The notes under the pieces were generated by a model, which was given only the letters and a program-made list of their open reading frames with translations, was not told the origin of the DNA and made no database searches. A stretch of 64,000 bases of DNA from contig CAURVB010000001.1 of assembly GCA_963528615.1 (NCBI GenBank), forward strand, positions 7,203-71,202, given 5' to 3'. Numbering within the stretch: the first letter of the stretch is position 1; every line of letters starts with the position of its first letter. The translations under genes were made by a program, and so were the position numbers. The stretch comes from an uncultured Candidatus Saccharibacteria bacterium (GTDB taxonomy: Bacteria; Patescibacteriota; Saccharimonadia; Saccharimonadales; Saccharimonadaceae). This document shows, in pieces, positions 1 to 64,000 of the stretch.

Positions 1-415
1 TCTTAATGACTGGGTTGTCTTTTTCGAGAGTTTGCTGTTCGCTAGCCAGTCTATTAGTGGTTGTCTTGTCTATCTCTGATATTTTAGAGGATGATAAAGC
101 TTCCTTAGACGCCTCCTGTGTTAGCGGTTTTAATGAAAAAACAATTTTTATTGGTGAGCCCTGCTTCACTTCTGTACGGATAGTTTTATCTTCAAAGCCA
201 CTTCTGGACGCCTTAAAGTCGTAAGTTCCTGGCTTTATGTGGACAACTTGAGAACCTGTTACTTTTTGATTATCAAAAGCAATTTCGGCTTTATCTGGTG
301 AGATGAGCAAAGAGACTGGTGTAGTGTTGGTTCTCGTGGTGTAAACGATGATGCCATACAGTAATACTCCCACTGATGATAAAAACAATATTTTACTGAT
401 AGTTTGCTTATTCAT
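1..415 (-). CDS. Membrane-anchored PEGA-like domain protein (partial, runs off window start), T4SS locus
   Basis: Own translation from ATG at 415: MNKQTISKILFLSSVGVLLYGIIVY...HIKPGTYDFKASRSGFED; N-terminal TM helix and PGxY..GF PEGA-like pattern; 1 bp from upstream stop. Confidence 0.65.
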   Translation of the reverse strand, partial: MNKQTISKILFLSSVGVLLYGIIVYTTRTNTTPVSLLISPDKAEIAFDNQKVTGSQVVHIKPGTYDFKASRSGFEDKTIRTEVKQGSPIKIVFSLKPLTQEASKEALSSSKISEIDKTTTNRLASEQQTLEKDNPVIK

Positions 416-416
416 A

Positions 417-1673
417 TTATCTTCTTATTTCATTCCTTTGTTGGCGTGCGTTGCCATTTCTAAACCAAGTGACACTTGGTGATGTTATACTTTCTAGTCC
501 CGCCTTTGGTGCATATTCGCACATTGAAGCAGAGGCAATGAGCGAGTCAAATCCATCAATTTTACCAACATAAACAAAGGTATGTCCCGGACTATGGGCG
601 ACATCGCCCGGCTGAAGATCGGCTGTATTAATTGAACTACCGTTACCGACCGCCTTCCAGTTAGCTTCAGCCCAAGCTCGCTGTGTACTCGTCGGTCCAG
701 CCTGACCATTCTTTGCACCGTAATTATAATTTTGATCAAACCCACTATCGTATAGTAAAGTTGTTACAAACCCACCACAGTCAACTCCACCACCAAAGCA
801 GTCAGCCCCAACAAAACGGTTTTCGCTTTTTGCTTTCTCAATAGCCTCGGCGTATTCGGGTTTTTTGTCAGTACGAGTTCTTGTTTCTGGCCAAGCATAG
901 CGCTTAACATACTCAATAAGCTTATCACGACTAGAAGATGAACAATTTTCTCCACCTACCGCTGAGTCTTTAAATCTTTCATATATCACCTTTGCAAATC
1001 CGCCTCGCGTACTTAAGACTCTTTCTGCTGAGTCGGCTGACACCTCAAAGTTATTGTGCCAAAAAACAGTAGCGTCTTCGACAGTTTTTATTTCTTTTAG
1101 CGTATCCCACTCTTTCATTCCCAAGAACAACCCAACAAAACCGAGTGCGGTTACTGGTCGGTTCTTACTCTCTTCCATTAGGTATTCCAGCTCAAAAATC
1201 AGAAGCTTGTCGTTGTCTTCAATTGGAATTGAATCTAATGTACCATCATTCTTTGCTGCCCCGCCGTATGCTTGGTTATAATACTTTGTTAATTCTGAAG
1301 GTATTTTACTAGCGATCGCAGTTCGCCTCCCGCCAGTCCACTGAGCGAGTCCCCAGCCGCCACTGCCCCAGCCCTGACTTTCTTCATGCCGGGTCGGACT
1401 AAACCCTGACTCAGCCTGAATATTTCCCATTACGCCCGCTGCCTGCTCGGCGCTCAGGCCGGCCTTACGTAAATATCCCCAAATCTTCTCTTGATTGTCG
1501 GCACCAGACACGCCATTAGCAGATGAGTCTGAACAAGTCACATCATCTTTTTTATACCACCGGATGTCGTTAGTAATGTAGGGTCCTGGGAAATCAGCTG
1601 CAAAGGATACTGGCTGAATAGTTATCGCAAAAGATGCCATGATACAGATAGCGACTGATATTTTTTTATACAT
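417..1673 (-). CDS. Secreted peptidoglycan hydrolase: phage tail lysozyme domain plus C-terminal NlpC/P60-like domain
   Basis: Signal peptide; AAGVMGNIQAESGF and GLAQWTGGRR (phage tail lysozyme); DCGGFV...LQPGD...GHTFVYVG (NlpC/P60 Cys-His). Confidence 0.8.
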   Translation of the reverse strand: MYKKISVAICIMASFAITIQPVSFAADFPGPYITNDIRWYKKDDVTCSDSSANGVSGADNQEKIWGYLRKAGLSAEQAAGVMGNIQAESGFSPTRHEESQGWGSGGWGLAQWTGGRRTAIASKIPSELTKYYNQAYGGAAKNDGTLDSIPIEDNDKLLIFELEYLMEESKNRPVTALGFVGLFLGMKEWDTLKEIKTVEDATVFWHNNFEVSADSAERVLSTRGGFAKVIYERFKDSAVGGENCSSSSRDKLIEYVKRYAWPETRTRTDKKPEYAEAIEKAKSENRFVGADCFGGGVDCGGFVTTLLYDSGFDQNYNYGAKNGQAGPTSTQRAWAEANWKAVGNGSSINTADLQPGDVAHSPGHTFVYVGKIDGFDSLIASASMCEYAPKAGLESITSPSVTWFRNGNARQQRNEIRR

Positions 1674-2124
1674 CAGACCGATTCCTCATGTATTCATTGA
1701 TTATATCTATAGGAACGCCAGTTTTCTTCAATGTATCTATTGATTTTTCGTCATTTACCCCGGTAATCACTGCACTGCTCCTCATAATAGCGTATGAATC
1801 ATAGGTGGATTTGGTGGTATCACTAAAAATCGTCATTTTTATCAGTTTAAATCCGTTTTGCTCTTTAACTAAGGTGTATTTTTTTAGTTCACGTTTTCCG
1901 TATTTACTGGCAGTGGAATTAAATAGATCAATGATAATATTCTGCTCGGTTGGTTGCTGAGGATTGGTGTTTTGGGCGACTGGCTTTTTATTAGCGGTTT
2001 GTTCGGAAGACAAAACTGTTGTGTAGTCTCCTTCGGCGGGGTTTTTTGTAATAAAAAACACCACTAGAATACTCATAAATAGTATAATAGATAATATTAA
2101 GATGGTTTTATCTTCTCTATTCAT
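1666..2124 (-). CDS. Hypothetical single-TM protein (start moved to ATG 2124, just after upstream stop)
   Basis: ORF track; hydrophobic ILILSIILFMSILVVFF; start at 2124 avoids overlap with the 996-aa gene. Confidence 0.6.
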   Translation of the reverse strand: MNREDKTILILSIILFMSILVVFFITKNPAEGDYTTVLSSEQTANKKPVAQNTNPQQPTEQNIIIDLFNSTASKYGKRELKKYTLVKEQNGFKLIKMTIFSDTTKSTYDSYAIMRSSAVITGVNDEKSIDTLKKTGVPIDIINEYMRNRSDV

Positions 2125-2125
2125 A

Positions 2126-5116
2126 TTAAACATTCCTTGCGTACTCCCAATGCCACGGTTCTGGTTTACTGCCACCCGGTTTTGCCCAAGCTGGGTGAAC
2201 GTAGCCATATTTATGTGCGTTCGCTTCCAACCATTTATAAACACTAGAACCAGTGCCCCCAACATTAATATCTACTGCCAGACCCCAACCGTGATTTGAT
2301 ATGCATGGAGGAGCTGGTGCTGCTGCTCCGCCCTGGTATCTTGGATTGCCTGGAGTGGCATAAGCGATTTGTGTATCGCAATCCCGATACGCCTCGTTGA
2401 TAGTTAAGTCAGTACCGGTCTCGGCTTTGTAGGCTTTATTCATTTCTTCCATGGCTTTTGCGGCTTTTTTATGCATTTTATCGCTTGGTGAGAATGATAA
2501 TGATTGCAATTCTGAATCTGGAATTCGGCCATTCTGATGACCGCCCCAGCCAGTAGCAGCCTCTTCCAGTTGCGGTTCACCTATTGCGTCACCATCGTCT
2601 GTTGGCTTGGCTGAATCTGAACTACCGCTGCTCGTTTCTTCGTCTTCGCCGTTAATTGATTGTGCAACTTGGAAGTCGATAAGCAGGACTGACATTGCAG
2701 AAAGTTTTCTGTCGCTGTAAGTTTTTGTGCCGCCACTCACGCCTGCCGACTCGTCAGTGATGGCTGATCCGTCAGTTGGGTTGGTGAGAGTTGGTTGCTT
2801 AATCGTACCCATTGCTGTCGAGCTAGATGGAGCAGTACAACCGCCACTCTTGAACCAATATTCGCCAGTGCTAGCGTCGCTGCAGTCGGTAATGAAATCA
2901 TGAAGTGGTGTATTCTCGACGATATAACCGTTTTTTACAAGATCTGCTATAGTTGCGCCGTCTGGAATATCTTTACTATTATCAATCCAGCCTTCTTCTT
3001 CAGCAATTTGCAGCGCCTCCTCAGTTGACATATTAGCCTGATCTTTAGTAATACCAGTGCACGGCAGCCCCGCTAAATTGATTGCCGGATCATCTGGCGA
3101 GCCGCTACCCATATAAAAATCTTTCGCATAGCCGCAATATTTTTCCGAATATATACCACTTGCTGCTTTTGCGGTTGATGAATATGATAGCGCCATTGAT
3201 GGCAACCTGAGAATATTCGACAGCATTGCTAGCGGAGTTTTATTATATGTACCATTTGCCAGCATCATCGTTCCCATATTGTGAACAATACTGCCTAAGA
3301 ATGTATATTTGCTGGAGGTATCGAACGGACTTAGTGAGGCAATATCCATTTCTTTCTGGAATTCTTCATTGGCAATTTGAATACTATTGAATTCTGCTAA
3401 TTGACTGCGTTTCAAACCTGGCAGCATTTGACTCATAGAGCCGCTAGAAAAGAAGGCTGCTGCGCCAACACCGAGCGAATCTCCCAGATCCTTATACTGG
3501 GCATTGTTCGGAACGAGTAGACTTTCTGCCAACTTTAAAAGTAGATTCTTTACTATATCACCGGCAGCCCAAGTAGCTATAGCCTTGACTGCTTCTTTAA
3601 CGAGAGTTTTACCTACAGTCCGCACTACTACCCCTAGTCCACTAGTTAGGCCAGTAGCAGATAACTCAATTGCCGAAAAGGAGTACATAACATATGGACT
3701 GAGGATATAATTACAAGCTGGGTCAGTCGCCTCCTTAATACCGTTCAAGGTTTGAATTGCTGGATTGGAGATCGCTAAATAGCCAGGAACATAGTTTTTG
3801 GCAATAGCTGGTTTGTTTTGATTTATACCCATTGCCGCCAGCATTGATGGTGAATCGAGGGCCGATCCCTCACTATTTTCAGATCCCGACATTTTTCCTC
3901 TTTCGGTTAGCATTGTGCCAATAGTGTCCATCGCTTCTGGAGTAAAGCCACTACCAAACCCGGCCGCTTTTGCCTGTGATCCTGGAGATAACACGACATC
4001 CATAAGCAAAGAGAATAGAGGCGCTAGGTAAATAGCGGTAACGCCCGCGGTAACAATATTTGGAACTTTTGCAATTGCACACCCACTGGCAGCAAAACCA
4101 TAAATCAGGCCACCTTTGCCCACTCTTTCACTAAGGTTATTAATGCGCTCATTGATAGCCTCGCTTGCTTTAGCACCATTAAATTTCGGTAACTTTTCCT
4201 TAAATTTTGTAATTCGTTCTTTTATACCAAGCTTTTTATCAATTTTATTAGCAATGCCACCATTTCTGTTGAGCTTTAGTTTACTATACACTCCCTGCAT
4301 ATGCTTCCCAACCCAAGCACGAACTCGCATATTAAATAAACCGGATCTTCCGTAGACTTTACTGGCGATCTTCCGATTTTCTTTTTTTAACAGCTCATCT
4401 TTTAATTTAACTGATTCAATTGGTTTACCGTTATTAATTCCCTCAACAGTATAGTGTGACGGGTTCTTATCCGGATAGCCTTTGCCTTTTATATTTATCT
4501 CGCTACCATCAGCATTGACGGGCTTAATTCCTTGTTTTGATAATTTTCTTAGAGCACTATTTGAGAATCGGCTAAACCTACAACGCATAGTTATTTTGCT
4601 ACCTTGGCAAATTCCTGTACTGTCGCCACTATTAAAGACTCGATTAAAATGCTTTCGCATGCGGCTTTCTTTAGTAACTGAAGCGGAGTCATTATGATCG
4701 GTAAAATTTTCAACTATATTATGTAGCATAGTTGCTGGGCCAAAGAAGGCACCCATTAATCCGCCACCTACGCCAATCGCCCCGGCAATTGCTATAATTG
4801 GCCCGCGTTTTTTCATTAACGACTTAAACGTCATCGGCTGCTTTTTATTAGATTTATTGGATGGTTGATAAAAGCCATTCTTGTTTGGTATGGATGATTC
4901 TTTGTTATTTAGGGATTCGCTGGCGTCATCAACCCGACGGCCCGCATCTGAGTTGGTGTCGTCAAATTGAGATTCAAGATCATTTATGGCGGCTTTTTCT
5001 CGGTCGCTTAATTCTGATTCCGCATTACCAGCCTGAATTTGGTCAAACCTAGCCTGCTCGGCGGGATTCAGTCTCTCGTCAGCCTTATCATCCGTATCGT
5101 AAGAAAGTAGTGCCAT
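2126..5116 (-). CDS. Large membrane protein with C-terminal peptidase M15 (VanY-like D,D-carboxypeptidase/endopeptidase) domain
   Basis: AYR..Q, SNHGWGLAVD and EPWHWE motifs of M15B; several hydrophobic segments; directly downstream of virB4. Confidence 0.8.
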   Translation of the reverse strand: MALLSYDTDDKADERLNPAEQARFDQIQAGNAESELSDREKAAINDLESQFDDTNSDAGRRVDDASESLNNKESSIPNKNGFYQPSNKSNKKQPMTFKSLMKKRGPIIAIAGAIGVGGGLMGAFFGPATMLHNIVENFTDHNDSASVTKESRMRKHFNRVFNSGDSTGICQGSKITMRCRFSRFSNSALRKLSKQGIKPVNADGSEINIKGKGYPDKNPSHYTVEGINNGKPIESVKLKDELLKKENRKIASKVYGRSGLFNMRVRAWVGKHMQGVYSKLKLNRNGGIANKIDKKLGIKERITKFKEKLPKFNGAKASEAINERINNLSERVGKGGLIYGFAASGCAIAKVPNIVTAGVTAIYLAPLFSLLMDVVLSPGSQAKAAGFGSGFTPEAMDTIGTMLTERGKMSGSENSEGSALDSPSMLAAMGINQNKPAIAKNYVPGYLAISNPAIQTLNGIKEATDPACNYILSPYVMYSFSAIELSATGLTSGLGVVVRTVGKTLVKEAVKAIATWAAGDIVKNLLLKLAESLLVPNNAQYKDLGDSLGVGAAAFFSSGSMSQMLPGLKRSQLAEFNSIQIANEEFQKEMDIASLSPFDTSSKYTFLGSIVHNMGTMMLANGTYNKTPLAMLSNILRLPSMALSYSSTAKAASGIYSEKYCGYAKDFYMGSGSPDDPAINLAGLPCTGITKDQANMSTEEALQIAEEEGWIDNSKDIPDGATIADLVKNGYIVENTPLHDFITDCSDASTGEYWFKSGGCTAPSSSTAMGTIKQPTLTNPTDGSAITDESAGVSGGTKTYSDRKLSAMSVLLIDFQVAQSINGEDEETSSGSSDSAKPTDDGDAIGEPQLEEAATGWGGHQNGRIPDSELQSLSFSPSDKMHKKAAKAMEEMNKAYKAETGTDLTINEAYRDCDTQIAYATPGNPRYQGGAAAPAPPCISNHGWGLAVDINVGGTGSSVYKWLEANAHKYGYVHPAWAKPGGSKPEPWHWEYARNV

Positions 5117-5133
5117 ATTCTCTTATAATTATA

Positions 5134-6993
5134 CTATACTGGTCCGTATCCACCGATTGGCGTTTCTGACGGTTTTACCTGTTGAGCCGCCGGATTAGTG
5201 TTAATGAGATTATATTCAGTGTCGCTAGCTTGGATTTGGATGTGAACATGGTTTTGTCCAGCAAAGAACAACCCTTGTCCAACTGGGAAATTGGATAGAC
5301 GCTTTTGCTCTTCTTCTGTCAATTTGAACACCTGAGACAGGACATCGACAGCGCTAGTAGACTGTTTTAAGAGGAGCTGCATTGATGAGTTAGAGACAAT
5401 TGCCCGCCCCATTTTACTGCCCACGAAGTCCTCGACGTCCTGAGTGATAGTCGTTAATCCCAATTGATACTTTCGGGCGCGTTTTGCTAGTGAGAACAGG
5501 AAGCTGGCGGAATCATCATATTTCATCAATTGCCAAGCCTCGTCAACAATCAACATGCGTTTCTTCTGGTCGGTGCGCGTAATATTCCAGATATGATTTA
5601 AGACAATATACATTGCTGTTGGTCGCAACTCATCTTCCAGGTCGCGAATATTAAACACCACCATATTATTATTGATGTCAATATTGCTTTGTTGTGAGAA
5701 GATACCCGCAAATGTTCCAGAGGTAAATTTGCGGAGGCGCTGCGCCAAGCTCGGCCCAGTACCACCCATATGAAGCAGTGTATCGTATAGATCAGAAATT
5801 GTTGGCGGCGTGGAATTGTGAGTTAACGGATCTGAGGTAATGCCAACTCGCGCATAAGTGTCAATCAACGCCTGATCGATATCAGCCTCCTCGGCTGGTG
5901 TTAATCCCGCCATGACTTGTCCGCCGGCTGTTGCTTGAGCTCCACCCAGCATTTGTCGCAATAGGCCGTGTAATGTCACCAAATTTGCTCTTAAGGCGTC
6001 GTCAGCTTCATCGGTATCAATCACTCGCGGCAAGTCAAATGGGTTAATCCTTGTATCGCTATTTAAGCTCAACCTAATATAACTGCCGCCCACTGCATCG
6101 CATAATTTTTGATATTCATTTTCTGGGTCGATAATCACGATATCTGATCCAATCATCATACTGCGCAGCGCCTCTAGTTTCACTGTAAACGACTTACCGG
6201 CACCAGACTTAGCGAATACTACCATATTGGCATTTTCCAGAGAAAAACGGTCAAAAATCACTAGGCCGTTATTATGCATGTTGATACCATATAACACACC
6301 CTTTCCGTCGGTTAGGTCGGCTGAGGTAAATGGGAAACTAGTGGAAATAGCACCAGTATTCATGTTGCGGCGAATCTGTAATTCGTCGGTTAATTGTGGA
6401 ACGGTGCTATTAAGACCCTGTTCTTGCTGGCTGGAGGCTACTTTAGAGAAGACTAATTGCTGTCCAAAGATTGTTTCAATTTTATGCTGCACAAAGTTTA
6501 ATTCGTCCATGCTATCGGCATAAATTGTGATATATAACCCGTAGCGGAAGAACTTTTCAGAACCAATTTGTAATTGATCACGTAACTCTTCAGCGTCTTG
6601 TAAGGCTGCTTCTAGTCCTGGATCGCGCACGCGGCCTTTTTCGGAGTTAATATTCATGCTTGCTTCCAGCTGCGTCACTTTTTTGCGTAAATTATTCAGC
6701 ACAATTTGCGTGTCGACTGGATAAATAAACATACTAATATCTAGAACTTCATCAATGTTAATTACTGAGCTAAGCCAGCCGGTGTAAATCTGACGTGGAT
6801 AGCCATAAACATACATAGTTCGACCGTATTTTGAGCCCAGACGGAAGTGGTCCGAGTGCAGCTCAATACTGCTTGGTGCAATGAAATCTCGGAGTGTACG
6901 CACGCCAGTTAAGAACGCCTGCTCAACTTCAGCCTGCTCACGCGCTCGTTGTTGCGCTGCAATATCTACAGCATCTAGTTTTTTCTTTGCCAT
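5134..6993 (-). CDS. virB4: VirB4-like type IV secretion ATPase
   Basis: Walker A AKSGAGKS, IIDPENEY, INPFD, Walker B LIVDEAW, RARKY, TQ..DF. Confidence 0.9.
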   Translation of the reverse strand: MAKKKLDAVDIAAQQRAREQAEVEQAFLTGVRTLRDFIAPSSIELHSDHFRLGSKYGRTMYVYGYPRQIYTGWLSSVINIDEVLDISMFIYPVDTQIVLNNLRKKVTQLEASMNINSEKGRVRDPGLEAALQDAEELRDQLQIGSEKFFRYGLYITIYADSMDELNFVQHKIETIFGQQLVFSKVASSQQEQGLNSTVPQLTDELQIRRNMNTGAISTSFPFTSADLTDGKGVLYGINMHNNGLVIFDRFSLENANMVVFAKSGAGKSFTVKLEALRSMMIGSDIVIIDPENEYQKLCDAVGGSYIRLSLNSDTRINPFDLPRVIDTDEADDALRANLVTLHGLLRQMLGGAQATAGGQVMAGLTPAEEADIDQALIDTYARVGITSDPLTHNSTPPTISDLYDTLLHMGGTGPSLAQRLRKFTSGTFAGIFSQQSNIDINNNMVVFNIRDLEDELRPTAMYIVLNHIWNITRTDQKKRMLIVDEAWQLMKYDDSASFLFSLAKRARKYQLGLTTITQDVEDFVGSKMGRAIVSNSSMQLLLKQSTSAVDVLSQVFKLTEEEQKRLSNFPVGQGLFFAGQNHVHIQIQASDTEYNLINTNPAAQQVKPSETPIGGYGPV

Positions 6994-7874
6994 TATAGTC
7001 TTCCTCCTGTTGGCGGTTGACCTTGACCTTTGGTTACGTAGGCTGTCGTGAGCTGGCTCGGGTCAATTGCCGCCAGTGATTCGCGTGATGAAGTGTCAGG
7101 GTTATATGAGGTATAGAATAGTTCACCCAATTGTCGAGTATTTAATTGTCGACTTTTGACACCTATTTGGAATAATCCGCTCATCACTAAATCAATTCGA
7201 TTCTTAATCTCATCCTTAGCTTTTGCGTACGCGACTTGGTCAATCTTTGTTACAGTCGCTTCTTTCTTGCCACTGAAGAAGCTACTAAACAGGCCCTTTG
7301 CCTGCTGTTTCATGACATTTGTATCACCGGCTGGATAATATGGTACGACGACATAGAAACTTTTATCCATAATATTGGCTTCTTGCGCTAAAACATCGAT
7401 AAAATCCATGTAATCGTCCATTAAAACATTAAGTAGCATGTTGTCTTGATTGCGCCTAATTTCTGCCAGTCTGTCCAGATATGGACCAATATCCACGCGG
7501 CGTGAACGAATGAGGATTTGGATTGGGAAATATAATGAATTGATAAAGTTCTGATAGCTAAATTCGATACCTTCTCGTTCACGGGCGCTCATCAGATCAA
7601 AGTTAATCGACTCACATTCTACTACTGCCCGAAAACTACCATCACTCATGATAATCATATTCTCGCGCATTTCGGAGAAAAGTAGCGTATTTTGGGTGCT
7701 AATTGGCCCACTCTTTTTTTGTTCTGGGGCTTTATCGGGTGTGGGTGAGGCTGGAGTGGGACCTGAAGCAATTGTACCCGGTACTGGTGATTGCGGTGCG
7801 CCTTGAATCACCGCATTGGCACTGGCCTGCGGAACTTGCTGATGTAGCTGTTGATCCTGTAACTCTGGTTGCAT
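6993..7874 (-). CDS. T4SS protein resembling the VirB4/TraC N-terminal module
   Basis: SINFDLMS..E..I..SYQNFINSL.FPIQILIRSR pattern; between prgI and virB4, overlapping stop/start. Confidence 0.65.
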   Translation of the reverse strand: MQPELQDQQLHQQVPQASANAVIQGAPQSPVPGTIASGPTPASPTPDKAPEQKKSGPISTQNTLLFSEMRENMIIMSDGSFRAVVECESINFDLMSAREREGIEFSYQNFINSLYFPIQILIRSRRVDIGPYLDRLAEIRRNQDNMLLNVLMDDYMDFIDVLAQEANIMDKSFYVVVPYYPAGDTNVMKQQAKGLFSSFFSGKKEATVTKIDQVAYAKAKDEIKNRIDLVMSGLFQIGVKSRQLNTRQLGELFYTSYNPDTSSRESLAAIDPSQLTTAYVTKGQGQPPTGGRL

Positions 7875-7882
7875 AATCCCAC

Positions 7883-8779
7883 CTAACGTAATGAAATCAC
7901 CACTTCCTCTTCTGCTAATTTATTATTTTCTCGCTCAATTCGATTTGCTTCGCGCGAAATAGTTTCAACGGAAAGGTCGCTGTGATTGTTTGCCAAGTCT
8001 ATTATAGCAGGCGAGACGTTGTTTAGGCTAGTTTGTGGTGTGGCAGTTGATTGATTGCTCGAACCGCTGTGGTTAGATATTGGATTTAATGTTGACTGGT
8101 GCATACTCGGATATGGGTTTGTTTGAAGCTGTATGTGAGGATCTGTTTCTGAGTCTTCATCTGGTTGGAATACAGATTTTTTATTTGACTGGCCTGATTG
8201 CATTTTCTGAATCATGTCCTGTCGTCTGCGAGCGTCTGACTCGATGATTAGATGATTAATATTCTGTGCGGTTGTGCTGTTTTCATCTAAAATATCGTGC
8301 GCTGCCTGACCTGTATTAAAAAGGTCTGCATGCATGGAGCTATTTGGATTATTAACACCGCGAATTGACCACCCCTGGCTATCCACCAGATTTGCCAAAT
8401 ATGACAATCGACGCTGAACTTCGGCTTGATCGTAATTGTTTCCATAGGTTTTTTCTTCGACTTTTGGCGCAACCACCTCTACTAATGCCTCAATTCCATC
8501 AGGCTGCCACAAACGCTTTTTAGGCCTTAAGAGGAAAGAAACGACCGCCGCCAAATAGACTTCCATCGGCTGATCTTTTTTAAGTGGTAATGCTAGCGCT
8601 CCAAAAAACAGAATAACGGGCACTGGAATTAGCGCCATCGGTAATAATATTCGCCCAAGAGCATATGCAATACCAATTCCAGCGACTGCTATGATTAAAA
8701 ACACAAACTGACGGAAACTAAACGGTCCGAGCAGCTTATCTTCCGCCTCTACGTCTTGAGGAACTTTATACACCGACAT
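7883..8779 (-). CDS. prgI: PrgI family (VirB3-like) T4SS membrane protein
   Basis: YKVPQDVEAEDKLLGPFSFRQF N-terminus followed by two TM helices. Confidence 0.85.
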   Translation of the reverse strand: MSVYKVPQDVEAEDKLLGPFSFRQFVFLIIAVAGIGIAYALGRILLPMALIPVPVILFFGALALPLKKDQPMEVYLAAVVSFLLRPKKRLWQPDGIEALVEVVAPKVEEKTYGNNYDQAEVQRRLSYLANLVDSQGWSIRGVNNPNSSMHADLFNTGQAAHDILDENSTTAQNINHLIIESDARRRQDMIQKMQSGQSNKKSVFQPDEDSETDPHIQLQTNPYPSMHQSTLNPISNHSGSSNQSTATPQTSLNNVSPAIIDLANNHSDLSVETISREANRIERENNKLAEEEVVISLR

Positions 8780-8808
8780 ACTGCTTATATTATAGCAAAT
8801 TGTAAAGA

Positions 8809-11337
8809 TTACAGCATACTCTGGAGTATTCTGAGCTGTTCTTTGGCGGCATCAGTTGCACGTGACGACAATCGTTCATTGGTGAGAATTTCGTCAATAT
8901 TATCCTTAATTGACTGACGTCTTGTAGCGCTAATAATACCACCAGATGGGCTATTAATAGCCTCCATGAGCAATTTAACACCGTCAGCGTCGGTAGAAGC
9001 CAAATCTTCCGCTTTATATTTACCACCCTCCAACCATTCAGAGCAGTATTTCATGAGATCGCCGCGGTTATTGATAGCACCTCTGATAAGGTCGTCAATA
9101 AGCTTACCGCCCATGAACGAAGCCTTATTTTTAACTCCAGAAGCTGCCAATGCTGCCGCCGCTGAGGAATTAAATTCTGGAGGTAATTCACTTAACAATT
9201 GAGCCACTTCTGTTACAGTACCATACTTAATTTGTTCTTCAATCGCCGCCTCACGGACATATATATTTTTACTATCAATAACAGTGCCGTCGGCCGTGGT
9301 GACACTTTTACCCAGAGCCAAGTCTTGTCGTTGTCCGGAACTTAATTTATGGTGTTTCATAATCTGATGAGCTTCCTCGATAGATTTAGAAGTTTCACCT
9401 CTGGTTGTAGAAATAGCGCTTGCCAATGCCGCCTCTTTGCCATATGGGCTAACATTACCAGCAGCCTGATCCTGGAGGGTGCTATTCGATAAGAGGTCTT
9501 CTGCAAATTTCTTATTAAGCTGACGTTGAGCGTTACTCTTGCGCAGCCCCTCTGCTGCTATACTGGTTTCTAGTTCGTTAAATGCATCCATAAGGTCAGA
9601 ATTCTGCTGATGTTGTTTCATATCTCGCTTAATTGACCAGCCAGGAAGTACACCCCGTGAGATACGATCAGGTAAAGATCGCTTCGTACTCATGTCGCTC
9701 GGCCAATATCCCTGAGCTGCCTCTGCGTAGCGGTTGGCGTCTTGCTCGGATAACAATTCAGAGCGTCGAGCTGTTTGTTTGGCTAACAAATCTTCTCGTT
9801 TGTGCTTTGCTGATCCTCTGTAAGAATTCTCAGCTGTTTTTTGTGATCTATCTAGGCGCTCCTTACGTAGTCTACTATTATGATTCGCCCATCGGCGTAA
9901 GCGGTTTGGATCAAACCGCCGCATCTTATCATTGGCTAATTTATTATTTTTCATAGTTTCACGCCAATCTTTAGACCAGTTCTTAGTCCTGTCGTACAGA
10001 CCTTTATTTTTGTCGTTAACAAATCCAGCTACCCTATTTAATACGCCACCACTAAGTTTCAGAATTAGAGGAGTCAGCGCTAGTGGTGCTACCTGCACAA
10101 TCATGCCTAAAATATGCATCATTCCGCCATTTGCTCCAGACGCACTCTGTATAATAATAGTACCAGCTAATTGTGCTCCACCAAACGCCACTGCAAATGC
10201 TGGAAAGAAAATCAGCATTGTTGTAAAGAGGCTGCGCCATTTCTCAAACCATTTCTCTGTTCCTGGTAGTAAATAACAAACAAACGCCAGAGGAGAAATA
10301 ATAATCAAGATAATAATTAATGCCTGTCTTGCAGCCATAATTAAGAGTACTAAGAGTAATGTTAGCCCCAGGCCAACCAAAGCTAGCATTAGCATTGGTA
10401 CCAGCTCCGCTCTAAGTGTAAACGCAGTAGCCACCCCAGCAACCGCTCCAACTCCTAATAGTCCATCAGCTAGCACCGAGCTAGTGACGTCAGTCCAATT
10501 TGTCGGCGAAGTATTCTCGCCCAGCGTGACTACGGTGTTCCTGATGCCCATAAATGCATCTTGTAGAGCATATCCAGCAATATTAGATAGGTCCAGTAAA
10601 ATAGCACAAATAGTAAAAGATAAATTCACCAGTACCGCAGCAATAATCAAGCGTGGTAGTAGTTTTTTAATACCATAATTACTAATACCAATTGACGTCA
10701 TCTGAGAATAAATAATCACTAAGAACGCTACAATAAACGCCACGTTGCTAATGTTGCGCATAATTCCCCACGCCATATAAATGCCGCTGTTTTGGTTAGT
10801 TGTTTCTAGTGGCTGAGTTTTTAAGAACTCTTGAAGTGCACTATACATCCAGTCCATAGATCCCGCCAAGAAATTAGATACAGGACAAATTATCCACCCT
10901 AGACCCTGTACACTACAAGAACTTCCCGTTGAGTTATCAGACGGTGATTCAATCGAGACTGTTGAGGTACTGGTTTGAATATAGCCGTCTGGCGCCACGA
11001 ATGAATAAACTGCGTACGTAGCCGAGCTTAATGAACTAACCTCGCTTGCGGGGAAATAAATTACCCGAACCTCTTTTTTGGCGTTATCTTCGTGTAAAAA
11101 AACAATTGACTTGTCTGGGACTTTTAACTGTTTGATTTTATTATTATCAGTTAGTCTAGTATATTTTTCTTGATTATAAGTTAAGTCGCGGTCATCCCAT
11201 GTTACATCTGCTGCACGGGCAGAGTTTGGCTGTATAAAAGCGTTCATAAAAACGCTCACCAGCAAACCTGCTGTCAGCAACATAAACCACCGCAACCCTG
11301 TGTTAAGAAGTTGCCTACGCGAAATCAACCACTCCAT
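8809..11337 (-). CDS. VirB6/TrbL-like polytopic T4SS membrane protein, paralogue 1
   Basis: GWIICP..WGIMRNISN..YGIKKLLPRLII..LVNLS; ISPLAFVCYLLPGT.KWF; long C-terminal tail. Start taken at ATG 11337 after TGCTACTAT (ORF track start 11355). Confidence 0.7.
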   Translation of the reverse strand: MEWLISRRQLLNTGLRWFMLLTAGLLVSVFMNAFIQPNSARAADVTWDDRDLTYNQEKYTRLTDNNKIKQLKVPDKSIVFLHEDNAKKEVRVIYFPASEVSSLSSATYAVYSFVAPDGYIQTSTSTVSIESPSDNSTGSSCSVQGLGWIICPVSNFLAGSMDWMYSALQEFLKTQPLETTNQNSGIYMAWGIMRNISNVAFIVAFLVIIYSQMTSIGISNYGIKKLLPRLIIAAVLVNLSFTICAILLDLSNIAGYALQDAFMGIRNTVVTLGENTSPTNWTDVTSSVLADGLLGVGAVAGVATAFTLRAELVPMLMLALVGLGLTLLLVLLIMAARQALIIILIIISPLAFVCYLLPGTEKWFEKWRSLFTTMLIFFPAFAVAFGGAQLAGTIIIQSASGANGGMMHILGMIVQVAPLALTPLILKLSGGVLNRVAGFVNDKNKGLYDRTKNWSKDWRETMKNNKLANDKMRRFDPNRLRRWANHNSRLRKERLDRSQKTAENSYRGSAKHKREDLLAKQTARRSELLSEQDANRYAEAAQGYWPSDMSTKRSLPDRISRGVLPGWSIKRDMKQHQQNSDLMDAFNELETSIAAEGLRKSNAQRQLNKKFAEDLLSNSTLQDQAAGNVSPYGKEAALASAISTTRGETSKSIEEAHQIMKHHKLSSGQRQDLALGKSVTTADGTVIDSKNIYVREAAIEEQIKYGTVTEVAQLLSELPPEFNSSAAAALAASGVKNKASFMGGKLIDDLIRGAINNRGDLMKYCSEWLEGGKYKAEDLASTDADGVKLLMEAINSPSGGIISATRRQSIKDNIDEILTNERLSSRATDAAKEQLRILQSML

Positions 11338-11399
11338 TCGTGGATATAGTAGCATTTTTAGGTGAAAAAGTCAAGAGAAGATAATTAGACTAAGGACTA

Positions 11400-14039
11400 T
11401 TACGGTCTATTCTGTCTTTTTGTCTGTTCCTCTACTGCTTTCCTAATATCATCTTGAGAATGGGCGATAAATAGTCCAGAACCTTCGTTATTAGCAGGAG
11501 GAGTATTCTCTGTTCGGCTATTTTTATTCTCCTGGCTAGTTTTAAGCGTATCTGCTATTGATTGTAAAGCTTCTTCTGTTGATTTACTCATAGTAGAGCG
11601 AAGCCTTTCATTATCCAGAATTCTGGACGCTTGTTCAGGACTGAGTTTACTACTATTTATAGCGTTAGCACTTTGTTTAGCGATAGCCTCTCCTGATAGC
11701 TTACTCACGCCTGAAGCGGCAAATTCGCTAAGCTTGCCCGGAGAGAATCCAACTTCCGATGGACCATTTTTTGCCTGCATTTGTCTAAGCGCTTCAGTTC
11801 CAGCTTCGCTAACACCTGCATGAGCTCCCTTCATAGTAGTTAGAGCATCGGCCATTCCAATACTGGTAATTTTTCCTCCACCCTCCAAATATTGAGCCAT
11901 CTGTGTTGCGCCCCATTCACCCTTTTTAGCAAGTTCTTCTGCAGCAATTTTTTGAACGTGCTTGTTTTTACTTTTTAACGCAGCTACAGCATCGCCGTTA
12001 TGTTCATATATGAATGATCGCTGAGCCTCTTCTCTGGCGAATTTATCAGAAGCCTCCTGTGCGGCATTTACTCCTTCTGACAGACCGAAGAATCTACCAG
12101 CTGCACTACTATCAAAAGCTCTTCTAGGGTTCAACGCAATCCCGGCTTTTTGCGCAAGCCAATTGTCGCTCCCCCTAAGACTATCAGCCTTCCTTCCCAG
12201 CCAAGTATTGCCAGATCTTCTGTCTGCCTGCTTCCTAGCTGAACGCATATTCCATCTATTTCTTAAATCTCCGATTCTAGATTTACTAAGAGCCATTCCC
12301 CTCAGTCGTTTATTCGCTAATCCACTCAATCCACTAATTTTTCCTCCGATACTTCCTAGTGAGTTTAGCGAACCTTTCAAGACAAATGGGGTGGTTCCTA
12401 GTGGTATTATAGACGCTCCTAATGCTGCTATCTGCATAGTCTCTTTTGGGTTATCTGGCATGTCTGTAGCTGAAGCGGCTAATATAGCTGCCGCTAGCTT
12501 ACCAGCTCCGTACAAAAGAGAAATTACAGGAAATACTATCAATAATCCTCTGAATATTGATACCCATTTCTTAAATAAATTTTCAGTATTTGGTAAGAGC
12601 CACGTTGCAAATGCTACAGGAGAGATTGCTATTAACAATATAATAGCGGCCTGTCTAGCTATTAATATTATCATAACAACCAACAGGGATAAAAGTAGTG
12701 CCAATAAAGTGGGTATACTTACAGCAAGAAATGCAAACAACGCCAATCCTGTTGCAACTAACGCCGTAGCTAAAATAGAACTAAATGTTCCGTTTGCTGC
12801 TGATTGAGTATCAATTCCTGCTGCCGCCCCCTCGAGGATACCCTTCAAAGAGACTCCTAATATATTAGATAAATCAACTGCCAGCTGGCATATATAAAAA
12901 GATAAATTAACAAGGAGAGCCCCTATTATTAGTCTTGGTAGGATTTTCTTAATTCCATAATTGCTTATACCAATACTACTTACCTGGGAGAAAATTACTG
13001 ATAAAAACACTATAGCGAATATTGCATTTGCAATATCACGAAAAAAATCCCAGGCTTGCTTTAGACCCCCAGAGGTCGAATCATTTTTAAAAATACCGGG
13101 ATCTATAGATAAAAACTGTGATATTGCAGCATATGTAGCATCTCCAATATTGCCCATAAAAGTTATAATAGGACACAGAAGCCAACCGATTCCATCAATG
13201 CCGCAGGAATTTTTTTCCTCATCTTTACTATCATCTGACTTGTTAAGCGCATCCTCGGCTGCTTGTGCGGCTGAGTCTACTTCTTTTTTTACGTCATTCC
13301 ACGCTATAGAATTCATGTTTTGTACAATTTGAGTTCTATCTAGTCCAGACCTTCCACTAATGCAGTCAGTAAAATATCTGTCTTTAGCGTTTGCACTTGT
13401 ATCTCCATTTGTGCGAGAAGACACTGATTCTTCAGCGGAGACTATGCATGTCCCTATCAAATTTTTTGCAAGTCTATTCCTTGCATTTTGGTCGCAATTA
13501 ATACTATCGCCTACAGTCGCACATCCCGCTTCGAGTTTTTCATTATCTGAGAGTCCTTTATACCAAGGACTCTCAGTGATGTTTGGCGTGAGCAGATTTT
13601 CCAAGTTAGACATGTTAGCTTTATTTCCAGCGGCTTCAATCGAGGCTTTTTTTCTGGCATTTTTAATTTGCTCCTCTTTTGACAGCTCTACACACCGCCC
13701 TTGCTGATATGGACCTTCTCCGGACGTAGAACCTTGAACTTGTCGCATAGTGGCTTTATATCCACTGTCACAGTTAAGCTTATCATAGCTAACTCTGTGA
13801 TTGTCTTTACTGCTGTGACACCACCACCATCCTTCATTTCCTTCTCCTTGTGGTGTTTTTTCATATTTTCTGTTTCCATTACCATATTCGGGATTACATA
13901 CGACGGCACCTCCCTTAATAGATTGAGAATTCACATCATCTGCATGTGCAATTGATATTGGCTGTAAAAGTACAAAAATTAGTGAGATGGCTATAGTAAA
14001 TAATGACAATCGCATGGGTCTATCATAAAAATACCGCAT
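11400..14039 (-). CDS. VirB6/TrbL-like polytopic T4SS membrane protein, paralogue 2, with Cys-rich N-terminal domain
   Basis: Same core motifs (GWLLCP, YGIKKILPRLII, ISPVAF..WLLPNT); signal peptide; divergent termini. Confidence 0.7.
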   Translation of the reverse strand: MRYFYDRPMRLSLFTIAISLIFVLLQPISIAHADDVNSQSIKGGAVVCNPEYGNGNRKYEKTPQGEGNEGWWWCHSSKDNHRVSYDKLNCDSGYKATMRQVQGSTSGEGPYQQGRCVELSKEEQIKNARKKASIEAAGNKANMSNLENLLTPNITESPWYKGLSDNEKLEAGCATVGDSINCDQNARNRLAKNLIGTCIVSAEESVSSRTNGDTSANAKDRYFTDCISGRSGLDRTQIVQNMNSIAWNDVKKEVDSAAQAAEDALNKSDDSKDEEKNSCGIDGIGWLLCPIITFMGNIGDATYAAISQFLSIDPGIFKNDSTSGGLKQAWDFFRDIANAIFAIVFLSVIFSQVSSIGISNYGIKKILPRLIIGALLVNLSFYICQLAVDLSNILGVSLKGILEGAAAGIDTQSAANGTFSSILATALVATGLALFAFLAVSIPTLLALLLSLLVVMIILIARQAAIILLIAISPVAFATWLLPNTENLFKKWVSIFRGLLIVFPVISLLYGAGKLAAAILAASATDMPDNPKETMQIAALGASIIPLGTTPFVLKGSLNSLGSIGGKISGLSGLANKRLRGMALSKSRIGDLRNRWNMRSARKQADRRSGNTWLGRKADSLRGSDNWLAQKAGIALNPRRAFDSSAAGRFFGLSEGVNAAQEASDKFAREEAQRSFIYEHNGDAVAALKSKNKHVQKIAAEELAKKGEWGATQMAQYLEGGGKITSIGMADALTTMKGAHAGVSEAGTEALRQMQAKNGPSEVGFSPGKLSEFAASGVSKLSGEAIAKQSANAINSSKLSPEQASRILDNERLRSTMSKSTEEALQSIADTLKTSQENKNSRTENTPPANNEGSGLFIAHSQDDIRKAVEEQTKRQNRP

Positions 14040-14086
14040 ATGCTTGCATTATAGCACATGCGGTATAGCTATAGTAAATAGATGAC

Positions 14087-15028
14087 CTAAAGCGATCCTA
14101 TATTAACTTCTCTTCCGGGATCTAGCTCTCTTGATCCGATACCATACGTGATTTCGTTAACCTCTATTTTGTGCAGGATATTTGACGTGTTGACTTCTAC
14201 GTACATAGTCGTAGGACTAGCGGAAAAACCTCCCTTACTTGATGGTACATGTTTTTCTTCCCCGCCCGCAACAAGTCTAACAACTGAATCTCTTCCTCCG
14301 TTAGCATTAGTAACCACGACAAAATTGCGACTCACGTCAAGAATCTTAGTGTAATCATATAAAAGAGATCGTGCTTCCGTACTGCACACTTCCTTCTTGC
14401 ACGTAGGAGATGTGGGGTTTGATTGCGCCCAATTTCTCCTTATTACATCCAGGAACTTGTCCAATTCTTCAGTCTTTTCTGGATTGAACATAGCTTTGGC
14501 GAGGTTCATTGCTCTTGTATAGTTCGCTTCATCGGAATGGTCGACGCTGAGCATTTGAATTAGTCGTATAATTCTTGTAGCGCTCCACGCCGTTTTCTTT
14601 GTTACAGGATCAGAGGCGGGTGCTTCTCCATTGTCATAATTGTTTTCGATAAACTGATCTAAGATTTTTACCAAATCATCCCTGGAGGCATTCTTGTCAT
14701 CCAATACATTCACGTCGATGTTCTCATAGTTCCAGTCTTTTAAGGGTTTCATCATTTCTTCAACATCAGTTTTTTCAATATCAGTTTTTGTCGGATTTGG
14801 ATGCGGCGGTTCAGCTGCATCTGTAGGATAATAATCTACCGGTGACGGAGGAGTTGCTGTAGTGATGTCCTTATTCGGATCATAACCTTTTGCTCCACAT
14901 CCAGTAACACCTATAGTGACGACAGCTAGTGCACCCATTCCACGCATAAACCTTATAGGAATATTTCTAAGAAACTCTCCAGTCGTATGCTTTGCTGTTT
15001 CAAGAATACCGCTCTTATGTCCTACCAT
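14087..15028 (-). CDS. Hypothetical lipoprotein-like orphan
   Basis: 313-aa ORF; hydrophobic stretch ending in VTGC (lipobox-like), Pro/Thr linker. Confidence 0.6.
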   Translation of the reverse strand: MVGHKSGILETAKHTTGEFLRNIPIRFMRGMGALAVVTIGVTGCGAKGYDPNKDITTATPPSPVDYYPTDAAEPPHPNPTKTDIEKTDVEEMMKPLKDWNYENIDVNVLDDKNASRDDLVKILDQFIENNYDNGEAPASDPVTKKTAWSATRIIRLIQMLSVDHSDEANYTRAMNLAKAMFNPEKTEELDKFLDVIRRNWAQSNPTSPTCKKEVCSTEARSLLYDYTKILDVSRNFVVVTNANGGRDSVVRLVAGGEEKHVPSSKGGFSASPTTMYVEVNTSNILHKIEVNEITYGIGSRELDPGREVNIGSL

Positions 15029-15321
15029 AATGTTTGGAACCCTTCCTCTGACATTGTCAGATATATTTTATAAAACTCCTTAGACCTCTGGTCCAATTGC
15101 CGATATCATAACATAAAAAGTAGAAAAATGCAACAATTAGAACATATTTTCTGTAAATAATCCAGTTTGTGATGGAGTAAACGGCGCAAAGTATTCTTGT
15201 TAGGTGCTGATTTGCTGGAGTAGCTAAATACTTTATGATTTACCGGTTTTGGCCTAGTGAAGCGCCTGTTTTGGTCAACTCTCGTCTGTAGATGTTTATT
15301 ATATAACGGAACAGGTGTAAA

Positions 15322-16458
15322 TTAGCTAAATATATCAAGATAATCTTTGTATACCCATTTTTGCCCGTAGGCAACATCTCTGTTATGTAATGGATATAAA
15401 ATATTTTCATCTACCATTCTCTGGATTATTGTATAGGATCCTGGCTTGGTTGTATTGGTCCAGCTTGCAATTTCCGCAATCCCGACTATAGGCATTGTAT
15501 AAAGATTAGTCAGTACTGACATTGTTGAAGCCGAGGCTCGTTTGCTCATTTTGTGTATTTTTAATAAATCTCTATCTCTTAATTTTATGATCTTTTCACA
15601 AGATTCAATAGAAGATTCGGCGACTTCAATCAGTCCGTCTAGGAAGAATAACAACCACTCCTCAATGTCACCTTCGTGGTAGTTATTGATTTTATCGTAA
15701 TAAAGACTTTGGTGTTTTCTGAAATAGGCAGACAAATATAATACTGGAATATCAAGAGTCTTTTTGAAAAGCAAAAACATTGTAATAAGCATTCTTCCAG
15801 TACGTCCATTACCATCGTTAAAAGGATGGATTGTTTCAAATTGTGCGTGAATTAGGCCTGCCTTTATCAACGGTAGAAAATCATCATCGGCATGAATGAA
15901 ATTTTCTAAATCTCCGAGCGCTCTTTTCATCTCATGAACTGGTGGTGGTACAAATCTGGCGTTGTCTGGCTTGGTTCCTCCAATCCAGTTTTGTGAACGA
16001 CGAAATTCACCAGGATAGGGATTTTGCGTAAAGCGTGCGCCAGCCATTAGCTTGCTGTGTAGTTCTCTTATGAAACGCAGAGAAAATGGCATTGTTTTTG
16101 ATTGTTCTATACCAAAGTTTAAAGCCTTTATATAATGTAGTATGTCATCTACGTCGTCTGGTAGGACACGGGCTTTTTCTATATTTTCGTACTCAATAGA
16201 CTCTTCCATGGTAGCATTTGTGCCTTCTATGGCACTAGAGCTAGAAGCGTCTTTCCGAATAAACATTGTTAGGAAGAGGTCTTTGTCTGGTAGAAATCGA
16301 GTGATTCCATCTAGGACCCCTAATAGGCGAAGCGCTTCATTGTGTTTCGATATCAGTTCTCTAGACGGATGGAAGTCTTCTACTGGCGGGAAATCAGCTG
16401 GAACAAAGGCTTTGAATCCTTGAGGTTGCTGTATATATCTTCCAATAATATTACTCAT
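15322..16458 (-). CDS. fic: Fic family protein (class II, N-terminal inhibitory motif, C-terminal HTH-like region)
   Basis: HPFNDGNGRTGR catalytic motif; SSAIEG inhibitory motif; PGEFRRSQNWIG. Confidence 0.9.
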   Translation of the reverse strand: MSNIIGRYIQQPQGFKAFVPADFPPVEDFHPSRELISKHNEALRLLGVLDGITRFLPDKDLFLTMFIRKDASSSSAIEGTNATMEESIEYENIEKARVLPDDVDDILHYIKALNFGIEQSKTMPFSLRFIRELHSKLMAGARFTQNPYPGEFRRSQNWIGGTKPDNARFVPPPVHEMKRALGDLENFIHADDDFLPLIKAGLIHAQFETIHPFNDGNGRTGRMLITMFLLFKKTLDIPVLYLSAYFRKHQSLYYDKINNYHEGDIEEWLLFFLDGLIEVAESSIESCEKIIKLRDRDLLKIHKMSKRASASTMSVLTNLYTMPIVGIAEIASWTNTTKPGSYTIIQRMVDENILYPLHNRDVAYGQKWVYKDYLDIFS

Positions 16459-16481
16459 TATGCGCTAAATTATAGAAAAAA

Positions 16482-16557
16482 TACTTTAATTTGACAAGAT
16501 GAAATTAAAGTAAAATCGATTTTACTTTAATTTGACAAGATGAAATTAAAGTAAAAT
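16482..16557. repeat. Tandem direct repeat of a 35-bp palindromic unit
   Basis: TACTTTAATTTGACAAGATGAAATTAAAGTAAAAT at 16482-16516 and 16523-16557. Confidence 0.9.
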
Positions 16558-16593
16558 ACAATCCCATAAAAAAACACCCAAATGGGCGAATCG

Positions 16594-16671
16594 TGGCGCG
16601 CTCGACCGGATTCGAACCGGCGATCTCCTCCGTGACAGGGAGGCGTGATAGGCCAACTTCACTACGAGCGC
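16594..16671 (-). tRNA. tRNA-Asp(GTC)
   Basis: Cloverleaf GCGCTCG...CTGTCAC loop...GGTTCGAATCC...CGAGCGCGCCA. Confidence 0.95.
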
Positions 16672-16773
16672 ATAGTACACTCCTATACTACCAGATTATC
16701 TATGCCTTTTCAAGGAAAATATTTGCTTTTTTCGCTTGATTATTTTACAATTTTTGTATAAGAGAAATTTTAT

Positions 16774-17145
16774 ATGACAAAAAGAAATATCATAGCTAGC
16801 GTATTTATAGCGACAGTAGTCATAACGGGAATTGTGGTGACTCAGCCTGCTTTAGCGGCGAATTGCGGTGGCGCGACTACTTCGGTTATATCTTGTGATG
16901 GTGAAGGAAGCACGGCCCTGATTAATATCGTAAAGCAAGTTATTCAAATTTTGACAGCTGGTGTTGGTGTTGCAGCGGTTGGAGCAGTTATTTTTGGCGC
17001 AGTTCTCTACACTACCTCTGAAGGAAGTCCGGATAAAGTTAAGAAAGCGCGGGAAATCTGGACAAATACGGTTATTGGACTACTGATGTTTGCTTTTATG
17101 GTGGCAATTACTAACTTTATTATTCCAGGAGGAGTCTTTAACTAA
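16774..17145 (+). CDS. TrbC/VirB2-like T4SS pilin 1
   Basis: Signal peptide, two TM helices flanking G..YTTS.G.P..V.KA. Confidence 0.8.
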   Translation: MTKRNIIASVFIATVVITGIVVTQPALAANCGGATTSVISCDGEGSTALINIVKQVIQILTAGVGVAAVGAVIFGAVLYTTSEGSPDKVKKAREIWTNTVIGLLMFAFMVAITNFIIPGGVFN

Positions 17146-17561
17146 TGAAAAACATTATAATAGCAATTTTCTTGGTTGTGGTTGGCTCTGTTGGTGCTAA
17201 TGTTACATTTTCTCATAACTCTCTTGCCTGTCCTGACGGTAAGATTTTGACGTTAAAGCCGTGGTATGATGGCCTGTTAGAGAGTGATTGCACCGTCAGA
17301 AGCCCCGGTCATGACACGACTTCTCAGGCTAACTTTATCTGGAAGATTGTTCTTAATATCGTGGAGGATTTACTACAGGTCGTCGGATATGCAACTACTG
17401 GTTATATCATGTATGGCGGTTTTATGATGATGACTAGTAATGGCTCCCCTGATAGGGCGGCTCATGGTCGAAAAACTATCATGAACGCAGCAATTGGTCT
17501 GGTTGTTGCTTTGTCGTCTGTGGCGGTTGTTGGCTTTATTTCATCAAGGATAGGAATATAG
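17145..17561 (+). CDS. TrbC/VirB2-like T4SS pilin 2
   Basis: YGGFMMMTSNGSPDRAAHGRKTIMNAAIGL. Confidence 0.8.
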   Translation: MKNIIIAIFLVVVGSVGANVTFSHNSLACPDGKILTLKPWYDGLLESDCTVRSPGHDTTSQANFIWKIVLNIVEDLLQVVGYATTGYIMYGGFMMMTSNGSPDRAAHGRKTIMNAAIGLVVALSSVAVVGFISSRIGI

Positions 17562-17562
17562 T

Positions 17563-17844
17563 ATGAAATATATAGAGTTTTTTGCTGGTTTGTTGGGTAG
17601 TGCTGGTGAAGTCGGTGTGCCAGATAATCAGGTTAATATTATGAGTATTATCAATTTAGCACTGTGGGCGGCCGGTGTCATCGCGGTGGTTATTGTGATT
17701 ATTGCTGGGATAAATTATTCCCTATCATCCGGCGATCCAACAAAAACCGCCAACGCTAAGAATGCTATTTTATACGCTGTTATTGGCCTGGTGATTATTT
17801 CCAGCGCAATTGCTATAACAAGTTACATTATAGGAAGGGTTTAA
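17563..17844 (+). CDS. TrbC/VirB2-like T4SS pilin 3
   Basis: AGINYSLSSGDPTKTANAKNAILYAVIGL. Confidence 0.8.
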   Translation: MKYIEFFAGLLGSAGEVGVPDNQVNIMSIINLALWAAGVIAVVIVIIAGINYSLSSGDPTKTANAKNAILYAVIGLVIISSAIAITSYIIGRV

Positions 17845-17845
17845 G

Positions 17846-18226
17846 ATGAAAATTGTCACAAAGATTCTGATTGTTGGGATGTTGCTGGTTGGGTTATTTG
17901 GCGTCCTTTCTCCTATTGCTTCAGCCAACAGCGGTATTGATATTTGCTCGGGAGATGGCGCAGGTTCTATTTACTGCGAGAATCGGTCTGATGGTGAAAC
18001 AAAAGTTAACAGTATTGTTGGTAATATTGTCAATGTTCTCTTGATGGCGGTTGGTGTTATCTCTATTATTATGATTGTTGTTGGCGGTATTTTGTTCGCT
18101 CTTTCTAGTGGCGATGCTCAAAAAGCCGCAAAAGCCAGGAATACCGTGTTATATGCGGTAATTGGTTTAGTGGTTTCATTGTTTGCGGCAGCGATTGTTA
18201 ATTTCGTATTTAATAGGTTTAATTAG
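17846..18226 (+). CDS. TrbC/VirB2-like T4SS pilin 4
   Basis: GGILFALSSGDAQKAAKARNTVLYAVIGL. Confidence 0.8.
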   Translation: MKIVTKILIVGMLLVGLFGVLSPIASANSGIDICSGDGAGSIYCENRSDGETKVNSIVGNIVNVLLMAVGVISIIMIVVGGILFALSSGDAQKAAKARNTVLYAVIGLVVSLFAAAIVNFVFNRFN

Positions 18227-18234
18227 GAGGAAAT

Positions 18235-18624
18235 ATGAAAAAAACAGTGGTATCAATAGCAATTATGATCTGCGCAGTCTTTGGGCTGGCAACTTTATCG
18301 ACCGTTTCCTTATCTAATAATGTCTCTGCTCAGGTGTCAGACGGTATTGGTGCTGCCACTACTTCGGAAATGGAAGGCAGAAAAATTGATGGTGATAGTG
18401 GCTTAGTAAAATCAGTCGTCAATATACTCCTATGGGTTATTGGTATTTTGTCGATCATTATGATTATATTTAGCGGTATTCGCTATGTAACCTCGGCTGG
18501 CGATGCCTCAAAAACTAAAGCCGCTCAGAACACGCTCATTTACTCAGTAGTTGGACTAATTGTTGCAATAATGGCATGGGCAATCGTTGATTTGGTTGTG
18601 AATAAATTTGCGTCGGGCTCATAA
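18235..18624 (+). CDS. TrbC/VirB2-like T4SS pilin 5
   Basis: GIRYVTSAGDASKTKAAQNTLIYSVVGL; RBS AGGAGG. Confidence 0.85.
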   Translation: MKKTVVSIAIMICAVFGLATLSTVSLSNNVSAQVSDGIGAATTSEMEGRKIDGDSGLVKSVVNILLWVIGILSIIMIIFSGIRYVTSAGDASKTKAAQNTLIYSVVGLIVAIMAWAIVDLVVNKFASGS

Positions 18625-18688
18625 AGAGTTTTGCAAATAACAGATAAAAATGTATAATAATAACATCATTAAAGAAGGAGAATAAAAC

Positions 18689-19069
18689 ATGAATAAACTG
18701 AAGATGATCTTGGCTGGGCTATTGATTGTACCAACAGTCGCTTTGGCAGTATCACCAACGACTAGTGCTGCCGACTTCACTCTGAGAAGTGGAGTTGATA
18801 ATGCGCAAGGAACGGGTGTTGATAACGTTGCTAAAGACCCTCAGGATTTAGTTAAAAATATTGTTAATATATTCTTGTATGCTGTCGGTGTATTAAGTGT
18901 TATTATGCTTATCTGGGGTGGTATTCGCTATACGACGTCCGCTGGCGATAGTAATAAGGTGACCTCTGCAAAGAATACTGTGTTATACGCAGTCGTTGGC
19001 TTGGTGGTAGCTATTCTAGCCTGGGCAATCGTTAATATGGTTATTACTCGATTTACATCAGGTTCATAA
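18689..19069 (+). CDS. TrbC/VirB2-like T4SS pilin 6 (own promoter, candidate major pilin)
   Basis: GGIRYTTSAGDSNKVTSAKNTVLYAVVGL; TTGCAA..TATAAT and AAGGAG upstream. Confidence 0.85.
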   Translation: MNKLKMILAGLLIVPTVALAVSPTTSAADFTLRSGVDNAQGTGVDNVAKDPQDLVKNIVNIFLYAVGVLSVIMLIWGGIRYTTSAGDSNKVTSAKNTVLYAVVGLVVAILAWAIVNMVITRFTSGS

Positions 19070-19083
19070 TTAGTCCTATTAAG

Positions 19084-19114
19084 AAAAAGAGCCTCGCCGA
19101 TGAGGCTCTTTTTT
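19084..19114. terminator. Bidirectional intrinsic terminator after the pilin array
   Basis: AAAAAGAGCCTC-GCCGAT-GAGGCTCTTTTTT. Confidence 0.8.
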
Positions 19115-19120
19115 ATGGTC

Positions 19121-19151
19121 AAAAAATACCGCTACATGTTGGCGGTATTTT
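19121..19151. terminator. Second hairpin terminator (hsp20 3' end)
   Basis: AAAATACCGCTA...TGGCGGTATTTT. Confidence 0.7.
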
Positions 19152-19164
19152 ATTTTCGATGATT

Positions 19165-19650
19165 TTATAGAACCTGAATCTTTTTTGCTTTTTCTTGCTT
19201 TACTTTTTCAAAAGTGATTGTCAAAACGCCATCTTTCAATTCTGCCTTTACGCCTTCTTCGTTAACCGCGGTTGGTAGGGCTAATGTACGGCTAAATTCA
19301 CCCCAGTAACACTCTTGGATATGCCACTGGCGAACATCAGCTTCATCACCGCTTGATAGGGTGCCGCTGATTGTCAGGATACCGTCAGAAATACTGACGT
19401 CCAAATCGTTGCGGTCTACACCAGCAGTACGTGCTTTAATAATCAAATCATTTTCGGTTTCAAAGACGTCAACTGCCAACTGCCCCATCAAATCGTCAGC
19501 TTCATCTTCCCAATTGTCATCAGCTGCTACTGGGCCATTTGTGTTGGTAGTTTGAGGAGCTGGTAAATCTTGGTCGTCTCCACCAAGAAACGCCGCTGTT
19601 AGCTCGTCTTCTGCTGTTAGTAGTAGATCATCATCTTGCTTTCGGGCCAT
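19165..19650 (-). CDS. Hsp20/alpha-crystallin small heat-shock protein
   Basis: AVDVFET, ECYWGEFSRTLALP, A.LKDGVLTI; RBS GGAGG before ATG 19650. Confidence 0.9.
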   Translation of the reverse strand: MARKQDDDLLLTAEDELTAAFLGGDDQDLPAPQTTNTNGPVAADDNWEDEADDLMGQLAVDVFETENDLIIKARTAGVDRNDLDVSISDGILTISGTLSSGDEADVRQWHIQECYWGEFSRTLALPTAVNEEGVKAELKDGVLTITFEKVKQEKAKKIQVL

Positions 19651-19756
19651 AATTTCCTCCGCGTTTATAATAAGGCTCATTGACAATAGTCCCTACAAGT
19701 ATACCTGTAATGTGCGTTATAATCAACAGTGAGGGGTATAAAACGTAAAAAATACA

Positions 19757-20431
19757 ATGTTTGACGCGCTACTATCAATCATTGCTCCCCACTACTGTTA
19801 TAAGTGTGGTAAAACAGGGGGTATTTTATGTGTAGATTGTAAAAAATACATCATCAGTCAAAAATATAAAATATGTGTGTTTTGTGGTGAGCCAGTAAAA
19901 GACGGGAACTTGTGCCAAAATCATAATGTACCATGTGATATGGTCTGGTGTTTTGCGCGACGGACTGGGGCTGTTGCTAAAATAATTGATGATTATAAAT
20001 TTCGGCGTGTGCAGGCAGCGGCTGAAGTATTAAGTGATTTATTGGATGTAAAATTACCTCCGTTGCCGCCTGAGACGATTATCGTGCCGATTCCAACTAT
20101 TTCTCAAAACATTCGTCGTCGAGGTTTTGATCATATCCAAAAAATCGCTATTAAATTATCCAGGCGTCGAAAAGTAGACTGTCTTTTTCTTCTCCGTCGC
20201 CGCAATAACGTTACTCAGCATTTTACGAAGTCTTCTCGTCAGCGCCGCCGTCAGGCAAAGGATTTCTTCCAGTTAAGAGGTGTGATTGATAAAAATCGTC
20301 GATACATCATTATTGATGACATTTTTACGACTGGATCAACGGTAATGGCGGCGGCAGACTGCTTGAAAAAAGCTGGCGCTGAACGTGTAGAGGTTGCTGT
20401 GATTGCGCGGCACGGCCGCCCGAAGTTATAG
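19757..20431 (+). CDS. comF: ComF family competence phosphoribosyltransferase
   Basis: Double zinc ribbon CxxC motifs, RRGFDH, IIDDIFTTGST. Confidence 0.9.
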   Translation: MFDALLSIIAPHYCYKCGKTGGILCVDCKKYIISQKYKICVFCGEPVKDGNLCQNHNVPCDMVWCFARRTGAVAKIIDDYKFRRVQAAAEVLSDLLDVKLPPLPPETIIVPIPTISQNIRRRGFDHIQKIAIKLSRRRKVDCLFLLRRRNNVTQHFTKSSRQRRRQAKDFFQLRGVIDKNRRYIIIDDIFTTGSTVMAAADCLKKAGAERVEVAVIARHGRPKL

Positions 20432-20878
20432 GTGGTGATAATGGCTGCCCCGATGAATTTCCTGCGCACGGTACAGCTGCTCTGCCAGGATGAGACGGAC
20501 TAATTGATGCGGGAATACCAGTTTTGATAACGACCAAGTTACATTGGCTCGCTGGCGCATTTCATCGGTAACGCCGTAAGCCCCACCTATAATGAAGACA
20601 ATATGCTTATTGATGTGATTGCTAATTAAGTCTGATAATTCTGGTGATGATAAGTTTTTACCGCGTTCATCAAGCAAAATGACAAAATCATCTGAGCGCA
20701 GGCGACTGGATATACGCTCTGACTCCTCCTGGCGCGCCCTGTCGCCTTCAAAGCTTGAGTGTGGTAGAATTATCATCTCTGCGGCAAACGGCAGTCTCAG
20801 GCGCTCTAAAAAACGAAAAACGCCTGGTTGAATCCAGGGCTCGCTCTTTTTACCGATTGAGAGAATGGTTATTTTCAT
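20426..20878 (-). CDS. rlmH: 23S rRNA pseudouridine-1915 N3-methyltransferase
   Basis: LDERGK.LSS, FIIGGAYG, FPHQLVRLIL.EQLYRA..I..G..YH. Confidence 0.95.
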   Translation of the reverse strand: MKITILSIGKKSEPWIQPGVFRFLERLRLPFAAEMIILPHSSFEGDRARQEESERISSRLRSDDFVILLDERGKNLSSPELSDLISNHINKHIVFIIGGAYGVTDEMRQRANVTWSLSKLVFPHQLVRLILAEQLYRAQEIHRGSHYHHL

Positions 20879-20891
20879 CTTAGATTAATTG

Positions 20892-20979
20892 TGGCGGAGA
20901 GAGAGGGATTCGAACCCTCGATGAGTTGCCCCATACCGCTTTTCGAGAGCGGCCAGTTCAACCACTCCTGCATCTCTCC
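20892..20979 (-). tRNA. tRNA-Ser(CGA)
   Basis: Long variable arm, loop CTCGAAA, CCA end. Confidence 0.95.
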
Positions 20980-20991
20980 ATAAAGCTAATG

Positions 20992-21068
20992 TGGTACACC
21001 CGGCAAGATTCGAACTTACGACCTCTGGCTCCGCAAGCCAGCGCTCTATCCAGCTGAGCTACGGGTGC
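20992..21068 (-). tRNA. tRNA-Arg(GCG)
   Basis: Stem CTGGC/GCCAG with loop TTGCGGA; CCA end. Confidence 0.9.
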
Positions 21069-21176
21069 ATACAGCCTTTCGGAAACCCGATTGGCCATAA
21101 CAAAAATATAAGGTACCTTCGCCGCTACAAAGCATTGAACTCCTGTATTCTACCACATAAAATATGGTCAATCAAG

Positions 21177-21695
21177 CTATAGCTTTATTAGTCTAATGAA
21201 CTTTTCTAAGGTGTCGGGCTTGATTTCTTGCATTGGTAAACGTGCCCCCAACATGTCGACAATTTTTTCACCTTCTGCTTCAGAAAAATAAATAGTTAGT
21301 CCCGGAGAGAAGCGCTTGACTGGTAGTAGTAAAATAGAATGCTGGCCATTTTCATGCAGTAAACCAAAGGCGCGAAACTCGCTGAAGTCATGTAGTGTAT
21401 CAGCTATATAAATACCTTTTGGACTAATAGCGTAGTTGATGGTCTGAGGGTTCTTGTTTGACAAGACAAACAATGCCACCGCCATAATTGGCAGTAAGAT
21501 TGCAAAAGTCCAGTTCTGGAATACCAGAATTGCCAAAGCCATTAGTCCAGCTAGTACAATGGCAAAAAGTACATACCAAACCGCGCCACGCTGAACTCGC
21601 ACTCCCTCTGGTGCATTCCAGGCGATTGGTTCAGTCAAATCAATCCCATCTGATGGCGATGGTTTAAACTCTTGTGTCTCTGGACTGTCATTCAT
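21177..21695 (-). CDS. Conserved-looking hypothetical two-TM membrane protein
   Basis: 172-aa ORF, two TM helices followed by a beta-rich domain; -10 box just upstream. Confidence 0.65.
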   Translation of the reverse strand: MNDSPETQEFKPSPSDGIDLTEPIAWNAPEGVRVQRGAVWYVLFAIVLAGLMALAILVFQNWTFAILLPIMAVALFVLSNKNPQTINYAISPKGIYIADTLHDFSEFRAFGLLHENGQHSILLLPVKRFSPGLTIYFSEAEGEKIVDMLGARLPMQEIKPDTLEKFIRLIKL

Positions 21696-21730
21696 GATGT
21701 TAGTATATCATGAGCAGAATGAGCTAACAA

Positions 21731-22138
21731 TTAAACGTTAGTGGTTGATCCGCCGCTTAAAGCTGCGCCCAAGATAAAGTTAATAATTGCATAAGCGAAG
21801 ACTGCGACTAGCAAGCCAATAATTGCATATAAAATAGTGTTCTTTGCGTTCGTGACTGACTCTTTTTTACCACCAGAGATAACGTAGCGAAAACCACCAA
21901 AAATCAGCATAATTACGCTCAATACACCAACACCAAACAGCATAATGTTAATGCCACGTTTGACAATTGATGTGTCGCCGTTGATTAGATTGGTCGGTGT
22001 GTTGTCGCCACGTGCTGCGTTAACGCCAGCTGGCGCGCCACCTTCGCCGAGTGCAGAAACTGGAGTAGCTATCAAGGCTACGCCGAGTCCAATTGCGAAT
22101 AATCCTGTAATAATTTTAGAAACATAACTGTGTATCAT
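21731..22138 (-). CDS. TrbC/VirB2-like T4SS pilin 7 (separate from array)
   Basis: GGFRYVISGGKKESVTNAKNTILYAIIGL. Confidence 0.85.
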   Translation of the reverse strand: MIHSYVSKIITGLFAIGLGVALIATPVSALGEGGAPAGVNAARGDNTPTNLINGDTSIVKRGINIMLFGVGVLSVIMLIFGGFRYVISGGKKESVTNAKNTILYAIIGLLVAVFAYAIINFILGAALSGGSTTNV

Positions 22139-22210
22139 AATCCTATTATACCTTATTTATTCCAAAGCTGTTAATTGTCACACTTCTATGGTACACTAAA
22201 TAGTGAATTT

Positions 22211-22303
22211 GGAGGAGTACCCAAGTGGCTGAAGGGGACGGTTTGCTAAATCGTTAGTACGGAGAGATCTGTAGCGGGAGTTCGAATCTCCCCTCCTCCG
22301 CCA
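22211..22303 (+). tRNA. tRNA-Ser(GCT)
   Basis: Loop TTGCTAA, long variable arm, CCA. Confidence 0.95.
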
Positions 22304-22321
22304 AAATTCAAGGAGATAATT

Positions 22322-22411
22322 GGAAGGGTGACCGAGTGGTTGAAGGTACCGGTCTTGAAAACCGGCGTGCGGTAAAACGTACCGAGGGTTCGAATCCCTC
22401 CCCTTCCGCCA
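22322..22411 (+). tRNA. tRNA-Ser(TGA)
   Basis: Loop CTTGAAA, long variable arm, CCA. Confidence 0.95.
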
Positions 22412-22420
22412 TAATGACTA

Positions 22421-22446
22421 ATCCGCTGAGCAGAGCGGATATTTTT
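22421..22446 (+). terminator. Intrinsic terminator after the tRNA pair
   Basis: ATCCGCT-GAGCAG-AGCGGAT-ATTTTT. Confidence 0.7.
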
Positions 22447-22536
22447 ATGTTGTGAAATATACTTGACAAAAAACAAAGCTTATGCTAGTATAGTAGTTAG
22501 TATTCTAAAAAATAGATACCAAAAAGAAAGAAAAAT

Positions 22537-22893
22537 ATGAATTTAGTACAACAATTATTTACCACCGCAACCATGCTTGTGAGTCTGAGTACGGCGTTCG
22601 GCGTGTTGTTGCACGATACTAATATCGATAAAGCATTTTTATCATCTTGGAAACCGTACAGTGTTCAGGGAAATATCGAGGACGAGACGAAATTGCCAGA
22701 GACCAATCCTCATACTCACCCGGAGCATTCGCAGCTTTCTAATGTGCTAAAGGAAGGTTCGGCGCGACCACGGACTACGCCGCGCAGTAACGATAAAAAG
22801 CGATTACGCCAAAAATACGCTGCTCGTGGACAACATACTTTTGATGGGTATCATCTTAATCTTGACGCCGCTGGTTGTCCTATTTTAGGCTAA
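22537..22893 (+). CDS. Hypothetical protein with N-terminal hydrophobic helix
   Basis: 118-aa ORF, promoter TTGACA..TGCTAGTAT upstream. Confidence 0.6.
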   Translation: MNLVQQLFTTATMLVSLSTAFGVLLHDTNIDKAFLSSWKPYSVQGNIEDETKLPETNPHTHPEHSQLSNVLKEGSARPRTTPRSNDKKRLRQKYAARGQHTFDGYHLNLDAAGCPILG

Positions 22894-25447
22894 TTACTTC
22901 TAATTCTGCAACAAGTCGAGTGATAATTTTATCTTGCTCGGCTAGTTGCTGACGAGTTTCTTCAACAAGATGCGCTGGAGCCTTTTCGACGTAAGTCGGG
23001 TTATCAAGACGTTTCTGGAGACCTGTCAGCTTTTGGCGAGCTTCGGCTAGGCGTATTTCCAAGTTTTCTTGATGTTGATATAGGGTTTCACTGTCAATAT
23101 CCAACCATGCCTCCCTGTTTGCCACCGCCAACCTAAGGCCCCGTGGCTGGTCGGTGTGTGCAATTGACTCTAGGCGCATGAGGTGTTTGATGGTGTCTTG
23201 ATTATCAGCGATGAGGCTGTCATTACCGTATAGCAAGCGGTATTTTTTATTGCCCGGCAGTTCAGCGATCACCCAGCGGCCTTCGGCGACCAGCGTCTTC
23301 AGCTGCTCAAACTGCTCAGCAGCGATAGGGTCAAACTTTTCTGGGGTCGGCCAGTGGTCGTGCATTAAAATGCCGTCGGTGTAATTAAGCGTCTGCCAAA
23401 TCGTCTCGGTAACGAATGGCGTGAATGGATGAGCGATTTTCAAGCTAGTCGCCAGCGCCCAGGATAACAGCGGGCGGTTGATAGCGGTTTTTGATGATTC
23501 GATGTACCAATCGGCTAGGTCGTCCCAAATAGCGTGATAAACCGTGTCCGCAGCTTCAGAAAAGCGGTATTGCTCCAGGCGGACGGCAACGTTATTAGCG
23601 GCGTCGTTCAGCTGGCGGATAATCCAGTGGTCGGCCGGTGTCTGCGGCTCTAGGTCAACGATTTGGTGTTTATCGCCGATTTGCGCCTCGACGAAACGAG
23701 CGATATTCCACAGCTTATTACAGAAATTGCGAGCAGCAATGACTGCGCCCCGGTTGAAGGCTTGATGCTGAGCTGGCGCCCGACCGGCGATGATGCCCAT
23801 ACGGGTGGCGTCTGAGCCAAATTCTGAGACTAATTCCATTGGGTTGATGACATTACCTTTGGATTTGGACATTTTTTGATTGTGCTCATCATTGACCATG
23901 CCATGCAGATAGACGTCCTTGAACGGTAGTTTGCCGGTGCGGTACAGGCTGAGCATAATCATGCGCGCTACCCATGCCCGCATAATGTCCATGCCAGTTT
24001 CCATCAGGCTGGTTGGGAAATATTTGGCTAGTTCCCCGCCATTTAGGTAATCGGTAACGATGTACGGCCACTGTCCAGACGAAAACCAGGTGTCAAAGGT
24101 GTCCTCTTCCCTGATATATGTTGTACCATTTACAACTATCTTTCGTTCGTCAGTGTGGATGTTGAATATCCAATCGCGCGGGTCGCTTTCATTGACGAAT
24201 GCGGGAATCGGGATGCCCCACGGGATTTGCCGGGAGATATTCCAGTCTTTCAGTTGCTTGAGATAAGCGATGAGCTCTTTGCGCTTGGCGGCTGGATAAA
24301 AGGTAATCTCTTCCCTCTCTAAGGCTTCAATGGCTGGTTGAGCCAACGGCTGCATTTTAATAAACCACTGCTCCTTAACCATCGGCTCAATGACGCTGCC
24401 GCATTTGTAACAATGCCCGACGGCATGTTCAATGTCTGTTTCGCCGCGGCGCAGCTCCAGCGACTCCAAAGCCGCCAACACGCGAGTGCGGGCTTCTGCC
24501 GGCGTCAGGCCTAGGAATTGTGGCGGTACGTTGACCATCGTACCCTCTTGGCTGATGATTTGCTTGAGCGGCAGATGGTGGCGCTGGGCCATCTCGAAGT
24601 CGTTCGGGTCGTGCGCTGGCGTAATTTTCACCGCGCCAGTACCGTAATTCATATCGACGTACTCGTCGGCGATAATCGGGATTTCCTTATCAACAATTGG
24701 TAACAAAATTCGTGTACCAACTAGCTTTTTATATCGCTCATCGTCTGGATGGACGGCCACCGCTACGTCACCGAGCATGGTCTCTGGGCGAGTAGTGGCT
24801 ACGATAATTTCGCCAATTTTATCTAACGTCGGATAAGCGATTTGCCACAACTTCCCTTTTTCATTTTTATGCTCAACCTCGATGTCGGCGAAGCTGGTTT
24901 GGTGTTTGGTGCAGTAATTGACAATTCTCTCACCTCTGTAAATTAAATCGTCATCCCACATTTTCTTGAATGTGTCGTATACCGTGTTGATGACCTTATC
25001 ATCTAGGGTGAAGGTCAAATGTTGCCAGGATGCGCTGATACCTAGAGCGCGTAATTGCAGCTCCATGTTACCGCGTTTTTCTTGGACAAAATTCCAAACC
25101 TGACTATATAGTTGTTCCCTAGAGAAATCAAAGCGACTCTTTCCCTGCTTTGCTAGCTCTTTTTCATAGACAACCCATGTTTCGAAGCCAGCGTGATCAG
25201 CTCCAGGAATAAACACAGCATCGTCACCTTTCATGCGGTGATAACGGATAAGGATGTCTTTTAGATTCATGTCTAAGGCGTGACCAATATGCAAGTTGCC
25301 ATTAGCATTAGGCGGCGGCATCACGATAGAATATGGCCTGCCAACACCAGTCGGTTCTAGGGCGCCACTAGTCTCCCACATGGCGTAAATGTTTGGCTCG
25401 TAATCATTTGGTATGTATTGTTTGGCTAACTGCATAGATAATTCCAT
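22880..25447 (-). CDS. valS: Valine--tRNA ligase
   Basis: PPPN..G.LHIGH, ATTRPETMLGD, DWNISRQI.WG, DTWFSSG, KMSKS. Confidence 0.97.
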   Translation of the reverse strand: MELSMQLAKQYIPNDYEPNIYAMWETSGALEPTGVGRPYSIVMPPPNANGNLHIGHALDMNLKDILIRYHRMKGDDAVFIPGADHAGFETWVVYEKELAKQGKSRFDFSREQLYSQVWNFVQEKRGNMELQLRALGISASWQHLTFTLDDKVINTVYDTFKKMWDDDLIYRGERIVNYCTKHQTSFADIEVEHKNEKGKLWQIAYPTLDKIGEIIVATTRPETMLGDVAVAVHPDDERYKKLVGTRILLPIVDKEIPIIADEYVDMNYGTGAVKITPAHDPNDFEMAQRHHLPLKQIISQEGTMVNVPPQFLGLTPAEARTRVLAALESLELRRGETDIEHAVGHCYKCGSVIEPMVKEQWFIKMQPLAQPAIEALEREEITFYPAAKRKELIAYLKQLKDWNISRQIPWGIPIPAFVNESDPRDWIFNIHTDERKIVVNGTTYIREEDTFDTWFSSGQWPYIVTDYLNGGELAKYFPTSLMETGMDIMRAWVARMIMLSLYRTGKLPFKDVYLHGMVNDEHNQKMSKSKGNVINPMELVSEFGSDATRMGIIAGRAPAQHQAFNRGAVIAARNFCNKLWNIARFVEAQIGDKHQIVDLEPQTPADHWIIRQLNDAANNVAVRLEQYRFSEAADTVYHAIWDDLADWYIESSKTAINRPLLSWALATSLKIAHPFTPFVTETIWQTLNYTDGILMHDHWPTPEKFDPIAAEQFEQLKTLVAEGRWVIAELPGNKKYRLLYGNDSLIADNQDTIKHLMRLESIAHTDQPRGLRLAVANREAWLDIDSETLYQHQENLEIRLAEARQKLTGLQKRLDNPTYVEKAPAHLVEETRQQLAEQDKIITRLVAELEVISLK

Positions 25448-25597
25448 AATTTTTCATGTGAAAAAAGACAAAAGAAAATACAAGAACTTTTCACGTGTAA
25501 AAGCCCCTAATTATACTACCTTTAAATTTCTCCACATGTTTATATTACAGCTTAATTATATCACAGACCGCGGGAAGGAATGAAGTGGCAAAAGGGG

Positions 25598-26524
25598 TTA
25601 CTTTCTGATGGTTTGGTAGATTCGATAAAGCCAATATTGAAGTGGCTTCAGGGGTAGCTCCCAAGTTGCGCCAGAATAGACATCTTTACCGCCAAATGAT
25701 CGCTTGAACCTTGTAAAGCCAGCCCAAGGATGATTTTTTGGTGCATTTTCTGGAGCGATTCCATATAGGTCAATTTGGTCCATGTGGCGATGTTTTGCGT
25801 CAATGATAGCTTCAGTAAGCAGGGCAGTACCAGCGTTTAGCTTGCGATATTCTGGTGCAGATTCAGCAGCGGCATGTGCATAAATTCGTGTTGTTTTTGA
25901 GTCGAAAAATAGGGCAGTAGCAATTATTTTATCGTCGTATGTTGCATACCAAAAAGAAGCATCGTCACTAGGTAGCAGAGATTTCGCCTGTTTATGGAAA
26001 TATGAATCTGGGTGTGGTGACATGCCGGTTCGTTTGGCGACCTGATGAATTAATTTAAGGAAATATTTAATATTTTCTGGGTTTTGAGAATGTCGAACGG
26101 TAACGCCTTTTTTACGATAATTCCGATAATAATTTCTGACAGGTTGTGTCATGTTAGATATGATGTCATCTTCTGACGGCTGAAGGTCAATAATGTGAGA
26201 GTATTCTGGCTGTAGGTGTATGTAAGTGGCTTTTTTCCAGTGTTCGTCGGATAATACCTTAGAAAAATCTGGTTTGATTGGCCCGACTCTGAGAAATGTT
26301 ACGTCAAGTTTTTTGCCTAAATCAGTCAAGTTTTTTAGGGCTAATTTTAGACTCTCTTCATTGGTGGCAGTTGGGCCAAAAGGGCAATATAGGCGAGAGT
26401 TGCCGGTACCATATTCTAATATTGCGAAATATTCCCAATTTTCACCTCTGTTGTGAAATACTTTTTGTCCGAGTAATTCCTGAAATCTTTTCCAGGCGGT
26501 TGATTGTAAAAAATGTTGGTTCAT
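25598..26524 (-). CDS. FemABX family peptidoglycan bridge aminoacyltransferase
   Basis: HFLQS..W, DLYGI, W.GFTRFKRSFGG. Confidence 0.85.
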   Translation of the reverse strand: MNQHFLQSTAWKRFQELLGQKVFHNRGENWEYFAILEYGTGNSRLYCPFGPTATNEESLKLALKNLTDLGKKLDVTFLRVGPIKPDFSKVLSDEHWKKATYIHLQPEYSHIIDLQPSEDDIISNMTQPVRNYYRNYRKKGVTVRHSQNPENIKYFLKLIHQVAKRTGMSPHPDSYFHKQAKSLLPSDDASFWYATYDDKIIATALFFDSKTTRIYAHAAAESAPEYRKLNAGTALLTEAIIDAKHRHMDQIDLYGIAPENAPKNHPWAGFTRFKRSFGGKDVYSGATWELPLKPLQYWLYRIYQTIRK

Positions 26525-26542
26525 GTTGTAATCCTCACAACG

Positions 26543-27856
26543 TTAGATTGCTGTCATTGATAAACTTGGCTGGACTTCCAGGTCGTACGGGTCGGCGGGC
26601 TGGTCAATGCGGGCGCGGAAATAGCCGAGCGCGGCGATCATGGCGGCGTTGTCGGTGCAGAGCTGGATGGGCGCGTACTCGATGTCGATAGTCAGGGCGT
26701 GGCGCAATTGGCGGCGTAATTCTTGGTTGGCGGCGACGCCGCCGGCGATGACGACGGAGGCGGGCTGGAAATTGTCATAGGCTTTTTTAGTCTTATCGAC
26801 CAAGGTTTTAACGGCAGTGTACTGGAAACTGGCTGCCATATTATGTCTCAGTTCATCGTTTACTAGGGCAGGGAGCTCGTGCGACGGAAAGGTGAAGTCT
26901 TTGCCCACCTCGCGCTGAACGGTCCTCAGAACGGCTGTCTTGAGGCCAGAGAAGGAAAAATCATACTCACCGACGAGCTTGGCGATGGGCAGGTGAAAAG
27001 CGTGGGGATCACCGAGCTCGGCTGCTTTGGCGATGGCAGGGCCGCCAGGGTAGGGCAGGCCAATGATTTTGGCAACCTTATCGAACGCCTCGCCGACGGC
27101 GTCGTCTTGAGTCTGTCCAATGAGCTGGTAGTCGCCGTGATTTTGGAAAAGGACGAGCTGCGAATGTCCGCCAGAGACGATGAGGGCGAGGAGGGGGAAG
27201 GTGGGTTGATGGTTTGGCAGGATAAGGTTAAGGCAAGCTGGCGACCTCTCATCGGTGCCGATAGTTTTGCGGACGGCGCTGCCGGATGCATTCGGCGCAG
27301 AGGAGACGGTTGCCAGTTGCCGGCTAGAGGCAGGGACGTCTGTCTCGGAGCACTCTTTACGGGTGGCTTCGCCAGCCCGTGGCGTTCGGCTGACGGGGCT
27401 TGGCGCGCCCATCACAGCCTCTTCAAAGACGACTGCTGAGGTTGGCTCGACAGTTTTTGACTTATCAATAATATGGCGAGATCCTTGTTTTGTTACAAAA
27501 TTAGCGTACACATGCGCCTCGACATGGTGTATCTTGTAAAGCGGCTTATTGTGAATGATGGCGAGGGTGCGGGCGGCGAGGGTGCCGATGAGCAGCGAGC
27601 CGATCAGGCCAGGCGCGTAGGTGACGGCGATGGCGTCGATATCGTCCCAAGTGCAATCAGCATCAGACAAAGCTTTTTTAATGACCGGGTTGATAACTTC
27701 TAGGTGGCTGCGGGCGGCAATTTCCGGGATGACGCCGCCGTATTCGGCATGGATGTCGATTTGGGAATTGACCACATTAGAAAGCAAGCGTTCGCCGTCT
27801 TCAACGATCGCCGCCGCTGTTTCGTCGCAGCTGGACTCGATTCCCAAAATCCTCAT
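26543..27856 (-). CDS. tsaD: tRNA N6-threonylcarbamoyltransferase TsaD with ~85-aa in-frame insertion
   Basis: GIESSCDET, GGVIPEIAARSH, HHVEAH, VSGGH, DDAVGEAFDK, FSFSGLKT, CTDNAAMI. Confidence 0.95.
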   Translation of the reverse strand: MRILGIESSCDETAAAIVEDGERLLSNVVNSQIDIHAEYGGVIPEIAARSHLEVINPVIKKALSDADCTWDDIDAIAVTYAPGLIGSLLIGTLAARTLAIIHNKPLYKIHHVEAHVYANFVTKQGSRHIIDKSKTVEPTSAVVFEEAVMGAPSPVSRTPRAGEATRKECSETDVPASSRQLATVSSAPNASGSAVRKTIGTDERSPACLNLILPNHQPTFPLLALIVSGGHSQLVLFQNHGDYQLIGQTQDDAVGEAFDKVAKIIGLPYPGGPAIAKAAELGDPHAFHLPIAKLVGEYDFSFSGLKTAVLRTVQREVGKDFTFPSHELPALVNDELRHNMAASFQYTAVKTLVDKTKKAYDNFQPASVVIAGGVAANQELRRQLRHALTIDIEYAPIQLCTDNAAMIAALGYFRARIDQPADPYDLEVQPSLSMTAI

Positions 27857-27896
27857 TTGCTTTTATTATAGCAAATATAAGTGGTAAAATAGGGAC

Positions 27897-29213
27897 ATGA
27901 AGAACAAGTTGGTAAAAATTGCGAGGAAAACATTACCGAAGGGGGCTTTGAAAAATACGGAGAATGCCTACAGGATTACTCGCACGAAGATGGTTAGTTT
28001 GCGGTATGGCAATCCGGCTCGCGGCTTGAGGATCATTGCGGTGACCGGGACGAACGGTAAAACGACGACTGCTTGTTATATTAATGAGATTTTGAAAGAG
28101 GCTGGCTTTAAGACAGCGTTGTTTACAACAGCGGTGATTGAAATTGCTGGCCAGGAAAAACTGAACGATTTGAATGCAACAGTGCCGACGGTGGCGAAGC
28201 TGTTTCGTTTTTTCCGGGCAGCGCGGCGTAAGGGCGCGGAATATGTGATTTTAGAGGCGACTAGCCACGCTTTATGCCAGCATAAGTTTGATGGCGTGCC
28301 AATTGAGGCGGCGGTGATGACGAATTTGACGCAAGATCATTTGGATTACCATAAAACGATGAAGCAATACGCGGCAGCGAAAGCGAAATTATTTGAGAAA
28401 AAGCCAAAATATATCGTTCTGAACCGCGATGATGCGTGGTTTGATTATTTTAATCAGTTTACAGCGCGCGAGCAAAAAATGACCTACGGTATGAGTCCAG
28501 AGGCCGAGGCGCACATCACGCACGTCAAATTGTATAAGAAGGGGACGGAGGCGAGTTTGCTGATTGATCATCAAACTCATCTGGAGCTGGCGACAAATCT
28601 GCCGGGCGAGTTTAACGTGATGAATATGTCGGCGGCGGTGTCGCTGGCGTATCTGTTGGGGATTAAGTTGGAGGATATTCAGGAAGGTGTAGCGAACTTG
28701 GAGGTGATTCCGGGACGGTTTGAACGGGTGGATAATAAACTCGGGATTGATATTATCGTGGACTATGCACACACGCCGGACGCGCTGGAAAAATTGTTAA
28801 AAACTACGCAAAAGATTACTAAGGGGCGGCTAATCCTGGTGTTTGGAGCGTGCGGCGACCGCGATCAGTCGAAGCGGCCGATTATGGGAGAGTTAGCGGC
28901 TAATTTGGCGGACAGGATTTTTCTGACAGATGAGGAAAGTTATAATGAAGATCCGGATGAGATTCGGGCGATGGTTCGCCAGGGGATTGAAAAGACGAAA
29001 AAATCTCATAAAATGACGGAAGTGGCCGACCGGAGGCAGGCGATTAGCCAGGCTTTGCAGACGGCAGCGCGCGGCGATACGGTTTTAATTACCGGTATGG
29101 GCCATGAGCAGTACCGAATTGTTAATGGCAAGCGGATTCCATGGAATGATAAGGCGGTGGTGAGCGAGGTTATTGCCGAGATTGGTCAAGAGAATCGTAA
29201 AATTTCGCTTTAA
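27897..29213 (+). CDS. murE: MurE ligase
   Basis: GTNGKTT, TNLTQDHLDYH, VDYAHTPD, FGACGDRD..KRP. Confidence 0.92.
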   Translation: MKNKLVKIARKTLPKGALKNTENAYRITRTKMVSLRYGNPARGLRIIAVTGTNGKTTTACYINEILKEAGFKTALFTTAVIEIAGQEKLNDLNATVPTVAKLFRFFRAARRKGAEYVILEATSHALCQHKFDGVPIEAAVMTNLTQDHLDYHKTMKQYAAAKAKLFEKKPKYIVLNRDDAWFDYFNQFTAREQKMTYGMSPEAEAHITHVKLYKKGTEASLLIDHQTHLELATNLPGEFNVMNMSAAVSLAYLLGIKLEDIQEGVANLEVIPGRFERVDNKLGIDIIVDYAHTPDALEKLLKTTQKITKGRLILVFGACGDRDQSKRPIMGELAANLADRIFLTDEESYNEDPDEIRAMVRQGIEKTKKSHKMTEVADRRQAISQALQTAARGDTVLITGMGHEQYRIVNGKRIPWNDKAVVSEVIAEIGQENRKISL

Positions 29214-30459
29214 TTCGCTGCCAATTTGGCGATTGGCGGACAAGTTTTTGGCTGTCGGCAGGGTTTTTAAGGAGAGGTTTGATGGCCTCCTCGAGGTAAA
29301 TGCCGCCCTGCGAGCCTTTGAAAAGAATGGTTGCGTCTTTAATATCGCTGTTTTTTAAGAATTCGCCAGCTTCTGGGGCTGATTGGAAAGATGTGATTTT
29401 ACAGCCGTTTGCTTCGGCGGTTGGCGCTAGGTGGTTTTTTGATAGATTGCCGACAGTGATGAGCATGTCTAACTGTTTAGGGTCGCAAAGTTTGCCAATT
29501 TTCTTATGCTCTGTTTCGGATATGCCGCCGAGTTCGTTCATATCGCCTAAAACTGCTATTTTATGCTTAGCTTCCAGGGAATAGAGGGTTTTTAATGAAT
29601 GTTCCATGGCGATGGGGCTGGCGTTATATGTGTCATCTAGCAATGTACAACCCCGTATACCGTGTAAAATGTTCATTCTGCCAGAGACAGGTTGGATTTT
29701 CTCTAGGGCTGCTGTTACCTCTTCAATATCCATGCCGCAAGCCAGTCCCGCTGCTGCTGCGCCAGTGATGGAGCGAATATTATGCTCGCCTAGTACGGAA
29801 ATAGTAACCATGCGGGACGTTTTTCCAGAAAATTGCAAATTCACTGCGCAGCCGCTACCAGTAAACTTTTTGATTTTTAGGAAAACGTCAGCGGCTTGAT
29901 CGCCATAGCTAATACGATTTCCAGCGATGAGAGAATGATATTTTTTATCAATGTCGTGAAGGTTGAATATGGTTTTTTTAGCCGCCTGGCTGATGGACAA
30001 CTCTTCGCGCGCTACCGTGTCCATTGTTTTGAAAAACTCCATATGCTCCGGCGCAACAGAGGTGATAATGGCAATACCAGGCTGCATATACTTGGTGAAT
30101 ATCGACATTTCGCCCGGGCGGTCAATGCCGCATTCTTGAATAATAATATCGGGCGCATCTGGATTTTTAATGCTGGCTCGGGCATCCGCAAAGACCTTCA
30201 GCCAGGCTAGGGGAGATTTAGCGTTTTTCGGTCCATCAACGCCGAGGATTTCCAGGGGTGCACTTAAGGTGGTGTTCAAATTGCCACGGCTATGGCGGAC
30301 AGTGAACTTTTCTGTTAAAACAGTGGCGGTCGCCGATTTGACGCTGGTTTTACCGACGCTGCCAACCACAGCAATGAGTTTAACGTTGGAGTGAGATTTA
30401 AGATATTTCTTAACGTAAGAACCGAGGATTTTTTCTAAAAGATGTTTGAATAATTGCAT
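29170..30459 (-). CDS. murF: MurF ligase
   Basis: GSVGKTS, DDTYNASP, VLGDMNELG, KGS. Confidence 0.9.
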   Translation of the reverse strand: MQLFKHLLEKILGSYVKKYLKSHSNVKLIAVVGSVGKTSVKSATATVLTEKFTVRHSRGNLNTTLSAPLEILGVDGPKNAKSPLAWLKVFADARASIKNPDAPDIIIQECGIDRPGEMSIFTKYMQPGIAIITSVAPEHMEFFKTMDTVAREELSISQAAKKTIFNLHDIDKKYHSLIAGNRISYGDQAADVFLKIKKFTGSGCAVNLQFSGKTSRMVTISVLGEHNIRSITGAAAAGLACGMDIEEVTAALEKIQPVSGRMNILHGIRGCTLLDDTYNASPIAMEHSLKTLYSLEAKHKIAVLGDMNELGGISETEHKKIGKLCDPKQLDMLITVGNLSKNHLAPTAEANGCKITSFQSAPEAGEFLKNSDIKDATILFKGSQGGIYLEEAIKPLLKNPADSQKLVRQSPNWQRIKAKFYDSLDQSRQ

Positions 30460-30492
30460 GGGGATATTATAGCAGAGTGATAGTAATTAAAA

Positions 30493-30519
30493 TTAGCACT
30501 CACCCTTGACGAGTGCTAA
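30493..30519. promoter_or_regulatory. CIRCE element (HrcA operator) overlapping the groESL promoter
   Basis: Exact TTAGCACTC-N9-GAGTGCTAA; TTGACG in spacer, TACAAT at 30530. Confidence 0.95.
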
Positions 30520-30565
30520 TTTAGTGCGGTACAATGGGTGTATTGTTAACGAAATGGAGGATGAT

Positions 30566-30832
30566 ATGGATACACCTATCAAGCCTCTCGGCGACCGCGT
30601 GGTAGCGGTGCGCGAGGAGGCGAAGACGCAGACGGCTAGCGGGATTTATTTGCCGGACAATGCCAAGGAGAAGCCAGTGGTAGCTGAGGTCAAAGCGGTT
30701 GGCGGCGACGTCAAGAATGTGAAGGTGGGCGATAAGATTGTTTATAAGGAATATTCGACTACGGATTTAAAAATTGACGGTACGGAATATTTGATCGTCC
30801 GCGAAGAAGATATTTTAGCAACGGTTGTTTGA
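30566..30832 (+). CDS. groES: Co-chaperonin GroES
   Basis: IKPLGDRVV, TASGIYLPD.AKEKP; RBS GGAGG. Confidence 0.95.
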   Translation: MDTPIKPLGDRVVAVREEAKTQTASGIYLPDNAKEKPVVAEVKAVGGDVKNVKVGDKIVYKEYSTTDLKIDGTEYLIVREEDILATVV

Positions 30833-30851
30833 GAAAAGAGGAGTTTTTATT

Positions 30852-32495
30852 ATGGCAAAAAAAGTTTTTTACGATGATGACGCACGAGCTCGCGTGTTGG
30901 GCGGTGCCGAGGCGCTGTATAACGCAGTTAAGGTAACCTACGGGCCAAAGGGCCGCAATGTGGTGATTGCCAAGGGATTTGGCGGACCGACGGTGACGCA
31001 CGACGGCGTAACGGTGGCGGAAGGTATTGAGCTGGGTGAGCAAGACGACGAGACGCTGGGTTATAAGGTTGGTGCTGATCTGATCAAGCAGGCGGCTAAG
31101 AACTTGAACAAGCAGGCTGGCGACGGCACCACGACCGTGACGGTGCTGACCTATTCGATTTTGAAGGAAGCTAACCGGCTGATCGCTGCGGGGCATAATC
31201 CAATGGAGCTCCGAAAAGGCATCGAGCAGGCTGGTGCAGAAATCGTCAAAGAGCTGAATAAATTAGCTGAGCCAATTGAGGGTAAGTCTGAGCGCGTGGC
31301 CGAGGTGGCAACCATCTCGGCAGGTGACGCGGAAATTGGCAAATTGATCGCTGGTGTCATCGAAAAAGTTGGCAAAGACGGCGTGGTGACAGTTGAAGCT
31401 GGTCAAGGTTTGGAGTTGGAGGCTGAGGTTGTTGAAGGCTTTAGCTTGGACAAGGGTTGGGTCAGTCCGTTCTTCGTCACCGACACTGGTCGGCAAGAGG
31501 CGGTTTACGAAAAGCCGGCAATTTTGATTACCGATAAGAAAATTTCTAGCGTGCAGGAGTTCCTGCCGATGCTGGAGAAATTGGCACAAAGTGGTAAAAA
31601 GGACGTCGTGCTGATCGCTGATGAAGTCGAAGGTGAAGCGCTGAGTATTTTGGTGCTGAATAAGCTTAAGGGGGTATTTAATACCGTGGCGGTCAAGGCG
31701 CCAAGCTTTGGCGACCGCCGCAAGGAGATTTTGCGCGACATCGCGGTGTTGACCGGCGCAACGGTGATTTCTGAAGATCACGGTTTGACGTTTGAGAACG
31801 CTGGCCTGGAGGTCTTGGGCTCGGCACGTAAGGTGATTGTCGGTAAAGACGAAACTACCATCATTGAGGGCGCGGGCAAGCCGTCTGGCGTTAAGGAGCG
31901 AATTGCTGAGATTAAGTCGCTGTCTGACAACGCCTCCAGCGAATACGAGAAAGAGCAATTCGACAAGCGAGCAGCGGCCTTGAGCGGCAAGGTGGCCGTC
32001 ATTAAAGTCGGCGGCGCGACCGAGACCGAAATTGACGAAAAGAAGTTCCGCGTGGACGACGCAGTGGCAGCGACCAAGGCAGCCTTGGCCGAGGGAATTG
32101 TCGCTGGTGGCGGCGTGACGCTGGTGAATTTGGCTGGTGGACTGAAAGTGAGTGGTGCAGACAGCATCGCGGCTGGTCGGCAGATTTTAAAGGACGCCTT
32201 AAAGCAGCCGTTCCTACAGATTATGCGTAACGCTGGCTTGAACGCCGACGCACTCCTGGCGCAAGTCGAGGCGGGCAAGGCCGGATTTGGCGTTAACGTG
32301 ATGAAGCCTGAGAATGAATTGGTGGACGTCAAAAAAGCTGGCGTCATCGACCCAGCGCGCGTCACCAAGGAAGCGGTGCAGAACGCGGTATCCATCGCTT
32401 CAACCGCAGCAACCATGGGCGCACTGGTCGTCGATGTACCAGAGCCAGAAGCTCCAGCTGCACCTGGCGGTATGCCGGGCATGGGGATGATGTAG
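30852..32495 (+). CDS. groEL: Chaperonin GroEL
   Basis: GPKGRNV, GDGTTT, GGMPGMGMM tail. Confidence 0.98.
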   Translation: MAKKVFYDDDARARVLGGAEALYNAVKVTYGPKGRNVVIAKGFGGPTVTHDGVTVAEGIELGEQDDETLGYKVGADLIKQAAKNLNKQAGDGTTTVTVLTYSILKEANRLIAAGHNPMELRKGIEQAGAEIVKELNKLAEPIEGKSERVAEVATISAGDAEIGKLIAGVIEKVGKDGVVTVEAGQGLELEAEVVEGFSLDKGWVSPFFVTDTGRQEAVYEKPAILITDKKISSVQEFLPMLEKLAQSGKKDVVLIADEVEGEALSILVLNKLKGVFNTVAVKAPSFGDRRKEILRDIAVLTGATVISEDHGLTFENAGLEVLGSARKVIVGKDETTIIEGAGKPSGVKERIAEIKSLSDNASSEYEKEQFDKRAAALSGKVAVIKVGGATETEIDEKKFRVDDAVAATKAALAEGIVAGGGVTLVNLAGGLKVSGADSIAAGRQILKDALKQPFLQIMRNAGLNADALLAQVEAGKAGFGVNVMKPENELVDVKKAGVIDPARVTKEAVQNAVSIASTAATMGALVVDVPEPEAPAAPGGMPGMGMM

Positions 32496-32519
32496 TTTCT
32501 CGCTCATCTAAGTTTCTTG

Positions 32520-32550
32520 AAAATATCGCTCTAATTTAGGGCGATATTTT
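32520..32550 (+). terminator. groEL terminator
   Basis: AAAATATCGCTCTA-ATT-TAGGGCGATATTTT. Confidence 0.7.
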
Positions 32551-32748
32551 GACATAAAAAATATCAGGTTTTATTTCCATTAATACTACAAAAAAGCAAT
32601 CTTACACCTGTAAAGTTAGTAATAATTTGTCAAGACTTTTCTCGTAATTATGATATAATAGTTGACTTTTTATAGAAATTATGCTAATAATATATCACAA
32701 GACAAAGAAAGCGAAAGAATAAGATTTTAAGAAAGGAATACTGTAATT

Positions 32749-34212
32749 ATGAGCGAAACTTCGATAACTAAAGATTTTTGAAGGAAAGAGCCCGATCCCA
32801 TCAGCCTCAATGCTGAACAGCGTCGTGGAGTAGAGCAGGAGGAGGCGTATAAAAAATGGTGGGATCAGCATTCTAACGATAAAGAAGGCAATACCACTGC
32901 ACCAGATAGTTCACTAGATGGGTACGTAAAACGCCTTAATGGAGAAATCTCTGGGTATCCTGTAGCGCTTCGTCAGGTGTGGGATTTGGCAGCAGATTTA
33001 CAGAGCAGGAATCCAGACGATCCACTTTTGCCAGGTGGAAGAAATGAGCTAAGGCGTAGATTATCAGACTATAAAGCATATCTTGATTTAGGTTTTGAAA
33101 AGATTAAAGAATTGCAAGGTGCTGATATAAAAGATGTTGCTGATGATGATAAGTCGGCAAAACGTCTCGTTGACCGATTTATGAGGCGAATAACAAGAAA
33201 GAAGTGGGATTCAGATGAGAAGAAGGTGATAAAAACCAGGGAAACGGTTCCTGTAGAAGATAAAGATGATTACCGAGAGCTTGTTGATCAATATGATACA
33301 GTTGTAAAGGTTCTCGAGTTGGCGTATCAAGATGGTATTTTCTCTGGCTATGGATATAAAGAACCGAAAGAGGCTAAAAAATCGCCTAAATCACCTGAAA
33401 ACGGTTCGCAGACTGACAATGACCTTAAGGCCTTAGAAGGACGATTAAAAACATTAGAAAAGGATGTTGAAGATTTATTAGCTACGCAACGCGCAGGTAA
33501 GAAACCGCCCAAGAAGGAAAAATCCGAGAAATCGTCTGATGAGAAAAAATCCGATTCCAATGAGAAGCTTGGTTTATGGGGAAGAATTAAGCGAGCTCTG
33601 GGATTATTTGGTCTAAAAGGTGCTGGTGTCGATAAACCTAAAGCATCACCATCTACGCCGGAGTCTTCTCAAAACAACAATGGCGAGAAAAAAGATAGTC
33701 AGTCTAAAGGAGGGTATGATGAGGCAAAAGACGTCTTTAATAGCCCAGATAAGCTTGACGATCTTTACATGAGTGTTCCTATAAATTCAAAGGAAATGAA
33801 TGTGGATGAGATGTTGGATAAGCTGAGTGAAAATGCGATTACGTCTCCAGGAATTATGGCTATGCTGATTGAGGAAGTATATAATTTTAAGGATACTAAC
33901 GTTAACAAGATGTCTGCCGCTATGCGTCTTGATCCAGAAGTTTTCCAGCGCTCTCAGAAAATCGTCTCTGGGATATTTGAAAAACTTAAGGAAAGCGGGA
34001 AGGTTAAGCATTCGCGCGTTGGGGGCGGAAAGAGCTATTTGGCTTACCGACAGAATAATCAAGGTATGCTAAGCTTATCCGAAACTGGAGTTGACACTGA
34101 TACGGTAGTTCTGACGGAAGATATTGAAATTGACACGGGTAAAGGGAAGCTTCGTATTCCAGCCGGTTTAAGAATTAGCCTTGATGGTGGACATATAGTC
34201 AAGTTCAAATAG
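32749..34212 (+). pseudogene. Charged orphan protein; frame from ATG 32749 interrupted by in-frame TGA at codon 11 (ORF track sees only 32977-34212)
   Basis: RBS-like AAGGAA then ATG AGC GAA ACT TCG ATA ACT AAA GAT TTT TGA AGG..., open in the same frame to 34212. Confidence 0.55.
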
Positions 34213-34222
34213 GTAGAGCATT

Positions 34223-34258
34223 AATAAAAATCCCGCCGTTTCTGGCGGGATTTTTATT
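34223..34258. terminator. Bidirectional terminator
   Basis: AATAAAAATCCCGCC-GTTTCT-GGCGGGATTTTTATT. Confidence 0.85.
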
Positions 34259-34269
34259 GGAAGAATAAG

Positions 34270-34776
34270 CTAACGAGGGTTTGAAAGGTAGTCAATTTCC
34301 TTAATGATGTCTAACAACGCCTGAGCGCGTCGCGCTTCATCAATAATTGCTACGGCTGCGTCATGTGCAGGCGCAATAAGACTCTTATCATCCGTTGAGC
34401 GGATTAGCAATAAGTAAGTATCAAACTTTTCCTCTGGGGAAACATCAAGTTTATCGACTAGTGGACGAAGCTCGCTAAGCGCAGTTTGTTTGATAGTATC
34501 TAGTGCAGGATCGGTTGTCGTGTCTGTTGGAGTAATGGTTGGTGACACTGAGTTCGTCACAATTGTCGGAGTGACGGCTCGTTCGGCAGTAGTTTGATTA
34601 TCGTCTTGAGGTGTAACGACAGGATCTGGCGAGATGGTCGCTGGATTAATAGTTGGTTCAACTATGTTACTTGTTTCTTCAAATTGTAAATTATTATCAG
34701 TGTCCTGTGAAACGCCAGCTAGCACCTTTGCTAATTCTTGGTCGTCACTGATTGATTGACTAGCTCGAGAATCCAT
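34270..34776 (-). CDS. Hypothetical protein (Pro/Thr-rich linker, helical C-terminal domain)
   Basis: 168-aa ORF with AAGGTGGG RBS-like site. Confidence 0.7.
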   Translation of the reverse strand: MDSRASQSISDDQELAKVLAGVSQDTDNNLQFEETSNIVEPTINPATISPDPVVTPQDDNQTTAERAVTPTIVTNSVSPTITPTDTTTDPALDTIKQTALSELRPLVDKLDVSPEEKFDTYLLLIRSTDDKSLIAPAHDAAVAIIDEARRAQALLDIIKEIDYLSNPR

Positions 34777-34853
34777 TATAACCCACCTTATATATTTAAA
34801 TTGCTTATGCTTATTATGTTATACTATAGCATGAGCGAACTAAGGAGTGCAAT

Positions 34854-35894
34854 ATGTTAGATGATGTAAATGTAATAAAACAATATGATCCAGGTGATGT
34901 GCTGGGTGCTGTACTGAATATTCCAGAGCAGGCTACGTATGAGGCTTTGGTTCATGAAGGAGTAAATCAGCGGCGTGATTTTAAGAATATTGTGATTGCT
35001 GGCATGGGTGGATCAGCATTAGCAGCAGATATGGTAAGGGTACTAACTACTGGTTGGCTACATATCCCGCTGGTAGTAGTAAAGGGTTATGATCTACCTG
35101 GATTTGTTGGTGAAGAAACGCTGGTTATTGCAGTCAGCCATTCGGGTAATACTGAAGAGACTTTGAGCTGTTATCAACAAGCGCTGGAAAAGCGGGCTTG
35201 TTTGGCGGTTATGTCAACGGGAGGAAAGCTAATTGAGCGAGCGAAAGATGATAATGTAACGTACGTTCAAGTGCCAGCAGGCGGGCAGCCACGTATGTCA
35301 ACTATATATCATTTGCGAGGGTTGTTGAAATTATTACAACATTTTTGGGTTATTGATGGTGATTTATATAATCAAGTGGCAAATAGCGCTGATTGGCTGC
35401 GGGGAGAGATTTCCCATTGGACGGTTGAGTCTCCAGAAATGTCAAATCAGGCGAAGCAAATTGCGAAGTCTACCATTGGCAAGACTGTGGCTATTTTTGG
35501 TGGTGAATTAACGTGGCCATTAGCGTATAAGTGGAAAATTAGTTGGAATGAATCAGCGAAGAATTTGGCATTTTCTAACCAATACCCAGAGTTTAATCAT
35601 AATGAATTCATTGGCTGGTCGTCACATCCAGTGGAAAAGCCATTTGCCATCTTTGATATTCGTAGCAATTTAGAGCGTCCGAGGATTCGAGAGCGGATGG
35701 AATTGAGTGATCGTCTGCTGAGCGGAAAGCGACCAAAGGCACATGTAATTGAGCTTCAGGGAGAGACGCTGATGCGACAATTGTTGTGGGGTTTGGTGTT
35801 GGCTGATACGGCAAGTATTTATACAGCAGTGCTTAATGGTGTCAATCCTGGGCCAGTGTTGCTGGTGGAAAGACTAAAAACGGAATTAAGCTAA
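34854..35894 (+). CDS. Bifunctional phosphoglucose/phosphomannose isomerase
   Basis: GMGGSA, SHSGNTEET, QPR, NESAK, PEFNHNE. Confidence 0.92.
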   Translation: MLDDVNVIKQYDPGDVLGAVLNIPEQATYEALVHEGVNQRRDFKNIVIAGMGGSALAADMVRVLTTGWLHIPLVVVKGYDLPGFVGEETLVIAVSHSGNTEETLSCYQQALEKRACLAVMSTGGKLIERAKDDNVTYVQVPAGGQPRMSTIYHLRGLLKLLQHFWVIDGDLYNQVANSADWLRGEISHWTVESPEMSNQAKQIAKSTIGKTVAIFGGELTWPLAYKWKISWNESAKNLAFSNQYPEFNHNEFIGWSSHPVEKPFAIFDIRSNLERPRIRERMELSDRLLSGKRPKAHVIELQGETLMRQLLWGLVLADTASIYTAVLNGVNPGPVLLVERLKTELS

Positions 35895-37102
35895 TATTTC
35901 AATGATTCAATTGGGTCTCGTTTGGTAGCGTGAGCTGCTGGATATACACCTGAGAGAATACCGATGACAATTGAAATTCCAATAGCCAAAACCGCTGTCT
36001 GCCAATAAATATATGGCGTGAGTGGCAGATACAGACTTATGATGTGGGCGCCAACCAGGCCTAAGATGTAGCCAAAAATCCCACCGAGTAGTCCAATGAT
36101 TGCGGATTCGATTAAGAATTGATTAATAATGTCCCAGCTAGTGGCGCCAACAGCCCGCCGTACGCCAACTTCGCGCTGACGTTCAGCAACATTAACAAGC
36201 ATTACATTCATGATGCCAATACCGCCAATCAAGAGCGAAATCCCGCCGATTATCGCTAGAACTACTGAGAACAGGCTAACTAAATTAGCTCTCTTTTCGT
36301 TAATTTCATCACCAGAAACAATACGGTAATTTTTATCATTGTCATGATTTTTCTGCAAAATGATATCGGCGGTCTTTATGTTAGAAGCCAGATTTTGGTG
36401 ACTGCTGCTGGTCATAATAATTTGTTGAATTTGCGGTGTTCCTTGGGTGAATTTCTTAATTGATGAAAGCGGTACGATGGCGGCATTATTAAAATTGATA
36501 TCCAAGTAGCTCACGGGATTTTCAATATTTTTTAATACACCAACGACAGTTAGCGGCTGATTACGGATAAAAATGACATTTCCAATAGATTTTTCGGTGC
36601 CAAATAAATCGACTGATAATTGCTGGCCAACAATAACACCGCCTGTATCGTCGATAAATTGTCCGTAAGCAACTTGTAGATTAGTAACATCTTTAAGCGA
36701 ACCGGTACTACCAATTAACGCAGCGTTTTGGGTATCAATTTTACCATCACGAGCACGTAATTCAGTGTGTAAAAAAGCAATTGGGGCGGCTTTTACACCA
36801 GTGATTTTACCCAGATCGTTGGCGTCTTTCTCGGTCAAAGTATTAACCGTAGTGGCGCTATCAGACTCGGTTAGTAGGTTGGTGCCAGTCTTTTTATTGC
36901 CAGATTTAACGATGGCAACAGGGGAATTAGTAGATGGAATATCGCCACCAAACAGGCGGCTGATACCACCCGCTAAAGACAAGACTATGGTGATGCTAGC
37001 AATACCAATAGTTACGCCCATGACGGTCAAAAATGTTCGTCCACGATTGGCTTTTAGGGCCTGAGTGGCGTTCTCAAAATGGTTATTTATCAATATTTTC
37101 AT
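35891..37102 (-). CDS. MacB/FtsX-type ABC transporter permease
   Basis: RTFLT..GV.IGI, GGIGIMNVMLVNV.ER.RE.G.R.A.GA, DPIESLKY. Confidence 0.9.
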   Translation of the reverse strand: MKILINNHFENATQALKANRGRTFLTVMGVTIGIASITIVLSLAGGISRLFGGDIPSTNSPVAIVKSGNKKTGTNLLTESDSATTVNTLTEKDANDLGKITGVKAAPIAFLHTELRARDGKIDTQNAALIGSTGSLKDVTNLQVAYGQFIDDTGGVIVGQQLSVDLFGTEKSIGNVIFIRNQPLTVVGVLKNIENPVSYLDINFNNAAIVPLSSIKKFTQGTPQIQQIIMTSSSHQNLASNIKTADIILQKNHDNDKNYRIVSGDEINEKRANLVSLFSVVLAIIGGISLLIGGIGIMNVMLVNVAERQREVGVRRAVGATSWDIINQFLIESAIIGLLGGIFGYILGLVGAHIISLYLPLTPYIYWQTAVLAIGISIVIGILSGVYPAAHATKRDPIESLKY

Positions 37103-37899
37103 GACTTTTTCGATCCTGTTTTCTTTGAAGATTTTTTCTTCTTTGGCTTTGGCTTGGACTTTGTCTCTTCTTCTTCAATTAATTTTTTAGTGAATTTGCG
37201 CTTCTCTTTATGTTCATCGGTGTCGATTCTACCGTCTAGCATGGTAATCACACGGCTGGCATAATGAGTTAATTCTGGGTTGTGAGTAACCATAATAATA
37301 GTATTGCCGCGACGGTGTAAGTCGGATAATTCTTCCATAATGAGGTGGCTAGACTTGCTGTCTAAGTTGCCAGTTGGCTCGTCTGCTAGGATAATTGATG
37401 GATTATTGACTAACGCCCTAGCAATTGCCACGCGCTGGACTTGACCGCCAGATAATTGATAAGGCATGTAATATTCTCGCTCGCTTAAATGGAAAGTTTT
37501 AAGGATGCGACTGGCCTCCTGAAGTCGCTTAACTTTTCTTAGGCCTTTGTAGGTTAAGGGTAGGGCTACGTTTTCAATCACGGTTAAGCGGGGGATAAGA
37601 TTAAAGTTTTGAAAAACGAAACCGATGTGCTTGGAGCGAATTTTAGCCCGATGTCGTGAATTGAGACTATCAACAGCAACGTCGTCCAGATAATACTCGC
37701 CCTCAGACGGTTGATCTAATAGACCAATCGTATTTAATAAGGTGGTCTTACCGCAGCCGCTAGGTCCCATGATGGCAATAAATTCGCCTTTTTTGACTGT
37801 CAAATCGACGTTGTCTAGAGCTCTTATTTCAGCATCACCAAAACCAAACCTTTTAGTGACATTAATAAGTCTGATACGTGGTGGAATTGATTCTTTCAT
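37099..37899 (-). CDS. ABC transporter ATP-binding protein (LolD/MacB type)
   Basis: GPSGCGKT, LSGGQ.QRVAIARAL, ADEPTGNLD. Confidence 0.93.
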   Translation of the reverse strand: MKESIPPRIRLINVTKRFGFGDAEIRALDNVDLTVKKGEFIAIMGPSGCGKTTLLNTIGLLDQPSEGEYYLDDVAVDSLNSRHRAKIRSKHIGFVFQNFNLIPRLTVIENVALPLTYKGLRKVKRLQEASRILKTFHLSEREYYMPYQLSGGQVQRVAIARALVNNPSIILADEPTGNLDSKSSHLIMEELSDLHRRGNTIIMVTHNPELTHYASRVITMLDGRIDTDEHKEKRKFTKKLIEEEETKSKPKPKKKKSSKKTGSKKS

Positions 37900-37977
37900 C
37901 TACGTTCTATTATAGAGGCTAAACAGCAATATATGCAACCATAAGGGCCAATATAGTTGTGGTATAATTATCAACAA

Positions 37978-38069
37978 GGAAGGATGCAGGAGTGGTTGAA
38001 CTGGCACGCCTGGAAAGTGTGTAGGCTCTTCACGGGGTCTCCGGGGTTCGAATCCCCGTCCTTCCGCCA
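37978..38069 (+). tRNA. tRNA-Ser(GGA)
   Basis: Loop CTGGAAA, long variable arm, CCA. Confidence 0.95.
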
Positions 38070-38082
38070 GGAGGATTAATTC

Positions 38083-38523
38083 ATGCCAAAGTAGAACACG
38101 AGATTAGAATCAATTGCAAAAATCCTAATCATCGATGGTGACGGTAATGTTTTAACTTTGACTTTGAGCGAACACTTAAAATATCCAGAGAAGTCATATC
38201 AGCCAGACTTGCCGGGTGGAATCGTGGATGCGGGTGAGTCGGAACATCTAGGAGTGATCCGCGAGGTGCAGGAAGAATGCGGAATAGACTTAGATCCAGT
38301 AAAAATACAATTAGTGTACGCCGAGACTGCATATGATGAGAAAGAGAATAAATCAGTCACAAAGCTGTTATATACCACACATTTGGATAATACGCCGGCG
38401 GTGGCGCTGAGCTGGGAGCATAGCGATTATAAATGGGTGTCTGTCGCTGAGCTGCAGAACATTAATATGCGTCCTTTTTTCAATCGGGCAATTCGGTACG
38501 TAATCGAACACGAGATGATTTAG
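38083..38523 (+). pseudogene. NUDIX hydrolase with in-frame TAG at codon 4
   Basis: AGGAGG RBS, ATG CCA AAG TAG AAC...; Nudix box PGG.VD.GE......REV.EE.G. Confidence 0.65.
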
Positions 38524-39775
38524 TTATAGTAGCGGTTTGGTTTGCCGCAAATTCACTCACTAAATAAAACGACCCGGCAACAACGACGTACGTATCAAGC
38601 TGCCGGGCTTTTTTGATGGCTTTCGCGAGGGACTTGTCTGTATTATGTTCAATCTCGACGGCAGATTTCATGACATGGCGGATGTTTTCCGGCGGCACAT
38701 GGCGGTGATTTTTGCCGTAATTGGCGCTGAATGTGGTGGCGTAAGCCAGCTGCGCCAGGTTATCAATTATGGCAAGCGATTCTGCCAGCGACGAATGCTT
38801 ATTTTGCCCGAATGCTACTACGAAGATAGGTTTTTTATCCGGATATAATTTCCGCAATGAATCAATCAAGGCACGGATTTTCTGGGGATTATGCGCAACG
38901 TCAAATATGATGTTAACTCCATCAATGATACGTTTCTCTAATCGTCCGGGAATAGTGGTATGCACGGATTTTTCCAGAACTTCTTTTGGCAGAGGCGGCT
39001 TTTTATCTAGCGCCAGCCGCTTTTCGACGGCGCGGTATGCCAATGCCCAATTCCGCTGCTGAAAATCCGGCAGTATTTTCAGAAAATCACTAGCCACTGG
39101 CGAAGCAATCGATAACTGTGAATACTGTGACTCTGCATGTTGCCGAATAACCGTTTCAATTTCAGAAGCTTGCCGGTTTATAACGACTGAATCGTTTTGA
39201 TGAATAATACCAGCTTTTTCTTGGGTGATTTCTGTCAGAGTATTGCCTAGTAATTCCGTATGGTCCAGTCCGATATCAGTGATGACGCGTACAGTTGGCG
39301 AACGGGAAATCACGTTAGTTGTATCCAGCCGTCCGCCAATTCCAACCTCAATTATGATATAATTAACGTCTATTTTCTTAAATAGCCAAAAACTAAAAAT
39401 CGTCAAAAATTCAAAATAGGATAGATGCAGGTTGTGTGCTACGCAAAGGTTGGCAAACTCTTGGAAATAGTGCAAATATTCTTGTTCAGGCAGCGGCTGC
39501 CCGCTGATTAGAGAGCGCTCAGCGACGCTGGCGATATGCGGCGATACTAATGTGCCGGTAGTATAACCAGCCTGGTTCAGCAAACTGGTAGCATAGTAAG
39601 CAGTCGAGCCCTTGCCGGAGGTGCCAGCGATGTGGATGGCGGGAATTTGACTTTGCGGACTACCAAGGGTTTCCAGAATGTGTGCTATATATGCCAGCCG
39701 ATCATGCTTTTCGGGCGGATGGGCGATTAACTCGTCCAAAAAATAAGTGATGTCGCGCATTGAGGCAAATTTCAT
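38480..39775 (-). CDS. folC: Folylpolyglutamate synthase/dihydrofolate synthase
   Basis: HIAGTSGKGST, EVGIGGRLD.TN, DH...LG.TL, DVAHNP, AGSFYLV. Confidence 0.92.
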   Translation of the reverse strand: MKFASMRDITYFLDELIAHPPEKHDRLAYIAHILETLGSPQSQIPAIHIAGTSGKGSTAYYATSLLNQAGYTTGTLVSPHIASVAERSLISGQPLPEQEYLHYFQEFANLCVAHNLHLSYFEFLTIFSFWLFKKIDVNYIIIEVGIGGRLDTTNVISRSPTVRVITDIGLDHTELLGNTLTEITQEKAGIIHQNDSVVINRQASEIETVIRQHAESQYSQLSIASPVASDFLKILPDFQQRNWALAYRAVEKRLALDKKPPLPKEVLEKSVHTTIPGRLEKRIIDGVNIIFDVAHNPQKIRALIDSLRKLYPDKKPIFVVAFGQNKHSSLAESLAIIDNLAQLAYATTFSANYGKNHRHVPPENIRHVMKSAVEIEHNTDKSLAKAIKKARQLDTYVVVAGSFYLVSEFAANQTATITKSSRVRLRTELPD

Positions 39776-39830
39776 ACCGTATCTGATTATAGCAAAAATA
39801 GGTTGTAAAATTTACCAAATGTCTTGAAAA

Positions 39831-39878
39831 ACACTAGATGTAGCGGCTATAGTTAGTGTTGTACGCTATATATGTAGC
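39831..39878 (+). promoter_or_regulatory. Paired NrdR boxes upstream of nrdA
   Basis: ACACTAGATGTAGCGG (39831) and ACGCTATATATGTAGC (39863), 32 bp apart; resemble consensus acaCwAtATaTwGtgt. Confidence 0.75.
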
Positions 39879-39973
39879 GTACCCATAAATAAACAAAAAG
39901 GCAAATTATCCAAATGAGCCACCAGATGGGGTACTGGCGGCTGATTTTTAGCAGGGCAAATTAAGGAGGGTAC

Positions 39974-42376
39974 ATGCAACAAATCAACGTCATCAAACGC
40001 GACGGAACGAAAGAGCCGTTTGATGTCAATAAAATTAATGCGGCGATTTTGAAGGCTTGCGACGGACTGCCAGATCAGGTTTCTAAGGTGGTGCAGGTGG
40101 CAACCGAGCTGCCGCTGACGCTATTTGACGGGATTACCACCGAGCAGCTCGATCAGGCCGTCATCCAGACGACACTACAGAATGTCAAGGATGATCCAGA
40201 TTATGATAAAATCGCAGCCCGCTTGTTACTGAAGACTATTTATAAGAGTATTTTGGGCGATTACGAGACGGCAGACGAATTAAAGAAATTGCACGCGCGG
40301 GAGTTTCCGAAGCTTGTTAAAGCGGCGGTTAAAGATGGCTTACTTGATAAGCGGATGAGCGACGGGCGATTTGACTTGAAAAAATTGGGTGAAGCATTAC
40401 GGCCAGAGCGCGACGATCTCAGTAAATACCTCGGTGTAATGACTAATAAAAACCGCTATGCCTTGCGCAAACAAAGCGGCGACCCGCTGGAAACACCGCA
40501 ATTTACTCATATGCGTATCGCTATGGGGCTTAGCTACAATGAGCCAGACCCGACTGCGGCCGCGATTGAATTTTATGAACACATGAGTCAATTGGAATAT
40601 CTGCCAGGCGGCTCGACGCGGGTCAATGCTGGCGGCTCCTTCCCGCAGCTCAGCAATTGTTTTTTGCTAAATGTTGATGACGATATGGAATCAATTGCCA
40701 AGAGCGTGCGCGATACGATGTTTATCGCCAAGGGTACTGGCGGCATCGGCATCGGTTTTACTAAGTTGCGGGCAGCCGGTAGCCCAGTTAAGACTACTAA
40801 TACTGAATCAACTGGCCCAATTCCTTTCATGAAGATGATCGATACGGCGCTGTTTGCGGTTAGCCGTAAGGGCAAGAAAGCCGGTGCAGCCGCCATTTAT
40901 ATGGAGAACTGGCACCTTAATTTTGGGCAATTTATTGATTTGCGCTCCAATTCTGGCGACCCGTACATGCGGACGCGCTTTGCCAACACTGCGGTATTTA
41001 TCTCTGATGAATTTATGAAGCGGGTGCAAAAAGACCAAGATTGGTACTTGTTTGATCCAGCGGAAACGCCAGATCTGCCCGAGCTATATGGTGAGGAGTT
41101 CTCGGCGCGTTATAAGGAATATATTAAGCTAGCCGAAGCTGGCAAATTGCGCGTCTTTGAAAAGATGTCGGCTCGCCAGCAATTTAAGCAGATTTTAACT
41201 AGCCTGCAGGCCACTAGCCACCCGTGGCTCACCTGGAAAGATACCATTAATGTGCGGGCACTGAATAATAACACTGGTACAATTCATTTGTCCAACCTCT
41301 GTACGGAAATTACCCTGCCTCAAGACAAGGATAATATCGCCACCTGTAACTTGGTTAGTATTAATCTGTCGGCGTTTTTGCGTGAGGATAAGACGTGGGA
41401 CTGGGACCGTTTGCAAGAGGCTTCACGGGCAGCAATTCGGCAATTGGATAATCTAATCGATATTACCGAGACGCCAGTTAAAGAGGCAATGCACGCCAAC
41501 CAGCAGACTAGAGCTGTTGGCCTGGGCATGATGGGTTTTTCGGACGTATTGGAAAGACTCGGTTATTGCTATGAATCGAGCGAAGCTTATGAGTTAATCG
41601 ATCAATTGACGGAGTTTATTAGTTATCACGCTATCGACCAGTCGGCGGATTTGGCGGCCAAGCTGGGTAGTTATCCGACATATAACGGTAGTGGCTGGAG
41701 TAAAGGGCTACTGCCGATTGACACGCTGGAGACGCTGTCTACCGACCGTAAGGTTAAGGTGAAAATTAATAACAAAACCCGTCTAGATTGGGATAAATTA
41801 CGTAAGAAAGTTAAAAAAGGCATGCGTAACGCCACTTTGATGGCCATTGCACCGACCGCTAACATCGGTCATGTGGCGGGGACGACGCCGGGGATTGATC
41901 CGCAGTTTGCCCAGATTTTTAGCCGCTCAACTTTGAATGGTAAGTTTTTGGAGGTGAATAATAATTTAGTACGCGACCTCAAGGCGCTGAATTTGTGGGA
42001 CGAAATAAAAGAGGAAGTGTTCGCCAATCAAGGTGACATTCAACACATTGATGCTATTCCGCAGAAATTGAAAGATGTGTATAAAACCAGCTTCCAATTA
42101 AGCCCATACGCGTTCATTGAAGTGGCGGCGCGGGCGCAGAAGTGGGTTGATCAGGCAATTAGCCGCAATATGTATCTTGAAACTCGCGATATTGATGAAT
42201 ACGTGGAGATTTATTCTGAAGCCTGGCGGCGCGGTCTGAAAACCACCTACTACCTGCATGTTAAGCCGCGTCATCAATCAGAGCAGACCACAGTGTCGGT
42301 GGAAAAATTAGCAGAACAGAAGATTCGAACTGGCGCTAAAACGCGCGGGTTTGGATTTGCCAAGGTTAATAAATAA
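39974..42376 (+). CDS. nrdA: Class I ribonucleotide reductase alpha subunit with ATP-cone; lacks C-terminal Cys pair
   Basis: VIKRDG ATP-cone, SNCF, SNLCTEI, TCNL, APTA, KTTYYL. Confidence 0.97.
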   Translation: MQQINVIKRDGTKEPFDVNKINAAILKACDGLPDQVSKVVQVATELPLTLFDGITTEQLDQAVIQTTLQNVKDDPDYDKIAARLLLKTIYKSILGDYETADELKKLHAREFPKLVKAAVKDGLLDKRMSDGRFDLKKLGEALRPERDDLSKYLGVMTNKNRYALRKQSGDPLETPQFTHMRIAMGLSYNEPDPTAAAIEFYEHMSQLEYLPGGSTRVNAGGSFPQLSNCFLLNVDDDMESIAKSVRDTMFIAKGTGGIGIGFTKLRAAGSPVKTTNTESTGPIPFMKMIDTALFAVSRKGKKAGAAAIYMENWHLNFGQFIDLRSNSGDPYMRTRFANTAVFISDEFMKRVQKDQDWYLFDPAETPDLPELYGEEFSARYKEYIKLAEAGKLRVFEKMSARQQFKQILTSLQATSHPWLTWKDTINVRALNNNTGTIHLSNLCTEITLPQDKDNIATCNLVSINLSAFLREDKTWDWDRLQEASRAAIRQLDNLIDITETPVKEAMHANQQTRAVGLGMMGFSDVLERLGYCYESSEAYELIDQLTEFISYHAIDQSADLAAKLGSYPTYNGSGWSKGLLPIDTLETLSTDRKVKVKINNKTRLDWDKLRKKVKKGMRNATLMAIAPTANIGHVAGTTPGIDPQFAQIFSRSTLNGKFLEVNNNLVRDLKALNLWDEIKEEVFANQGDIQHIDAIPQKLKDVYKTSFQLSPYAFIEVAARAQKWVDQAISRNMYLETRDIDEYVEIYSEAWRRGLKTTYYLHVKPRHQSEQTTVSVEKLAEQKIRTGAKTRGFGFAKVNK

Positions 42377-42393
42377 AATAAAGGAGGAACGAT

Positions 42394-42507
42394 ATGGAAT
42401 ATCAAGATACATTACCGGGAATTGATTTGTTGGCGAAGGAAGCAGCGCAGCGAGCTGTTGGGCAAGAAGCATTATTTACAGTAGCTATAATAGAGGAGGA
42501 TGAATAG
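42394..42507 (+). CDS. 37-aa microprotein between nrdA and nrdB
   Basis: AAGGAGG RBS; MEYQDTLPGIDLLAKEAAQRAVGQEALFTVAIIEEDE; TAG abuts the nrdB ATG. Confidence 0.6.
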   Translation: MEYQDTLPGIDLLAKEAAQRAVGQEALFTVAIIEEDE

Positions 42508-43485
42508 ATGGGTATTTTAGGTTCAGGACTACGCGACGGTTTATCACTGCACCCAATTCGTTACCCATGGGCATACGACTTATACAACCAAGCAGTGGCT
42601 AACACCTGGTTTCCAAACGAGGTGCAGTTAGTACAGGATTTGGCGGATTTTGAAAAACTCAGTGACGAGGAAAAGCATGCGCTCAAAACGGTCATTAGTT
42701 ATCTTAACCCAAACGAGTTACTGATTAACAAGTCGCTGGCATTTGGTATTTACCCGTATGTCAATGCCGCTGAAGCGCAGCTCTATCTGTCAAAACAGAT
42801 GTGGGAAGAAGCCAACCACTTCATGACCTTTGAATATATCATTGAGACGTTTCCGTTTGACCGGGAGGAGATTTACGCGGCCGGCTTTGGCAAAAAATCG
42901 CTGGCTGACAAGGCAGATTTCCAGAACAAGCACCTGGATGTGATGCTGGATCCAAATCTTGATATCTACACGCTGGAGGGTAAGAAAGACTTTGTCCGCT
43001 CACTGGTGGCCTATAATATTGTGCTCGAAGGCATTTGGTTCTACTCGGGCTTTATGGTTGGCATGAGTTTCCGCCAGCGCAACTTGCTGCGTAATGTCGG
43101 CACACTGCTGGACTGGATTACCAAGGATGAGAATTTGCATCTAACCTTTGGTATCAATTTGCTGCTGACCATTTTGGACGAAAACCCAGAACTACAAACC
43201 CAGGAATTTGCTGAGGAAATTCGCGGGCTTATCCTACAGGCGGTGGAGCTGGAGAAGGAGTACAACAAGGACATGCTGCCAAAGGGCATCTTGGGCCTGA
43301 ACGCTGATTATGTCAATCAATACGTCATGCACATGACCGACCGCCGCTTGGTCGAGCTTGGGTTTGAGCCAGAGTACAACGTGGCCAACCCGGCCAAATG
43401 GATGGCTACCGCAAACGATACCTTGGAATTGGTCAATTTCTTTGAAAGCACTAACACTAGTTATGAAGTAAACACCACGAAATAA
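42508..43485 (+). CDS. nrdB: Ribonucleotide reductase beta subunit, class Ic-type signature
   Basis: W.P.E, NELLI (Glu first ligand), EEANHFMTF (Phe at radical Tyr site), LEGIWFYSGF, DENLH, C-terminal FFE...Y. Confidence 0.95.
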   Translation: MGILGSGLRDGLSLHPIRYPWAYDLYNQAVANTWFPNEVQLVQDLADFEKLSDEEKHALKTVISYLNPNELLINKSLAFGIYPYVNAAEAQLYLSKQMWEEANHFMTFEYIIETFPFDREEIYAAGFGKKSLADKADFQNKHLDVMLDPNLDIYTLEGKKDFVRSLVAYNIVLEGIWFYSGFMVGMSFRQRNLLRNVGTLLDWITKDENLHLTFGINLLLTILDENPELQTQEFAEEIRGLILQAVELEKEYNKDMLPKGILGLNADYVNQYVMHMTDRRLVELGFEPEYNVANPAKWMATANDTLELVNFFESTNTSYEVNTTK

Positions 43486-43490
43486 CTGCC

Positions 43491-43889
43491 ATGGACAAAA
43501 TTACAACAGATATTTTAGACACAGTTGAAGTTGGGGCTTTGGCGACTGTTAATCGTGACAGAACGCCGCTAGTGACGCCGCTCCACTTTGTACGTTATAA
43601 AAATGACAACATTATTTGGATCTCTGACCGGCAATCCTACCATGCTGTTAACGCCTATCGCAGCGGTGTTGTGGAATTTGTAGTGTGGAATGATCAAAAG
43701 AATGCTGTCTTTTTAACAACAAAGGTACGAGAGTTGCCAGAGGAAGAAGAGGCCGCGGCTTTGGAAGTGTACGCCAACAAACTGGGCGACTTTATGCCGC
43801 GTGTGGAGAATAGGCAAATTTACATCATGCCAATTGGCAAGCTTGATGAAAAAAACACAACAGGAAATTGGCGGCACTATATTGCATAA
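43491..43889 (+). CDS. Pyridoxamine 5'-phosphate oxidase-like (split-barrel flavin-binding) protein
   Basis: GALATVNRD.TP.VTPLHF...WIS...SYH..N pattern. Confidence 0.7.
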   Translation: MDKITTDILDTVEVGALATVNRDRTPLVTPLHFVRYKNDNIIWISDRQSYHAVNAYRSGVVEFVVWNDQKNAVFLTTKVRELPEEEEAAALEVYANKLGDFMPRVENRQIYIMPIGKLDEKNTTGNWRHYIA

Positions 43890-43937
43890 GCGCTATATAT
43901 AGCGTAATATAAGCGTAAGCGATACTAAATATATAGA
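43890..43937 (+). promoter_or_regulatory. Second pair of NrdR boxes, upstream of the 57-aa CxxC ORF
   Basis: GCGCTATATATAGCGT (43890) and ATACTAAATATATAGA (43922), again 32 bp apart. Confidence 0.7.
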
Positions 43938-43948
43938 AAGACAGGAAC

Positions 43949-44122
43949 ATGAACGCAAGTCAAATTATTTCTGACGACATGACATTGGAAGAAAAATTAA
44001 GCGCTATCGACGCGGCCTTAAAAGCGGCACAGGAAACAGCTGACGACCAAGCTAGTGCAAATGGTAGTGTTGCTGCACCCATTGATCCAGCTAGTCTGAC
44101 AATTTGCGACGGTTGCGAATAA
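43949..44122 (+). CDS. 57-aa acidic protein ending in CxxC, resembling the NrdA C-terminal cysteine tail
   Basis: AGGA RBS; MNASQIISDDMTLEEKLSAIDAALKAAQETADDQASANGSVAAPIDPASLTICDGCE. Confidence 0.8.
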   Translation: MNASQIISDDMTLEEKLSAIDAALKAAQETADDQASANGSVAAPIDPASLTICDGCE

Positions 44123-44185
44123 GGTCCGTCTAAGAAGTGCCTATTATTGACAATATAGATTTATTTATTGTATAATAACTGTGTT

Positions 44186-45040
44186 ATGGAGTTATCTGAA
44201 AAAACGTTTTTACCTAAGCATCCTGCAGTAAAAAAGATTAAAGCTGCTGGCGAACAGCTGGGCTTACCAAAAGCGGATATCCGTTTGTCTTTGGGCCTCA
44301 AGGCCTTGATGGGTGTAATGCACGGCCGTGGTGAAGTTGATATATCCGGTGAAGATAATCTAATTGAGGCGGTAGAAAGAGCTAAGGAGAATAATAGAGG
44401 GCTGGTAGTGGTGACGTCACACGAGTCTGGTCTTGATGTGCCTACTGCTAGCTACCTGGCTTCCTTGATGGGTAAGACTGCTATTGGCATAGCTTCGACC
44501 AATAGTGATTGGATTAAAAAAGATGTCGGTGGATTTAATGCGGAGCCCATCCAGTACATCCTAACGGGAATAAAAAACTTTATTCGTGTACCGTATAAAT
44601 GGATAGATCGAAAAAATAAAAGACCAGCTCCCTTTTCTGAAGATGATTATAAAGAGGTCGTTGAACGAGTTAAGAATGGTGAAATAGTCGTTATGGCAGG
44701 GTTTTCGGATCACGAGTCAGTGACGCATCGTAATATTGGTTCTGCAGCGGCACATATTGCCCTAGAGGCCGGTGTTGAGATTCTACCGATATCTGTCTCA
44801 AGCGATAAGGCGGAGGATTTTTCTGGTGGACCATCTGCGGCTGTATTGAAGGATCATAAACTAAAAATTGATATTGGTGAGACTGGAGACGATTGGTCTG
44901 ACGTAATTAGCCATTCTTATAGAAAAGCCAGCCCTAAAACAAAGAAGGCCATACGACGCATGATTAGGAATGATTTGGCGAATCATGGGGTATTTAAGAA
45001 GATAGTCAGTAAAGGTAATCGTCAGTTGTCTAAAAAGTAA
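44186..45040 (+). CDS. PlsC/LPLAT-like acyltransferase-fold protein
   Basis: VVVTSHESGLD (HxxxxD), G.A.IAL.AGV.ILPISV. Confidence 0.6.
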   Translation: MELSEKTFLPKHPAVKKIKAAGEQLGLPKADIRLSLGLKALMGVMHGRGEVDISGEDNLIEAVERAKENNRGLVVVTSHESGLDVPTASYLASLMGKTAIGIASTNSDWIKKDVGGFNAEPIQYILTGIKNFIRVPYKWIDRKNKRPAPFSEDDYKEVVERVKNGEIVVMAGFSDHESVTHRNIGSAAAHIALEAGVEILPISVSSDKAEDFSGGPSAAVLKDHKLKIDIGETGDDWSDVISHSYRKASPKTKKAIRRMIRNDLANHGVFKKIVSKGNRQLSKK

Positions 45041-45129
45041 ACTGGCTTGACTTACATACACCTCATTGACAAATTAAAAATAATGTGATATCATTTTACT
45101 ATATAAAAATTAAAACAAAAAGGAATAAA

Positions 45130-45288
45130 ATGGCTGAAGAAAAAGACGTTCATGATTTGGCAGAAAGTGTGCTAAGTCGAGATGATATGTCAGCATTGGC
45201 GTATGTGTTGCAGCATGTCAAGGGATCTAGTCCGAGCTCAGTGACAAGGTTGGGTTTGGAAATGAGTGAGCTTGATGACGCGGCGTAG
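45130..45288 (+). CDS. Small hypothetical protein (52 aa)
   Basis: TTGACA..TATCAT promoter and AAGGA RBS before ATG 45130. Confidence 0.45.
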   Translation: MAEEKDVHDLAESVLSRDDMSALAYVLQHVKGSSPSSVTRLGLEMSELDDAA

Positions 45289-45340
45289 GCTGTTTTGTTT
45301 GAGGTAGATAATCGCTGGCCTCTGTTGTATACTGGAAGGT

Positions 45341-46972
45341 ATGGAACAGATTATTTCTCAGGCGGTGAAGCAACTTTTTGATCAAGATGTGTCAGTGCAG
45401 TTGACACGACCTGATCCAAAGTTTGGCGATTTTGCGACGAATGTGGCGCTGCAGCTGGCGAAGCCGCTGGGTAAAAATCCCAGCGAGATTGCCGAGGCAA
45501 TCGCCGAAAAATTGCGCGGCCGCCAGGAGTTTAGCGAGGTTAGCGTGGCTGGGCCAGGCTTCATCAACGTGACGTTAAGCGACCAAGCGGTGTTGGAATC
45601 GCTGAAAGTACGACCGGCAACCAACCGTTCAGGGCAAACAGTGGTCATTGAGACCAATTGCCCAAATCCGTTTAAGGCCATGCACATTGGCCACGCGCTG
45701 AACGCGATTTTGGCGGATACGATGGCGAATCTACTGGCGGTGGATGGTGCGTCAGTACACCGAGTGAGTTATCACGGCGATGTCGGCACGCATGTTGGTA
45801 AGAGTATGTGGGCAATTCTGCGCGAAATTGACGGTGATGTTGGCAAGCTAGACGCTATTCCGGTCGACAAGCGCAACGAGTTTATGAGCCGTATGTACGT
45901 TGAAGGCGCACGGGCAGCCAAGGAATCACCAGAGGCACGGGCAGAAATTGATGAGCTAGCTAAGCAATCGTTTGTGTTGGACGATCCGCTGTATAAGCGG
46001 GTGTATGACACTTGCAAGGCCTGGAGTTTTGATGAAATTGACGCCAATGTGGCGCGGCTGGGCAATGTGCCAATTGAACGGCGCTATGTCGAGAGCGAGA
46101 CTGAAGTGCCGGGCAAGGCCTTGATCAAAGCAAAAACCCCAGAGGTCTTTACCAAATCAGACGGCGCGTATATCTTCAAGGGCAGCCAGTACGGTGCGTT
46201 TGATAATGTGTTTATCGGTTCGCACGGCAACGGTTTGTACGGTGCGCACGACATGGGGCTGATTCAGCTGAAACATCAAGATTATCCGAACCTGGACCTG
46301 TCGATTACGGTCAACGGCGAAGAGCAGGCGGCGTATTTCCGCGGGGTGATCGCCGCCAGCGAATTGGCGATTCCAGAGCTGAAAGGTAAATTGTTTAATT
46401 ATGCGACTGGCCTGGTTAAATTAACAACAGGCAAAATGAGTTCGCGTACCGGTGAGGTGATTACCATTGACTGGCTGTTCAACGAATTCAAAAAAGCCAT
46501 CACCCAAGCTGGCGGCGAGCCGACTGACGATGTGGTGGCGGGCGCGCTGCGCTATCAATTCCTGAAGGTAAAAATCGGTAGCGACGTCGTATTCGACATC
46601 AATGACGCGGTTAGTTTGACGGGTAACACCGGTAGTTATCTGCAATATGCGCACGCTCGGGCGCGAGGAATTTTGGCAAAATCTGAGCAAGCAGTTGCAT
46701 TTCCGAAGGAATTATTCGACGAAGATCGACTGTTAGTCAGGAAAATGAGCGAATACGCTGAGGCAGTTAACCGCGCTACCGAAAGTTTGGAGCCGCATCA
46801 TATCTGCGCCTATTTGTTTGAGCTGGCACAAGAATTCAACCGCTACTATGAGAAGAACCAAGTTGTTGGCAGCGATAAAGAAGCGCACCGCGTCGGTTTG
46901 GTGGCAGTGTACGCGGATATTTTGAAGGCTGGTTTGACGATTTTGGGTATCGCAGCGCCGGAGCGCTTGTAA
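45341..46972 (+). CDS. argS: Arginine--tRNA ligase
   Basis: FGDFATN.A, GPGFIN, NP.K.MHIGH, KMSSRTG, GNTG.YLQYAHAR. Confidence 0.97.
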   Translation: MEQIISQAVKQLFDQDVSVQLTRPDPKFGDFATNVALQLAKPLGKNPSEIAEAIAEKLRGRQEFSEVSVAGPGFINVTLSDQAVLESLKVRPATNRSGQTVVIETNCPNPFKAMHIGHALNAILADTMANLLAVDGASVHRVSYHGDVGTHVGKSMWAILREIDGDVGKLDAIPVDKRNEFMSRMYVEGARAAKESPEARAEIDELAKQSFVLDDPLYKRVYDTCKAWSFDEIDANVARLGNVPIERRYVESETEVPGKALIKAKTPEVFTKSDGAYIFKGSQYGAFDNVFIGSHGNGLYGAHDMGLIQLKHQDYPNLDLSITVNGEEQAAYFRGVIAASELAIPELKGKLFNYATGLVKLTTGKMSSRTGEVITIDWLFNEFKKAITQAGGEPTDDVVAGALRYQFLKVKIGSDVVFDINDAVSLTGNTGSYLQYAHARARGILAKSEQAVAFPKELFDEDRLLVRKMSEYAEAVNRATESLEPHHICAYLFELAQEFNRYYEKNQVVGSDKEAHRVGLVAVYADILKAGLTILGIAAPERL

Positions 46973-47003
46973 ATATTCAATATTAGTATATAATAATACT
47001 GTT

Positions 47004-48077
47004 ATGGATGAACCATATTCAGCCAATTTATTAACGCCAAAAAGTAGATTATTGGAGGCTGACCCTAAGTTGGAACGCACACTGTTGTTAGAATCGCAAC
47101 AATTACGAACAATAAAAGCAGATTATCAGCAGTCGCCGCAATCGTTTGACGATAAGATTGAAGCGGCAAAAAGTGTTGGTCTGTTAGTGCGGCAAACGCT
47201 AGATTTTTCTACGACAAGCGATCTCACGCCGGTATTTAATGCGGAAACGCTGGCGGAAAGAGAGACGGCGAATTGTTTTGGTTATACAATCACGGCGTCT
47301 GAATGCTTGGATGAAATCGGTATAGAACATCTTATCGCTTATGCTAATCAGCATGCTATTGTTTTAGTGCCTGATAGAAAAAGTAATCGTTTGTTTATGC
47401 TGGACACACCGACAAAGGAATTGTACTGTGAAGCGACAGAAGCTGTTGGCGGTGTAGATCCGCTGAATCAGTTGGAAGTCGGCGAACTTCGGGCGATAAA
47501 CAGTTTGCATACTAATCAAGTCTTGAAACATTTGCCGCCTGCTATCAATAGAGAACAGTTCGTCGATCAAAGACCTTGGCTAAACTTTTCTAGTTCAGAC
47601 ATGCAGCTTCAGAGCAATTCTCGCGATGATATTTTACAGTTGATAAGCTTACCGTCAATTCCCGGCAGAAAATTATTGGAAATGGAATACAATGCACAAA
47701 TTTTGCGGCGCCACCGCCGACCGGAAGAGGCAGCTGGTTTAATGGAGGATATTTCCGGCATTTATCTGGACGTTGATTCGCGCAATGACTTGGCGGAAGT
47801 GGGCAGACTGTGCCGTCAGTTAATAGAAAATAGCATGGGAGGGAAAGCCGTCAAGGTGGCTATGGTGGTGAACGAAAGCCTGGTCGAAGGAGATGCATCA
47901 AAAAATATATTCTTTTTACCGGACATTAAGCGAAAAGTAGCTAGTGCAACTGGCGATGCAGGCTTAATGAGAGAAGCGATTGCGTTGTACCGTGAACTTC
48001 CGCCCAGCAAGCTAAGAGCTGGAAAATTAGCTAAAGCCTGTCGGCTATTAAAAATGTTACAATCAAAGCATAATTAA
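47004..48077 (+). CDS. Hypothetical protein with transglutaminase-like Cys-His-Asp pattern
   Basis: ANCFGYT...QHAIVLV...FMLD. Confidence 0.55.
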   Translation: MDEPYSANLLTPKSRLLEADPKLERTLLLESQQLRTIKADYQQSPQSFDDKIEAAKSVGLLVRQTLDFSTTSDLTPVFNAETLAERETANCFGYTITASECLDEIGIEHLIAYANQHAIVLVPDRKSNRLFMLDTPTKELYCEATEAVGGVDPLNQLEVGELRAINSLHTNQVLKHLPPAINREQFVDQRPWLNFSSSDMQLQSNSRDDILQLISLPSIPGRKLLEMEYNAQILRRHRRPEEAAGLMEDISGIYLDVDSRNDLAEVGRLCRQLIENSMGGKAVKVAMVVNESLVEGDASKNIFFLPDIKRKVASATGDAGLMREAIALYRELPPSKLRAGKLAKACRLLKMLQSKHN

Positions 48078-48091
48078 AAGGAGTTTACGTA

Positions 48092-48622
48092 ATGGCGAAA
48101 ACTATTTCATCAGCAAAAAAATCAGCTAGCAAAATCCCGGAGACGAAGCCTGTTGCTAAAAAACTACCGCTTAAAACTGCTGGAAAATTATCAGCCAGCG
48201 GTGTGGTGTCCGCTAAAAAGTTGGTTGCTAGCAGCGCCAAGGCTGCCGCGAGAGCGATGTCTACTAAAGATAAAAAGGTGGTTCGCGAGGTAATTAAAGA
48301 TAGCCATATGGGCGGGTTTGTTAATTTTATCCGCGAACAGGGCGTGGTTGGTTTGGCTGTCGGTCTGGCGATCGGTACGGCAGCTGGTGATACGGTGAAG
48401 AAGTTGGTGACGGCATTTATTGACCCGCTAGTACAGCTGATCGTTGGTTCGCAGCAGGGACTTCAGGCGGCATCGTTTACCGTTGAAATTGCTGGGCGTA
48501 AGGGCGAGTTTCTGTACGGGGCGTTTATTAGCTCGTTGATTACATTGTTGGCGGTAGCTTTTGTGGTATATGCAATTGTACACCTGTTTAAGCTTGATAA
48601 ATTAGACAAGAAAAAAGATTAG
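48092..48622 (+). CDS. mscL: MscL large-conductance mechanosensitive channel family with Lys/Ala-rich N-terminal extension
   Basis: GF..FIRE.GVVGLAVGLAIG.A...V..LV..FI.PL, YG.FI..LI. Confidence 0.85.
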   Translation: MAKTISSAKKSASKIPETKPVAKKLPLKTAGKLSASGVVSAKKLVASSAKAAARAMSTKDKKVVREVIKDSHMGGFVNFIREQGVVGLAVGLAIGTAAGDTVKKLVTAFIDPLVQLIVGSQQGLQAASFTVEIAGRKGEFLYGAFISSLITLLAVAFVVYAIVHLFKLDKLDKKKD

Positions 48623-48658
48623 TGCTTAAGCTTCGGTAGCTGAGGTGACTGGCTATAT

Positions 48659-49363
48659 CTAACTGATTAGCGTGCCGACTGTCTCGCCGCGGACGGCTCG
48701 GGCGATATTACCGTCGGTGAGTAAGTCGCAGATAATAACTGGGATATGTTCATCCATAGCTAGTCCGATGGCGGCTTTGTCCATGACGGTGATATGAGGG
48801 TTGGTCAGGGCTTCGTGATAGCTGAGCTGATCAAATTTGGCGGCATCAGGGAATTTGGCAGGATCTTTATCGTACACGCCATCAACTTTCGTTGTTTTAA
48901 TGACAACATCGCATTGCATTTCTAAAGCTAGGTTCAGGGCGGCAGTGTCAGTGGTTAGGAACGGCCGGCCAGTGCCGCAGGCAACGATGACCACGCGGCC
49001 CTTTTCGATGTGGCTGAGGGCGCGGCGAAAGGTGTATTGGTCGATAAATTGATTAATTTCGACGGTGGACAGGGCGCGGGTCGGCAAGCCGGCGTCGTTG
49101 AAGACATCAGCCAGAGCAATGGCGTTCATTAGGGTAGAGAGCATGCCGATATTATGGGCTGAGACAGGCTGGATGCCGTGGCCGATGATTTGGTTGCCGC
49201 GGACATAATTGCCGCCGCCAACCATGATGACGACTTCGGCGCCAGTTTCTAGCGCTGGTTTGATTTGTTCGGCGATCCAGCGGGCGCGCTGCGGGTCGAA
49301 ACCGCTGGTGAACTCGCCCTGAAGCTGCTCGCCGGAGAGTTTGAGGAGGATACGTTTAGTCAT
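48659..49363 (-). CDS. pyrH: Uridylate kinase
   Basis: RILLKLSGE, GGGN..RG, GTG.PF.TTD, VDGVYD.DP; start at ATG 49363. Confidence 0.95.
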   Translation of the reverse strand: MTKRILLKLSGEQLQGEFTSGFDPQRARWIAEQIKPALETGAEVVIMVGGGNYVRGNQIIGHGIQPVSAHNIGMLSTLMNAIALADVFNDAGLPTRALSTVEINQFIDQYTFRRALSHIEKGRVVIVACGTGRPFLTTDTAALNLALEMQCDVVIKTTKVDGVYDKDPAKFPDAAKFDQLSYHEALTNPHITVMDKAAIGLAMDEHIPVIICDLLTDGNIARAVRGETVGTLIS

Positions 49364-49406
49364 GGTTTTAGTGTAGCATGCTGCAAGGAAGTGGTAAAAT
49401 AGAAAC

Positions 49407-49958
49407 ATGAAAGCCAGTTTTAAGCCGAGAAAGATTTTATGGATGGATTTGGAGATGACCGGGCTGGATCCAGTGCATGATGAGATTTTGGAGGTGGCGG
49501 CGATCGTCACGGATTGGGATTTTACGGAAATTGCGACGTATGAAGGAGTTTTGCGGCATGATCCGGAGAAATTGGGTAAACTGCTGGACCGAAACGCCAG
49601 CTTTTGGAATGAACATCCGGAGGCGCGACGCGGTTTGGAGGAGCAAAATGCATCTGGTAAGCCGCTAGCCGAAGTGGAGCGTGAATTGCTGGCGTTTTGT
49701 GATGAGTATTTTGCGGATGAGCCACGGATTTTATTGGGTGGTAATTCAATTCATCAAGACCGGCGATTTATCGACCAATGGTGGCCTATGTTGTCAAAAA
49801 GACTACACTACCGAATGCTGGATGTTAGTGCCTGGAAGGTGGTGTTTGAGGGCAAATATGGCAAGAAATTTGCCAAGCCAGAGGATCATCGGGCGTTGGA
49901 GGATATCCGCGGCAGCATTATGGAATTACAATATTATCTAAAGAAGGTGAAAAAATGA
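49407..49958 (+). CDS. orn: Oligoribonuclease
   Basis: WMDLEMTGLD, GNSIHQDRRF, HYRMLDVS, HRALEDI. Confidence 0.95.
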   Translation: MKASFKPRKILWMDLEMTGLDPVHDEILEVAAIVTDWDFTEIATYEGVLRHDPEKLGKLLDRNASFWNEHPEARRGLEEQNASGKPLAEVERELLAFCDEYFADEPRILLGGNSIHQDRRFIDQWWPMLSKRLHYRMLDVSAWKVVFEGKYGKKFAKPEDHRALEDIRGSIMELQYYLKKVKK

Positions 49959-50293
49959 CCCATAAACAATTTGAAGAGTTTATCTTAAGTTTGCCCGGTG
50001 TGTGGCTGGACTATCCGTTTGGCGAGGATGTTGCGGTATATAAATTTGGTCGGGATAATGACGGCGCAGGGAAGATGGTGGCATTAGTGGCGGAGGGTTC
50101 AAAGCCGCTCAGGGTAAGTCTGAAATGTGATCCATTACTGGCACAGAATTTGCGGGAAAAGTACGAAGCGGTATTGCCAGGTTATCACCTGAATAAGAAA
50201 CACTGGAATACCATCATCTGCTCGGGGCAGCTGAGCGATGAAGAGATTTTTGACTTGGCGCGGCTAAGCTATCGGCTAGTGGCGGAAGCCTAA
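49955..50293 (+). CDS. MmcQ/YjbR family protein
   Basis: YPFG, LKCDP, PGYHLNKKHWNT. Confidence 0.9.
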   Translation: MTHKQFEEFILSLPGVWLDYPFGEDVAVYKFGRDNDGAGKMVALVAEGSKPLRVSLKCDPLLAQNLREKYEAVLPGYHLNKKHWNTIICSGQLSDEEIFDLARLSYRLVAEA

Positions 50294-50901
50294 CTTGACT
50301 TAATTATTTGATTAATTTGTTTTTGGATATTTTCCAAATCAGTGGCGGTTTTTTCTAGCCATTGTCGCATGGCCCTCGACTTGGTGGATTTATACACCTT
50401 TGACATCATGTCAATAGTATCGGTTATTTGTATGTTCATTTCATGGGCATAAGTAATGTCTAGCTGTGTATTAAGCGCTGCGTCGTCTAGCTTTTCTTCC
50501 AGCTTATCTGATGGGTCAAGAGCGAGAATTTCCTTTTTCTTCTCTTTGTAATCGATGCCAGTTGCTTGCAGTGGATCACTCAAAGATGCTTCTGCGGTAG
50601 TTAAGACAGATACTAATGAGCTATTTGTAGTCTGTAGAGAAGTTGATCGGAATTTATTATTATATTTTTGGGAAATAGTTAGCAATTTGTTAACGCGCGC
50701 CGCCACATGCGAAGATGTAGTCTTAGGCATAGCATTCTGTGAGAAAATAAAAATTGCAACTAACGTTAAGAACCCTATGACTCCTAAGACAGTTATGATT
50801 ATTTTAGTTTTTTTATCGAAACCTTCTGCCGGTGGAGGCGTAGCAATTTGATTGAGATAATCAATACCTTGAGATGGATTATTAAAATTATCTGGATACA
50901 T
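50290..50901 (-). CDS. Hypothetical single-TM helical protein
   Basis: DYLNQIA motif and TM helix; start 50901 avoids overlap with dnaG. Confidence 0.65.
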   Translation of the reverse strand: MYPDNFNNPSQGIDYLNQIATPPPAEGFDKKTKIIITVLGVIGFLTLVAIFIFSQNAMPKTTSSHVAARVNKLLTISQKYNNKFRSTSLQTTNSSLVSVLTTAEASLSDPLQATGIDYKEKKKEILALDPSDKLEEKLDDAALNTQLDITYAHEMNIQITDTIDMMSKVYKSTKSRAMRQWLEKTATDLENIQKQINQIIKSS

Positions 50902-50955
50902 GTATCTATTTAAGCACAAACGATAACAGAGGTAAAGGATGATATAATAAAAAAT

Positions 50956-52689
50956 ATGCAAGATGCCAAAGAAGAAGTGCGGGCGCGGCTGAATATTGAG
51001 GATGTGATTGGCGAATATGTTCAGCTGAAGCGGGCGGGTCGTAATCTGAAGGGACTTAGTCCATTCACTGATGAGCGGACTCCAAGTTTTATGGTCAGTC
51101 CGGAAAAACAGATTTGGCATGATTTTTCTTCGGGCAAGGGTGGTGACGTGTTTTCATTTGTGATGCTGGTGGAAGGAATGGATTTTCGTCAGTCGTTGGA
51201 GCATTTGGCGCGCAAGGCGGGCGTGGATTTGAGTTTATTTTCTCATGGTGATGGACGGACAGCCAAGCGGCGAGCCCGGGCGAGGGAAGCGCTGAAATTA
51301 GCAGCGAATTTTTATCAGCAAAATTTGGTGAAAAATTCGGTGGCGCTCAAATACGCAGTGAAAAAACGGCGGCTGAATCGGCAGACGATCGGTGATTTTG
51401 TCATCGGCTATGCGCCAGATCAGGGCGATGTGCTGACGAAAGCGCTGGAGAAGCGGGGGTTTTCGCGCCGGGAACTGGCTGATGCAGGGCTGGTGAATCG
51501 GTTTGGCGGTGACTTGTTTCGGGGACGGCTGATGGTGGCCTTGAGCGATAGCAGCGGCGAGGTGGTCGGCTTTACGGGGCGAATTATTCATGACGATCCC
51601 AGGGCGCCAAAGTATCTGAATACGCCGCAGACCCTGCTGTTTGATAAATCGCGCCATATTTTTGGGCTACATCAGGCGAAAGAGGCGATTCGTAAGAGCG
51701 ACGCGGCGGTGATTGTCGAGGGGAATTTGGACGTGGTTAGCAGCCACCAAGCTGGCGTCAAAAACGTGGTGGCGACGGCGGGAACGGCGATGACGCTGCA
51801 GCATTTGAAGGCGCTGAGCCGGCTGGCGGGGCGGATTCGTGTGGCGTTTGATGGTGACCGGGCGGGCGTCAGTGCAACGGAGCGGGCGATCAATTTGGCG
51901 CAGGAAATTGGCGTGGAATTGGAGGTGGTGAGTTTGCCGGATGGCGTGAAAGATCCGGATGAATTGATCCAAAAAGACCCAGCGTTGTGGAAAGTGGCGG
52001 TTGAGCGGGCGCAGCCAGCGGTGGATTGGGTGATCGCTCAGCACGCCGAGATGGAAGATTTGAAAACGGCGGAGGGGAAGCGGCGATTTTCGACAACTGC
52101 ACTGAGAATTGTGCGCGGCTTGAAAGATCCGGTGGAGCAAGAGCATTACTTGGCGGTGATTTCTAAAAAAACTGGCGCCTCGATTACTGCCTTGAAGTCG
52201 AAGCTGGCGGGCGAAAAAACGGTAAATCAGCAGCTGAGAAAAACTAAAATTGACAAGGAAAAACCGCACCCTGTTCAAGATGAAACTGAGGATATGCTAG
52301 CGGGTCTGGCAGCAAGCGAAAAAACAGTGCGGCGCTGGCTGGCAGCGATTTCCGGCGAGATGCTTGAGAATGACAATGCGCGGCAATTAATTGGCTATTT
52401 GCGGGAAAATTTGGACATTGACCTAAGTAATATTCCTCAAGGCTTGCAAAAAATTGAGCAGTATGTGAAAATAGTACAGTTAAAAAGTGAAAGTCGTTAT
52501 GCCAATTGGGAGCAGAAAAGCTTGGATGAAGAAATGGCTCGGCTAGTCAGGCAAATAACAATAAAACATCGCGAAAACCAAAAGAATCAATTATTAACCC
52601 AGCTGCGGGAAGCTGAGGCGGCGGGTGACGAGGTTTTGTCCCAGCACTTGCGCCAGAATCTGAACCAGCTGATTAAGGAGAAAATGTGA
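50956..52689 (+). CDS. dnaG: DNA primase
   Basis: ERTPSF, GF.GR, PKYLNTP.T..F.K, VEG.LDV, FDGD.AG, KDPDE; zinc-finger Cys residues replaced (GLSPF, HDFSS). Confidence 0.96.
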
Positions 52690-53648
52690 GCGACGATACG
52701 ACTACTAAGCCGGCAAATTTGAACGACGATGCGGATTTTGATCCAGAAATTATGAACGAAGAAGAATCGGAAGATTTGGATTCTTTGACAACAGGGCAGT
52801 ATTTGGATGATGTGTCGGACGATTCGGTGCGGTTGTATCTAAGGGAAATTGGTAAAATTCCACTACTAAGCGCCGAGGAAGAGATGGAGCTGGCGCGCCG
52901 GATTATTGAAGGCGATAAGAAGGCCAAGGATAAGATGGCCGAGGCGAACATGCGGTTGGTGGTGTCAATTGCCAAGCGGTATTCGGGGCGCGGTTTGGAC
53001 TTTTTGGATTTAATTCAGGAAGGAAATACTGGTCTTTTGCGGGCGGTCGAGAAGTTTGATCCGGATAAAGGCTTCAAATTTTCGACGTATGCTACTTGGT
53101 GGATTCGCCAGGCGATTACCCGGGCGATTGCCGATCAGGCGCGGACGATTCGTATTCCAGTTCATATGGTGGAAACAATTAATAAATTGCTGCGTACGCA
53201 GCGGCGAATGACACAGGAGCTGAACCGCGAACCGACGATTGAGGAATTGTCTAAAGAACTAGACATGGAGCCGGAGAAAATTGAATATGTCATTAAGATT
53301 AAGCAAGATATTTCTTCCTTGGATGCTGGTGTTGGTCGTGATGGTGAAGATGATGATTCGGTGCTGCAGGATTTTATTGTTGATGAAGATACTGTTTCGC
53401 CAGAAGATTCGGCGTCAAACCAACTGCTAAAAGAACAAGTTCAAGATATGTTATCCAGTTTAAGCGACCGCGAGCAAAAAATTGTGCGCATGCGGTTTGG
53501 GCTAGATAATGGTAAGAATCACACGCTGGAGGAAGTCGGCCAGGAATTTGCGGTGACGCGCGAACGAATTCGACAAATTGAGGCCAAAGCTCTGGCAAAG
53601 CTCAGAAAGCATAAAGATGCTAAAAAACTTTATGAATACTTGGATTAA
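52686..53648 (+). CDS. rpoD: Primary sigma factor
   Basis: [43 protein letters not shown]. Confidence 0.96.
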
Positions 53649-54236
53649 TTAGCACTGCTCGGGTACTTTACAGAAGTGGGCGTCGCGGGTAACGGCGTCT
53701 ATTTTTTGGTGTAATTGATCGAGATTACCGTCATTTATAACAAAGTAATCAGCGATGGCAATTGGTCCGCCTTTTTCCAAATTCTCAATTTCTGACCAAT
53801 CACGCTGGTCAACTTCATGTGGCTGCATTGGGCGCTCGGGGCGTTTTACCATACGTTGATAACGGAGGTGTTTTGGGGTAACAATAGCAATAACGACTAC
53901 TTGCCCAGGAAATTCGTGCTTGAGGAATTTATATTCACTCCAAGTGTATAATCCGTCCAAAACGATTTTATTTTGCCCGGCGTTTATTAAGTCGTGGATG
54001 TTTTTTATGACGCGTTTGATTACGAAATCTTTGCCCTCACGGCGACGAATTTCTTCGCGAAATTGTTGTTGATTGTCCCAAGTTTTTTCAATTCCGGCCT
54101 CGTCCATGGCCTTATAAATAACGCCACCGAAGTAAATTTTTGGAAATCCTTTTTCTGTCAAATACTCGACAGCCGAACTCTTACCGCTACCCGCTAGTCC
54201 AACCAGGGCGATAATTTTTGCATGTGGTTGTGTCAT
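53649..54236 (-). CDS. P-loop kinase, dephospho-CoA-kinase-related (UPF0200-like)
   Basis: GLAGSGKS, DG.....E, R..R...R, RD..E, ADY...N.G. Confidence 0.7.
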   Translation of the reverse strand: MTQPHAKIIALVGLAGSGKSSAVEYLTEKGFPKIYFGGVIYKAMDEAGIEKTWDNQQQFREEIRRREGKDFVIKRVIKNIHDLINAGQNKIVLDGLYTWSEYKFLKHEFPGQVVVIAIVTPKHLRYQRMVKRPERPMQPHEVDQRDWSEIENLEKGGPIAIADYFVINDGNLDQLHQKIDAVTRDAHFCKVPEQC

Positions 54237-54298
54237 AGACCAATTCTAGCAATTTGTTGACATTCTTCCAAATAGAGCGTATGTTTAGGGTAAGTATT

Positions 54299-54973
54299 AT
54301 GGAAACAGTTCATAATCACGCTGAAGATTTATCTCAGAATTCACTTTCTGATCTTGATATCTGGGGTCGTTTAATAGAATATCGTAAAGAAGTTCAATGG
54401 GGTAATATATTAGCCCAAGTTGAGGAGCTGGAGTCGAAATTTAATTCTAATTCAGATGGCAGTAAAGCATGGAAAAGATTTGTTAACGAACCGGTTATTG
54501 ATCAGTATGGTCAAGTATGGATGATTTGGAAGTCTGGGGATTGTTATCAGATATATAAGATGCCAGACGATAAAGATGATTTTGATTATGTTTTTATAGA
54601 TGGCCTTGAAGTGACTCCCACCCGAAGTAGGCTTGGGCCGATTTATAAATTTTCTGTCGGATTTGATAATTTTGGTGATGCAGAAGTCTTAAATATACAG
54701 ATGAGTGACGAGAGAACCGGGCATTGCCTCCTCTCCAACAATGAAAGAGATCGGTGGGAGACGTATAGGCGGTGGACGAAACACGATAATGACTCCTACA
54801 GTGCTATGAAAGACCTTAGAAAAAGCTATGAGAGATATGAGAAAATGCTGATGAATCTGGGTGATTATTCTTTCAGTGCTGAAGAAAGGTTTGGGGAGAT
54901 TTATGATAAGTATGAGAGAATATGGCAAAAACTTGGCTCTGTGTCAATTAGAGATCTGGCAATAGCGGCTTAA
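54299..54973 (+). CDS. AT-rich orphan hypothetical protein
   Basis: Long ORF with its own TTGACA..TATGTT promoter. Confidence 0.55.
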   Translation: METVHNHAEDLSQNSLSDLDIWGRLIEYRKEVQWGNILAQVEELESKFNSNSDGSKAWKRFVNEPVIDQYGQVWMIWKSGDCYQIYKMPDDKDDFDYVFIDGLEVTPTRSRLGPIYKFSVGFDNFGDAEVLNIQMSDERTGHCLLSNNERDRWETYRRWTKHDNDSYSAMKDLRKSYERYEKMLMNLGDYSFSAEERFGEIYDKYERIWQKLGSVSIRDLAIAA

Positions 54974-54989
54974 ATGCTACAATAGAACT

Positions 54990-57524
54990 ATGAAGCGTCT
55001 AGTGGTTATTGATGGTAAGTCGGTATTTTACCGAGGGTATTATGCCATGCCGGGGCTGAGTACGGCGGACGGTACGCCGACTGGCGGCGTGTATGGGTTT
55101 GTGAGTTTGGCGATTGAGCTGATCAAGAAATTGGAGCCGGATTATGTGGCGGTGGCGTGGGACAAGCGCGGCACCAATATCCGTAAGCGGCGGGAATTAT
55201 ACCCAGAATACAAGGCAGGTCGCAAGCCAGCGCCTGATGATTTTTATCAGCAAATTCCGATTTTGATGGAACTGCTGGACGCGTTTGGCTGGCCGCTGTA
55301 TGAACTGGATGATTATGAGGCGGACGATATCATGGGTGCGTTTGCCAGGCAAGCGGAAGCGCGCGGCGTGCAAACCTGCCTGCTGACGTCGGATTTGGAT
55401 GCGCTGCAATTGGTGTCACCGCTGACTAAAGTCTACGCCATGAAAAATGGTCTGAGGAACATCGAGGAATTTACGGCGGAATATTTTGAACAAAAATATG
55501 GTATTCGGACGGACCAGTTTTTGGATTTGAAGGCGCTGAAGGGTGATTCGAGCGACAATTTACCGGGCGTGCCAGGTGTTGGTGAAAAAACGGCGGTGAA
55601 ATTATTGCAATCATATGACACGCTGGACGGTGTGTATGCGCATGTGGATGAGCAAACAGGCGCTTTACGGACAAAGCTAGAGAGCGGCCGTGAGTCGGCG
55701 TATTTGACCAAGCAAGTGGCAGAAATCTGGACGGACGCGCCGGTGGAATTGGACTGGGAGGTGGCGGATGTTAACGACTGCGACTTTACTCGGGTGGCGG
55801 AAATTTTGCGGAAATTGGAGTTTCATTCGCTGATCGGGCGGCTGCCAAAGACGATGCAGGCGGTGGGTGAGGTAGCGGAGACGGCGGAGTTGGAGTTGCC
55901 GCGTATTGACAATTTGCCAGCTGAGCCGTTGTTTGAAACAGAAAATATTATCTATATTGATCCATCGGAGCCGGACATAGTCTATATTAATTCTAAGCCT
56001 GGCGTGGCGTGGCGGGCCAAGATCAGTGAAATTGGTCAACAGGTTTGGCAGTTATTGGCGCAGGGCGTGGTGATCGCGGCGGACGTCAAGGAGTTGTATC
56101 ACGCACTGGACGATCACGGTGTGACGGTGCGTTTTCATGAGGTCTGGGATGTTGGGCAGGCGGCGTTTTTGATCGATCCGCTCAGGCGTGATCGTAGTTT
56201 GATGGCGCTGGCCGGTGATTTTTCAGAGGATAATTCTGTGCCGCGGCAGCTGGCACGCTTACGCCAGATTTACCGCCAGCAGCGGGATTATATGGCGACG
56301 CATCAGCAGATTGCTCGGGTGCTTCGCGACTTTGATTTTCCGGTGATTTGGCCGCTGTTTCAGATGGAAAAGCGCGGCATGAAGTTGGACACGACACTCC
56401 TTGAACACATGGGTAAGGAGCTGGCGACGGAAGTCAGTCAGCTTGAACAACAAATGTATACGATGGCCGGGCGCGAGTTCAACGCTGCTAGTCCGGCGCA
56501 GCTGTCTGAGGTGTTATTTACCAAGTTGCAGCTGCCGACGGTTGGCATTAAAAAAGGCAAAACTGGCTATTCGACGGGACAGAAAGAGCTGGATAAACTG
56601 CGCGGGCGACACTCAATCATCGAGCTGATTGAGCGGTACCGGGAGCTGAGTAAATTGATCAGCACCTACATTGAAGCGCTGCCGAAGTTGGTGGCCGAGG
56701 ACGGGCGGATTCACACGACGTTTAATCAAGACGTCACCAGTACTGGGCGGTTGAGCAGCACAAATCCTAATCTGCAGAATATTCCTGTGAGGACGGAGCT
56801 GGGGCGGAAAATTCGCCAGGCATTTGTGCCGAGCGAAGGTAAGGTTTTTGTTGGTGCGGATTATTCACAATTTGAACTGCGACTGGCGGCGGTGCTGGCG
56901 GGCGATGAGCAGCTGATTAACGACTTTAATAGCGATGTTGATATTCATACCAAGACGGCGGCCGAGACCTACGGTGTGCCGATGTATCAGGTGACGAAAG
57001 CACAGCGGCGTGCGGCCAAGGTGATCAACTTTGGCGTACTGTATGGCATGAGTCCGCATGGCTTGGCGGCGGCCACTGGTATGACCTTTACCGAGGCAAA
57101 AAAGTTCATTGAACACTATTTTGCAGTGCGCCAGCCAATCCGCCAATATCTGGATACAATTTTAGTTCAAGCGCGCGAACAAGGTTTTGTTGAGACTTAT
57201 TTTGGCCGGCGGCGGCCCACACCAGACGTTAAGTCGAGCAATTTTATGGTGCGTTCGGCGGCCGAGCGAGCAGCGATGAATATGCCGATTCAGGGAACGG
57301 AAGCGGATTTGATGAAACTGGCGATGATTCGGTTGGAGGACAAGTTGGCTGGGCTGGCCGAGCCAGTCCTGCAGGTTCACGATTCGATTTTGGTGGAATG
57401 CCGGGCAGAAGATGCCGAGCGAGTTGGCGAAATAATGCGCGCGGAAATGGAAGGGATTTGCCCGGATTTGCCGATTAAATTAAAAGTTGATGTCGGCGTG
57501 GGTACGCACTGGGACGAAGTATAA
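54990..57524 (+). CDS. polA: DNA polymerase I
   Basis: 5'-3' exo YEADD, GDSSDN.PGV; TGRLSS..PNLQNIP, DYSQ.ELR, QVHD. Confidence 0.97.
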   Translation: MKRLVVIDGKSVFYRGYYAMPGLSTADGTPTGGVYGFVSLAIELIKKLEPDYVAVAWDKRGTNIRKRRELYPEYKAGRKPAPDDFYQQIPILMELLDAFGWPLYELDDYEADDIMGAFARQAEARGVQTCLLTSDLDALQLVSPLTKVYAMKNGLRNIEEFTAEYFEQKYGIRTDQFLDLKALKGDSSDNLPGVPGVGEKTAVKLLQSYDTLDGVYAHVDEQTGALRTKLESGRESAYLTKQVAEIWTDAPVELDWEVADVNDCDFTRVAEILRKLEFHSLIGRLPKTMQAVGEVAETAELELPRIDNLPAEPLFETENIIYIDPSEPDIVYINSKPGVAWRAKISEIGQQVWQLLAQGVVIAADVKELYHALDDHGVTVRFHEVWDVGQAAFLIDPLRRDRSLMALAGDFSEDNSVPRQLARLRQIYRQQRDYMATHQQIARVLRDFDFPVIWPLFQMEKRGMKLDTTLLEHMGKELATEVSQLEQQMYTMAGREFNAASPAQLSEVLFTKLQLPTVGIKKGKTGYSTGQKELDKLRGRHSIIELIERYRELSKLISTYIEALPKLVAEDGRIHTTFNQDVTSTGRLSSTNPNLQNIPVRTELGRKIRQAFVPSEGKVFVGADYSQFELRLAAVLAGDEQLINDFNSDVDIHTKTAAETYGVPMYQVTKAQRRAAKVINFGVLYGMSPHGLAAATGMTFTEAKKFIEHYFAVRQPIRQYLDTILVQAREQGFVETYFGRRRPTPDVKSSNFMVRSAAERAAMNMPIQGTEADLMKLAMIRLEDKLAGLAEPVLQVHDSILVECRAEDAERVGEIMRAEMEGICPDLPIKLKVDVGVGTHWDEV

Positions 57525-57545
57525 AAAATATGGTATAATTACGCC

Positions 57546-58190
57546 ATGAAATACACGCAGCGACGCAATTCATTTTCTCGATTTGTACCCATTTTATTAG
57601 TGATTGTCATTACCATTGTAGCGGTAGCGGCGGTTATTGCAATTGGTCGGGCGCTGTTTGGCGGAAACGAATCAGATCAAAAGGATAAAAATATTAATGC
57701 CGGTCAGATTGCGCTGCTATCAACAGACGAAGGGCGAGCTGTGCGCCTGACGGTTCGTGGGCCAATTGTAGCAAACGAGAATTTTCGCTCATATAGTGTT
57801 ATAGTTTCGCCAAGCTCTCGGCAAATAACGACGTATGAGGGCTACTTGGATAAAGAGATTAGTCAGAAAAAATTGAATAATAACGTAAAAGCCTATACAG
57901 AATTAGTTTACGCGCTGGATAAGCGGAAGATGATGAATGGAACACAATTGACAGAGCAGCAGAACGACTTACGTGGTATTTGCGCGAGTGGCAAAGTATA
58001 TAAGTTTGAAACATTGAGCGATAATTCAGTTGTGAAGAGTTTATGGACGTCGGATTGTAGTGGCTCTAAAGGCTCAGCGCAGGCAAATGTCAATGAAATT
58101 TTGGATATGTTTTTGAAGCAAATTCCTGAAGGCAAGAAGATGGTTGCTGGTATTGGCTTGGGCCAGGAAGAGGCCTTGTTTAAGCTGTAG
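57546..58190 (+). CDS. Hypothetical single-TM protein
   Basis: 214-aa ORF, N-terminal TM, one Cys pair. Confidence 0.7.
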   Translation: MKYTQRRNSFSRFVPILLVIVITIVAVAAVIAIGRALFGGNESDQKDKNINAGQIALLSTDEGRAVRLTVRGPIVANENFRSYSVIVSPSSRQITTYEGYLDKEISQKKLNNNVKAYTELVYALDKRKMMNGTQLTEQQNDLRGICASGKVYKFETLSDNSVVKSLWTSDCSGSKGSAQANVNEILDMFLKQIPEGKKMVAGIGLGQEEALFKL

Positions 58191-58199
58191 GAGTACTGT

Positions 58200-59078
58200 A
58201 TGCCGGAACTTCCTGAAGTCGAGACGGTTCGCCGCGGTTTGGCGGAGTTATTGCCGGGCCGAGTGGTGGCGCGAGCGATGGTGTTTGATTCGCCGAAGAG
58301 TTTTCCGAATGCGCCTAGTGACGTCGAACAATTTTTATACGGTGCGCGCGTGACGGCGGTGCGGCGGCGGGCGAAGGTGTTGATGATTGATCTGGACACT
58401 CGCTACTCGCTGGTGGTGCATTTGAAGATGACGGGTCAGCTTATTTTTCGTGGAGCGCAGAGTTTTGCTGGCGGCCACCCGAACGATAGCTTGATCGGCG
58501 AGCTGCCAGATCGGTCGACGCGGGTGCAAATTGAGTTTAGCGATGGGTCGCGGCTATTTTTCAATGATCAGCGCAAGTTTGGCTGGGTGAAGTTGCTGCC
58601 GACTGATGAGGTGAAGAACTTGCCGTTCATGCAAAAAGTTGGGCCGGAACCGCTTGATCCTCAGACGCGCACCGAAGATTTCATCCAGCGGATTCGCCGC
58701 CGCCAAAATTCAATGATCAAGCCAGCGTTTCTTGACCAGGCAGTGATCGCCGGGGTTGGTAATATTTATGCTGACGAAGCACTGTGGGCGGCACGTATTC
58801 ATCCGCAAACGCGGGTGAAAAATGTTAGCGACCAGCAGCTGAATATATTATTTAATGAGCTGCGGCAAATATTGCAACTCAGTATTGACCAGGGCGGCTC
58901 GACTGATAGGAATTACGTTGATGCCGAGGGTCGAAAGGGGAATTATCTGACATTTGCTCGTGTGTTTCGCCGCGAAGGTCAGGCTTGCCATCGCCACCCC
59001 GACCAAGAAATCATCAAGCTAAAAATCGGCGGCCGTGGTACGCATGTGTGCCCAGTCTGTCAGGTGGAGGTTGAATGA
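58200..59078 (+). CDS. mutM: Formamidopyrimidine-DNA glycosylase
   Basis: MPELPEVE, HL.MTG, D.RKFG, GVGNIYADE.L, C-terminal CPVCQ. Confidence 0.96.
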   Translation: MPELPEVETVRRGLAELLPGRVVARAMVFDSPKSFPNAPSDVEQFLYGARVTAVRRRAKVLMIDLDTRYSLVVHLKMTGQLIFRGAQSFAGGHPNDSLIGELPDRSTRVQIEFSDGSRLFFNDQRKFGWVKLLPTDEVKNLPFMQKVGPEPLDPQTRTEDFIQRIRRRQNSMIKPAFLDQAVIAGVGNIYADEALWAARIHPQTRVKNVSDQQLNILFNELRQILQLSIDQGGSTDRNYVDAEGRKGNYLTFARVFRREGQACHRHPDQEIIKLKIGGRGTHVCPVCQVEVE

Positions 59079-59974
59079 TTCATCTTCTCTACGGCGATAA
59101 CGAATTTGAGAAACAGGCGGCGTTGGTAGCTCTGGTTGGTGATGCGGATGTTGTGCGGTATGATGGCGAGGAATTAACGCTGGCGGATATGCAGGAAATA
59201 ACGATTGGTCAGACATTGTTTACGCAGTCTTCGGTGTACGTCATCTCGAAATTGAGCGAAAATTCTGATATTTGGCCACGGCTACCAGAGATATCGTTTG
59301 ATGAAGATAAAACCATTGTCCTAATGGAGAATAAACTTGATAAGCGAACAAAAACCTATAAATGGCTACAAAAAACTGCCAAAACTCAAGAATTTTTGCC
59401 ACTCGGTGACCGCCAGAAGCCGCAACTTATCACCTGGTGTGAAATGCAGGCCCGTGAGCGCGGTTATAAGCTGACGCGTAAGCAAATAGGGACACTGCTC
59501 GACCGTTTGGGGTTTGACCAGTTGCGACTCAGTAATTTTTTGGATCAATTGGCGCTAGTGAAGGAGGTTACTGACGAACTAATCGACCAGTTAGTACCGT
59601 TGGCGAGGTCAGAAAACGTGTTTGATTTGTTTATCGCTGCTTTGTCAAAGGATTATGAAACGGTGCACAACATCATCAGCTATTTGGAGTCGGAAAGTGG
59701 CGTAGACGGCGCCTACCAGACGATGGGACTATTGGCGTCACAGGCGACCAATGTGACGGCATTGGTGCTGGCAGGTGGTGACAATAAAACGGTGGCAGCC
59801 GATTTATCGGTCAATCCATATGTATTGCAGCGCTTGTCCTCGTCAGCTCGAACCATTGACATTGAACATCTCAGGCCGATCAACGATGCGTTGTTTCAGG
59901 CAGACCTTCAGATGAAAACGACTGGGATTAATCCGTGGCTGTTGATAGAGGCGGCTTTAGTCCAGGTTGGGTAG
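59075..59974 (+). CDS. holA: DNA polymerase III delta subunit
   Basis: HLLYG.N.F, LF, KLDKRTK.YK.L, NVFDL, D..MKT. Confidence 0.75.
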   Translation: MIHLLYGDNEFEKQAALVALVGDADVVRYDGEELTLADMQEITIGQTLFTQSSVYVISKLSENSDIWPRLPEISFDEDKTIVLMENKLDKRTKTYKWLQKTAKTQEFLPLGDRQKPQLITWCEMQARERGYKLTRKQIGTLLDRLGFDQLRLSNFLDQLALVKEVTDELIDQLVPLARSENVFDLFIAALSKDYETVHNIISYLESESGVDGAYQTMGLLASQATNVTALVLAGGDNKTVAADLSVNPYVLQRLSSSARTIDIEHLRPINDALFQADLQMKTTGINPWLLIEAALVQVG

Positions 59975-60059
59975 CTGTAAGATTATCGAAAGTATTGATT
60001 TTATTTTGATAGTAAGTATAATAATCTTCACGTTGTAATATAGAGGAGTTTGAAGAAAG

Positions 60060-60827
60060 ATGGGTAGGTTACCTAAAGGAGAAGGCTTACATGATCGTAG
60101 CGATCGTCATGATAACCCTAGGTCTTTTTTGGGGTGCGCTGCAGTAGCAGCATTTTTGACTGGAGGTATTTTCATAGGTTCCATAAATGACTATCCTGAA
60201 GAGCCACATGGCATACCCCCAGCGACAACTTCATCAGAACAATCGGCCAGTGTGCCAAGCGAATTTCCAGTTAGGCCAGAGCGAAAGGCTGAAATTGACG
60301 AAAAGGCTAAAAATATATTACAAGATGAATACTGGAGGGGATATACTGGAACTGACGCTTACACTGGCACTGATACATATGGATCTCTGGTTAGTTATTT
60401 TTATACTGAAGACGGAAAGCACATGACAGAGGTTGCTGTTTATAATGCAAGTACGGTAGAAAATGAGTCGGTATTAAAGGCAAAAATAACAAAAAGAGAT
60501 ATAAAGAGTGGAGGATGGAAAACTACATCAGAACTTTTGCTTACGTTTGATGTTAAAGATTCGTCTGTAAGAAAAGAGACTCCTATGACAACCACCAGCC
60601 TAGAGGAGTCTTTGGGTGCTGGACTGAGTCTTACTGAGGTGTCTAACTTAGACCATAAAGGCGGAAAGATTGTAGTAGTGACCTTTAATAAAGATGGAAC
60701 GATCTCTGTTGAAGAGGGGCAAGGAGTGGTGATTAATGGTAGTATGGAGTTTGATAGTACAAATTTACATAAGGTCAGTGACCCAGTTAAGGCCCAGTTT
60801 TTGGCTAAAGGAGTATTGGATAGTTAG
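60060..60827 (+). CDS. AT-rich orphan single-TM protein
   Basis: GAGGAG RBS, TM segment, Pro/Ser/Thr linker. Confidence 0.6.
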   Translation: MGRLPKGEGLHDRSDRHDNPRSFLGCAAVAAFLTGGIFIGSINDYPEEPHGIPPATTSSEQSASVPSEFPVRPERKAEIDEKAKNILQDEYWRGYTGTDAYTGTDTYGSLVSYFYTEDGKHMTEVAVYNASTVENESVLKAKITKRDIKSGGWKTTSELLLTFDVKDSSVRKETPMTTTSLEESLGAGLSLTEVSNLDHKGGKIVVVTFNKDGTISVEEGQGVVINGSMEFDSTNLHKVSDPVKAQFLAKGVLDS

Positions 60828-60851
60828 GCTTTGTACTATGCCTATTACTCA

Positions 60852-60885
60852 TAAAAACACCCCAGTAAACTCTGGGGTGTTTTTA
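60852..60885. terminator. Bidirectional terminator
   Basis: TAAAAACACCCCAG-TAAACT-CTGGGGTGTTTTTA. Confidence 0.85.
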
Positions 60886-60899
60886 ACAATTCTCGCAAA

Positions 60900-61274
60900 T
60901 TATTTTTCAGTTTTCTTAGCTGCTGGCTTTTTTGCTGGAGCTTTCTTTGTGGCAGCTGGTTTTTTCGTAGCAGCTGTCTTCTTGGCCGGGGCGGCTTTTA
61001 CAGCCGGCTTTTTAGCGGCAGTTTCCAGCTTAACGCCAGCTTCCTTGGCAATTTTGCTCAATGCACTTTTACGACGAGCAGCGGTATTTTTCTTAATCAG
61101 ACCTTTTTTAACGGCTGTATCAATTTCACTTTGAGCAGTAGCAAGAGTTTTAGCGCTTGGCGCTGCGATAAAAGCTTTAACAGCAGTCTTAACGTCTTTT
61201 TTAATGCCGATATTGCGCTCGCGACGTTTTAAGGTTTGCTTAGCGCGCTTAATGGCGGATTTGATAATTGGCAT
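60900..61274 (-). CDS. rpsT: 30S ribosomal protein S20 with Lys/Ala/Pro-rich tail
   Basis: KSAIKRAKQ, ID.AVKKG.IKKN.AAR.KS. Confidence 0.93.
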   Translation of the reverse strand: MPIIKSAIKRAKQTLKRRERNIGIKKDVKTAVKAFIAAPSAKTLATAQSEIDTAVKKGLIKKNTAARRKSALSKIAKEAGVKLETAAKKPAVKAAPAKKTAATKKPAATKKAPAKKPAAKKTEK

Positions 61275-61431
61275 GTTACTCCTTTACCTCTATAGATTTG
61301 TATCGTTAATCAGGAAGAATTATACAGAAAATGACATAAATTGTAAAGAGGTGGTATAGATATTGACTTTATGGTAGTGCTTATGGTATAGTGATGGAAA
61401 GTATAACTACAAAACAAAAATAGGAAAAATC

Positions 61432-63144
61432 ATGCCAAACGGATCAGCAAAACAGAAAGTAGTCCAAAGCATCAAGGATGTAACTAATATTTTGGTGACG
61501 GTGAGCGCTAGTCCGTCAGTTGACGAATTATCGGCGGCGCTTGGTTTGACGATTTTCCTCAACAAGCTCGGCAAGCATGCCACGGCCGTGTTTAGTGGTG
61601 ACACTCCACCAGCTATCAACTTTCTGAATCCTGATAAAACATTTGAACAGACAGCTGATAGTTTACGTGATTTTATTATTGCTTTAGACAAAGAAAAGGC
61701 TGACCATCTGCGATATAAAGTTGTTGATGATGCGGTGAAGATTTTTATTACGCCATATCGGACGACAATTTCTGATAAAGATTTAGAATTTTCCCAGGGA
61801 GATTACAATGTCGAGTTGGTGCTGGCGTTGAATGTTGAGAATAGCGACAGTATTGATGCGGCGTTGACGGCTCATGGTAAGATTTTGCATGATGCCACAG
61901 TTGTTGCGATAACGGCGGGCAGCGTGAAAAGCGGACTGGGGTCGGTTGATTGGCATGAAAATAATGCAAGTGGCGTGAGCGAGATGGCAATTGAGCTAAT
62001 TGATGATTTGAAAACGCCAAAGGTAACACTGGACGAACAGATGGCGACGGCATTGTTGACGGGAATCGTGGCGGTTACTGAGCGGTTTAGCAATAGTAAT
62101 ACATCATCAAAGGCGATGACCGCGGCGGCAGAACTTATGGCGGCAGGAGCCAATCAGCAGTTGGTAGTGTCAAAGATTGCCGAAAGCGAGGCAGAGGAAA
62201 AGCTACAAGAAATTGAGAAAATTGAAGATAAAAAGCCTGATAAGGAAGAGTCAGCCACAGAAAATCCAGAGAAAATAGAGGATGACGAATCGGAGCAGGC
62301 AAATGGTACGCTGTCGATTAGTCATGAGAAAAAGGGCGATATTGATGAAGTAGCGGCACAAACAGCGAAAGAAAAGCAGGAAGAATCGGCACGGGTCGCC
62401 GCAGAGAAGTTGGCTAGTATTGAGCCAGCTAAGGATGTTGACCAAGCAGATGAGGATCTTAGCAAAAAATTAGTGGCAAAGGAACTGACTTTTGAAGAAA
62501 CTCCGCTAATGGGCGGTACGTTGAATGCAACGACCACACAGGCTGCTGAAGATAAGCAGAAGGAATTGTCCGGTGATCAGAATAAAACAATTTTAACTCA
62601 TAGTAAGCATGTGGGTGATAGTGCGCCGTCATTTGGGGATACGCCGCTGAATGCTGCCATGGGAGTGTCTGATGAGCCGCCGAAGGTTGACCCGTTTGCT
62701 AATACTGCTGGTGAGCAGAAATTGTCTTCTATTCCTGTAGCACCTCTAGCGCCTCAATCAGATGAGTCTATCATTGAGGCTATTGCTAGCGATACTAATA
62801 AATTAAACGCTTCTGGGTTGCCAGCGCCAAATCTAGCCAGTGCGCCAATTGAACCAGCGCCGATTAGCGCACCTTTGCAACCAGGACAAACATTGGCAGA
62901 TGTTGAAAATAGCGTAGCTGGTGCTGCTTTACCGATGCCGCCGGCAGTTCCGGATTTTGGTGCATTGCCACCGCTTCCACCAGCACCGACAGGAGTTGAT
63001 ACAACAGGAGTGCCTCAGATTGCACCATTAGGGGTAACGCCCGAGCCGGTAGCTGCGCCGCCAATCTCGGCAATGCCAACTCAGCCAGTTCAGAGCGCGG
63101 GGGAGTTTAACCCAGCACAATTCCAGATTCCAGGGCAAAAATAG
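61432..63144 (+). CDS. Degenerate DHH/NrnA-fold protein with long acidic, Pro-rich C-terminal region
   Basis: PS.D.L.AALGL, ATALLTGIV..T.RF.N..T; catalytic DxD and DHH motifs missing. Confidence 0.7.
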   Translation: MPNGSAKQKVVQSIKDVTNILVTVSASPSVDELSAALGLTIFLNKLGKHATAVFSGDTPPAINFLNPDKTFEQTADSLRDFIIALDKEKADHLRYKVVDDAVKIFITPYRTTISDKDLEFSQGDYNVELVLALNVENSDSIDAALTAHGKILHDATVVAITAGSVKSGLGSVDWHENNASGVSEMAIELIDDLKTPKVTLDEQMATALLTGIVAVTERFSNSNTSSKAMTAAAELMAAGANQQLVVSKIAESEAEEKLQEIEKIEDKKPDKEESATENPEKIEDDESEQANGTLSISHEKKGDIDEVAAQTAKEKQEESARVAAEKLASIEPAKDVDQADEDLSKKLVAKELTFEETPLMGGTLNATTTQAAEDKQKELSGDQNKTILTHSKHVGDSAPSFGDTPLNAAMGVSDEPPKVDPFANTAGEQKLSSIPVAPLAPQSDESIIEAIASDTNKLNASGLPAPNLASAPIEPAPISAPLQPGQTLADVENSVAGAALPMPPAVPDFGALPPLPPAPTGVDTTGVPQIAPLGVTPEPVAAPPISAMPTQPVQSAGEFNPAQFQIPGQK

Positions 63145-63147
63145 TTG

Positions 63148-63804
63148 ATGGATGAAGTCATTCTTATCGATAAGCCACAAGGTTTGACTAGCTTTGGGGT
63201 GGTAGCGCGCCTGCGGCGAGTTTTATCAAATCAGGCGGGCAAGAAAGTAAAAGTTGGCCACACGGGCACGCTTGATCCGTTCGCTACGGGATTAATGATT
63301 ATTGTGACAGGAAAGAAGTGTCGGGAGGCTGAAATATTTACCAAGCTAGATAAATGGTATGAGGCGGAAATTATCTTAGGAAAGAAAAGCTCGACGGGTG
63401 ACCCTGAGGGTCAAATTACCGAAGTATCTGATTATAAGCCGAGTTTAGAGGAGATTCAGCAGGCAATTAGTCAGTTTGTTGGGAAAATTGAGCAGACCCC
63501 GCCGATTTTTAGCGCAATAAAAATTAACGGTCAGCGAGCTTATAAATTGGCACGCGAAGGGAAGCAAGTGGAGATTCCGAAGCGTACGGTGGAAATTTAT
63601 TCATTGGAACTATTATCCTATGAATATCCTAAATTAAGAATTAGAACTCACGTTTCTAGCGGAACTTATATCCGAACATTAGCGGTGGATATTGGCGAGA
63701 AACTAGGGACGGGTGCGTATTGCGAGAATTTGCGGCGCACGCAAATAGCCGATTATTCTGTTAAGATGGCGAAGACTTTGGCGGATTTTGGGATTACTAG
63801 CTAA
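63148..63804 (+). CDS. truB: tRNA pseudouridine-55 synthase
   Basis: DKP.G.TS, KVGHTGTLDPFATG, PP.FSAIK..G.RAY, SSGTYIR.LA. Confidence 0.96.
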   Translation: MDEVILIDKPQGLTSFGVVARLRRVLSNQAGKKVKVGHTGTLDPFATGLMIIVTGKKCREAEIFTKLDKWYEAEIILGKKSSTGDPEGQITEVSDYKPSLEEIQQAISQFVGKIEQTPPIFSAIKINGQRAYKLAREGKQVEIPKRTVEIYSLELLSYEYPKLRIRTHVSSGTYIRTLAVDIGEKLGTGAYCENLRRTQIADYSVKMAKTLADFGITS

Positions 63805-63842
63805 TTGCAAAAAGCTGAGTAACTTGGTATAATTACAAGGCT

Positions 63843-64000
63843 ATGATTAGCAAAGATAATAAAGCGAAAGCAATTGCTTTGACTCAGGTCAATAAAAACG
63901 ACGTCGGTAGCCCACAGGCTCAGGTGTCGGTTTTAACGGCTCGTATCAAAGAGGTCACGGAGCATTTGAAGGCGAATAAGCACGACTTCATGGCGCGCCG
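63843..64000 (+). CDS. rpsO: 30S ribosomal protein S15 (partial)
   Basis: Own translation: ...NDVGSPQAQVSVLTARIKEVTEHLKANKHDFMAR. Confidence 0.92.
   Translation, partial: MISKDNKAKAIALTQVNKNDVGSPQAQVSVLTARIKEVTEHLKANKHDFMAR

Follow-up and report, generated by a model that had tools for sequence, protein, structure and literature searches.

The window analysed here, a stretch of 64,000 nucleotides from an uncultured Candidatus Saccharibacteria bacterium, encodes a class I ribonucleotide reductase (RNR) whose large subunit, NrdA, lacks the cysteine pair at its end, and a separate peptide of 57 amino acids that ends in such a pair. Sequence comparisons indicate that this peptide very probably acts in trans as the redox tail of NrdA, which would make the enzyme a three-part class I RNR. 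RNR supplies the building blocks of DNA and is normally recharged by a tail carrying cysteines. The C-terminal CxxC of class I enzymes is described in PMC11903788 as a shuttle between the active site and thioredoxin, and PMC9531940 reports it in 1737 of 2022 class I sequences.

NrdA and its neighbours

The nrdA gene (39974..42376, forward strand, as are all features below) encodes a class I RNR alpha subunit of 800 amino acids with an ATP-cone. Pfam domains PF03477, PF00317 and PF02867 were detected, as well as NCBIfam models NF005101/PRK06539 and TIGR02506 above their cut-offs, and the best solved-structure match was 5im3_A. Residues C229, N441, C443, E445, C458, Y759 and Y760, which make up the class I alpha active site and the YY pair, are invariant among 36 aligned NrdAs. 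The cysteines of the protein are C29, C229, C443, C458 and C532, none of them after Y759/Y760, so the initial annotation was right that the active site is kept and that no cysteine follows the TYY motif. The pair that class I alpha subunits carry on their own C-terminal tail, present in 128 of 139 scorable NrdA representatives, is therefore absent from the NrdA of the window. C29 and C532 were considered as substitutes and rejected, since only C229, C443 and C458 are kept in all 18 aligned split NrdAs.

The Cys-less tail comprises residues 761-800 (42254..42376) and has a basic R-G-F-G-F motif near its end (42344-42358); a GFG-like motif lies within the last 25 NrdA residues in 80/80 Saccharimonadales and 79/79 Microbacteriaceae-type loci. 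The PRK06539 match of NrdA ends at profile position 788 of 822. The barrel is whole and the tail alone is detached, and the break carries no mobile element. An NrdA end without cysteine is common to the 80 related Saccharimonadales loci, which argues against an assembly error. In the genome, which is 84.5% complete, NrdA is the sole RNR large subunit found and the sole PF02867 match, and no match to NrdD was found, so this NrdA should need re-reduction. Other Saccharimonadales carry a distant RNR (around 25% identity).

The beta subunit, nrdB (42508..43485, PF00268), has neither a cysteine nor a terminal aromatic residue. It shows Glu70 as first ligand and Phe108 at the position of the radical tyrosine, and the same residues are aligned in its best solved match, 1syy_A (E 8e-71), the Chlamydia class Ic R2. 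The Glu ligand together with Phe at the radical-tyrosine site assigns NrdB, by sequence, to the class Ic (R2c-type) beta subunits. Between nrdB and the peptide gene lies a PNPOx-like gene without cysteines (43491..43889, PF01243, E 2e-7). A 37-codon ORF between nrdA and nrdB (42394..42507), with no cysteine and no Pfam or NCBIfam match, was seen in 2 of 80 related loci only; it was rejected as a component and probably lies outside the RNR system. Glutaredoxin-like (C2:23295-23582), thioredoxin (C4:503-835) and thioredoxin reductase (C8:20047-20979) ORFs were recognised by motif in the host genome. Matches in public sequencing runs were all contigs covering small shares of the region, and the single RNA run covers 42100-42255 only.

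The 57-residue peptide and its NrdR-type boxes

The peptide gene (43949..44122) encodes a helix at about residues 13-38, an Ala/Gly linker and a P-x-DP-x5-CxxC-E end. Its C-terminus reads PIDPASLTICDGCE, with Cys53 and Cys56 encoded at 44105-44116. The AlphaFold2 model consists of helix 13-38 plus coil (mean pLDDT 69). An acidic helix with 11 D/E and 2 K had been described; these counts are correct for the whole peptide and wrong for the helix alone. No Pfam or NCBIfam match was found, PHROGs gave no family (best E 3e-4, partial), and the matches in the ESM Atlas were unnamed clusters only. That this unannotated ORF is a real gene, as first proposed, is supported by its conservation in 32 of 36 same-genus genomes (the other four being 64-94% complete) and by third-position bias, with 506, 320 and 1592 differences at the three codon positions among 61 distinct homologs. 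Both cysteines and the DP are invariant in 21/21 peptides at 23-81% identity. Helix-only matches in 11 genomes of the phylum and in G141, which are long frames without the CxxC part, were set aside as chance.

The peptide profile matches the fused tails of NrdAs from the Patescibacteria genomes G409 and G555 (E 1.6e-5 and 1.8e-4) and, weakly, G204 (0.019), supporting by sequence that the peptide is homologous to the CxxC tail that the nearest intact NrdAs carry in fused form. The fused tails (G409, G555, G204, P0123, P0124) share with it the end P-x-DP-x5-CxxC-Q/E and the same predicted job. In contrast to them, the peptide is a separate gene and chain, has an added N-terminal helix in Saccharimonadales, has another residue in place of the third cysteine that many fused tails contain (C-P-x-DP), has its own operator box when displaced and is mobile in phages. 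It would have arisen when the tail split off within a clade of NrdAs with fused tails ending in P-x-DP-x5-CxxC-Q.

Pairs of NrdR-type boxes with the same 32-bp spacing had been claimed before nrdA and before the peptide gene. The spacing and the first boxes stood, since those at 39831..39846 and 43890..43905 fit the 16-bp NrdR core; the second sites, at +32 (39863..39880 and 43922..43939), have a centre 2 bp longer than canonical (CTA-N6-TAG) and are putative. Most of the closest relatives inspected likewise have the longer form before nrdA; before the peptide gene, many relatives have a canonical +32 site and in others it is absent by the pattern used. For NrdR regulons, 10.1101/2025.03.28.645925 describes two canonical boxes at a distance of 31-32 bp. 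Among 40 distinct regions upstream of nrdA, 31 contain a box no more than 250 nt from the gene; before the peptide gene a box occurs in 53/56 distinct regions for copies placed after nrdB and in 0/3 for copies between nrdA and nrdB, against a genome background of 0.012 per 120 nt. The genome also has an NrdR gene (TIGR00244 above cut-off, C5:21948), and with gene and upstream box both present the peptide gene is a predicted member of the NrdR regulon. A sigma-70 scan called no promoter before the peptide gene, and -35/-10-like elements flanking its box were read by eye.

Distribution in cells and phages

The co-occurrence check against Cys-less NrdA tails gave a near-perfect result at the order, phylum and family levels. 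Among 171 genomes of the family, the peptide was found in 97/97 with this NrdA (tails having been read for 15 of the 97) and was missing from 72 of 74 without it. Of the two exceptions, one is a contig that breaks off upstream of peptide-nrdB, the other a Cys-less peptide remnant in a genome without an nrdA match (G706). At the order level the peptide is present in 6/6 genomes with this NrdA, with no full-length copy in 145 others, and in the phylum tail-less NrdA and peptide occur together in 8/8; these counts are not independent, because the pairing goes back to one or two origins.

Split NrdAs form one branch (98/96) nested inside fused relatives, with a support of 92 for a shared origin of the split. 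Microbacteriaceae-type loci show the same split with a peptide of 21-42 amino acids (77/79 loci). In the family the gene is always within 3.1 kb of nrdA (97/97), most commonly between nrdA and nrdB (66/97). The peptide gene would thus usually have stayed there, and some lineages, as in the window, would have moved it behind nrdB with its own NrdR-type operator. One genome, G298, has an intact fused tail plus an additional free copy, so the free form is not necessarily obligatory.

Phages also carry the peptide, and none of the 90 phage records with it (0/37, 0/3 and 0/50) has an RNR large subunit. The initial expectation that the peptide would never occur independently of a tail-less NrdA formally fails on these phages. 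Plasmid and phage records contained no close NrdA (best 43% and 39%, respectively), and the long peptide form was not found in them. A glutaredoxin gene is present in 11 of 37 phage records, in all 11 directly behind the peptide gene, and missing from the other 26; such coupling occurs in three phage groups. Since the phages belong to the same host groups and some pair the peptide with a glutaredoxin, we read their copies as support for action in trans: the extra copies would most likely raise the electron supply to the host enzyme. The short form, however, is found chiefly with lysis, terminase and virion genes rather than with replication genes, a location poorly accounted for by a role in boosting dNTPs.

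Proposed action in trans and its alternatives

As the mechanism is envisaged, the Cys53/Cys56 dithiol would enter the NrdA active site after each turnover and reduce the C229-C458 disulfide, and the oxidised peptide would then be reduced by a host glutaredoxin-like or thioredoxin protein. This is favoured because there is no conserved spare cysteine in NrdA and none at all in NrdB or the PNPOx-like protein. The proposal of a split-off, trans-acting tail thus held for homology, co-occurrence, position, the NrdR-type box and the NrdR gene, but not for its docking part. The R/K-GFG motif is already present in fused relatives and accompanies the loss of NrdB's terminal aromatic residue, so it may serve NrdA-NrdB contact instead, and the Microbacteriaceae peptides are too short to accommodate the helix. 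That the peptide docks on the basic NrdA end is accordingly a tentative idea, and action by free diffusion or on another surface is the likelier mode. In the AlphaFold2 model of a natural fused homolog (G555) the tail has a pLDDT below 50.

A descendant of the tail could instead now regulate the enzyme, as a blocker of the active-site cleft or a metal-binding partner, with thioredoxin, glutaredoxin or small thiols reducing NrdA directly and phages tuning or shutting the host enzyme late. The late gene modules of the phage short forms, holin-coupled in phages CMP1 and phiPsal1, agree with this, as do the direct reduction of the RNR active site by small dithiols in vitro reported in PMC4520616 and PMC5704485 and the variety of class I re-reduction routes described in PMC11903788. 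We nevertheless consider it unlikely: an inhibitor would be unexpected in one operon with nrdAB or subject to the same repressor box, cellular and phage peptides alike retain the two cysteines at their terminal position, glutaredoxin coupling in three phage groups points to redox cycling, and NrdJa without NrdJb is stated to be non-functional in vivo (PMC4520616). Less probable still, the peptide could be an all-purpose small dithiol carrier that acts on other targets, its nrdAB link being historical. The peptide does stand alone in around 100 phage loci, with second copies in G623 and two phage contigs; in cells, by contrast, its gain and loss follow those of tail-less nrdA, it never lies far from that gene, and it decays where nrdA was not found (G706).

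We give the least credence to the idea that a frameshift, read-through or an assembly error reunites the tail with NrdA, with no free peptide. In the window, nrdA and the peptide gene lie 1.57 kb apart with two genes in between, no CxxC was found in any other frame around the nrdA stop, and that stop is common to 80/80 loci; the frameshift restoring a Cys tail, named at the outset as refuting the proposal, was thus not found. The Microbacteriaceae-type peptides lend this idea some support, being in the -1 frame in 70/77, with the frame open for more than 30 nt into nrdA in 57/77. Against it, 7/77 are in other frames, 19/77 have a stop in the frame of the peptide at most 6 nt upstream, a slippery heptamer occurs in 3/77, and the start overlaps the stop in 55/77, as in ordinary translational coupling.

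A redox tail acting in trans also has a precedent in class II. In Pseudomonas aeruginosa, the re-reducing cysteines reside on a separate gene product, NrdJb, and the catalytic chain, NrdJa, lacks them (PMC4520616, PMC5704485, PMC9669993), NrdJb being reported to supply thiol exchange in trans (PMC4520616). NrdJb is described as a folded six-cysteine zinc domain of 150-220 amino acids, dissimilar in sequence to class I tails, of a B12 enzyme (PMC5704485), whereas here the family comprises two-cysteine peptides of 21-77 amino acids and a class I (Ic-type) enzyme; the peptide of the window, at 57 amino acids with two cysteines and no Pfam match, has as partner an NrdA with NrdB. Our literature search found no class I case of a separately encoded redox tail, in agreement with the initial remark that no three-component class I RNR was known. 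The tail of yeast Rnr1 reportedly acts in trans, which is not used as evidence here. The NrdH-redoxin or glutaredoxin of nrdHIEF-type operons is a small, NrdR-controlled CxxC protein that carries electrons to RNR. The peptide resembles it as a small CxxC protein encoded with RNR genes, but has no thioredoxin fold with an N-terminal CxxC (the model is helix plus coil) and no Pfam match such as PF00462, and is a predicted substrate of such redoxins, which it adjoins in phages.

The tails of class I RNRs are believed to owe their function to being tethered. With a tail that is free by nature, a titratable reagent would take the place of a disordered, hard-to-study arm, and for this reason re-reduction in cis versus trans, the contacts between tail and active site and the timing of re-reduction would become directly measurable. 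The finding accounts for a conserved "hypothetical protein" of oral Saccharibacteria and an unannotated gene of 21-42 codons in culturable Microbacteriaceae, and cautions against taking the tail-less NrdAs of databases for truncated sequences. An evenly balanced case can be made for a wider picture: a free micro-protein arm as a mobile module, shared by Saccharibacteria and Microbacteriaceae through one fission and inter-phylum transfer, with RNR-less phages steering host dNTP synthesis by a gene of 21-60 residues, alone or with a glutaredoxin, and the GFGF end of alpha perhaps providing the lost aromatic anchor of the beta tail. As far as sequence can tell, the phage copies point to a very small gene that may act on the nucleotide supply of the host.

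Organization and predicted regulation of the split nrd locus

The forward strand of the window carries nrdA (39974-42376), nrdB (42508-43485) and the 57-codon ORF encoding the peptide (43949-44122). A 37-codon ORF with a ribosome-binding site separates nrdA from nrdB (42394-42507, +); it is present in 2 of 80 related loci and is probably a recent insert or a remnant. In this genus, a PNPOx-like gene (43491-43889, +) lies between nrdB and the peptide, and neither its product nor NrdB contains cysteines. The catalytic set of NrdA is complete and invariant across 36 aligned NrdAs, and no cysteine was found beyond Y760, in agreement with the initial annotation, which described an NrdA with its active-site residues and without tail cysteines. 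The two cysteines that remain are private to the window sequence among 18 split NrdAs compared. A tail cysteine pair is present in 128 of the 139 scorable NrdA representatives from the best 150. The genome (612 kb, 84.5% complete) yielded a single PF02867 match and no NrdD match. Going by the names of its homologs, it belongs to Ca. Nanosynbacter / Saccharibacteria.

An assembly or frameshift artefact hiding the cysteine tail was ruled out, as NrdA lacks tail cysteines in each of the 80 related loci (81-100% identity) and none of the frames surrounding the nrdA stop of the window codes for a CxxC. A complete peptide gene was detected in 76 of these loci, 73 by pattern and three further by profile; of the other four, one has a peptide that runs undamaged to where its contig ends, a second has one truncated at that point, and two break off 484 and 1251 nt past the stop. 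Differences at codon positions 1, 2 and 3 amounted to 506, 320 and 1592 among 61 distinct 57-codon homologs, and all 21 aligned peptides (23-81% identity) share both cysteines, the D-P and the K-L-x-x-I face of the helix.

The nearest intact NrdAs (genomes G409, G555 and G204, protein representatives P0123 and P0124; 52-62% identity) terminate in a P-x-DP-x5-CxxC-Q motif. In whole-genome searches the peptide profile matched the NrdA-frame ends of G409 (E 1.6e-5) and G555 (1.8e-4), supporting that the peptide is the split-off NrdA tail, and the fused tail of G204 gave a weak match (0.019). In a 42-row NrdA tree, built with the rows passing a motif filter (28 of 29 loci and 13 of 26 proteins, plus the window sequence), the 15 split NrdAs form one branch (support 98/96) nested among fused forms. 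As judged from sequence, the split is real and conserved, and comparison among genomes supports it well.

The initial annotation also placed NrdR-type box pairs with a 32-bp spacing before nrdA and the peptide. Known NrdR box pairs are 31-32 bp apart (10.1101/2025.03.28.645925). In the window, the putative second site of each pair, an 18-bp CTA-N6-TAG palindrome at +32 (39863-39880 for nrdA, 43922-43939 for the peptide), has a centre 2 bp longer than that of a canonical box. Many relatives have a canonical +32 site before the peptide, while in close relatives the longer form is the common, conserved one before nrdA. NrdR is encoded in the genome. By the NrdR-box consensus, 53 of the 56 distinct regions upstream of peptides located behind nrdB contain such a box, as against none of three for peptides located between nrdA and nrdB, with a genome background of 0.012 per 120 nt. 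Further NrdR-like boxes, a pair 20 bp apart and another ahead of a GreA-like ORF, lie away from nrd genes (G000:C5:28994-29029 and C7:7769-7784, contigs of the window's genome).

Distribution of the peptide among cellular genomes

The predicted co-occurrence of the peptide with tail-less NrdA held in every draw, although these counts come from kin and represent one or two events. Among 151 genomes of the order, this NrdA was found in six and the full-length peptide in the same six, a seventh match being partial. Order-draw genomes lacking this NrdA, one of which (G069) is unpublished, mostly carry a distant RNR of about 900-1000 aa instead. Among 401 genomes of the phylum, the eight with this NrdA are the eight with a free peptide, and 21 more distant NrdAs from 30 fetched loci bear fused tails. 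In the family draw (171 genomes), NrdA was detected in 97 and a peptide match in 99, including all 97; the NrdA tails read in 15 of the 97 were all Cys-less. The peptide lies less than 300 nt from nrdA in 66 of the 97 and behind nrdB in 31, at a maximum distance of 3.1 kb. Of the two extra genomes, G662 has peptide and nrdB on a 2.4-kb contig that starts immediately before them, whereas G706, with no nrdA match, keeps a shortened Cys-less remnant beside a CTP-synthase-like gene (L345:3620-3700) that looks like decay following nrdAB loss. A second, shorter paralog follows nrdB in genome G623 (L351:1078-1200), with helix and terminal CxxC kept and the DP motif lost. The combination of NrdA, NrdB and peptide is patchily distributed (97 of 171 genomes in the family, 3 of 147 in other families), which suggests repeated replacement or transfer.

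One counter-example to the free tail being strictly needed is G298, from a distant clade, which has an intact NrdA tail plus a free 38-aa copy after nrdB (L170:1549-1665; one of 15 such loci examined). This copy beside a kept tail, in a different NrdA clade, is a possible fission intermediate.

A second split group was detected in Microbacteriaceae, starting from P0134, a tail-less sister sequence that groups with a protein of Naasia. In the 80 best metagenome loci for P0134, all 79 readable NrdA tails are Cys-less. In 77 of these 79, nrdA and nrdB flank an ORF of 21-42 codons whose product ends P-x-DPM-D/E-x-x-x-CxxC-Q; the two others break off 1 and 26 nt past the nrdA stop. Frameshifting was rejected as a general explanation of this ORF. 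Pseudolysinimonas kribbensis, Protaetiibacter spp., Homoserinibacter and Galbitalea are among the named relatives, and 120 of 120 matches in this set lack a tail cysteine in their protein sequence. Since a 27-row quick tree joined both split groups with support 92, a single origin is possible.

Peptide copies in phages

Whereas in cells the peptide goes with tail-less NrdA, in phages it occurs independently of it. The long-form (Saccharimonadales-type) profile matched 45 viral loci, none with an NrdA or NrdB match, although positive controls matched; PF02867 was absent from all 37 whole records searched for these 45 loci, including 17 near-complete ones. Glutaredoxin was found in 11 of the 37, where its gene always follows the peptide directly; the two overlap at the peptide stop in seven records and are separated by up to about 190 nt in four. 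These glutaredoxins fall into three sequence groups, of which one has an NrdH-like CVQC motif and two are 46-53% identical to the Grx-like ORF of the window's genome. As, in addition, the split-NrdA genome G697 has a second peptide copy whose contig also bears integrase and amidase genes, the long-form carriers probably infect Saccharibacteria.

The short (Microbacteriaceae-type) form was found at 56 viral loci, with no PF02867 in the 50 records searched. Clavibacter phages CN1A and CMP1 and Pontimonas phage phiPsal1, all three without PF02867, carry it as an unannotated ORF of 22-29 codons. In the 77 of 106 neighbourhoods scanned, the short form lies mainly beside holin, endolysin, terminase, HNH and virion genes, and beside a glutaredoxin once, which counts against a simple dNTP-boost role. 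Some phage contigs (L221:6001-6308, L222:146-480, L372:2900-3410) carry a tandem of two distinct tail-like peptides, or a glutaredoxin behind a short-type peptide of greater length.

Proposed function and relation to known reductases

In RNRs, cysteines of the tail reduce the active-site disulfide and are in turn recharged by Trx or Grx (PMC11903788, PMC3483043), and transfer between subunits was demonstrated in a class II enzyme (PMC5704485). The peptide would reduce the NrdA disulfide in trans and then be reduced itself by Trx or Grx; we consider it very probable that it works as the NrdA redox tail. Its predicted structure is a helix (13-38) plus coil. The docking on the basic NrdA end proposed in the initial annotation is less likely than not, although median charges of +5 for the last 20 NrdA residues and -8 for the peptide would suit it; in the second group they are +2 and -6.

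Among 130 fused NrdA representatives, a GFG end was found in 5 of 5 with P-x-DP tails vs 1 of 125 others, and it is older than the split. The NrdB terminal aromatic residue is absent throughout the GFG clade (0/78, 0/64 and 0/3 in L056-L135, L264-L343 and L166-L168), including the window (43440-43485, +), whereas 15 of 15 loci outside it keep the residue (L169-L185). Because the GFG end predates the split and tracks this loss, it may serve alpha-beta contact rather than docking of the peptide; with the clade-wide loss in NrdB and the gain of GFG(F) in NrdA, the anchor of the beta tail could have been transferred to alpha. The class Ic signature residues E70 and F108 of the window NrdB suggest a Mn/Fe cofactor in this oral Saccharibacterium.

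The initial annotation knew of no described three-component class I RNR, and no class I enzyme with a separately encoded tail was found in the literature searched, largely freely available papers; tail-less class I sequences could be listed in the supplements of two RNR family surveys (PMC9531940, PMC9669993). The principle itself is already known from class II, where the separate NrdJb of the split NrdJa/NrdJb enzyme performs the re-reduction and is required in vivo (PMC4520616). Given this precedent, the split class I tail would be a variant of a known principle.
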